A stretch of 59,696 nt of DNA, the filler included, from Sphacelaria rigidula (Eukaryota), in the NCBI GenBank assembly GCA_964200075.2. It is 7 parts of 7 records of this genome, joined end to end, with 100 filler letters (N's around TTAATTAATTAA, not from the genome) between each part and the next. Parts side by side here need not be neighbours in the genome. Positions count along the whole stretch, not along the records: positions 17,087 to 25,528 come from CAXNAA020011115.1; 6 more parts are not named here. One strand, given 5' to 3'. This document shows, in pieces, positions 1 through 59,696 of the stretch. Every line of letters begins with the position of its first letter. Position 1 is the stretch's first letter. Position numbers and translations under genes: made by a program. The notes under the pieces were generated by a model that saw only the letters and a list, made by a program, of their open reading frames with translations, was not told the DNA's origin and did no database searches.

Positions 1-13315: not shown

Positions 13316-13767
13316 TTACCGTACTACAACCGACATTTTACGAACAGAGGCACTAGATGCCCTGAAATATGGATCACGCGTCTCAGCTTTTGAGAGTTGT
13401 CCTATGAGATTTGGTGTGGAGGACCGCTAGAGCAATGTGTCATTGAACAAAAATGGAGATATTTTTGTTTTTGTCGTTTTTGCATTTCTCTCCGTGTTCT
13501 CGGGGGATTTAAAGGAAAAGTGAACATTGCCGTTGGGTCTTATCTCAATTTTTCAGCTCGATTCTTACAGTTGAGCTTTTGAACTTCGCATGGAGAATGA
13601 CCGAGGTTTGCTAAATAAAAATAAAGCGGCCTTGAATTCTTTTTGGTGAGGGGTTCGGGCGATCTCGTCAACATATGGTCGTCATCTTGCTGAAACGCCG
13701 AAAACCAGCGGGAAAAAAATCAATACTGACGTGAGCCGTTTGTCTCTGTTCACCATCACCTATCAAG

Positions 13768-13940
13768 GTCCCGCACAAAATTTCAAAACACAAACTCCAC
13801 ACGTGCGCCGACAAACCGCCTGCAAACTACTGTTCCGAACTTCCGCCCGCCTAGTTTTGAAAAGGCGGATTCGCAATGCTTCACCTCGAGTCGGATCGTG
13901 GAATTTGGTATGGACAATAAATATGGTATGAAGGAAGGCC
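13768..13940 (+). repeat. Dispersed repeat homologous to ~33805-33980
   Basis: CCCGCAC.AA.TTTCAA..CACAAA...CTGCAAA.TACTGTTCCGAA and TTTGGTATGGACAAT.AATA.GG.ATGA occur at both sites. Confidence 0.7.
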
Positions 13941-14804
13941 GTGAATGGGGTCCCAACGTGTTTTATCGTGTCGTTCATGACTTAAGGACAATCATCAGTT
14001 TCAAGGTTTTAGTAAAAGACCGTTAAATCGCCAAGAAGTAAATTTGGGACCCCGCAGGCAGCTATTTTCCATGTCCTGTTGATCTTCCATACTAAATTTT
14101 ACTGCTCATCTCTGAGTTCTGCGGTGAAAGCAACTGATTTTCAATATATTTCGTCGTGAGATAAATCCGTGACAGTGCCGTCCACACCATCTGGATCCCG
14201 ACGGCTACGCTGTCTGTCCTTGCCCCCCCCCCCCCCCCCCCCCCCACACAAAAAAAAAAACAAATATAAATTATTATTCACACTTATTCCTCTCTCTCCT
14301 GCGGGCGGTCGGGGCGCGTTTNNNNCCCCCCCCCCGCAGAAAAAAGGAAATAAAGAGCCATTTTGCATTATTTCTGACATGCCTTGCCTGTTCCGGAGGC
14401 GGAGTTCGACGTAATATTTCGAAACATCAACGTGAACACCTCAGCCAACGCACAAGCGCAGGACAATCTACCTTGCAAATCCACCACGAAAATTCCCGAC
14501 GAAATAGCTGAAACTTGAAACAAAAAATATTGGAAAAAAATAATAACAAATGGCGACTACACGGAAAAGTAATACTTTTCGTCATCATTACACACAACCA
14601 GCCACACACAAAATATATAAGACTGTTCCAGCTACACAAGATGGATCATCACACGCAACGCCGACACTGTCGCCACTCACTACACCACCGTGGTCACGCG
14701 TACTTGTTAGGAGGACGAATCTAACACCGCCGTAATATGACCACTACAACGGGTCACCATAACACCGCCGTCGTGTTAACCCTCGAGAAAAAAGTAAGAA
14801 TAGG

Positions 14805-16986
14805 TCAAAGGACACTGGCTTCCCCTTGCCGTCGGGACTCATCATCGAGACCCAAGGCTTCCATCACCGATGCCGTCCGGACGTCGAAGTCCTCCAACCC
14901 TTCACTGTCCTCCTCATGGGCAACAATCCCCGGCACCAACAACTTGAGCTGCGCTTGCAGGCTTAATTTCGGGGCCGCGCTCCGCCCTTTGAAGGTGCCA
15001 CCTACCTCTACGATGTGGTCCCTCAACTGCGCGACTGTGAGCTTCGCGAAGGACGCCTCGGTGAAGCTCAGCGCGAGCAGAGCTTTCTTCGCGCCATCGC
15101 GAAGTTCTGTAGTACTAGCCGAGGCACCACCGCCGCCTGAGCTGGCCGGCGGCGCTTTGGGCTTGGCAGCGGCGCGTGCCGCCTTCAACGTTGAACGCAG
15201 GGCCTGCGGCGTGGCTTTTTCCTTCTTGAAAACGTCGGCAACCATCCCCAGTCGCCTGCAATACTCCGCTAACCGCACGTTTTGAAATTTTCGCAAGAGG
15301 AACTCGTACACTGCTTGCTGAGCACTAGGGTCCGAGGCCCAATCCTGTGTTACACGAATGCACTGCTGCAACTGGTTCCGCACAACCTCCGCCCCCCCAA
15401 CAACTCTCTTTATTTCTTCCGGGAGGTTTCCCAAGAAAGTACCTAAAAGATACGGTTTGGAAAAAGCATGACAGTACCCGGCCTCCTAACGTTGTACCAG
15501 CCTGAACAATTCCCTCGTGACAAAGCACAGGCTCTTGTCCTGATACACCTCATTACGACGTACCACTTTCGTCTCTAGGCCCTTCGAATTGGCCGGCGCC
15601 CGGCAGTCAAAGTCCTCTTTGTTCACATATTTCCGCGCATTCAACAAAGGCAAGAACAAGTGACCATCGTGGGCATTCCGGCGCATGCGCGTGAAGCCGC
15701 TGCTAAGCAACCACCCGGATACCATGTACAACACTCCAGCGCGATCCTGATGCAGTTCCAACCCACCCCTGGGGTACCCGAACTCAACCATGTTCACATC
15801 CCCCACGCCGGTGAGCAGCCTGTCGTGCATGGCCTGTGATACACAAACCCACCGAACGGTACGAGGGTGGACAAGCGGCAACAAACGCCTACTGTTAGTA
15901 TTGATACACATAGCGGCGGGTGAGCTGCATAATGAGGACAGTGCATATTTTAGACGGATTGCGGTCACCATGGAGCGAGGTTGTGCGGACACATCGCCGT
16001 CAGTACGCGGGCCGACGACATCCGGCGAGGAGCACCGTAATTTTAACTTGCCCGCTCGAGGAATAGATAGCAAGCCACGAGGGCGCGCTCCGCTTCGGGG
16101 CTTGGGTGATCGCCACCTGAGTTGTGGAGGTGGAGTGACGCCGCGGCCTCGACAGCAAATTGTGTCACGAACGCCAACATCTCTCCATGACGTGCATCTT
16201 GGCGCAGCTTGGTGAACCTCGACGCTCGCGTTGAGTTGGCGGGACCCGTCATTACGGCCCGCAGTGCTGCGATGAGCTTATGCCAGATGCGTTTAATCTC
16301 GAGGCGAGTCGCGGCAAGGCTCATCACGGCTTCCGCTACGGGCAGCAACCACTGGGCGTCATCCTTGCAACGTTTGCGCACCTTGATCATCACCGCCTCG
16401 GCAATTCGGCTGGCGACAGGCAGGTTCCGAAGACTTTCGTCGATGATCATCTTGAACTCCTGGCAGAAGGTCAGCAGCGGCGTGTGCAACCGAGAACAGA
16501 GAGAGACCCCGTGGGCGACAAGCGCCGTGCGCGATTAGTGAGAAGAATGAATTTGCCGTTGGCGGGTGAACAACACAGGCGAACAAATGTGCAAATACAT
16601 GCCAAAAATAACGCGCACAACAAGCCGCGAACGAAACTGTCAGCACCATGTGGTACATTACCCCACTCCTCGATATAGCAAATAACACAAACACAAAACA
16701 TCGAGCAATAGATCTTCTCACCTCGCGACTAAAGTTGGCTTTGTTCGGAGGTTGGAATACCTCCGCTGCTGCCGACCGGACGGGAACCGGCGCCGACGAC
16801 GCTGATGGGTCGGTTGCAGGACCGCCACAGCCCGCACGCGTTTCCGCATCCCCACATTCCATGTGCGCTATCGTCGCAGAATCCGACCCGTCCGGTGTTC
16901 CAGCCATACTCTCAGCATGCAACATTTTTGCAACATCATGTTCCCCCTCGTTTTCCAGTATCCCGCTCCCCTTGGCAGCCGTCCAG
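14805..16986 (-). pseudogene. Spliced, degenerate gene resembling transposon-associated proteins (LYxVSGWLL...LCFVT...LR..LK domain) with a C-terminal SAP-like motif
   Basis: ORFs 15486-16073 and 14805-15434 share a frame and are separated by a single TAG (15486-15488). Branch point TACTAAC and acceptor atcacag| near 15834; donor GAG|GTGAGA near 16722. C-terminal KLTVAQLRDHIVEVGGTFKG...KLSLQAQL is SAP-like. Confidence 0.5.
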
Positions 16987-18309
16987 NNNNNNNNNNNNNN
17001 NNNNNNNNNNNNNNNNNNNNNNNNNNNNNNTTAATTAATTAANNNNNNNNNNNNNNNNNNNNNNNNNNNNNNNNNNNNNNNNNNNNACCACTGTCCGATG
17101 CCGATCCCGGAAAAGTTTCGTTTTGCTGTTCGACAGTTTCTTCGGATATTTGACTGGACTGTCAGCGTCACTGAAATTATGATCCTCGTGGTCGACACGC
17201 AAATCAAGTGGTATCAACCATTCTGAAACGTAGCCCAACGCCGGTAAACTCTACTAAAATAAATTGTCAGCAGATACCCCTGAGATAGGGTTCACGAGCC
17301 GGAGACGAAACAAATTCAAGGCTAAATGCGCGGGTTGATGACTCGCGTGTGATGTCTCGCCTTTCCATATCGAGAAAGAACACAACACGCTGTGGGTCAC
17401 AATAGTTCGAGTTCATTATCGCATGAGACTGTTGACATCTTCGCAGTCTGTAATGTAGGTCCCAATCGTCAAGTTCCGGCTCGAATCTTCCCTGGGTCTG
17501 AGATTCGAAATAATGCCAATGACCATCGTACACCTGCACCAGCCACCTGGCAACAACATGCCGTTTGTGTGTGCAACCAGTTCATAATATATAGCCCAAC
17601 AACAGCTCGGAAAATAATCGAAACCGATGGAAATCCAATCCTTGGGGTCCGGGGCGCAAAATGTTCTTCCATGAAAGGAAAATTGATGACGGTGAGCGTC
17701 CGATTCTTGTGAACGGTACCCGACCGGTAGGGTACGCTCTCATTGTACATAATAATCGGAATAACTTCGTCATGGCGTGGGGGTTTCACGATTCCACGTA
17801 TTGGGTGGCTGTCGATAAAGCATGGTCCATTAGTTTGAACAATGTGTAGTACGATTCCGTTGACCATACCACAACCTCTAATTTGAACTAGAGCACGTAA
17901 AAGATTCGTAGTCAGGTTGCATAAGCCTTGCATCTACCGTTGGGAATATAGACTGGGATGTCACTTCCGATTATCAACGAGGCGGCCGATCGACGGGGGC
18001 TAATTAACCATCGTTGAGCTACGTTTTAGAATGGTTAACACAATTTTACAAGTATCACTAACCCTAACCCCGACGCAACGCGCACGAGACCCTCGGGCAA
18101 GGAGGGTGCATAGATTCCCCTAGGCAAAATGTGCGTTGGCAGACTTCAAACCATCGCGGCAGGCGCCGATTTCGACGGAAACACGTTCTGGACGAGCTGG
18201 GTCTACTGCTCACTTGCCCGAAGCCATAAGTTTTCTCAGAACTTTATCGAGTCTAAAATCAAGTAGTAAGTAGTCATCCCTGTCAACTATTATGTACGAA
18301 CATTTCTTT

Positions 18310-19177
18310 AGGTCTACCGCTCGAAGGGTCAACTAGCCTCTTATTATACTAGAAGCCAACGTGTCGCGTAACAATTTAAAAGGTGAATGTGACCTCGGTT
18401 CAAATGAATTGATCACTCTGAAACATATCTTCAACTCTCAATCTCACGAAAACGTTGTTTCTACTCAAAATTTGAGTAGATCGAGTATGATCTCCAATAA
18501 TACTCAACTCAAATATTGAGTAAGCACTCCCAGTAATACTTGTGTATAGGGTATCACTTGGGTATGGCTTCAACACTTCACTCAAATTTTGAGTAGATCG
18601 AGTACGGCCTCAAACACTCTACTCAAATTTCGAGTAGGTCGAGTACGGCCTCAAATAATCTACTCCATTTTTGAGTTGATCGTGTACGACCTCCACTACT
18701 TTACTCAAACATTGACGAAGCACTCTCAGCAATACTTGAGTATAAAGTATCACTTGGGTATGATAAGTATCCGTGACCGTCGGCGACTTCGTGACGTCAC
18801 TTCACAGACTATGTTGAATACATGGGCGAACGATGACCATCAATTAGGTGAGTGGCGGTACGCCGCGGGCTACAATAAGTACGAGCGAGTGATAGCCATC
18901 AAAACACAAAAAAGCGTGCAGGCGACTAAACCTGCCTGCCCCAGCTCCCCTGCCTCCAATCATGGCAGTGCATACTTGATACTATTCAACCCCTGCGATA
19001 TCACTTTCAGTATAAGCGCTACTCATCATCATTGAGTAATCGAGTAGACGGGTAGTCGGGTAGTTGTTATCGAAGTGAGCGACTCTACTGGCCGCATATG
19101 TGACTCCTCCATGGGAGACTCAGCGGTGGTACATCGGGTCTGGCCTCAGGTACTCTACCCAACTCTCAGGTGTTTGA
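18310..19177. mobile_element. Left part of a hAT-like element built of 40-bp TACTCAAATTTTGAGTA units, interrupted by the LTR retrotransposon
   Basis: Same unit as the 3794-4046 MITE and 24393-24693. No left TIR was found in this piece. Confidence 0.6.
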
Positions 19178-19384
19178 GGCACGGGGATTCTGGAGGATTC
19201 TGGGAGGATTCTGGATAATGACCGGGACACGGGGATGATACCTGGCGTGTCTAGAAGGTTGGTGCCTGGTAGGGCACTCCATGATGGTGAAATGTTGTGA
19301 AGGCTGACAACTGAAACTGAGGCCAGTAAGACTGGGGAGTCCCTCAACAGCAGTGATCCACCACTTCTTCTGGCTGGCGTCACA
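19178..19384 (+). repeat. 5' LTR, 5'-truncated
   Basis: Matches the 3' LTR from GGCACGGGGATTC to GGCGTCACA. The first ~60 bp of the 3' LTR are missing here. Confidence 0.9.
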
Positions 19385-19686
19385 ATATCGATATTAGTGC
19401 TAGTGTGAGTGCTAGAAATAGTACCTATCAAAACCTGCTGGAAGGATTTCGGCGGAGAGTCTGGCGGCTGAGGACAACCTGAAGCATCACGGACGCGTGA
19501 AGGGGGTTCAAGCTGATGGTAGCTGCAGAAAGGCGGCTGACCTGTGATTGATCCAGACTGGAGACTTGCTGAAGCTGCGTACAGCGGGAGTTTGGAGGCT
19601 CCTACGATTGTGTGATGCGGTGACGAAGCAAGGAAGTGTGAAATTCGCGAAGGTCCGCTGGCCTGCGAAAGGTTAGCACGTCCAGC

Positions 19687-20500
19687 GTGACGCCCGTGGT
19701 AATGTATGAAGAGTTGCGACCTGCCCAATACGGGGATAGGTACTCCGGAAGTGCATCTCGCACTTTCTATGCGAAGTACGCGGAGTGCAGTGAGCGTGTG
19801 GAGCACGCTAATGCAGGGGGTGCAGTGCGACACCAGGTAGTGTTGATGGCTCAACAAGTACCGATGTATGTGCAAAGAGTGTTTGCACGTGTGGAACATG
19901 AGAGCAAAATCACCCCGCCGCAATAGGTTGCGGCGATTAAAAAGCATGCTGGGCATGCAGCGGGCACTTGCCACTGTTGTGACCAGGTCAGCCATTACGC
20001 GCGCGATTGCTCAACGTCTTCCAGTGGAGAGTCTGGGTAGTCTCATACCGGGCGCCATCAGCATCGTCAGCACAAGGGCAAAATATGAGGTAAACAAGGT
20101 GGTGACGGCGGCGGATCCTCCGGCGGTGGAGGGTCGCAGTCGAGTTTTCAGCAGCTGCAGCAGCTGCAGCAGCAGCAGCAGGGGCAGCAGGGGCAGAGGC
20201 TTCAGCATGGGTCTGGTTCTGGGTCCGGCGCCGCTGTAGGTGCTGCTGCTCCGCAACGGGCGGTGCAGGTGGGACCGACTTCAGCAGTGTCGAACACTGC
20301 GCCGGCGCCGATGTTGGCGCCGGTGGCGACACCGGCGGCAGCTCCAGGCGCGACACTTGCTGATGCGCTGGTCGGAGGTTCGCCAAACCCTTGGTCTGCT
20401 GGCTGGGGGGCGTACCCGCCGGCGGTGCCGTTTGAACCTGCCGGAGCGTCTTCGCCTGCGCAGCTTGCGCAGCTTGCGCAGCTTGCGTAGCCGTGGCGTC
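19687..20500 (+). pseudogene. gag: gag remnant with an internal deletion between KKHAGHAA and the zinc knuckle
   Basis: Homologous to the gag at 53399-54607, which has several hundred extra bases between those two anchors. Confidence 0.75.
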
Positions 20501-20710
20501 AAGTAGGATTAGCGGCGCATCGGTCGGCGAATGGAGTGCCGGTGGAGTTTGCGGACAGATACATTCCTGCAGAGCTGTGTCTTCCAGATCAACGGGAGCG
20601 TAGAGCCATTGCGGTTCGTGCTCGGTGGGATTCTGGCACCCACTTGACGGGTCATGTGAGTTTGTCGGCACAGATTGTAGTGATGTCGGAGCGTCTACTC
20701 CCGGGTGTGC

Positions 20711-21164
20711 TGTTACAGATTTATTGGTCATGTTCCAGTCGACTGGGTTCCATTTGTCATACTTTGTCATGCTTGGTACCCGACGGGTCATACTACATTG
20801 TTTGATTGAATCCAGCTGCCTGCCCCCTTTGGGTCAGAGTCGTTTTGGACCATACATCTCAACTAGCAAAGCACAAGTTAGCCTGTACGCCAATAATACA
20901 AGAGCATCTACGCCATCACGGACTGCGATCTCAGAGGATTCTTTGGTCGTCACAAAATGTAAGCTTGACCTTCATGCAGCACATGTTGTGCTGCAGCCTG
21001 CGTGGTTCATGGCCTTCCACCTGACCACTGGTGCGGTGGTTGACTCGCACTTGATAATATCGAACTCAATGGTTTCGATACTTAGACTGTGTTTGGGTCT
21101 GCTAGCCCTGGTGCCCACTGAACTGGCATCTTCCTACCCAGGTCGCAAGTATCGTACCATGACA
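20711..21164 (+). mobile_element. Solo LTR (454 bp) inserted in the protease domain
   Basis: TGTTA...TGACA ends and a 4-bp TSD GTGC at 20707-20710 and 21165-21168. Removing it restores LPGVPLRIP (the second copy reads LPGEQIRIP). Homologous to 8810-9259. Confidence 0.9.
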
Positions 21165-21796
21165 GTGCCGCTGCGCATCCCGATTTCGCGCGGGGCGCGG
21201 CAGGCCGTCACCGCGTCGGGTCAGCATGTTTTAGTCACAGAGCGCACTGTTCCGCTGCAGCTGACTTTTACGACTCTCTGGGGACCGGCGCCGTTGCCTC
21301 CGATCTCGGTTGCGATCATGCCGGGGTCGGGTGGCGTCATTCTTCTGGAGTTGCCGACGCTTCAGGATCTTGGAGTCGACGCTCGGCGGTTGAACGACTC
21401 CATGAAAACTCGGATGTCTCCGCCTGGTCCACGCTTGGAGACGCCCCCCTTTTGAGGCAGTCGTCGCGTGAGCTTGTCGGTGGGTGTTTCTCAGGAGGCT
21501 GGGGAGCAGGTGACCGAGGAGCGGGATGCGGCGGTGGAATGCTTCTTAGAGCGCGGCCCGGAGATGGATATGGTTCCGGCGGAAGAAGAGTCTACTCGGA
21601 CGGTCGCGCTGGAGGAGAGCGTGACGGATGCTGTGGCGAGAGGCCTCAGCGTCTCAAAAGCGGAGCGCCTACGCGGCACATCGCATCGCCGCGTCAACGC
21701 GTTTCGTCGTGCGCTGCGGGGTGATCCCCCTGCACGCGTGGATCCCATGCGTGTTCAGCTAAACCCTGGGGCGTCCGCGGCGAAGACGAAGCCGCG

Positions 21797-24053
21797 GTGG
21801 TACGATCCACAGGAAAGTCGAGTTGGTTGGCGTCGTGCATGTCGGCTCTTTTGGCGCTCGGGTTGCTGTTACGGCACTTGCAGGCGGGGTGGTCCAGTCC
21901 GGATATGGCGGTTCCGAAGAAGGCTGCATCGTGGACGAAGGGCAGGCTGCAGGCGTGGGCAGCAGCGAAGGATCTGGCGGCTTATGCCGTGACGCTGTTC
22001 CATCCTCGTCCTGATTGACAGGTGCTCATATTTTCGGGTGCATCTGAGTGCCGCTGGGGTAGTTTTGTCACGCAGGTGCTTAAAGTTGAAATGCAAAGGC
22101 GCTTGCCGGTTGAGGATATGGCGCATGAACCGCTGGCTTTCCTCAGAGATAACTTCAAGGGTTCGCAGTTGTGTTGGGCCACAATTGGCGAGGAAAGTTT
22201 TGCTATCGTGAACACTTTTCGTCTTTTTGAGCATCTTTTGTGGGATGGCGTGCACATTTTCACGGATCACCGAAATGTCATGTATATTTTCAACCCGGAA
22301 GCGTGCGTTATGTCTGTGTCGAAGGCATTGGCACAACGTTCGGAGGGTTGGGAAGCTGTTCTTGGCCAGTATCGTTACTCGATTTGCCATATTTCGGGTG
22401 GCCGTCACGCGTGGGGTGACTTGCTTTCGCGTTGGGTGAATATTCCGGCTTTGCCTGCGTACGCTGTGGCCGTGTATGGTCCGTGTGAACCTGGTTACTC
22501 AATGCCGCCCAATTCTGTTGCCCGCCAAGCGCAACGAAAAGACCTTAGGGCCGAAGATGCGGATGTGCAATCTTTCGAGTCGGACGTTGGTACTGCTATC
22601 TTGGACAATAAAGGTCTGTTCCGTGTGCATGTGCGTGGCCGAAACGTTTTGTGGATCCCGAGTTCTGACAAGCAGTTGCAGGTACGTCTGATGATATGCG
22701 CGCACATTCGCGACCCCGGGCATCGTGGTGTGGCTGCGACGCTCGTGCGCTTGCAAGAGTATTGTGTCTGGCAGGGGATGAAAACTCATGTGCGCAAATT
22801 TTGTCCGCCAGTGTTTTCACTGTGCTGACTCGAGGGCGGGCGATGTTGTTCTCCGCCCGCTTGGCGAAACGGTCCATGGGCCTATGCCGTATGAAGCCGT
22901 TCATATTGACTTCTTGTACGTGGGCAAGAGTGGCCAGCTAGCTTCCCAAGGCTTGTCGGAGGATGCTGGGTTTGCATAAATTTCGGTAATCATGGATGAT
23001 TTGAGCAACTTTGTGTCTGTGGAACAAGGAGCAGTGTGTACTGCTGAATCGACTGCTGCATCTCTGCTGAATTGGTGCAAAACTTTGGGGGTGCCGCGTG
23101 TGTGGGTGAGTGATACCGCCGCGCATTTCAAGAATGCGATCTTGGCCCAATTGCGAGAGGCGTTGCACGTTGATCACCAGTTTGCGGTGGCGTATTCTCC
23201 GTGGTCTAACGGCACGTGCAAACGCATGATCAAGGAAGTAGTTCTCGCTCTTCGCTCTATTCTTCTCGAGCAGCGTAGAGCGATTTCCGAGTAGGTGGAC
23301 GTGTTGCCTGCGGTGCAATCGGTGCTCAATACAGCGTATCGTCGTCGTTACGATATTACGCCGTACCACGTGATGTTTGGTCGTGCTCCTTGGACGTCTT
23401 TCTCGGTGCTGGCGTTTTCGTCGGCGGGGGAATGGAAATGTGATGTTTTGGACGATGTTCAAACTGGGCGTGCATTGCAAGGAGTCTTGGACTTGCAAGA
23501 ACGTTTCCACGTTTAAGTGCAGGAACGTGTTGTCGCTGAACGTGCGCGTAGACGTGAGGGGTCCTCTTTGGGGCTGGAACTGCCGAATTTTGAGGTAGGC
23601 GACTATGTCTTGTACGCACACGTGCGTCGTCCGGGTGTTACGCCCAAGTTGATGGCGACGTGGACTGGTCCATGGAGAGTGGTTGGTGCTCACCATCCCC
23701 ACGTGTTTGAGATTCAGAACATTGTTTCAGGTTGTGTTCAGACCGCCCATGTAGATTGTTTGCGTTTTCATACAGACTCGCGGCTTAATGTTACGACTGA
23801 CGTTAAGGACGTGTTCCGGCATGCTTTCAATCAGGGGCAGATGGCTGGTATTGTCGGAGTGGCAGGAGCAGATGATCGTTCGTTGATCGTGTTGGCCAAC
23901 TGGGTTGGTTTCGAAGTTGAGGAGCGTACGTGGGAGCCTTTCAAGGATATTTTTGAGGCCGCTCCGGAATTTCGTACGAAGGACTTGCGTAAATTGCGCG
24001 TGACTCGTGCCGTTGCTACTCGCATTACGAGTGACTTTGGTATTCAGTCGTGA
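21797..24053 (+). pseudogene. pol: pol remnant: RT N-terminal stub fused in frame to connection/RNase H, then integrase and chromodomain
   Basis: WSSPDMAVPKK is followed directly by AASWTKGRLQAWAAAKDL...VTLFHPRPD. No DYR.LN, YxDD or FLG motifs are present. Confidence 0.88.
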
Positions 24054-24127
24054 CTTACTCGTCGTTTTGACATTTTTTATGTGTCAAGCTTGTTGATCGG
24101 TTTTCGTCCAACGCGCTTTGGGGGTGC

Positions 24128-24392
24128 TGTGATGAAAATACGCCGTTACGTTGAGTTGGTAGTGATAATTTGGAAAATGACTGGGGGCACGGGGATTCTG
24201 GAGGATTCTGGGAGGATTCTGGATAATGACCGGGACACGGGGATGATACCCGGCGTGTCTAGAAGGTTGGTGCCGGGTAGGGCACTCCGTGGTGGTGAAA
24301 TGTTGTGAAGGCTGACAACTGAAACTGAGGCCAGTGAGACTGGGGAGTCCCTCAACAGCAGTGATCCACCACTTCTTCTGGCTGGCGTCACA
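24128..24392 (+). repeat. 3' LTR (265 bp)
   Basis: TGTGATG...CGTCACA inverted termini after the PPT. Its 5' end resembles the LTR start of the second copy (TGTGGCGAAATCACGCCG). Confidence 0.92.
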
Positions 24393-24693
24393 GACCTCAA
24401 TACTCTACTCAAATTTTGAGAAGGCCGAGTACGGCCTTAAATACTCTACTCAATTTTAGTACTCAATTTTCGAGTAGATCGAGCACGATTTCCAGTACTC
24501 TACTCAAATATTGAGCAAGCGCTCTCAGTAATACCTGAGTATAGAGTATCACTTGGGTATGACCTCAATACTCTACTCAACATTTGAGTAGGTCGAGTAC
24601 CGCTTCAAATTCTCTACTCAAAATTTGAGTACTAAAAGTATGACTCTTCGAATATACTGTGTTATTGAGTATACTCTAGTCGACCTGCCCTTG
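24393..24693. mobile_element. Right part and right TIR of the hAT-like minisatellite element
   Basis: 40-bp units ending in TCGACCTGCCCTTG, as at 4033-4046. Confidence 0.8.
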
Positions 24694-24704
24694 AACTTGT
24701 ATTT

Positions 24705-24842
24705 GTTTGGAAACAACTACTTGTGCACGATTCTGAAGAGTCAGTTGTTTGAAAGCAACTGTAATAGTTGCACGCGATTCGGAATGGTTAGTTGTTTGGA
24801 AACTACTAGTTGCATGCGATTATGAACAAGTAGTTGTTTGGT
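24705..24842. repeat. Degenerate ~43-bp tandem repeat, about 3 copies
   Basis: GTTTGGAAAC.ACTA...TGCAC(GC)GATT...AGTTGTTTG recurs. Confidence 0.6.
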
Positions 24843-25835
24843 TGCCCGGGTATGGTTGTCAACAACGTGGAACCGTTACAACTAGACCGTAGGCTGAGAT
24901 CGAGCTGACGCATGAACATGTGAGCACCCCACTCACTCACACAAACACACATGAGAGACCAAGCGCACCAAACGGCAGCTGTGCCGGCAGCCGCCTCCAC
25001 ATCAGCACCAGCTGCTTCTACACCAGCACCAGCTGCAGATGGTGGCCAGCAAACGTGTCAATGTGTACATGTCGGAGGGGAACCGTGGTTGATCAAGCCA
25101 GTTAGACATGATGCATACATGAAATAGCAGTAAAGCCTAAACCTTCAATGTGATGTGAAAGGGGTGAAAGCACCTTGTGGAGATTGTTATAATGGTGTTC
25201 ACTCCGAGATTGTTCCAGGTTCAGACCTCTGCGTACGTTGTTTGGTAACTCAGCTCAGCAGCGCAAGCTGATCCCAGTTGTTTCACAAAGGAGACAACGA
25301 GCAAATAATACAGACCAGAATAGCACACTTTTATCCAGCAGTTGATTGTATCCGAGCTTCATCTACAGCTCAGTTATAGCACACATTTGTAAAACAAACC
25401 GAAACAGGCCTAAGCTTTGATCAATAAAATACACCAGACAAAAACAGCAGCCCGACTACTGCTTTTTATCTCTGGGACTCACTTTCTCGAGGTCTGTAGA
25501 TACTCCAATGGGAAACTGGTGAATCTCANNNNNNNNNNNNNNNNNNNNNNNNNNNNNNNNNNNNNNNNNNNNTTAATTAATTAANNNNNNNNNNNNNNNN
25601 NNNNNNNNNNNNNNNNNNNNNNNNNNNNAAATAGCGAAGTCCATGGGTAAAAGGTTCCTTCCTGTCCTCTGGGGACAAAAAAAAAAAATCCTCTAGCAGT
25701 GTTCAACCCCTGTGGAGGGGTTTACTATTCCGCCTCCAGAGAGAGAGAGGCCTTTTCACCTCTGGAGCGGTAGATTTTCGTGTGGCGGGATTTTTGGGGG
25801 GTAGCCAAATGGCCGCGTGCGGAGGTCCTCTTTTC

Positions 25836-27592
25836 CAAGGTTGTGTTCTGTAGGGTCGGTGTTTCTGTATACCCGGGGTATTTTGCCGGGTATTTACCGT
25901 ACCCGACAGTTCTGTGACTTCTGTAAGACTTTCATACCGCTACCCGACAGTCCTGTAAACTCTGTAAGACTTCCACACCGTTACCCGATAGTGCTGTAAT
26001 CTCTGTTAGACTCCCAAACCGTTACCGGGGGGCACGGGTATCCTCTTGATAAGATACCCGATTGCGGGTACGGTTATCTGTGCAACCTCCATACCCTACC
26101 CGACAGTTTCTGTGAGTTCTGTAAGCCTCCAATACCCTTACCCGACAGGTCTGTGAGTTCTGTACGAAAACTTTACCCTAACCCGACGGGCGGGTATGCT
26201 CTTGGAGGATACCCGATTGCCGGTACCAGTTTTCTGTAAGCCTCCCATACCGTACCCTGCAAGTTCTGTGACTCCTGTAAGGCTTTCATCCAGTACCGGT
26301 ACCCGACAGTTCTGTGAGCTTTGTAAGTCTCCCATACCCCTACCCGGGGTTAGGGTATGCCGTTATAGATATACCTGATTGCAGGCATGAGCACAGGTAT
26401 ATACCTTGGAGAGGCACGGATACAGGTTCAATCCAAACACAACCTCATGACCTGATCATGTACCTCCCATCGATCAACCCACCCAAATCCATTCAAAACT
26501 GCACACCAATAATAATTAATGTTGAAAAGCTCTGTAGTTTGGGATCTGGCGGGATACGAGGTACCGCTGAGTGGAAACACGAAACATGAGCAGCACTGCA
26601 GACCGTCAGAATGGATCACCCCCAGACTCGACTGGTGAATCGCGCGGGGACGGTTCATCTGTGCCACGAAAGGATCGAGCAGCAAGACGCACGTCATCGA
26701 CGTTGATGGTGGTTGTGTCGTGGTTATCAAACCCCAGGCCGTTCTCGACATGTATGTACAGCACAGAGTAGGAGCCGCACCACCGGAAGTCGTCAAGACC
26801 GTCGGCGATTTTGTCGCATGCCGAACGGTTTCCAGAGAACGGGCAGCCGTGAATGCTCCTTCATGTACTCGCTGGAAGTGTACGTGAAGCCTATAGGTGT
26901 TGACGACCGCATGCGCATGTACTACTGCGATTGTTCGTGCAGTCTTTCTCTATCAACCCCGTGAAGCCGTTCAGAGTTTTCGTGAACTGCCATCTTCTGT
27001 ATTTCGCCACTGTTGTAGTGACGTAGGTCCCACCACAGGGGTGATGATGACACCAAGGTCGTGTTTTGTAGGGTGCGGGTTTTTTGTATACCCAGGGTAT
27101 TTTACTGGGTTTTTACCGTACCCGGCAGTTCTGTAAACTCTGTAAGACCTTCATACCCGTACCCGATAGTTATATCAGTTCTGTGGGCCTTCCGAAACGT
27201 TACCGGGGGGCACGGGTATGCTCTTGATAAGATACCCGGTTGCGGGTATGGTTATCTGTGCAACCTCCATACCCTACCCGACCGTTTCTGTGGATTCTGC
27301 AAGCCTCTCACACCCTTACCCGACAGTTGTGTGAGTTCTGCACGAAACCTTTAACCTAACCCGATGGGCAGGTATGCCCTAAAAGATTTACCCGATTGCC
27401 GGTACCGAATTTCTGTAAGCCTCCCATACCGCACCCGACAAGTTCTGTGACTTCTGTAAGACTTTCATACCGGTACCCGACAGTTCGGTAAACTGTGTAA
27501 GACTTTCATACCGATAACCGACGGTTCTGTAAGTTCTGGGAGGAATCTTATACCCTACAGAACGTACCCGTACCTTACAGAACACAACCATG
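25836..27592. mobile_element. Compound non-autonomous hAT-like element: left arm + ~630-bp non-repetitive core + complete MITE (27054-27592)
   Basis: TIR CAAGGTTGTGTTCTGTAGGGT at 25836, again at 27054, and inverted at 27572-27592. Perfect 8-bp TSD CTCTTTTC at 25828-25835 and 27593-27600. The arms are built of ~39-bp TACCCGACAGTTCTGTGA units. Confidence 0.88.
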
Positions 27593-27618
27593 CTCTTTTC
27601 GTTTCGCATAATTTAATA

Positions 27619-28209
27619 CTTCCTCTGCCCGGAAATATAAGCAAGGTTTGGATTTCCGGGAATATAAGCAAGGTTTGTGATTGAGGGCGTTATTTTATTA
27701 GAACCGGTATTTTTGAACCATCATTTTTTATCGTGCTCCCATAGGTAGTACAAATGAAAAAATGGCATAAAACAGGGGATGGTTAAGTTTCGTCCCCTCC
27801 TGTGGATTCTTTTTGTTCCAGACGGAACTTCCGAAGATCTGGTCAGTAAGGAAAATTAGGGTGTTGTTTTTTCTCCCGTGCGGAACGAGGGAAAACTTTT
27901 TTTCAGTCTTTTTTGGGGGGGTGGAATCTTGGCTATGTGGAGCGTGCTGTAGACCGGTACTTTGAGGAGAAAAACTACATCTCTCCTTTTGACCGGGTCC
28001 AAAACTACAGCGTGCCTAAAAACGACACCTTTGAAGCGAAAAAAAGAGCACGAAGGAAAAAAAAAAACATTTTTCATTTTATTAGCTTTTCTCGAAAAAA
28101 AAATGGTGTTCGAGGTGAGGATCGAACTCCGGGCGCAAACACCGGTCGCCAACTTGTTTTTTTTTTTCGCGCAAGCCCAAACCTTGCTTATATTTCCGGG
28201 CAGAGAAAG
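27619..28209. mobile_element. Tc1/mariner (Stowaway-like) MITE
   Basis: 33-bp TIR CTTCCTCTGCCCGGAAATATAAGCAAGGTTTGG with an inverted copy at 28177-28209 (1 mismatch). TA on the left, TG on the right. Confidence 0.75.
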
Positions 28210-28939
28210 TGTATCAAATATCCCACAGGCACGTTCATGACATCATCCCAACATATTGCCTTTCGCACGGTCTAGGCCAAAACGATATCGATACCACCCC
28301 TAAATTTACGGTAGAAACCACACCCGGAGACGACTGTTTTGTCGTCTCCTGCGCCACCATGCATCCCCCGCTCAGATCCTACTTCACCAATGGTGATGGT
28401 ATACGATTATGTGCTATGCATCAAAACCTGGGTTCTTGGTGAGTTTTCTCGGGGAATGGACTCGAAATCTCAAATGGCCTGGATTACCGCGGATGTGCCC
28501 TAAATAGAAAACTTTGCACCCTAGACAACGGACAATCAACAACAGCTGCAACAGGGGGGAAGTGCACTGCGTACTTCGTATGGTATAATTAGCCACGTAT
28601 AGGGTAGATTGTAGGCTTTTTTCCCTTGATACCGCGGTCACGTGTTAAGTTTCACTTTTTCGTAGCGTCAAAAGGCTGTGGACAACACCCCTCTTCTCGC
28701 TGAGATTGTTCGAGCAGGGAATGCGTCGATTTAATTCCTGAGAAAGGAGTTGGGCAGAGGAATAAGAGGTCATGAAGCAATTGGATGGGGTGAGAAATAT
28801 ACTAACGATGTCTCTCTCGTGTCCAGGGGGGGCATCTTTCGTCTGCAAACCACCGCGTGTAACCGGCGAAAACGGGATAGATGACGCCCCCATCGCGTTT
28901 GAGGAGGGGCAGTCAGTGTGTGTGTGTGGTCGTCCCATG

Positions 28940-29113
28940 AACTGGCATCAATTTCACTTGAAAAAAGTATGCAGGATCCAGGTAAAATACCCTCGCTTTC
29001 GAAGGGAGAGCCCTTCGTGGCGAGAGTAGGTAATCTGTTGAATCAGCATCGATTTCACTTGAAATAAGTATATCCATGACCCGGACGAACCACCCTCGCG
29101 GTCTAAAGGTTAA
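28940..29113. mobile_element. Degenerate piggyBac-like MITE end related to 33508-33605 and 35367-35463
   Basis: GCATC.ATTTCACTTGAAA.AAGTAT occurs twice, and the right end is CTCGCGGTCTAAAGG|TTAA. Confidence 0.65.
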
Positions 29114-29737
29114 TTAAGATCTACCTGTTGTTGTGCGCGCGATGCTCATGTACCCCGTACTGTTTGGTGTGCGTTGATTTTGAACACGGATGCTCCCATA
29201 CCAGTGAAGGTTCGAGATCCCAAGCAAACGGCGTCGCGGCGGAGACATATCACCCACAGAAACGTTTGTCCGTGCTTGTTTTTATGATAAAATAATGATG
29301 ATAACACACCGGCGACGACTTGAACAAAATTGCGTCATGTACCAGACGCACTTCACTCCTTGACCAGGCGGACCGGGCGCACTCTAGGAGCACTTGCGTC
29401 AAGGAGCCTCAATCCAACTAGAGGTAAAGATCCAAATATCATGTGTGCGCTCAAACCAAATACAGTAATAAGATTCCGCGAAAGTTCCATTGGTGTTTTT
29501 CTCTGGCGGTAGGTCTAGTGGGCAAAAAGTCTCAGAATAAAGCACAGACTCAGGTCATCTGTCATTTACCATCGAAATCTCAAAGCCGAAAGGAAAACGG
29601 AAGTCCTTCCCCCCCGGTAGAGTTCAAATCACCGTTAGAAACAAGCAAGGTGTCGTGGTTGATGCAGTCCCTCGAAAGTGAGCATCAAACTTACTCACGG
29701 GATCGGAAAGAGGAAGTGTCAATCATACTTCTCAAAT

Positions 29738-31213
29738 ATGAGGGACAACAGTGCTGTTGACGGGGTTGTGGCCGATAATGATGATCATACGGGGCGCACA
29801 CCGCCTTCGGCAACCCTTGTCCACGGTGTAGTTTGGGACCATGAACCAGCGCTGAGATGGCAATCTATGCCCGAGTACCTAAACTTCCAAGACTTGCGGG
29901 TAGATAACATAGCCGCCGAGAAGCACGGAGGTCAACAGCCCAAGGTCAGCCTGACTCTGTCAGATTTTCTCCAGAGCGAAGAGTCGTGCGGCTCCTGCGA
30001 CTTCGGTTGGTTCACCCCATCCGCCAACTCATTGGGCTCTCTGGATGATCTGACCCCTCTTGGTGCCGAAAATCACGTTTTCACTTTTGTCGAGCCTGTC
30101 GTGGTGGGTGCTGGTGCACCTGCGGCGGGTGTCTACCCCCGCCACTACCATGACCTGGCGCTGGCAACGGATAAAGAGTTCGGGTCTACGGCAAATACGG
30201 CTGCCTTGTCTCCGTCTTCCACCGTAGGACACTCCAGGGATGCTTGTTCGTCTGCGTTCTGCCCGTCAGGACAAGATGCAGACACTGCGAAGAAAATTCA
30301 GGGGAAGAATACTCCGCCTTTTGGGAACCAGCACCATCGATGTCCAGCGCAAGAGTTCGGCGGCACCAGCATGTGTAAGGGCACGGACTCATCAGGTGGT
30401 AGAGGTGGTGTGCCTGGGGCCGAGGCGGGGAATGCCAGAAGGCCGGTGCGAAGCAGAAAGGGATTAGCCACAAATCGCATGCCCGAAATCAATCAATGGC
30501 ATGATCTGCATCGCGGGGCTTCCAGCTCCGGCTCGCTAGCTGCAGAGAGCGAAGGCGGCGGACAGTGCACTCTCCACATCCGTCGCTCCGCGTTTCCCTT
30601 GTCCACTCGTCATTTTCCTGCGAACGTCGCCCCCAAGTCAGAGCCACTGTCCTCTTCGCCTCACAGTAACCGTCGGCAGGACTGCAGATCATCTCCTCAT
30701 AAAACGTTGCTCTCGCCACAACGGCGAGCGCAGCAGCAGGCTACCGCAGATGGCCGAACAGGAGATGGGAGAAACCCGTTGCCATTGACGGCCTTGAAGG
30801 AACAAAATCGCGGTAGCGTGCGCATTGATGACAGAAAAGAAAACGAAAATGACAGCAGCAGCAGCAACAACAACGGTTCACCTGCTGTCTCGGACAGAGT
30901 ATCGCGCCGCACCAGAGACTTCGTCGAGGCAGCGGCAGATGCCAGGGGGGTGGGCGGCGGTAGAGGTAGGCTTGGGGGAGTCAGAGGCAGGGACGGCATG
31001 GACACTGCACGAATGAGGAAAAGAAAACCGAACAGTTACTCCTGGGCTCTAACGGAAATCAGGGTCGTTACAGGATGTAGTCCCTGGGCGCCGCCACACG
31101 CGGAGTACTTGGTGGTGGCATGCCTGGGACCGGGTAAGCTTGTGGCGGGATGGAGGAGAGCGTCTGATTTTGCGAGGCTTGCCAGGGTGGCCCAGCGGTA
31201 CTGGATGTCAAAG
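29738..31213 (+). CDS. Large exon of a protein with a disordered N-terminus and the start of a PX-like (Phox homology) domain
   Basis: 513-aa open frame ending at donor AAG|GTATGA (31214). HAEYLVVACL...WRRASDFARLA resembles the PX Y.I.V...RRYSDF..L pattern. The start codon is uncertain (first ATG at 29738). Confidence 0.6.
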
Positions 31214-32963
31214 GTATGAAAACAAATCGAGAGGATTCACCTGTTTGCTGTGGGTGTCAAAGTGCAACAAAACAGGCGATGTGGCACAAACACTCGGTCG
31301 GCGAATACGGTGACCAAAATATAGCCAGTTTTCTTTCGTCTGTATGATTTGTATGTGTACTCTACATGACCAAGCTGTTCACTCTTCACCCAGCTGTTGG
31401 GCTTTCGTTGATGAATTGGAAATAGGAGCAGCAATCGAGCGCTGTCAGCAGTTTTTTTTCTCTTGTTCGCTTCGGCTTGTTTGCGCATGTGCGATGGGTG
31501 CGTGCCGCCGCTTGTTGGGACTAGGGCTGGAAAAGGCTCCCAGAAGAGGCCACCACAATCGAAGAAAGAATGAAAATTGCCAGACAATTATTTGGTGTTG
31601 TATTCTTTTCTGATGTGCCTGCTCACCCTTGTGTGGCACTTTGCAACTGCCCACATTACAGAGCACCCGATCACCAACCCATCGATTACACACAGGAGGC
31701 CCTTTCAAAGCCAACGAGCCAGTGCTGTACCATACATCCCCAACCATTCTTGGGAACCTTCGGGTCTAGTCGGGTGAATACGACAGCGACATCCCAAAAA
31801 TTGCGCTGCCATGTTCCCTCTGCGGCCTCCTGTGTCACCCTTTCTCGTGATATATATACATGAAATTCTGAGTCTCATCAAGCACCGTAGTTGCAAGAGG
31901 TACCCACCACAATCAGATGCAACACCCGTGGTGTTCCAGATATGACGTTTCATCTCTATGGCGTCAAGGCACAAGGTATTCAACTTGCTATCATACCTGT
32001 ACAGGAACTTTTGATCACGAGTGCTACCTTGCTGACATCGCAGTACCCGAATGCAGCATTTGGCGTAGCAAGTTATTTATTCCGTCCGTTAACTGCTACG
32101 TCGCCCCTGATGCACAACAGCGAAGACGTGACGTCTGATATTGCTGAAATTGAACTTGCATCCGAACGGGCACGAACAGAGAAGTTCCCTTTGTCCTGTG
32201 ACCAGTCAGCACATACGGAGACCAGGGGATGTGGCCCAAAGGGAGCGGATGATGGAGTACTGGAGTCCGTGCGTACATCATTTATTTAGTCTTTGCACTC
32301 TAACATAATCCCCCCACGCATGTCCCAAGTGGCGAGAACTGATACACGTACTGTTTGTCGTACAATACTCACACCCCCAAAACCGTGCAAGTGAGTACTT
32401 GAGTACTTCGTGATGATACGGTTCTGTCTTCTCTCGAGTTTGGGAGGTTTCTCAAGGGAACCCCGCAATTAATAATTTCATCTATTGCATCGTGGTTGAA
32501 CACGTCCTCTTATCAGATTTTCTAGAACCTGGTACTTGTACTTTCCCAGGGATGGACACTTGGACAAATCTAAAAATTCGCGTGAACGGCCAGAAAAGTG
32601 GGTCGATCCATGACGACGGGGGAGGAAAGGCGGCGGGGCGTTTGTTTCTCATTCGCCTTCCAGTACACTTAGGGCTGTGGGTATACAACTGTCGACCTCT
32701 AGCGTCACACGTAATGTGGATCACCTTCTTATCACTGTTCTGTCAGCATCGGCATACCGCACAGCAGTGTACCATACATCTGTTTCCACCTCTGGGCTTC
32801 AGCACTCGTAGCTTTATACCGACCTTACAGTAATATGGAGCAGTTCAAAGCACGGGCGACGGGCTATTTTATTCTCCGGCGGTGCTGGAGTGAAGCAAAG
32901 ATGCATGCGGGTCGTTTGGCTGTTGATCCAAAGTGTCACCCTCCTGACATCTGTGCCTGGGAA

Positions 32964-33060
32964 GCCGGTGTGGCTCAGGTGGTATTCTCGAAACTCTCTG
33001 ACGGTTGAGTCGTGTGTTCGAATCTCGGGGCAGTCAGACGATCTGCGATTTTTTCCTCAC
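32964..33060 (+). mobile_element. tRNA-derived SINE-like head
   Basis: A-box TGGCTCAGGTGG and B-box GTTCGAATC; homologous to 34008-34070. Confidence 0.55.
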
Positions 33061-33507
33061 ACAGCGTTAAACAGTCGAGAGCGACTGCGTCGTGGGTGCA
33101 CAAAAGTGGACTTCACGGTCGACGAGGGAAAGGAACTGCTGAACACCTCTCGTGATTGAAAAAATATGGCAAGCACCGCAGAAAAAAAGGCGGAGAACTA
33201 GAAAAGAAGTCCTTTGTTGGTCTTATATCTGTGTGACCCTGGCTGATGCGCCCGCACGGTGTAGCCTGGTGTCCAGAACCGATCGAGGGCTACTTACCGG
33301 CCGACGTTTGGTGTTTGTATATTGAAATTTTGTGTAGGCCCTCGCTAGGGCATAATTAACAAAACCTTGGGGGGTCTATCCAATGAGAAAGTGTTGATTC
33401 AGACTTTTTAGCAGATGGGCACCTTCCCCCTGATCAGACGATTACTACGATGTGATGATGATGACCCAACTCGTCTGTGTCGATGAGATATTGCTTCGAG
33501 AGCTTAA

Positions 33508-33605
33508 CCCTTAGACCGCGAGGTTAGTGTTATGTTGAATCGGCATCAATTCCAAGTGAAAAAAAGTATGCATTATCCAGAAATACCAATCTCGCGGTTT
33601 AAGGG
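33508..33605. mobile_element. 98-bp piggyBac-like mini-MITE
   Basis: TTAA|CCCTTAGACCGCGAG...CTCGCGGTTTAAGGG|TTGA. Confidence 0.85.
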
Positions 33606-34007
33606 TTGAATCCGTTTCGACGCTGTCCCAGCTCATAATGTGCAAGCGTGCAGGCACTGTGCAGTCACTTGGAAACCACCGCAACGACCACAGCAGTACA
33701 AACAGTACTGTATGTGCTGACTGTACGCTTGACCCCAATGGCCGCTGCCAGGTAGACATGGGTCAACCTGACCCACTTTGTTTCGTTAATCATGCCCTAG
33801 GGAGGGCCCGCACGAATTTTCAATGCACAAAATACCGAACGTGGACCGGTAAGCTGCAAATACTGTTCCGAATTATTCCGAACCCGTCACTAAACGGCCC
33901 ATTAACCGGCCAATATTGATATTTATTTAGAGTTGGACCCTGAAGTTTGGTATGGACAATGAATAGGGCATGATGAAACAAAAACCAGTGCACACACATG
34001 ACCGGTC

Positions 34008-34070
34008 GCCCCGGTGGCTCAGTTGGTAACCTCGTAATCTTCTGATGGTTGAGTTGGGGGGTTCGATTCC
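34008..34070 (+). mobile_element. tRNA-derived SINE-like head, truncated by the linker
   Basis: A-box TGGCTCAGTTGG and B-box GGTTCGATTCC; no convincing anticodon arm. Confidence 0.55.
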
Positions 34071-34170
34071 NNNNNNNNNNNNNNNNNNNNNNNNNNNNNN
34101 NNNNNNNNNNNNNNTTAATTAATTAANNNNNNNNNNNNNNNNNNNNNNNNNNNNNNNNNNNNNNNNNNNN

Positions 34171-37100
34171 GGAGATCGCCGTCGATTTTATTGCACACCG
34201 AGTACTGTTCAGCGGCCAATCTCGGAACCTTGGAGCCAAGGGAATCTGAAAAGTGGGCTAGGCTCCTCTCTGTGGGGTGATGCAAAGTGTCCAAGACGTG
34301 TGTCGGCGGTTGTCCCTCTTTGAGCTCTATGAGGGTCAAAAAGTGGGTCAATCATCCTAAAAGTGAACAATCCGTGGTCCGAAAATCTATGTGCCATAAC
34401 ATCCGGCCTTACCATACTAAAACGCCCTAAACCAGTGAAAACAAAACACCAACGTGATTACGTGGTGGGGGTTTCACAAGCTGCGGTAGTACCGCCAGTT
34501 TGTTTCATGTGTTCCCATGTTGATTGTCGAATGAACGTTTGTTTGCGGGCCGCCGCTGTCCAACAGGGATACGCAGGTCGTAGGCGTGGTAGCGTTTGGA
34601 CCAGAGTGGATCGCGACGCGTGTAGTGAAAGTGGTCGGGTCCACAGACACTTTACCGCCGACAAGATCCGGACCGTGTTCTGGCAAGGTAAATTGGTCAG
34701 GATCGGCGGGGCTGACAGCAAAAACGGACGGGGGGTGATCCGCCGGTGGGTCACATTTTTCACCAGAAAGGTGGTGGACGGTATATGATTCCCAGGTGAG
34801 GCACGGGTAGACTTATCGTCAGCGATTTCGTAAATGACCCTCTTGGGTAGACAGGGATCAACATCCAAGGTGGACCCAGATTGTGCAATGTTAGGACCGT
34901 CGATTGAAGAAACAGTGGCGTCAGAAATATGTGAATTTGTTTCTTCCGGGATGCTTGATAAAGCCGTCGAGCGCAAAGTCGTCGCATTTTGGAGAGATTG
35001 AGGTCGAGGTTTTCCGCTCAAAAGAGGTGTGCGTGATGATGCGCGCGCTTCCTTGGGTAAACCTTTACGGGGCTTCCACTTTCGCCGTGACGATGGTCGG
35101 GGGACTTCCAAAACTTGTTGGGGCAACACAACTGCGTCCAGTCGTGTGGATGGGGTCAGCATCGGGGCATGCTCGGGCGAAGCTTGTGGACTTTCCGTCG
35201 GCAAGATTGGCTGAGGAGTCATAGCCAAGGGTAAATTGGGACGATTATTCTTGGAACCTATCAGGGGCAGTTTCGCGTTGTGTAATGAACGCGAAGAACG
35301 AACTCTTTCGGGCTGGGTGGGTGTTACTTGGCCCGAAGTGGTCAAATTGAGACCAGCGACACTTAACCCTTACACCGCGAGGTTAGTCTTCTGTTGAATC
35401 GGCATCAATTTCAAGTGAAAAAAGTATGCATGATCCAGAAAGATTAATCTCGCGGTCTAAGGGTTAAACCAGTGGAGTGAGATGCACTACTGCCTGCGCG
35501 TGCGGTCGCTGAGGGAAGCCTTTGTCTCAGGGACGGGCGGCTGGTGTTCCCACACCTCAGATTTACACTCAGTTCTGAAGGACCAAGTCCAGAGCCAAGC
35601 GTAGAGATAAGTCGTGAGTTCATGCAACTGTTACGCTGTATGCCAGGAGGTTAAGACGGGGGTCGATTTGAGCGGCCGTCATTAGTGCTCCTATCACGCT
35701 GTATGCGAGGAGGTGAAGACGGGGGTCGATTTGAGCGGCCGTCAGTAGTGCTCTTGCAAAATGCCGGGGAGACTGAGCGAGAATGTTTTGTCGCCAATTT
35801 GGGGGCTGTGATGAAAAAGTCTTCGAAACTGCTGTCGGCGGCGCCGAACACTTTAGGACGCCGACGTTGTCGCGTCATGGATCTAAGCGATCCGAAGTGA
35901 AGGTACCAGGAATTCTGGTGCTGGGGTTCGAGCTATGTGTCGGTCCCGTTCGCTGGTGTCTATCAGCGGAACCATGATTGGCGCGAGAAGTATTATCTCG
36001 TTGGCGAGTGCCAGAACTATGGTTGTTTTGTGTCGGCGCTCGCGATTAGAGTTATAGTTGCCGCGAGAATTCGAATGATGGCGATTATTACGACTTGGAG
36101 TTCGATAGTCGCGCATTCGTTTCTGCCATCGGCACCATGCGGGTTCATTGCTCTGTAGTTCGGAGTTCATGAGATCGAACGCATTTATGCATGAGTTGTC
36201 ACAGTCACGCATGCTGTGGCCTTGTACATTGTAATTGATACATTTGTTAGCGTGGCGGCTGAAAGCGTCGTGTCTAGCCGAAGAAGACAGAAGCAGGTTC
36301 CACAAATGGGGATCATCTGTCACAAAAGATGTTGTAGAAGTCGAATAAACATCGTCCCATGTCTCCTCAGAGTACGGGCATGCGTCAAAACTTGCGCAGA
36401 ATGGGTATTTGTTACTTCTAACACTCATGACTGAACTGGCGACAGAGGCGGGGGTCCATGTAGCACGAGATAAACTCGAATTCCGTCCGTGAGACCCATT
36501 GGTGTTCGCGGAGGAGAGAGGGGCAGGCTGTGAACGCGGAGACAAATATTTGTCACCCCGAATGGCGGGAGTGAGATTGCTTTCTTGATGGACAAAAGCT
36601 GTCCACATTGCGTCTACGGAGGCGTAAGGCACCTCGCGGTGTGCTTGGGCACCCGGAAATAACGACGGCATCAATGCCGGAAACTGCTCAGACACACTTG
36701 TACGGACGTAAGACTGACACATAGAATCAGAAGGCCCACTCTGGCGTCCAGTCCCCAAAGTGCTGGAAACCAACAACTTGAACTGACGAAAGTAGTCGGA
36801 AAAAGGCACGTCCGTAGCGACACCAAACGAACTTAGTCGCTGAATGGAGCTACCCTGGGTACTACGATCGAAATAGCCGGTCAAACGCCGCTCCGAATCA
36901 CTGAGTATCGTTGGGCCAGTTCGCCCCGAGGCAGGATCCGAATCCATCGCTGCGATGATCCCGTCGATGATCTGTGTCAGTGAAGAGGCAAGGTCAGGCG
37001 AGTGGCGAGAGATGGCGCGGTGCAGGGCCTTATGTAACGGCGTCTGCCAACCATCAACCCAAACAGGATCTTCGAACCGGTGAGCACCCGTGCGATCCGC

Positions 37101-38500
37101 TAACTGCAGAGTATTGTGTACAGTACCACGGATGGAGTGAGTACGAGGTAAACTGTCCTGAGCCTTCATTGTCCGCTGCGGATATGGTGTTAATATGCCA
37201 AAGTTTCTTGACATCGATCTGTATGTACTCTCTCTGGATAGCAACTACCCGAGCAGCCTCAGCCTTAGCAGCTGCTGCAGCCTCGCGGGCTGCGGTCTGT
37301 GCTTGGCTAGCCGCGGCGGCAGCTAAAGTGCGGGCCGAGGTCGAAGACAAAGGTCGATTTTTGTCATCAGCGTCAGATAAACCTAATAACTCGCGGGAAA
37401 CATCAGCTAAACGAGGGGTTTCTTGCCTGACATTGATAGAGTTGACTGACGGCGGATCAGTCGTTGACTCATTCCGGTGACGGGGATTGCGGGACGAGCT
37501 GTCCGACGAGCCAGATCCCGAACGTTTCCAGTTTGGGTGCTGTTTGCTGCGGACCGTCCGTCAAGAATTAGATCCTCGGCATCCGCCACCGGAGGATCCG
37601 GAACCGTCGCGGCGACCCTCGCGCCCGCCACCCTGGCGGTCATCATTGTCGTCGTTGTCGTTGTGTGGCCGACAGTTTGCGATGATCGGAGTCCATCCGT
37701 CGTCGTCATTGTCGTAGTCGTCGTCAGCGGAGGTGCCGGTCTGAAACGCGCTCCGTAAATCTTGCAAAAGGCTATGGGCGGCTCTGTTGTAGGTATCGGC
37801 ACCATCATTGGGGCCCGTTTGCGCGTGTGCCACAAGCTGGGCGATCGTCAGAGCATGCGGATCTGCCACCAGAAGTTGAGCGCCTTGGTCCAGATATAGA
37901 CCCAAGGCAACTAAAACCCGATGGTAGACGGGAGTCCACGCGGCCTTGGAGCTTTGCAGGCGGTTATCCACCGAAACGTCGGCGGAGAAATCTCACACAG
38001 TATGCACGAGCCAAGTGGCCTCGTGAGAGGAGAGAGACAGGCAGGGTTCGCCCGCGGTCGTCGCGCCAGGGCTGGCGGCTTCCGATGTTCGGGGTATGCG
38101 GTACCCCGCGAATGGCGAAGATGCCGCGCCCAATGGTGAGAGAGCCTGAAGCGACGTCGCGCGCGCCCGAGCGGCCTGATGGTCTGACAGTAAAGTCGTC
38201 GCGGACGCAGCATGCTCAGCGGTCCGAGTAATGTGGGCGACCAGCTCCTCCGTCTTACGTTTACTGGCTGCTACGGCCGTTTGGTGTTCCGCGTGAGCCC
38301 GAAGGGCAGCGGAGTGGGCGGCGGTGGCGGTAGTGGCGTTTCGTTGCAGGTTAACCTGCCTGGTGTTGAATTCCTCCCGGAGGAGGCGAACCGCGTTCTC
38401 GTCAGCAGTGCTGGCATTGGGAATATCCCGCGATGTCGGAGCCAGGGTGGTAGCCTTAAGAGTCGATGCCGGAGTTGTGGTCGGCGGCACCAAGCTTCAT
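34171..38500 (-). mobile_element. Degenerate Ty3/gypsy-type gag-protease region of a different family; pol would lie beyond the linker
   Basis: 453-aa ORF 35883-37244 with a degenerate knuckle KCINYNVQGHSMRDC, and aspartic protease motif LLDSG at ~34550-34565. Frameshifts present; the upstream boundary is approximate. Confidence 0.7.
35367..35463. mobile_element. 97-bp piggyBac-like mini-MITE inserted in the retroelement
   Basis: TTAA|CCCTTACACCGCGAG...CTCGCGGTCTAAGGG|TTAA with an intact TTAA TSD. Confidence 0.9.
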
Positions 38501-39261
38501 CACATAGAGCACCGCCGCCCTTCCGAAGGTATACCGCTTCAGGATGACATAGTTCTTGTGAAAAACAAATATCACCGATATACTGTATCACTGGTCTAGG
38601 CTGTGGCCGGTTGGCGGAGGGAGATGAGGCCCAGACCGGGCCTGGAAAAAACAAACGCCAAACAATTCTATCTTGTTGACCTCTCTGTGGTACATGGGGT
38701 CAAGTAGCGCACGTGTGTCCACCAACTCAAGAAACCCGAGTTAAATCCGTTCAAGAATCATGGCAAACAAAGAAGAAATCGATTATTTTCGTCTGATTAT
38801 TTCATCACGACCCGTACCTATGAACTCCGTGCCACATACGCACCTCATGTATCTCTCGACAGTTTAGTACTGTATTTTCAGTACAAGTCAAGCGTTACTT
38901 TGCTTGTGGATTTCTCCACCGCGTCTGAACGAACCGACCTGAAACATGGCACAGAGGTGGACCACAACACAGACAGCATATTCCCGAATCGGCGGCACGT
39001 TACGTGGTGCGCAATACGCACAAAGCAAATACGGATTTGGACAATGCCATCGATACACCCTCAAAACGGAGTCCCCTCGGCGCAGACTGCGTGAGACGTC
39101 CGCCGTGGATGCATGTGTTGACACGCAGATGCGCTCACTTCCACACCATGACCTGCTGGGTGGCTCCTGCCCCGGCACACTTGACTTGAACCCATCATCA
39201 GCCCTTTCAGAACTCACAATGGAAAATTGATCATTTGCAATTGACGGTTTTCGAGCGAGAT

Positions 39262-39518
39262 GAGTGATGCTACGGTAGGGGTACGCAATTTTTTTCTGAG
39301 GTAAGAATTGTTAGGAGCCCTTTATCTAATCCAAAACACGGCTTATGGAAATATGCGAGAGTACGCCAGGATTACTATTCCACTGCGCTGGTAATATCCC
39401 GATTTAATCTGCAAACGGGGATGCCCTGACCCATATCTTTGTGCTTCTAGAACCGTTAGGAACCCCTGAACCAGACAAAATTTCGCGAAAGAAGTGCACC
39501 CCTACCGTAGCATTGCTC
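39262..39518. mobile_element. 257-bp MITE (possibly Harbinger-like); a second copy starts at 42538 and is truncated by the linker
   Basis: TIR GAGTGATGCTACGGTAGGGGT / ACCCCTACCGTAGCATTGCTC; 42538-42612 is collinear with 39262-39335. Confidence 0.8.
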
Positions 39519-39769
39519 TTCTGTGGCGATTGAGCCTCAGGATCTAAGGAGACTACACGTAAGTCTTCCCTGAGTGAAATATACATCTTTTGTTCTGCTT
39601 ACTTCTTCTCTAGTTGTATCCATCTGTTCATTTGTGCCGCAGCTGAGCACACATCAACTATAGCTTGCACCTCAATCGAAAGGTCATTTGATCCTTGGAC
39701 ATCCGACATCACCCCCCTGCATCAAGCAGCTAAGGCGACAATCCACTCCTCATTTAACATTATAGAGTA

Positions 39770-40899
39770 TCATTTGTCGGTTAGCAATCGTCTTTGTCTT
39801 GCATATGAAGTGATACGAGAACAGAACCAAATCAATCTGGCTAAGGTGGCCAGGGCAAACTCGGTGTTGGATGATGTGGTACATAACCGCCCGGTGTGGA
39901 AGGTAGACCAATGGACATGGGTATATTACGATGTAAAGACCATCAACCGAGGGACTAGCTAAAAAAATCAGCCTCTTTGGACAAAGCGTTGAAGGCGAAA
40001 CTTTCCTTAAATTGGACTAGTCCTTGGGAAATTTTGGCTGTCGGTCCAAGCGCTACCGCACCCGACAAGAGTCCTGTGGGAGCGAACTTTTGTATTTGTA
40101 TTTTCCCACGGATGAACCTGGTTTAAAACCGAAAAGTCGCGTCTCGATGCCACGATGCAAACCGTGTATCCCCCCTCATGACTCCTCCTCGGACATGCCC
40201 AAGCAACTGCCGCTAGGGCTTAGCCAGTATGTGTTGATCAAGCTTGCGATCAAAACTCCGCCGTATCATATGACGGTCGAGGATGCGAATGCATCCCTGG
40301 AACGCGTTGCGGTGGATAGGATTTCGGGTCATCAACTGGTCCGCGGCCGTGGTGGTAAGATAGCCGTAATGTATCCAACACATTGGCAGGGTATCATGCG
40401 TGTTACACGGGAGCGTGAAGTTGACTTGCGTCATTTTCGTCGGAAACAATTGCTGTACTGGGTAGGAGATGCCGTCCAACACCGCCCGTTGAATAGGAGA
40501 TATCGGTCTATGCGCAAGGGAGCTGCCTCTCGGGAACTAGCACGTGGGCACTTAGCGCGGATTGTCGTATAAGGCTTTAGCCTTCTTTCGCGTTCATAAT
40601 GCATGCAGTCTTTTCACGGACAACGCTTGTCGAAGGGGGCGTACTTTTGGTATAAGGCTTTGTATTCACGGTGGTGGTTAGGTAAGATTCATTTGGTCGA
40701 CCCAGCATCTGACAACTCCTACTTTATCCGTTTCCTCGATGACCCGAGCCCCCTTAAGATTCGCTTGGATGATGCCTACTACACCGAGGTACCGACCGCC
40801 CGCCGGGGATCCTGGTGCCTCCAACGACACGACCAAGGCGATCTCGACACAGCCGTTTTACGCAACACGGACACCGCTTGGGATGCAGAAGACTCATGA
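39770..40899 (+). pseudogene. pol: 3' end of a Ty3/gypsy pol: integrase GPY/F region, chromodomain-like and Tudor-like domains
   Basis: KAKLSLNWT.PWEILAVGP (frameshifted); VDRISGHQLVRG...MYPTHWQGI..VTRERE.DL; FWYKA....WWLGKI......SYFIRFLDD. Confidence 0.7.
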
Positions 40900-41734
40900 T
40901 GCCGCATCCGAGTCTGCTTCCCCACTCACCTTGCGTAGTGTACGGATACCCGACCTGACAAACCGGCTGGTTCTTTTCGTATCTCTTCGTGTGAGAAAGA
41001 AAAAATGCTGTACGACTGGATCACCACCCAGACGTCCTTAGCAAGTCGTTGCTCTCACAAACATGTACCGACAATTAACTCACGTCCACCGGGTTGATTT
41101 GTCCGTATCATGCGTTTTTTGTTTTTTCAACGTAATACTATGGTTTTCGCGGGAGAACACTTTTTTCGCGACGAATTCAGCTGTACGCTGTTGGCTTTTG
41201 CTGATTGACTAGGACGAGTGATTAGCATAAACTTGGTTATCGAAGTGATAAAATGCCTTGGCGGGCTTGCTTGTTTTTCTATCAATGAACTGAAACAAAT
41301 CGGACATCCGGAAAAGAGTGGAAAACATTTATTCATGATATAGTTATGGCAGGGTTGATGATCTTTTCAATGATGGGCCTCTGATTTCCTGTGACTACCC
41401 CGGAACTGCCCACGGCTTTTTGAGGACACTGCATTTTAGGGTATATTAGTTTGATTTTTTTGTGTTTATTTTTGATTCCCATGATCCTCCCTGAGACGCT
41501 CACGGAATTCGAGGACACTGCATTCTTGTATCGGTCCGATGTTTTTTCGTTTGCCTTGTTTCTTGTGTTTTGTGTTTTTTTTTTGTGTCGGTCATACCTT
41601 ATCGCTCCCCGTACCGAAAAATACTTGATCGCTTGAATGAGTCTCAGTTCTCTGTGGTGCGGGAGTGGTGTGGCTCGATGCAAGTTCGTCCCTTCTGAAA
41701 AGAAACTCCACTTGAACGATCCAGGGCGGGCTAT

Positions 41735-42308
41735 TGTGATGGTATATGACCGCGTGCGATAATTAAACTAGCACGGTGGGATATCACGATCGTTTCACAA
41801 ACGATCGGCGGGTATGAGGAGATCCTAGTCGAAAGTGTGCATATGTAAATAATAAATTGGACTATTTGCTTGGCTGATTTGGCGTTTTCATGAGTTCGTG
41901 TTCGGACATAGCCTGTGGCGGATTAGTCATATGGGGGACACGCGTGCCAACGCTTGATTGGTTGGAGGCACGCACCAGGCTGATTTTGTAATATGACAGG
42001 TTTGTACGCGAGGCAGGGTAACAAGTCAAGCGGCACGCTGCCCACCCCTCACCTTCGCACTTGAGTTCACAGTCAAGCAGCCTACATCTCTTTGGATATA
42101 GGGTTACCGTAGAAAGCTAATCAAGAGAGCCTCCAAGCATCACCTCCCTGCTGATCTCTTCAGTTCTGCCTGGTCTTCAAGTCCATAGCTCGGACCACGT
42201 GAGTCGTGGAGAGTTGTGCGTATCTTATCCTTTATATATACCCTTCATTCCTGTTTTACCCTTCGATCGATTGCGATTGTCTGAAAGACTGGCTGTAATT
42301 CCTTCACA
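41735..42308 (+). repeat. 3' LTR (574 bp) of the element at 39770-41734
   Basis: TGTGATGG...CCTTCACA inverted termini, preceded by purine-rich AGGGCGGG. Confidence 0.65.
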
Positions 42309-43365
42309 GTAGGACCGAGTGGTGCTTGTTTTGGGAGCTTCAGAGCTAGTAATCCAAACTGAAGAAAGGACCGCTTGCTAACATCCCTCAACGGTGTGGC
42401 TTGCTTGCATCGGCGTATACGGCTTTATTGCTCTGTATTGCCTATACTTCTACGATTATTCATTAAGTTCTTCATTTCATTAGTGCAGAAATAAAATATA
42501 AAATAAGATGAAAAATAAAACATAAAATGCCGGTATAGAGTGATGCTACGGTAGGGGTACAGAAATATTTTCTGAGGTTAGAATTGTTAGGAGCCCCTTA
42601 TCTCATCCAAGANNNNNNNNNNNNNNNNNNNNNNNNNNNNNNNNNNNNNNNNNNNNTTAATTAATTAANNNNNNNNNNNNNNNNNNNNNNNNNNNNNNNN
42701 NNNNNNNNNNNNCCCAGCGGGGACGTCTCTACCTACACCACCCCCCCCCCCCCCCCCCCCCCCCCCGAGAAAGAAGAAGAGGGAGTTTTGTGTCATTTTC
42801 CAACGGTATCCCATTTCTCAATTTTGATGCTTTGATGGGGAACGATCAAGGCACGAAAAACATTTTTTTTTTTTGCATCGTGACCCCGCTCCCCTTTTTC
42901 AAGCGAGCGCCAGGCAAAGACACAGTGAAAAAACAGCACTTCCTACTACCCAGTGAACATGGAATGAATAAGATGGCGATTTTCGCCACGACTTCGTTTC
43001 AGTGCTGACGATTTTCGATTTTCTCGAATTCGTCGACAATCCAAAACATTGAGAGGAACCCTTGTTGACTCTTCGTTTATGAGAGTGGAAAAGAGAAACA
43101 CCATACCTTCTAGATACTACACGGAATGTGATGAATCAGTACGAGAGTGGTGCAGGCGCTACAGGCGGTTGCGACCGTTGCCACGACTTTTTTTTTCCCA
43201 GTCTTGACCAACGCGATTTGTTTTGTCAGAAGTCATCCACGAGACAACGGCAAGGACAATAATGATCCGTTGGTCATTTTGTTTTTTCCTTGTTATTTTT
43301 GTTATTTGTTTTTTCACTGTAGATGAGGCCCATTGTTGTTGTGTCGTCGTTGATCTCGATGGCAG

Positions 43366-43421
43366 GACACGCTGATCGACTACTTCGAGCATGTCGGCGG
43401 CCCGGCTGCTGTGTATGTTAG
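43366..43421 (+). CDS. TDP1: Tyrosyl-DNA phosphodiesterase 1, internal exon (DTLIDYFEHVGGPAAVYV)
   Basis: ggcag|GAC...GTT AG|GTAAGC. The phase-2 end joins the next exon to give YVRKLRGKFDFS, matching the TDP1 DL..YL...DFS stretch. Confidence 0.75.
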
Positions 43422-43959
43422 GTAAGCACAGACCGAGTGCACTCGTATGTGCCTGCGGTTAATGAAGTCGATATTCCATCATTCAGTTTTTTTCGCTCGC
43501 TGGTGAAGACAAAAAACAGAGGCTATTTTTTCCCACCATCATCATCGTTGTCATCGTCGTCGTCGTACAGCAAGTGGTCGTGGTGGCTCGTTTGTTTTTT
43601 GTTCCTCAGCTGTTTTGGAGCACATTCTATTGCTACGTATGTATGAATATATCGACGTATTTTATCACACGACGGACAGCTACCTAAAATCACTAATCGA
43701 AGAGAACTCCTGGATCCGTTGCTCAAGAACACAAGTTACCCGACAGCAGGGTCTCAGAAGCCAAAGCGCTACCCTTGCGCTACTCCCCGTGCTCGTCGTC
43801 TAGCGCTGTTTCGGTTGAGTTTTTCTGTTTATCGATTTTCGTACTTTAACCTACCCCCAGGGATCCAGCTGTGTTCACATGCTGTAGGGAAACCATGTGG
43901 AGGAAAGGGGCCAAAAGAGCTAGCTCATGGTCCGGATCGCTACATTACTTCATTATTTT

Positions 43960-44046
43960 GTTCTTTTTTTGCTGCTCCTGACCACGGGCTGGATTGTTGC
44001 AGTAAGCTAATGTGAGATAATCAACCAACCAATCAATCAATCAATC
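43960..44046 (+). mobile_element. Non-LTR retroelement 3' tail ending in (CAAT)n; near-identical copy at ~44760-44838, similar tail at ~47570-47648
   Basis: TTTTTGCTGCTCCTGACCACGGGCTGGA.TGTTGCA.T.AGCTAATGTGAGATAATCAA occurs twice. Confidence 0.7.
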
Positions 44047-44459
44047 ACTACACTAATCAGAATAATGTTCGAGTAACTCATGAGCTGTCTGACGTGTGAA
44101 AGTAACACATGAAGTGTACCGCCGAAAAATAAACCATGGCTCGGGCAGTAGTGAGTGCGACTTAACCTTCAAGGAGCACTCCATATCGGTCATGCATCAT
44201 CTTTTTGTTGATGTTTTGAAATATTGATGGTTATACCCGTGTGTCTTTGTATGTCGGCCCTCCATCCTTCCTGCCAGCGAGCGGCCTATGGCGAAGAGCT
44301 GGCTTTCGTGCGCAGTACAGTAGGCTCCACGCGTGTGAACAAGGTCATTTTATGTACGAAGTTTCTTACTATCTTAGCATAAATAGCGTTGTGATAAATT
44401 TAGTGAAGAGTACCTGCGACGGGTACAGGTACAGGTGCGGGTACGGGTACAGGTACGCG

Positions 44460-44553
44460 GGAAAACCATGCTCCGTCTCGCAAGGAATGCGTGGTCAATG
44501 ATCAAACGACTAACGTAAGCGGCAAACGAAGTACGCCCCCCCCCGCCCCCCCC
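44460..44553 (+). mobile_element. 5'-truncated copy of the LINE 3' end at 50650-50732
   Basis: TGCGTGGTCAATG.T.AAACGACTAA.G.AAGC..CAAA.GA.GTAC.CCCCCC is shared. Confidence 0.75.
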
Positions 44554-45782
44554 CGGGGATAGCCGGAGTTCTTCCAGGGTATACCGGGTCGATTTGTGGA
44601 GGGGGAGGGGGGTCATCAACCGTCCTGAGTGCAAAACAGGATATCTGTCGCTTCAGTTTTTTCGTGTTCCACGAGTATTCTGGCCACCCGTGAAATGATT
44701 GACTTTTAATGTGTCGTTTTCTGTTCCTTTCTTTCTTTTTTGTTTTTTATTATTCTGTTCTATTTTTGCTGCTCCTGACCACGGGCTGGAGTGTTGCAAT
44801 CAGCTAATGTGAGATAATCAATCGATCAATCAATCAATGTATGTCGGTCCTTATCCGCCGGGATATGAAATCACGATCGAAAATGATGAAGAAAAATGTG
44901 AACAAAAAGGCGAAAAAAAGCGGAAAAAGAAAGAACAAAATACGTAAGATTCCGGGGCTAGAAAAAAACCCAGCGATATCGGGGCTCGAACCCGCGTCTA
45001 CAAACGTGAAAGTAGGCACTTGCTATGTGCATTATTAGGTCCGTGTCGGCCACTCGTTTCGGTCCAGAGTGGTAAATATTTATCAACATGTAGTGTATTG
45101 TAGCGTAGTGCGGTGTGGTGTAGTGTAGTGTAGTGTAGTGTAGAGCAGTCTAGTGTTGCATAGTGTACTGCACTATGACAGTAGTGCACCGTCCCGGACA
45201 ATGTACGGCGTACTGCGGTATAGGTTATAGCTCTGGCCTGCACTTTATACCCCTGTCATGTACGATGCTGCTTGTTTTAGGATAGGGCAATGAACGACCA
45301 TTGACTGCACTGTGAAACGAAGCGGTGCCCTATCCTACTCTACCGAAATAATGCACCATACACGTATGCATCGTGCTCTACATTTCAGTACCGCACTGCG
45401 GGGACTCCGCACATCACGGAGGGGGGGACGCTTCGAAGCCATCCCCGGTACCTTCCATCCATTTTTTCTTCTTTTTTTTCCCAATTCCCAAGTGCCTTCA
45501 GTGTTTGATAACACTTGTTTCTTTTTCAATGGCATGTCCGTCAACGTCTCATGTTATTTTGTTTTTGTGAAACCAGCCACTTATTTCTGGCCACCCGTGC
45601 CTATTTCTTTCGGTCCAGAGTGGTATGTATCTGTTTGGTGGAAAAGGGGACGAGCCCTCAACGAGCACAGGCGGGGAATTTAACCCCCTCGTAGGCGGTG
45701 GTACGACCATGTATTCACAGTTCTGTCGCATTTTGACTCTTCCATCGCTATCTGACATTTTGTATGCGCGTGAACGGCCCAG

Positions 45783-45993
45783 GAAACTTCGGGGAAAATT
45801 CGACTTTTCCGAGGCAAACGTGGCGTTGGTGCCCAGTGTGCCGGGCAAGCACCGGGACGAACATCTTTATAAGTACGGGCACATGCGAGTGCGGAAGCTG
45901 CTGCGCAAAGAGGAGATTCTGGGGGTCCGTGAGCCGAAGACGCACAAGATTGCGTTTCAAGTGGCGAGTTTGGCCAACGTTTCTCGGAAACCG
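45783..45993 (+). CDS. TDP1: Tyrosyl-DNA phosphodiesterase 1, internal exon
   Basis: FDFSEANVALVPSVPGKH....KYGHMRVRKLL...IAFQVASLA matches the TDP1 signature DFS...LIASVPG.H...GH..L...Q.SS.G. Acceptor cccag| and donor CCG|GTGAGT. Confidence 0.85.
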
Positions 45994-46208
45994 GTGAGTG
46001 ACTGGGAAAGTATGGCGGTATGGTCCATTTTAGTATCTGTAGCAAGCCGAAGGCTAGAATTGTTTTTTTGTTTTTGTGCTGGACATATATATAGGTATAT
46101 ATAGGCGTGTGTACGTGTATGAACATATGCAAAATAAATAGTAGCGTCGGTGGTATCACTGGTACGGGATAAAAAACAGTCAGGAGGGAAAGTTGAGGGT
46201 TCGATATC

Positions 46209-46209
46209 G

Positions 46210-46262
<53 letters not shown>

Positions 46263-46320
46263 GCTGCTGCTGCTGCTGCTGTTGTTGTTGTTGTTATCAT
46301 CATCATTGTTATTATTATTT
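46209..46320. repeat. Trinucleotide microsatellite (GTT/GCT/ATC/ATT)n in a TDP1 intron; others at 1721-1756 (GT)n, 1838-1861 (CAA)n, 55432-55480 (CT)n, 57360-57437 (ACA/ACG)n
   Basis: Visible directly in the sequence. Confidence 0.95.
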
Positions 46321-48653
46321 TGTTTCATTACTGTCATTATATCCGTCACATCAGCTCGATCTCCCGAACCCGTGTGTGCGTGCGTGTGTGTGCAAAGAGT
46401 GCAAGGAGCATACCACCCATACCCATACTGTACCTCAAATAGCCCGCAGAGCAAGGCTAAAAACAAACCATCTACACGAAAAAAGGCACCAACACTAAGG
46501 AATACCCGTATAAGACCGATTGAACCACAGAAGACCTATTGGAATCTGAAACGTGCCGGCGTGTGACCTCTCCGACTACCTCGCCACGTAGTGGTATTGT
46601 ACAGTGCAGTATACACAGAGAAGTAACAGTGAGTGAGCCGGTAATCGAACTGTTGCATAAAACAGAGACCAATCCCCAGATAGATCTACTGTGTGGAGTG
46701 CTGTTCAAAGAGAGTCGCTACAGAGCCCGCGCAGACAACGTGAGATATGAAGATCCAAAAAAGACAAAGATAACAAAAAGGACAAGCCGATGGCAACGAG
46801 GAGGGAACGCGATGAACGATATTCTCCCTTGGGTTCTAGTCAAGTAGCATCGTGATAGAAACACAACAGACAGGGCGTGTCTAGCTTACAAACGACGTAG
46901 CGCTATCAGCAAAAACCAGAGTCTGTTCAGAGTGTCCTGTACACAACCATGAAAGCATGGGATACCATCTGTTTGTAATATCCACAACAAAACAACCATA
47001 TCAAAGACACAACAGAAAAATAATATTCCGCCCTCAACGAAATTAACGGCCCTGCTCTGCTCTTCTCCGCTGCAGGATCCTCCTCCCAGTTGACCTCCTG
47101 ACGCTCCCATCTGTCCTCACCAGCGTCCATGGCCAACGCAACCGCCCATCCTCGCCAGTGTCCATGATCCCCACATGTCTCGTCGGTGTTCGCAGTCAGT
47201 GCCCATTCTGCTTCATTCCGTGTGAAACACTGCCTCCTTCGTGATGCACTCTGGTCCTGACCTTCAGGTGTCTCCTCCATCCTTGTCGCCGAAACCGGCC
47301 TACGCACTGGCACACGTTCCTCTGTATCAAAGGTGCTGCGTGCCAGGTTTCGACAGCGGTGTCACATGCCTCCGCGCACACACCGAATCCCAACATGCCC
47401 GCGCTCAGGGTGTTCACACATTAAATTGCTTGTAACACGGGATGTGCCCGCACTCAGGGTGTTGACATGTTATACTGCTCTATTATTGCAGGGGTAGATG
47501 TACCTGATGGACACCGCGCTGACCCAACCCTAGCACCAGACAAAATAAATGAGGTACACTATATCTTATCATGTGACCGTGGGATCTCTGGGGGGTCAGT
47601 TAAAGTGTGACAATCAATCAATCAATCAACCAACCAACCAATCAATCAAGATATTAATGGTAGTTTTCGCTGGGTACACCTATCCCAATTGGCGGACAAA
47701 ATAAGATACTCTGCGAGGCCCTTGTTTCCCGCCACGCTGTTCGGCGGTAACATCGCGCTCCTTTTTAGCGAAAGTTGTTGTACATGCTCTGCATGAACTG
47801 TGGGGGCCTTGCCTTCGCGTGGGGATTGATTTTTGAGTGGTGTGGGGCTAGCACGGACAGCTCCAACTTGCGCGGTTACCTGTACCTACGTGTGGGCTGG
47901 ACATAGGTGGGAAAGTACCCACTTTTTCCGTTTTGTCCTTTTAATATAATGTCGATATTCTATGTCTATATGTGAGTGTGCTTGACTCTACCCTACCCGC
48001 AGTCGTATACCGCATCTTCAAATAATGACGTACCCCCCTCTTCTTACTGTGTCACTTTCGCTACGGTCTTTGCCATTTCTATTACTTCATGAACGTATGT
48101 ATAGATCAGTGGGACCGTTGGAGCGTGACTTGGACAGAACTGGCTCGCCTGACCCGAAATGTCACATATCTTGTATCTTTTGCTTCGGAGTAAATGGATA
48201 TTAGAATGGGGACATGAGCTGGGTCCAAATTTCTTGAGCCCTGTCTATCAACTAGCCCGGAATGTTTTGGCCCCATATTTTCTTTTCACTGACGTGATTC
48301 CTACAAACGGACCGGTTCCACGGATGATTGAGTCCTTGATTGCTGTTTTGAGGTGTTTGATCGAAATCTAACGCACCTGCAAGTAGATTTCGCTGTTTGT
48401 CCACTGCGTTATCCGTCACGTATCTCCTTACCGCAAGCTTCAAATGGAAATGGGGAGAAGAGCAATTACCGATCGTAGACCAGTATACAAACCTTGGCGT
48501 AAATATGTAAAGAAAATTGTGCGTAAGATACACACGCACAAATGAAGTAATATAAAAGGGTAAGACACAGATAGGCAAAATGAATGTGATTCTAAGATAC
48601 TCACACCTACGAGCTGGTTCAGATGGAATGCCCAAGATTCATTCCCCGGGATT

Positions 48654-48926
48654 TCCTCACGCCGTGTTTTCGAGTTAGACCACGAAACTTTGCACACATG
48701 TTCTTGAGGGCACCATCTAAAACTCGAAGACCGTTTTTTTTCTTTGGTGTCGAGATAGTCGGGATCTGATCCCTCCCCCGGTCAAGTAGGTCAACCGCGA
48801 CCTTGGATAAAAAGCCACCAACAAAAATACTTAGGAAAAAGAAAACGGTCTTCGACTTTTAGATAGTGCCCTCCAGAACATGCGTGCAAATTTTCGTGGT
48901 CTAACTCGAAAAAACGGCGTGAGGAC
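48654..48926. repeat. Inverted repeat pair (~88-bp arms, ~95-bp spacer)
   Basis: TCCTCACGCCG...GAAGACCGTTTT at 48654-48740 is the near reverse complement of 48840-48925. Confidence 0.85.
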
Positions 48927-49899
48927 ACGCCAAAACGCGTGCGCTGAAGTATAAAAAAGTCTATAATTACTTGATTCAAGTACAGAATCGCCTTTTTGGG
49001 GTTGTTTTCACGGTAAAAGACACAGCCGATTCCGTTTTTTGAGTTGAGCAACGAAAATTAGTATACGTGTTCCTTGGGACACCACTTGACCCTAAGATGT
49101 CAAATTTTGGTGCTGGGGCATACTGTACCGGTTTTCTGTGGTCTTTATGCTGGGACCCCCGGAAGCCGGTAGAGAACGGAAAAACTTTGAAATCTTGCCA
49201 AGCATACAACTTTTCCATTTGAAGCATCAATACCTACGGAACTGCCAAGTTTGAGGATGACCTGAGCTTTTCTTCAACAGATAGAAGAGAAATCGTCTCG
49301 AGGCTCCGTGGGTCTTTCGTATCATTGGTGGAAATTAGACGAGGCCAAAGCTCCAGATCACCAAAACATTACGGTTTGGGGCAAATTCGACCCCGTTGGA
49401 ACCGTTTCCAAATCTGTTTCTTTCGTTACATTCCCAAGCTGATGACGGTTACTACGACTTGAACCATGTAGAGATTCGGTGGAAATTGGGTTTGGAATTC
49501 GTGTTTTCAATTTCGGAACAATTTCAAAGGCGCTGATTGGTCGAGACATATTTTTTTCCATAGCGCCACCGCTATAGCCTTGGATAAAAATCCGGCTATG
49601 TTACCCTTTTTGTCTGTTCATTGCGGTCAGTATGATACCATATATGTGCATATTGGCTGGGTATTGCGTTCGTCATTAGCCGGGGAATAAATTTTGGGTA
49701 TTCAATCTGAACCAGCTTGTAGATACTAGGATTCAGAGATGCATTCTGATCAATGTGAGTGTTTCAAAGCTGGGTTATGCAGTAGAAGTATGGAAAGGGA
49801 ACGCGATTGGTGAAACAAACTGGAAATGCGGCAGATGGCAGCAGTCAAGAAAGTGCCTGGGTGTTGAAACATGATTAGTGATACAGCATTGAGAGCGTA

Positions 49900-50732
49900 A
49901 TTGGGAATGTACCCACTCAAACAAATAAAGACATGATGAAATTGAAATTACAACATAACGTAAGGAACATGCCAAGAAAAATATTGACAGCTATAGTTGA
50001 TAGGGCCGTAGGAAGAAAGTGACGGAAGGGCAGGCTGGAATAAGGTAGGATAGCGTAGTCGAGAAAGTACGGAAGGAGATGGGAGGAAACCAAGACGAAA
50101 TACTGTCCATAGGTGAATGTGGCGGGTACAAGGGAACAGTAAGAGACGCATGAAAAAAAGAGAAAGATCACCTGGAGATATACGGAGGTTGAGAGAGTGT
50201 GTAGTGACGAAAACATATTCGCATGGCCCAATGGACCCCGCAAAAAAAAAAAGACCCCGCAAAAAAAAAAGCCTGCGATTTCGGGTGGGCTACCTGAACC
50301 TGCCAGAAAGAAGGAAGAGGTATACCAGTGGTCGAGGGGGGGAAGAAGTAGATCCACAGAATTGCCCGTGTGGTAAAGCAATAGAGAGTAGATATCATAT
50401 CGTGGGAGAATATGAACTATACGAGGAGGAATAAGGTGTGCTAGAGGGAGAAATGTGGGAAGTAAACGAAGGTGGCAAGAAATCGTTTGGTGCATTAGGC
50501 AAGTAGCGAAAAAACAATGGCTATACTAGGAGATGGATGGTGGCCAGAGACGGCGAAACAGGACGGGGATAAGATATGTAAAAGGTCTTGCGTAATGTAT
50601 GGAAGAAACGTGGTGAGCGCCGGATTATTGGAAATGTCGCTACTGGGAGTAGGAACGGTGCTCTGTGTCGAAGGAGGTGCGTGGTCAATGGTTAAACGAC
50701 TAAGGCAAGCAACAAATGAGTACACCCCCCCT
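49900..50732 (+). mobile_element. Degenerate LINE 3' fragment (post-RT CCHC zinc-finger region and 3' UTR with C-rich tail)
   Basis: LRFRVG.L.LPERRKRY...NCPCGKAIESRYHIVGE(Y)ELY is a typical non-LTR ORF2 C-terminal C..C...E...H...EC. A truncated second copy of the tail exists. The 5' boundary is approximate. Confidence 0.75.
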
Positions 50733-50745
50733 CCTTCTATTCTCA

Positions 50746-51154
50746 AAACCCGACGTGCTCCATCCCGGCTTTGTAGGGATGCAAGGCCAATGGCCGTATG
50801 ACCACGGCATGCAAGATCTTAAGTACAGCCCTCCCCCACTCTCTTCTCCAAGGAACTCATTTGAGGCTGTCATCCATATGCAAGATATGAGTACGCTTCG
50901 GGCCGAACAGTCTCAGCAGGGTACAGGTCACCCTTCATGCGACGTGCCAAACACTTCACGGCGCTTCGCGCTTAGTGATTGCCAGCCTGGTCCGGGGAAA
51001 ACCCGGCGTGCTCCTTCCTGGCTTTATAGTGATGCAAGATCAATGGTCATACGACTACGACATTCGATATCATGAGTACATCCTCCTCCGGTCTCTTCTC
51101 CAAGCAACTCATTCTAGGCTGTCATCCAAATGCAAGATAATCAGTGGGCTTCGG
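50746..51154. repeat. Tandem duplication or satellite with a ~252-bp unit, truncated by the linker
   Basis: AAAACCCG.CGTGCTCC.TCC.GGCTTT.TAG.GATGCAAG...GGCTGTCATCCA.ATGCAAGATA occurs at 50746 and 50998. Confidence 0.8.
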
Positions 51155-51254
51155 NNNNNNNNNNNNNNNNNNNNNNNNNNNNNNNNNNNNNNNNNNNNTT
51201 AATTAATTAANNNNNNNNNNNNNNNNNNNNNNNNNNNNNNNNNNNNNNNNNNNN

Positions 51255-54200
51255 CTAAACATGCGGGTGATGACCTCCAACCACTCTCCACGGACCAGTC
51301 CACGTCGCCATCAATTTTGGCGTAGCTACCGGGCGACGCACACGTGAATATAAAACGCAATCGCCTACTTCGAAATTCGGTCAGCCCCGACGAAGACCCC
51401 TCACGTCTACGCGCACGTTCAGCTGCAACACGCTCCTGCATTTGAACGTGGAAACGTTCTTGCAAGTCCAGGATTCCTTTCAATGCACGCTTAATTTGAA
51501 CATCGTCCAGAACATCACACTTCCATTCCCCCGCCGACGAGGACGCCAGCACCGAGAAAGACGTCCGAGGGTCACGTCTAAACATCACGTGATACGGCGT
51601 ACTACCGTACCGACGGCGATATGCTGCATTTAGCGCCCATTGCACAGCGGGCAACACGTCCACCCACTCGGTCACCTCTCGACACTGCTCGAGAAGAATT
51701 GAGCGAAGAGCACGAACTACTCCCTTTACCATGCGTTCGCACGTACCGTTCGACAACGGAGAATACGCTACCGCAAACCAATGATCAACGCGCAAAGCCT
51801 CTCGCAATCGAGCCGAGATCGCATTCTTGAAATGCTTGGCGGTATCACTCACCCACACACGGGGCACCCCCAAAGTTTTGCACCGGTTCAGCAAAGACGT
51901 AGCAATCGATTCAGCAGTGGTACATACGGCTACTGGTTCCAGAGCCACAAAATTTCTCAAATCATCCATGATTACCAAAATGTATCGGAACCCCGCATCC
52001 TCCGACAAACCTTGGGAAGCTAGCGGGCCACTCTCGCCCACGTGTAAGAAGTCAAAATGAACGACTTCATTCGGCGTGGTCCCATGGACCGTTTCGCCGA
52101 ACGGGCGGGGAACAAAACCGCCCGCCCTGGAGTCAGCACAGTGAAGACACTGGCGGACAAATTCGCGCACATTAGTTTTTATCCCCTGCCAGACACGAAA
52201 CTCTTGCAAGCGCACGAGCGTCGCAGCCACACCACGATGTCCGGCATCGCGCATGTGCGCACAAATCATCAAACGTACCTGCAACTGCTTGTCAGAACTC
52301 GGAATCCACAAAACGTTTCGGCCACGCACATGCACACGAAACAGACCTTCATTGTCCAAGATAGCAGTACCAACGTCCGACTCGAAAGATTGCACATCCG
52401 CATCTTCGGCCCCAAGGTCTTTTCGTTGCACTTGGCGGACAACAGATTTAGACGGCATCGAGTCATCAGGTTCGCACGGACCATACACAGCCACAGCGCG
52501 CGTAGGCAAAGTGGGAATATTCACCCAGCGCGATAGCAAGTCACCCCACGCTTTACGCTCACCCGAAATATGACAAATCGTGTAACGATGCTGTCCTAAT
52601 ACACCTTTCCACCCCTCCAATCGCTGTGCCAACGCCTTCGATATAGACGTTACGCATGCCTGCAGGTTGAAAATGTACGCTGGATTTCGGGGATCCGTTT
52701 AAATGTGTACACCGTTCCACAATAAATGCTCAAGACGACGAAAAGTGCTCACGATAGCAAAATCTTCCTCGTCAATTTTTTCCCAACGCATCTGTAAATC
52801 CTTAAAATAACCACTCAGAAAAGCCGGCGGTTCATGCGTCATGTCTTCGACCGGCAACCGTTGTTGCATTCTTGCATCAGGCACCTGCGTTACACAACTA
52901 CCCCAATGGCACTGAAATGCATCCGGAAACATTGACACCTGACAATCTGGACAAGGATGGAACAGCGTTACTGCATCAGCCACCAGATCCTTCGCTGCCC
53001 CCCACGCCTGCAGCCTGCCCTCCGTCCACGATGCAACCTTCTTCGGAAACGCATTATCCAGACTGGAATCGTACACTCCGTCACATTAATACGTTGCCTC
53101 GATGCGGTGATGACCTGCCGCGCCCCGAGCGAAAACGGAATTCGGATTTGCTCACCGGGGAGCAGACGCTCCAGCATCTCCACAATTACCACTGACATTC
53201 TCGTGAAGTGGGCGCCTGAATCCAACACAGCTTTGACCGAAATCGCTCTCCGCGCCCGTTGATCGGGAAGATATAACTCGGCAGGGACATAATTGTCTTG
53301 GTCCTCGACCGGCACCTGCTCCACCGACTGATTGTTCGTAATCCCCACTTGACGCCACGGCTGCGCTCGCGGCGCAGGCATAGACGCCCCCGCTGGGGTC
53401 ACCGGCACCGCCGGCGGGTACGAAGCTCCGCCCGCAGAACCAAATTGCAGCGGTACCCCGGCCGGCGCAGCAGCGGATTCAAATTTAGCTGAAAACCGGC
53501 CGGCTCCGCAGCCGGCGTCTCGCCTTGCTCTGCTGCCGGCGGCGCCGGCACCGAGCCCGACACTAGAGAGGTGGGTCCCACCTGCGCCGTCCGTTGCGGA
53601 GCAGCAGCCCCTGCGGCTGAACCGAAACCAGAACCGGACCCCTGCTGACGCCGCTGCCCCTGCTGCTGCTGCTGCTGCTGCTGCTGGGAAGTCGACTGTG
53701 CACCTCCACCGCTGGAGGATCCGCCACCGCCGCCGCCGCGACTACCTCGTATTTTCCCCTTGTAAGGGCGCGCGGCACTCGTCTTCCCAGACTCCGGCGT
53801 TTGGCAATTTCGTGCGATATGACCGACCTGGCCACACTGAAAACCAGTAAAATTGGAGGCGGAACTGCCTGCGGATTTTGGTCCGCGGTTACGCAGGCTC
53901 CAAGACTGTGGCGATGAAGTGGATGATTTTCCGAACACTTCGACCCGCCGCCATGCCTGAGCTTCGGCCACCACCGTATCCATGACTAAATACGGGTCCG
54001 ACTTCCAATTTGTCTCGTGCTGTAACTGTACCAGCACGGTCTGCTTAAATTCCGCCGGGGCCAGACCCTCCACCATCACTTTAGTAACCACCGCAGCGGG
54101 CCCTGGGCCAAATTTCCCATCGGACGAACGATAAATCATCTCTACGTTGGGATTTTCAGCAAAATACGTTTCCAACTTACCCATCATGGGCTCCACCTTC

Positions 54201-55170
54201 TCACGCATGGTCCTCCCCTTGTGGTTCATTGCGACAGCCTTTGCCACTGCCCCGGACGCCGGAGTAAGCTCTACCTCCGCGCCTGCCGCATGCCCTGCGT
54301 GCTTCTTTATCGCTGTGGCCAACTGCAGCGGCGTTGTGGTATGCTTTTCATGGAACCGCCTCGCGAAGACGCGCTATATGGGTGTTGGTATTAAGTGCGC
54401 CATCGAAACCACCTGATGCCTCACCGCACCCCCTGCATTCGCATGCTCCACCCTCCTTTTGTATTTCAAGCAGTTCGTGTCAAACGATCTGAAGGCACCC
54501 TCAGAATACAAACTCCCCTAACTGGGCGGCCGCAACTCTTCCCTTAGAACGACTGGGGTTACGGTTGTTTCCGCTGGCTCTATTACCAGGACCTCCGTGG
54601 TCGACATTCTTGAGCGGAAAATCGAAGATTTCTTAAAACCTCCTCGAACTTCAGATCACCTGCTGTCTTCGCCACTCCAACACAGCCCTGGGGTCGTATA
54701 AACACCCGCTGTACGCAGCGTCAGCAAGTCTCCAGTCTGGATCAATCACGGGCCAGCCGCCTTTGCAGCTGCCTCAGCTTGAAGCCTCCTCACGCGTCCG
54801 TGAAGCCCTGTGCCCCGAAGCTAATCACTAGTTTTCAATACTTTCCCTGCTAAACGTTTTAGCAGTCTCAAACGATAGCATCTACTAGCACGCCAGCACT
54901 AGCACTAATATCGATATTGTGACGCTAGCAGGTTTGCTAGTACTGCAGCGNNNNNNNNNNAGAAGACCATTGTCTAATTTCTTTTTAGTGACTCCCCAGC
55001 TCTTCTGGCCTCAAGGTCTCAGTTGTCAGCCTTTCGGAGTGAAACCCCTGCAGCCCTACACCATCTGGCCCGCTACACAGCAAGGGCCATCATCCACAGG
55101 ATGCCCTTGTCCCCTGACCATCATCCAGGATTCACGATATGCTCAACCGTGTCGGCGTGATTTCGCCACA
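51255..55170 (-). mobile_element. Second RT-less Ty3/gypsy copy: 5' LTR-gag-partial PR-(RT deleted)-RNase H-IN; 3' end cut by the linker
   Basis: LTR 54918-55170 (TGTGGCG...CGTCACA); gag with FQCGQVGHIARNC; LDSG; junction FPKK|VASWTEGRLQAW; 477-aa frame with HHCC, HFDF, VSD and SNGTCER. An extra deletion runs from the protease to the RT stub near 53065. Confidence 0.93.
54918..55170 (-). repeat. 5' LTR (contains a 10-N gap)
   Basis: Shares termini and the core AAGGCTGACAACTGA.AC..TGAGGCCAG....CTGGGGAGTC with 24128-24392, otherwise diverged. Confidence 0.85.
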
Positions 55171-56343
55171 GGGGACAGTCCCATCTCACCTCTGCCATAG
55201 TCTTGCTGAACGTGAGAGTAGGCCGGCCAGCAAGGGGGGGGGGAGGACCCGGCGGTCTCGACCAAGGGAGCATGTCCAACAGCTTGAATCACGAGACACA
55301 CGGCAGTTGCACACGAAAACCATGATCGCAGCCGCAAAAAAGATGCAGCAGTAGGGGCAAGGGGGCAAACAAAGAACGCTGTGAACTGGTTGACCTAGGT
55401 CCAAACTTAATTCCTTGTGAACCGTCACGATCTTTCTCTTTCTCTTCCTCTCTCTCTCTCTCTCTCCCTTTCTCTCTCTTGGGCTACCCTCACAGCTGTG
55501 GAACTCACCGTTGCAGTGAGCATGGTGGGTATGTGCATGTAAATGTGCCGGGCACCTATCATTCGATTGTCACGTCGGCAGCATGCTGGACGGTACAGAC
55601 CAGACTCCAACATACGCGAAAATATCTGCGCCCTGGCTCTACTGTAACGATACGCACACACACGGACCTTGCCCATTCCCGTCAAATTCTGGTGAATAAT
55701 GCTGCAGAATGACTCCGCGACCTGGCAAACGGGGGCGGCGGAGGGCATGTGGGGTCCGAGGTTAACAAAGGAGGCTGCAAGTGCCTACGGAGTGCAAACT
55801 CCTCTTTCGTCAAGCGACCACACACTTGTTCCTCGTGAACTTGCAAATGCGACGCGCATGCTGCGGTACACGCGGGCGTCAGATGCACTGGCTGACGCAG
55901 CACCAAAAACAGCGCAAGGAATTTTCGTTGTTTCATTTTGTAAGCGAAATAGACACACAAATGTTCAATGAACCGAAAATGAACAGAAGGCGATGAACGT
56001 GTGTATTTGAAGCAGGACGAGGCTACATCTCTCAAGATGTCACAGGGGGGGCGCTGTCGTGTAAAAGCACAGCGGAAAATTATCTCTTCAATCTTCGATC
56101 ACCACCCTATTGTGGCAAGGTTCTTTAGCCATCACACTACAGTACAGAGTACTCCCCGGAGGAACAGGATGTGGTTCTGTATGAAGAACAGCCAAGTAAA
56201 AGAATCGGTCCTCAAGCACCATCCAGCTGTTTGGGGGTCTCAAACCATCATACTACAGTAAAGTTCCTCCCAAGTGTTGAATGTATGAGAAACAGGGAAA
56301 CTACCTATTTGCTATGCCCCGGGGCAACTGCACCGGCGTATAC

Positions 56344-56547
56344 CTTTCGTACATCCCGATACATAATGATATGCCGAGCGTGCGGCATCGCCCTCACGAC
56401 AGCCTCCATCACCATGAAGCCGTTGCCCTTGAGATTGAAAGACACCAGGGATGCACCGGCCGTCGCAGCGGACCCACACACCGGCGGGAGAACGGAAAGA
56501 GCCTTGCGCGCCAGCATGACGTCCACGGCACCGCAAACCCCGAATAA
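56344..56547 (-). CDS. Exon of a P-loop sulfotransferase-like protein (LFGVCGAVDVML...NLKG...AMPHARHIIMYRDVRK)
   Basis: cgtag|TTA...AAG|GTATAC; 68 codons, phase 0-0. P.ARHI.MYRD resembles the sulfotransferase 3'-phosphate-binding motif FP.AKFI.L.RD. Confidence 0.6.
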
Positions 56548-57396
56548 CTACGATCGCGCGACGCAAGAAATACAACACGGCGAAGCGGAGAAACACAACG
56601 GGGGATACATGCGTGACTATCTGCAAAGCCAGAACAACGAAAGACATGGAAGACAGTGATGGGAGGAATGTGTGATGTTGGAATATATATATGGCTATCG
56701 TGGCCTGTGTATAAAATACACAGTGTTCAACTGTCAACCTGACAGGAACAATTGGTTCAAATGGTGAACCCAGCTCCAACAAGAGAGCTCGCAGAGGCTA
56801 CACAGTGTTGGTTGAACACGTGCTTGTGCGACGAGAAAAGATAGTAAAACTTGCCACTTCATCCGGGTGTTACTCAGACGAACCACAATCAGTCTCTACT
56901 GCATAGAATACTGATAACAAACTGGGAGGCTAGCTTGAGGTAGGTCGCTTTGGAGAGTAAATAGCGTGGGGCTATTTCACTCTGTCGACAAAACTCTTGA
57001 ACACTGTGAAACTGTTTATCCAAACTGTTGATACCTTAGACGTTTGGTACTCAATCCTTCAATATTCTGACAATATGCTGATTGTTTGTATACGAGCTAT
57101 ACAGTACATGAGTTATTCATTTTTCTACGACGAATATCTCACTACTTTGGTTATTCTTACGACCTTTGTTTCAAAGATGAACCGAAATTGGTTGTACCGC
57201 TAATTTGAGTATGTATATTTGGAACTGTTATTTCTGAAATTTCCAACATGTGATTGATGTTCCTCCTTGACTGGAATGCAACAGATTCTGGGACAATGCT
57301 ATGGTCAAGTTCACATGAGAACAGCGGGTTCGTTTCATATACAAGTGAGTTAAGACGAGAACAACAACAATAACAACAATGACAACAACAACAACA

Positions 57397-57428
<32 letters not shown>

Positions 57429-57626
57429 TACGACGACAGCTCGGCACGGACGCGTAAAGCCCATGAATACAGCTTGCTCGGTTGATGTGATCATTTCACT
57501 TTATCAATCGATCTGGCGTAAGAAATCCCGACGGATAAAACACGTACACAAAATATACAAAAAACGAAACAAATGAAACCCGAAAAAAAAGCACGGTACA
57601 TCTCCATCGACAAAGCCCTCACTCAC

Positions 57627-57722
57627 CTTGCCCACGGTCGCGTCGTCGAACCCTTTCTGGATCTTGAGGTAACCGATCTTTCCAAACCAGTACGGCTCTG
57701 AGAATGACAGCACGCCGACTTT
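57627..57722 (-). CDS. Upstream exon of the same sulfotransferase-like gene (KVGVLSFSEPYWF...ATVGK)
   Basis: ctacag|AAA...AAG|GTGAGT; 32 codons, phase 0, compatible with the next exon. The SEP motif follows the P-loop in this family. Confidence 0.6.
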
Positions 57723-58526
57723 CTGTAGCATCCTGTTATCATGTGCATTTCACAAGTTGCAGGAGCAGACACGCAACGGGCATACAATAAATCACACCAT
57801 GCAGAGTTTAGGCATGCGCGTTGGCACGTCGCTCGCGTGTGAGTCAGGTTGGCTATTCTCACGAACGGTTGTCAGCCTCACGCTAGGTTTGAAAAAAACG
57901 AGGTGGTCCCAGGAAGAAACATGAGGGTCTTTACACCGCTCCTGCTTTCGTCATGCACATTGAGTAAGAAATGGATACAACATGCAGATTGAGGCCCGTA
58001 GCCAGGCGAACGCAACGCTCCGCTCCGAGTCGTGTGGTGATCTCATGTGGCAAAACCACACCCACATCCACCACGGCAAAGAAGAAACCGTCACTATGGC
58101 GCGGACTTTGTTCAGACGATGTAGTCGGCGTACTCTCGCGTTGCAAAGTATCAAACGCCTGCTGCCCTATCGCCGTACGTCACTGCACGTACGTCACTTC
58201 CTACAGGTTGGGGAAACCCCAACTTTCCCTCAATTTTCGGCGAAAAATGGGAGGAAACCGTTCTCAAATCGTGACATCCCGATTATCGCTTTCCCGACTT
58301 GCTCCATGTTGGGGGCCGTAAAATGTGAAATACGATTCCCGATTTGAGGTTCCCGGATTTACGTACAGATCGAGGTTAGTGACTGCCATAAAAACTAGTG
58401 TTACCATCATCACTACTACTAGCACTTTTGTGTGATTATTATTTATGATTATTATCACCATTATCACCATTATCGTCATTACTGTCTATATTATCATTGT
58501 TATTATTGCTGTTACATTACTATTAT

Positions 58527-59400
58527 GAGCAATGCTATGTCCAAGTCGCGACTTGGACATAGCTGATGTTCAAGTCGCGACTTGGAAATAGTTATATCCA
58601 CCCCCAGCTGGGATTTGACTACCCGCCCGCGTTCGTCTCATTTGCCCTGCATCGGCACCACAACACCCGGAACACACTCACACAGCCCGTAGCGATCGCA
58701 CGGTGCGAACAGCTTCGTAGCGGACGAGAAACGCGCCTGCTGCACAGTGCCAAAAAACACCGCCTACCGACTGGAAGTGGACATGAGCTACTATGTCCAA
58801 GTCGCGAGTTGGACATGGCTTATGTCCACCTCCAGCGATTGGAAGATCTGTCCGCGCTCGTCCCATGTGCCTTGCATCGACACCACAGCACCTGGTACAC
58901 ACCCACACAGTCCATAACCACTATTCAAGCCATCGCACGGTGCAAAGGGTCTTGTAGCGGTCGAGAAACGCGCCTCCTGCACAGTGCCAAAAAGACCACC
59001 ACCCGACTGGAGGTGGACATAATCTACCATGTCCAAGTCGCGAGTTGGACATAGCTTATGTCCACCTCAAGCGAGTGGAATACCTGTCTGCGCTCGTCCC
59101 GTGCGTCTTATATCGACACCACAGAAGCTTCAATACACTCACACAGTCCGTAGCCATCGTTGAAGCTATCGTATGGTGCAAACGGCGTCGCAGCGAACGA
59201 GATACGCGCCTGCTACACACAGTGCCAAAAAATACCTCCACCCGACTGGAGTTGGACATCATAAGCTACTGTATGTCCAAGTCCAGCGAGTGGAATACCT
59301 GTCCACGCTCGTCCCATGTGCCTAGTATCGACACCACAGCAGCTGCAATACACCCACAAAGTCTGTAGCCACCGTTCAAGCCATAGTAGGGTGCAAAGGT
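58527..59400. repeat. ~240-bp tandem repeat array headed by a GAGCAATGCTA TIR-like end and a 30-bp perfect palindrome
   Basis: ATGTCCAAGTCGCGA.TTGGACAT recurs at ~58537, 58566, 58793 and 59029, with a truncated copy at 59273. Unit bodies are collinear (CATCGACACCACA..., ACGCGCCTGCTGCACAGTGCCAAAAA). Confidence 0.85.
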
Positions 59401-59696
59401 AAAGCACGCGGGAGCAGTGTCACGACGCTGTAGCTTTCGGGACTAGATATACGACAATACGTGATATAATATATAACACATAATATAAAGTACATAATAA
59501 ATAATATATAATAAATAATATATCATATATCATTTAATATATATAGTAATTTTTACTGTTCACGGCAGCTGATCGTATCCGCCAACGCTTCGGCAATAAA
59601 CTATGGGACACACGGCTGGGTGTTCCCCCCGCCCCCCCTTAATCCCCTCATGTTGTGCGGCGTGGGAGAACCTCAACTCCGCACAATGGGGATGAT

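Follow-up and report, generated by a model that had tools for sequence, protein, structure and literature searches.

An amplified Ty3/gypsy derivative without the reverse transcriptase core in Sphacelaria rigidula, whose reading frame appears to have been kept

Introduction

Can a Ty3/gypsy element that has lost the core of its reverse transcriptase (RT) spread as a form of its own, and what does such a form still encode? This question is raised by two element copies in a window of 59,696 nucleotides from Sphacelaria rigidula (assembly GCA_964200075.2), which is the whole stretch of DNA that was analysed. An earlier note on this window claimed that both copies share one in-frame deletion of roughly 200 or more RT residues, that the RT-less form itself was amplified, and that it borrows RT in trans and still supplies its own Gag, protease (PR), RNase H (RH) and integrase (IN).

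Results

The RT deletion joint

In copy 1 (+ strand), the frame across the joint reads WSSPDMAVPKK/AASWTKGRLQAWAAAKDL with the junction at 21922/21923 (±1 nt), as located by comparison with RT-bearing relatives, and in copy 2 (- strand) it reads FPKK/VASWTEGRLQAWGAAKDL at 53038/53037, an identical joint by alignment to copy 1. Both junctions are as the earlier note had written them, and alignment of one copy to the other gives 84.9% from 21893 on. When 30 RT-bearing loci of the same genome were examined, both sides were located in 28, where the gap was 687 nt in 18 and measured 680-731 nt in the remaining 10. The removed stretch comprises 229 codons (DSFRLVSDY...RVIP, residues 722-950 of the protein relative P0002), which is the entire RT core and agrees with the number of missing residues that had been estimated. 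It covers the Pfam domain RVT_1 (P0002 718-871) except for the first residues, as well as the thumb, and its 3' end lies just ahead of RT_RNaseH_2. The joint is identical in 61 of 62 RT-less copies and 1 nt shorter in the other one.

As the earlier note had anticipated, RVT_1 gave no match in 19 ORFs of the window or in three junction-spanning ORFs of other loci, and tblastn detected no remnant of the RT core in the window or in the 62 RT-less loci. Splicing was ruled out, since GT-AG ends are missing from the removed stretch on both strands. Microhomology at the joint does not exceed 1 nt, and a TTCCG motif near both ends, considered as a cause of the deletion, was rejected because it fails to match the joint. 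The claim that the frame runs into RNase H in both copies holds for the joint itself, but the protease of copy 2 is thrown out of frame by a private deletion.

The two copies in the window

Copy 1 belongs throughout to the B-type of the two RT-bearing subfamilies described below. Its 5' LTR (19178-19384), of which the 5' ~50 nt are absent, ends in GTCACA and is 97.6% identical to the 3' LTR over 207 nt. The primer-binding position (19385-19403) shows no TGG and contains a 10-nt palindrome followed by short GCTAGT repeats, as in most copies. The N-terminal part of Gag (19681-20010) is fused in frame to the zinc knuckle by a shared 423-nt deletion at 19965/19966. The protease region (20540-21400, catalytic Asp codon at 20629) was placed by alignment, the Pfam match of Asp_protease_2 on relatives being weak, and it is split by a 458-nt insertion (20706-21164) with TG...CA ends and a GTGC duplication, which is presumably a solo LTR of another family; a 71% relative of this insertion lies at 8810-9259.

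Downstream, sequence comparison places an N-terminal RT stub ending in W.SP..VPKK at 21700-21922, followed by a B-type RNase H (21923-22430; Pfam RT_RNaseH, E 3.7e-9) with a premature stop at 22016-22018. The integrase region (22700-24053), supported by Pfam and alignment, includes the HHCC motif and the DDE positions 22908/23112/23220, is frameshifted, and ends with a stop at 24051-24053. The chromodomain (~23898-23969) that had been reported for copy 1 is indeed matched, but weakly (E 0.043). A short G-rich tract and the 3' LTR (24128-24392, found by LTR match) occupy 24119-24392. Besides the shared deletions, copy 1 carries stops and frameshifts. As well, it is embedded in a 41-nt tandem repeat array (18460-18760 and 24393-24640).

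Copy 2, also on the - strand in all its parts, has an A-type backbone. Its 5' LTR (54918-55170), with a 10-N gap inside, was typed as A, and is followed by a full-length A-type gag (53400-54560) whose zinc knuckle at 53845 is matched by Pfam zf-CCHC. Only the N-terminal half of the protease aligns (53068-53340, Asp codon at 53222), which ends at the private deletion (53068/53067) of ~643 nt compared with the closest relative, L178; this deletion reaches from mid-protease to 30 nt before the joint and puts the protease out of frame with RNase H. RNase H and integrase (51255-53037; Pfam RT_RNaseH_2, Integrase_H2C2 and rve) are ended by an assembly gap (N at 51211-51254), and the 3' LTR is not visible.

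The parent family

A genome search with the RVT_1 profile (best 150 of 2794 candidates) missed the parent, as the 50 RT loci fetched were only 22-26% identical in RT. The parent was instead reached via homologous proteins: a junction-spanning natural ORF led to the RT-bearing protein relatives P0001 and P0002, with up to 82% identity, and the RT of these relatives served as a query for which the best 150 of 2070 candidate genome matches were scored. According to Pfam on P0001 and P0002, the parent is a single-ORF chromodomain Ty3/gypsy element with the domain order Gag-PR-RT-RH-IN, and RT-bearing genome copies map along P0002/P0025 in the same order. The family is characterized by LTRs of ~250 nt (TGTGAC...GTCACA) and 4-bp target duplications, and its RT-bearing copies are ~5.8-5.9 kb long.

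The sequence after the 5' LTR is conserved between RT-less and RT-bearing copies and is without TGG in both, and a single fold of it showed nothing clear with regard to self-priming. A short G-rich tract precedes the 3' LTR, in which the purine tract amounts to only ~5 G. An Ectocarpus protein (P0007) matches 60% of the length of the RT-less ORF with 57% identity. A junction-centred protein search (three matches among 1204 candidates) gave no RT-less protein elsewhere, which weighs little as evidence, and P0059 represents a different, partial RT loss.

Copy number and retrotransposition

A 20-mer across the joint is found at 250 genome sites (control 0), and a degenerate 20-mer for the start of RT at 181 (control 4), both counts being rough lower bounds; these are the numbers of junction copies and RT-containing copies whose comparison the earlier note had proposed. 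With the junction as query, 40 of the 40 best-scored matches (of 507 candidates) span the joint, and all 30 that were fetched are in frame at it. A query from upstream only, which is biased to RT-less copies, found the joint in 30 of 30 fetched loci, and its last ten matches included seven with the joint, two with RT and one left unexamined.

The RT-less copies are ~12% apart and have distinct flanks. LTR pairs were compared among 38 RT-less loci fetched at length together with copy 1, and in 29 RT-less copies the pairs are 2.0-17.1% diverged, with a median of 8.4% from which L148, whose repeat pair is not the LTRs of the element, was omitted; the corresponding value for six B-type RT-bearing copies is 9.2% (p 0.63). 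Among 18 copies with both ends, 11 show exact 4-bp target duplications, all of them distinct, four show one mismatch and three show two. Because the copies possess their own LTR pairs and distinct 4-bp target duplications, the RT-less form itself was amplified by retrotransposition, as had been claimed. Shared flanking DNA or a lack of read support would have spoken against this claim; instead, flanks and target duplications are distinct, and the joint occurs in contigs of three public runs (X1, X2 and X3), which are DNA-type and may include the source sample of the assembly. In a presumed-RNA public run, the RT-deletion joint was absent among the joints listed, with 38 more beyond that list.

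Probable helper subfamilies and recombination

The RT-bearing copies fall into subfamilies A and B, which are ~23% apart near RT, and the helpers with matching LTRs that the earlier note called for have counterparts in both. All 62 RT-less copies examined are B-type over the 500 nt that surround the joint, and the deletion therefore arose once, in subfamily B. Away from this core, A-type sequence is present in RT-less copies, namely in 6/61 just upstream of the junction core, in 15/60 at the start of the protease and in 11/25 in RNase H, and some copies are A-type on both sides of a B-type junction island. The LTRs are A-type in 6/29 RT-less copies, plus copy 2, and their best matches to RT-bearing copies are 74-93% identical. 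The "different LTRs" formerly noted for the two copies in the window do differ, and they are those of the two helper subfamilies, B-type in copy 1 and belonging to the A backbone in copy 2.

Crossovers of this kind require two RNAs in one particle, as known from retroviral biology. The same co-packaging has been argued for cattle endogenous retroviruses, according to the available part of that study (PMC10924933). The mosaic A/B copies thus suggest that the RT-less RNA was co-packaged with both subfamilies and would have used both of them as helpers. Helpers were identified here by recombination, not by expression, and the sample comprised no more than 11-12 B and 28 A copies, with a bias to best matches.

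Subfamilies A and B share one integrase pool, and net dS between them is 0.31 upstream vs 0.05 (0.049) in integrase. The RT-bearing copy L170 (G000:C1547) possesses the Gag deletion and its own target duplication, and a Gag-less RT-bearing form may also be mobile. L143, L145, L167, L174, L202, L204, L206 and L182 are among many copies with insertions of ~250-265 nt, the LTR size of the family, which are possibly nested solo LTRs.

Further shared deletions and retained domains

Mapped along one natural RT-bearing copy as a ruler, several additional deletions are shared among RT-less copies. A 423-nt deletion removes 141 codons of the Gag core in 34 of the 47 copies covering the region, as well as in one RT-bearing copy, so that the N-terminus of Gag runs in frame into the zinc knuckle. 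Three of the four catalytic residues of RNase H are gone with a 354-nt deletion in 33/62, the integrase C-terminus and chromodomain are gone with a 675-nt deletion in 6/48, and a frameshifting deletion of 271 nt lies within the integrase C-terminus in 4/41. All four combinations of the Gag and RH deletions are present (20/14/7/4). The Gag core, RNase H and the integrase tail are thus dispensable. A stop-free stretch of at least 600 codons was found in 5/62 RT-less copies. The remaining catalytic residues are mostly intact, including the protease Asp in 46/59 and the integrase Asp, Asp and Glu in 48/55, 50/55 and 44/54, respectively, as expected for recent derivatives.

Selection on the encoded protein

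Counts are given as nonsynonymous:synonymous, with codon frames taken from open natural copies; the regional tallies were made without ruler positions 1360-1790 (low complexity) and column 2221 (alignment artefact), and copy 2 was analysed apart. Changes private to single RT-less copies number 2267:673, with 121 stops, and represent decay after insertion. Variants in at least seven RT-less copies number 107:157 overall. In pol, such variants number 56:94 when shared with RT-bearing copies, and 44:23 (plus 6:1 fixed) when they are the lineage's own, and the latter differ strongly from the helper variation of 61:243 (p 2e-14). Around the joint, the own variants (in at least seven RT-less copies and nearly absent from RT-bearing ones) number 28:5 vs 16:52 in helpers (p 5e-9) and are not distinguishable from private decay (p 0.22). 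After A-type Gag was added and a stricter filter applied, which inflates the ratio by favouring transversions, own changes number 44:5, with zero stops among the 49. An apparent constraint in Gag (own 4:26) was discarded, because it disappeared with the addition of A-type Gag.

From the protease to the 5' part of RNase H, net dN/dS from subfamily B is 0.81 in 19 Gag- and RH-deleted copies and 0.48 in 12 RH-intact B-type copies, and it is 0.20 between A and B. In Gag-deleted copies, the own changes of the protease number 10:0, and a Leu next to the catalytic Asp has become Trp in 31 copies. The protease, RT stub and RNase H stub drifted neutrally, with a dN/dS of about 0.8 from the protease to the 5' part of RNase H. 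Past the RH joint, a net dN/dS of 0.19 was obtained. For integrase, both synonymous and nonsynonymous divergence are low, and in its tree RT-less copies are intermingled with A copies, so recombination refreshes this domain and masks any constraint of its own.

Selection on the reading frame

Shared indels were defined as those in at least four copies, with ruler errors set aside. From gag to the integrase core, 13 are in frame and one is a frameshift, vs 4 and 15, respectively, in non-coding parts (p 6e-5); the single frameshift is a 1-nt loss in a T run, found in four unrelated copies. Eight of the 13 probably come from the helper subfamilies. The other five (-687, -423, -354, +9 and -3) either have no counterpart in RT-bearing copies or occur there solely in the Gag-deleted copy, and all five are in frame. 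For comparison, 10/25 large private indels (deletions of at least 30 nt) and 39/157 small ones are in frame, so the joint chance of five in-frame events is 0.002-0.004, and that of the three large ones alone 0.04-0.06, for five events picked after seeing the data in a quarter of the copies, of which the two small indels (+9 and -3) might derive from unsampled helpers.

Stops in at least three copies affect Trp, Gln and Arg-type codons and occur in copies unrelated to one another, with the exception of one pair of close relatives sharing a stop late in the integrase core, just after the catalytic Glu. The shared truncations all begin after this Glu. These observations suggest, with due caution, that the element has kept an open frame from Gag through the integrase core rather than functional enzymes, and they hint at a need for translation in cis.

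Discussion

A probable defective-interfering derivative with its frame apparently kept

The best explanation, to which we assign a probability of about 0.6, is that the RT-less form is a defective-interfering derivative of a chromodomain Ty3/gypsy family, helped in trans and with its frame kept. In the proposed course of events, the single 687-nt deletion, which arose once in subfamily B, was probably caused by a template jump during reverse transcription. The shorter RNA, retaining both LTRs, the leader and the purine tract, would have been packaged in particles of RT-bearing relatives, then copied and integrated, with RT and particles presumably supplied in trans. Over a long period, the RT-less form outgrew its helpers and shed the Gag core, the RNase H core and the integrase tail. 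With about even odds, the frame would have been kept since the RNA needs translation in cis for stability or for reaching assembling particles, similar to what is reported for mouse IAP 1-delta-1.

A more specific form of this explanation, which we hold tentatively and at slightly below an even chance, is a parasite selected for frame alone: ribosomes would run from Gag to the integrase core, the protein would drift, RT, the Gag core and RNase H would be shed in successive in-frame cuts, and crossovers on both sides would bring the deletion into a second helper subfamily. Against the best explanation stand the five events chosen post hoc, the probable helper origin of eight of the 13 in-frame indels and the recognition of helpers through recombination. 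In addition, net dN/dS in the RH-intact B-type subfamily is 0.48, not 1, and defective Ty1 elements are reported, in the part of the source available, to be as mobile as intact ones with no cis preference (PMC3945221).

Alternative explanations

A splicing product, an assembly artefact or a segmental duplication might be considered, since both spliced RNA and a collapsed repeat would produce an exact joint that recurs, and the assembly is fragmented (27,214 contigs, 244 Mb). The chance of this is negligible, since the removed stretch lacks GT-AG ends on either strand, the copies are ~12% apart with distinct flanks and are separated by distinct target duplications, and the joint recurs in contigs of three public runs. 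The earlier proposal that the RT-less element takes RT alone from elsewhere and itself makes functional Gag, protease, RNase H and integrase draws on catalytic residues being the majority state, on high-frequency variants being mostly synonymous (107:157, vs 2267:673 private) and on the net dN/dS of 0.19 downstream of the RH joint. However, nearly all of the synonymous excess is variation common with RT-bearing copies (pol 56:94, vs own 44:23), the Gag signal did not persist after the inclusion of A-type Gag, 34/47 copies lack the Gag core and 33/62 the RNase H core, and the protease accumulated own changes of 10:0 in Gag-deleted copies, including the Leu to Trp beside its catalytic Asp. The same note had named dN/dS below 1 as its check and values near 1 on RT-less branches as refuting, and the 0.81 from the protease to the 5' part of RNase H in the Gag- and RH-deleted subfamily comes near the latter. 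Self-supply of these four proteins is therefore quite improbable and was not upheld.

Alternatively, integrase, or a fusion of Gag, zinc knuckle and integrase, could be the sole product needed in cis, the frame being kept only for it. The HHCC and DDE core of integrase is untouched by every shared deletion, the zinc knuckle stays in frame despite the Gag deletion, and in the Gag- and RH-deleted subfamily none of the own changes falls in the 221 codons of the integrase core, vs 30 nonsynonymous ones in 339 codons upstream. But synonymous divergence in integrase is also near zero (net dS 0.002-0.010), and the helpers themselves differ little there (dS 0.049 vs 0.31 upstream), which lets recombination explain the low divergence. 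Own integrase changes across all copies number 6:2, as for neutral ones, and spread has continued in copies without the integrase C-terminus and chromodomain, among which the lowest LTR divergence was measured, leaving this explanation unlikely. Hardly different in probability, and also unlikely, is a passenger RNA without useful translation, whose in-frame deletions arose by luck and were fixed in a few well-transcribed masters. It fits the neutral drift of the protein sequence and the chance of 0.04-0.06 for three large in-frame deletions, and many non-autonomous families hold only decayed coding remnants, as stated in the part of PMC13570524 available. On the other hand, the chance falls to 0.002-0.004 with the two small indels, zero stops occur among 49 lineage-specific codon changes at seven or more copies, and the only cluster of shared frame-breaking changes lies beyond the integrase core.

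Comparison with known systems

The family described here agrees with trans-complemented deleted retroelements, as one joint is present at many independent insertions, with competent relatives, matching LTRs and mosaics. The non-coding interior of TRIM and LARD elements is not found, given the Pfam matches to RNase H, integrase and the zinc knuckle, and neither is the pattern of TR-GAG and Quinta (Gag kept; RT, RH and IN absent), as integrase is present and 34/47 copies have lost the Gag core. BARE-2 has lost Gag and thereby contrasts with the RT-less family. The distinction from TRIM, LARD and TR-GAG made in the earlier note is thus true, yet endogenous retroviruses offer known cases of shared pol deletions that were amplified.

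A close likeness is to mouse IAP 1-delta-1, whose fusion protein is said to act in cis and which, in the available part of PMC6466679, is described with a shared internal deletion, one open gag-pol fusion frame, a need for proteins in trans and full-length elements that are out-competed. It differs in being a mouse endogenous retrovirus with one 1.9-kb deletion and experimental proof, whereas the RT-less family is Ty3/gypsy, carries three successive in-frame deletions and is known from genome sequence alone. Similarly, in SERV-K/MER11, deletions are shared and stacked (32, 60, and 31 with both) and were spread by co-packaging (PMC11379458), HERV-H shows shared pol deletions (PMC6629862), and in cattle ERVK[2-1-LTR] D-type elements, defective forms dominate and recombine with competent ones (PMC10924933). 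These three are mammalian retroviruses, and the portions of their descriptions available mention neither a cut limited to the RT core nor a kept frame; a further difference is that, in the RT-less family, the deletion has entered a second helper subfamily as well.

Among plants, non-autonomous LTR elements that retain coding remnants include TR-GAG, RLG_Quinta/Sabrina and 15 sugar beet families with partly decayed pol, and the available sections of these studies (PMC13570524 and PMC11302176) describe, as here, a partial coding region, an autonomous partner and module shuffling. In TR-GAG and Quinta, according to the same sections, Gag is kept and RT and integrase are lost, whereas in the RT-less family the losses began with RT, integrase has persisted and the Gag core can be dispensed with. 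Among Ectocarpus elements, ECR-1 shares a single gag-pol ORF with chromodomain, LTRs of ~270 bp and a 4-bp target duplication; compared by layout only and from the accessible part of PMC12477816, it is 6.6 kb long and centromeric, and the RT-bearing form of the present family is ~5.8-5.9 kb long and distributed over hundreds of contigs. The curated Ectocarpus table, as far as that source was available (PMC12477816), lists no RT-less gypsy family and gives the subfamily Gypsy-6b as 'only integrase domain'. An RT-less, integrase-keeping family with a deletion of the RT core only was not found in the literature searched, the coverage of which was incomplete, with Repbase and most subscription journals outside it.

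If the interpretation of defective interference holds, dynamics known from mammalian endogenous retroviruses would also run in algal Ty3/gypsy elements, with a defective form that exceeds its helpers in number and uses two of them. Selection on frame alone, if true, would mean that the cis effect of IAP 1-delta-1 has a natural parallel, on the scale of a genome, in a stramenopile Ty3/gypsy element. With its many copies, the family also offers a natural system in which to ask whether non-autonomous retroelements need translation in cis, as selection on frame and on protein are separable here. RT-based annotation and dating would miss most of the RT-less family, and a pooled dN/dS would falsely imply working proteins, because recombination keeps importing helper variation.

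Other features of the window

A distinct 41-nt array is located at 25835-27544 (25.9-27.5 kb), with 3794-3999 noted alongside, which is of interest given the layout shared with the centromeric ECR-1. On the - strand, 34458-38496 holds long ORFs of 453, 303, 168 and 167 aa without a Pfam match, with repeats at 33503/35362 and 28938, and may, as a guess, be another decayed retroelement, for example of the DIRS/Ngaro type. An 854-codon open frame rich in Q, G and S at 4029-6593 (-) is probably a large host exon. Finally, we also identified an exon at 45571-46104 (+) with a match to tyrosyl-DNA phosphodiesterase (PF06087, E 5.7e-12).
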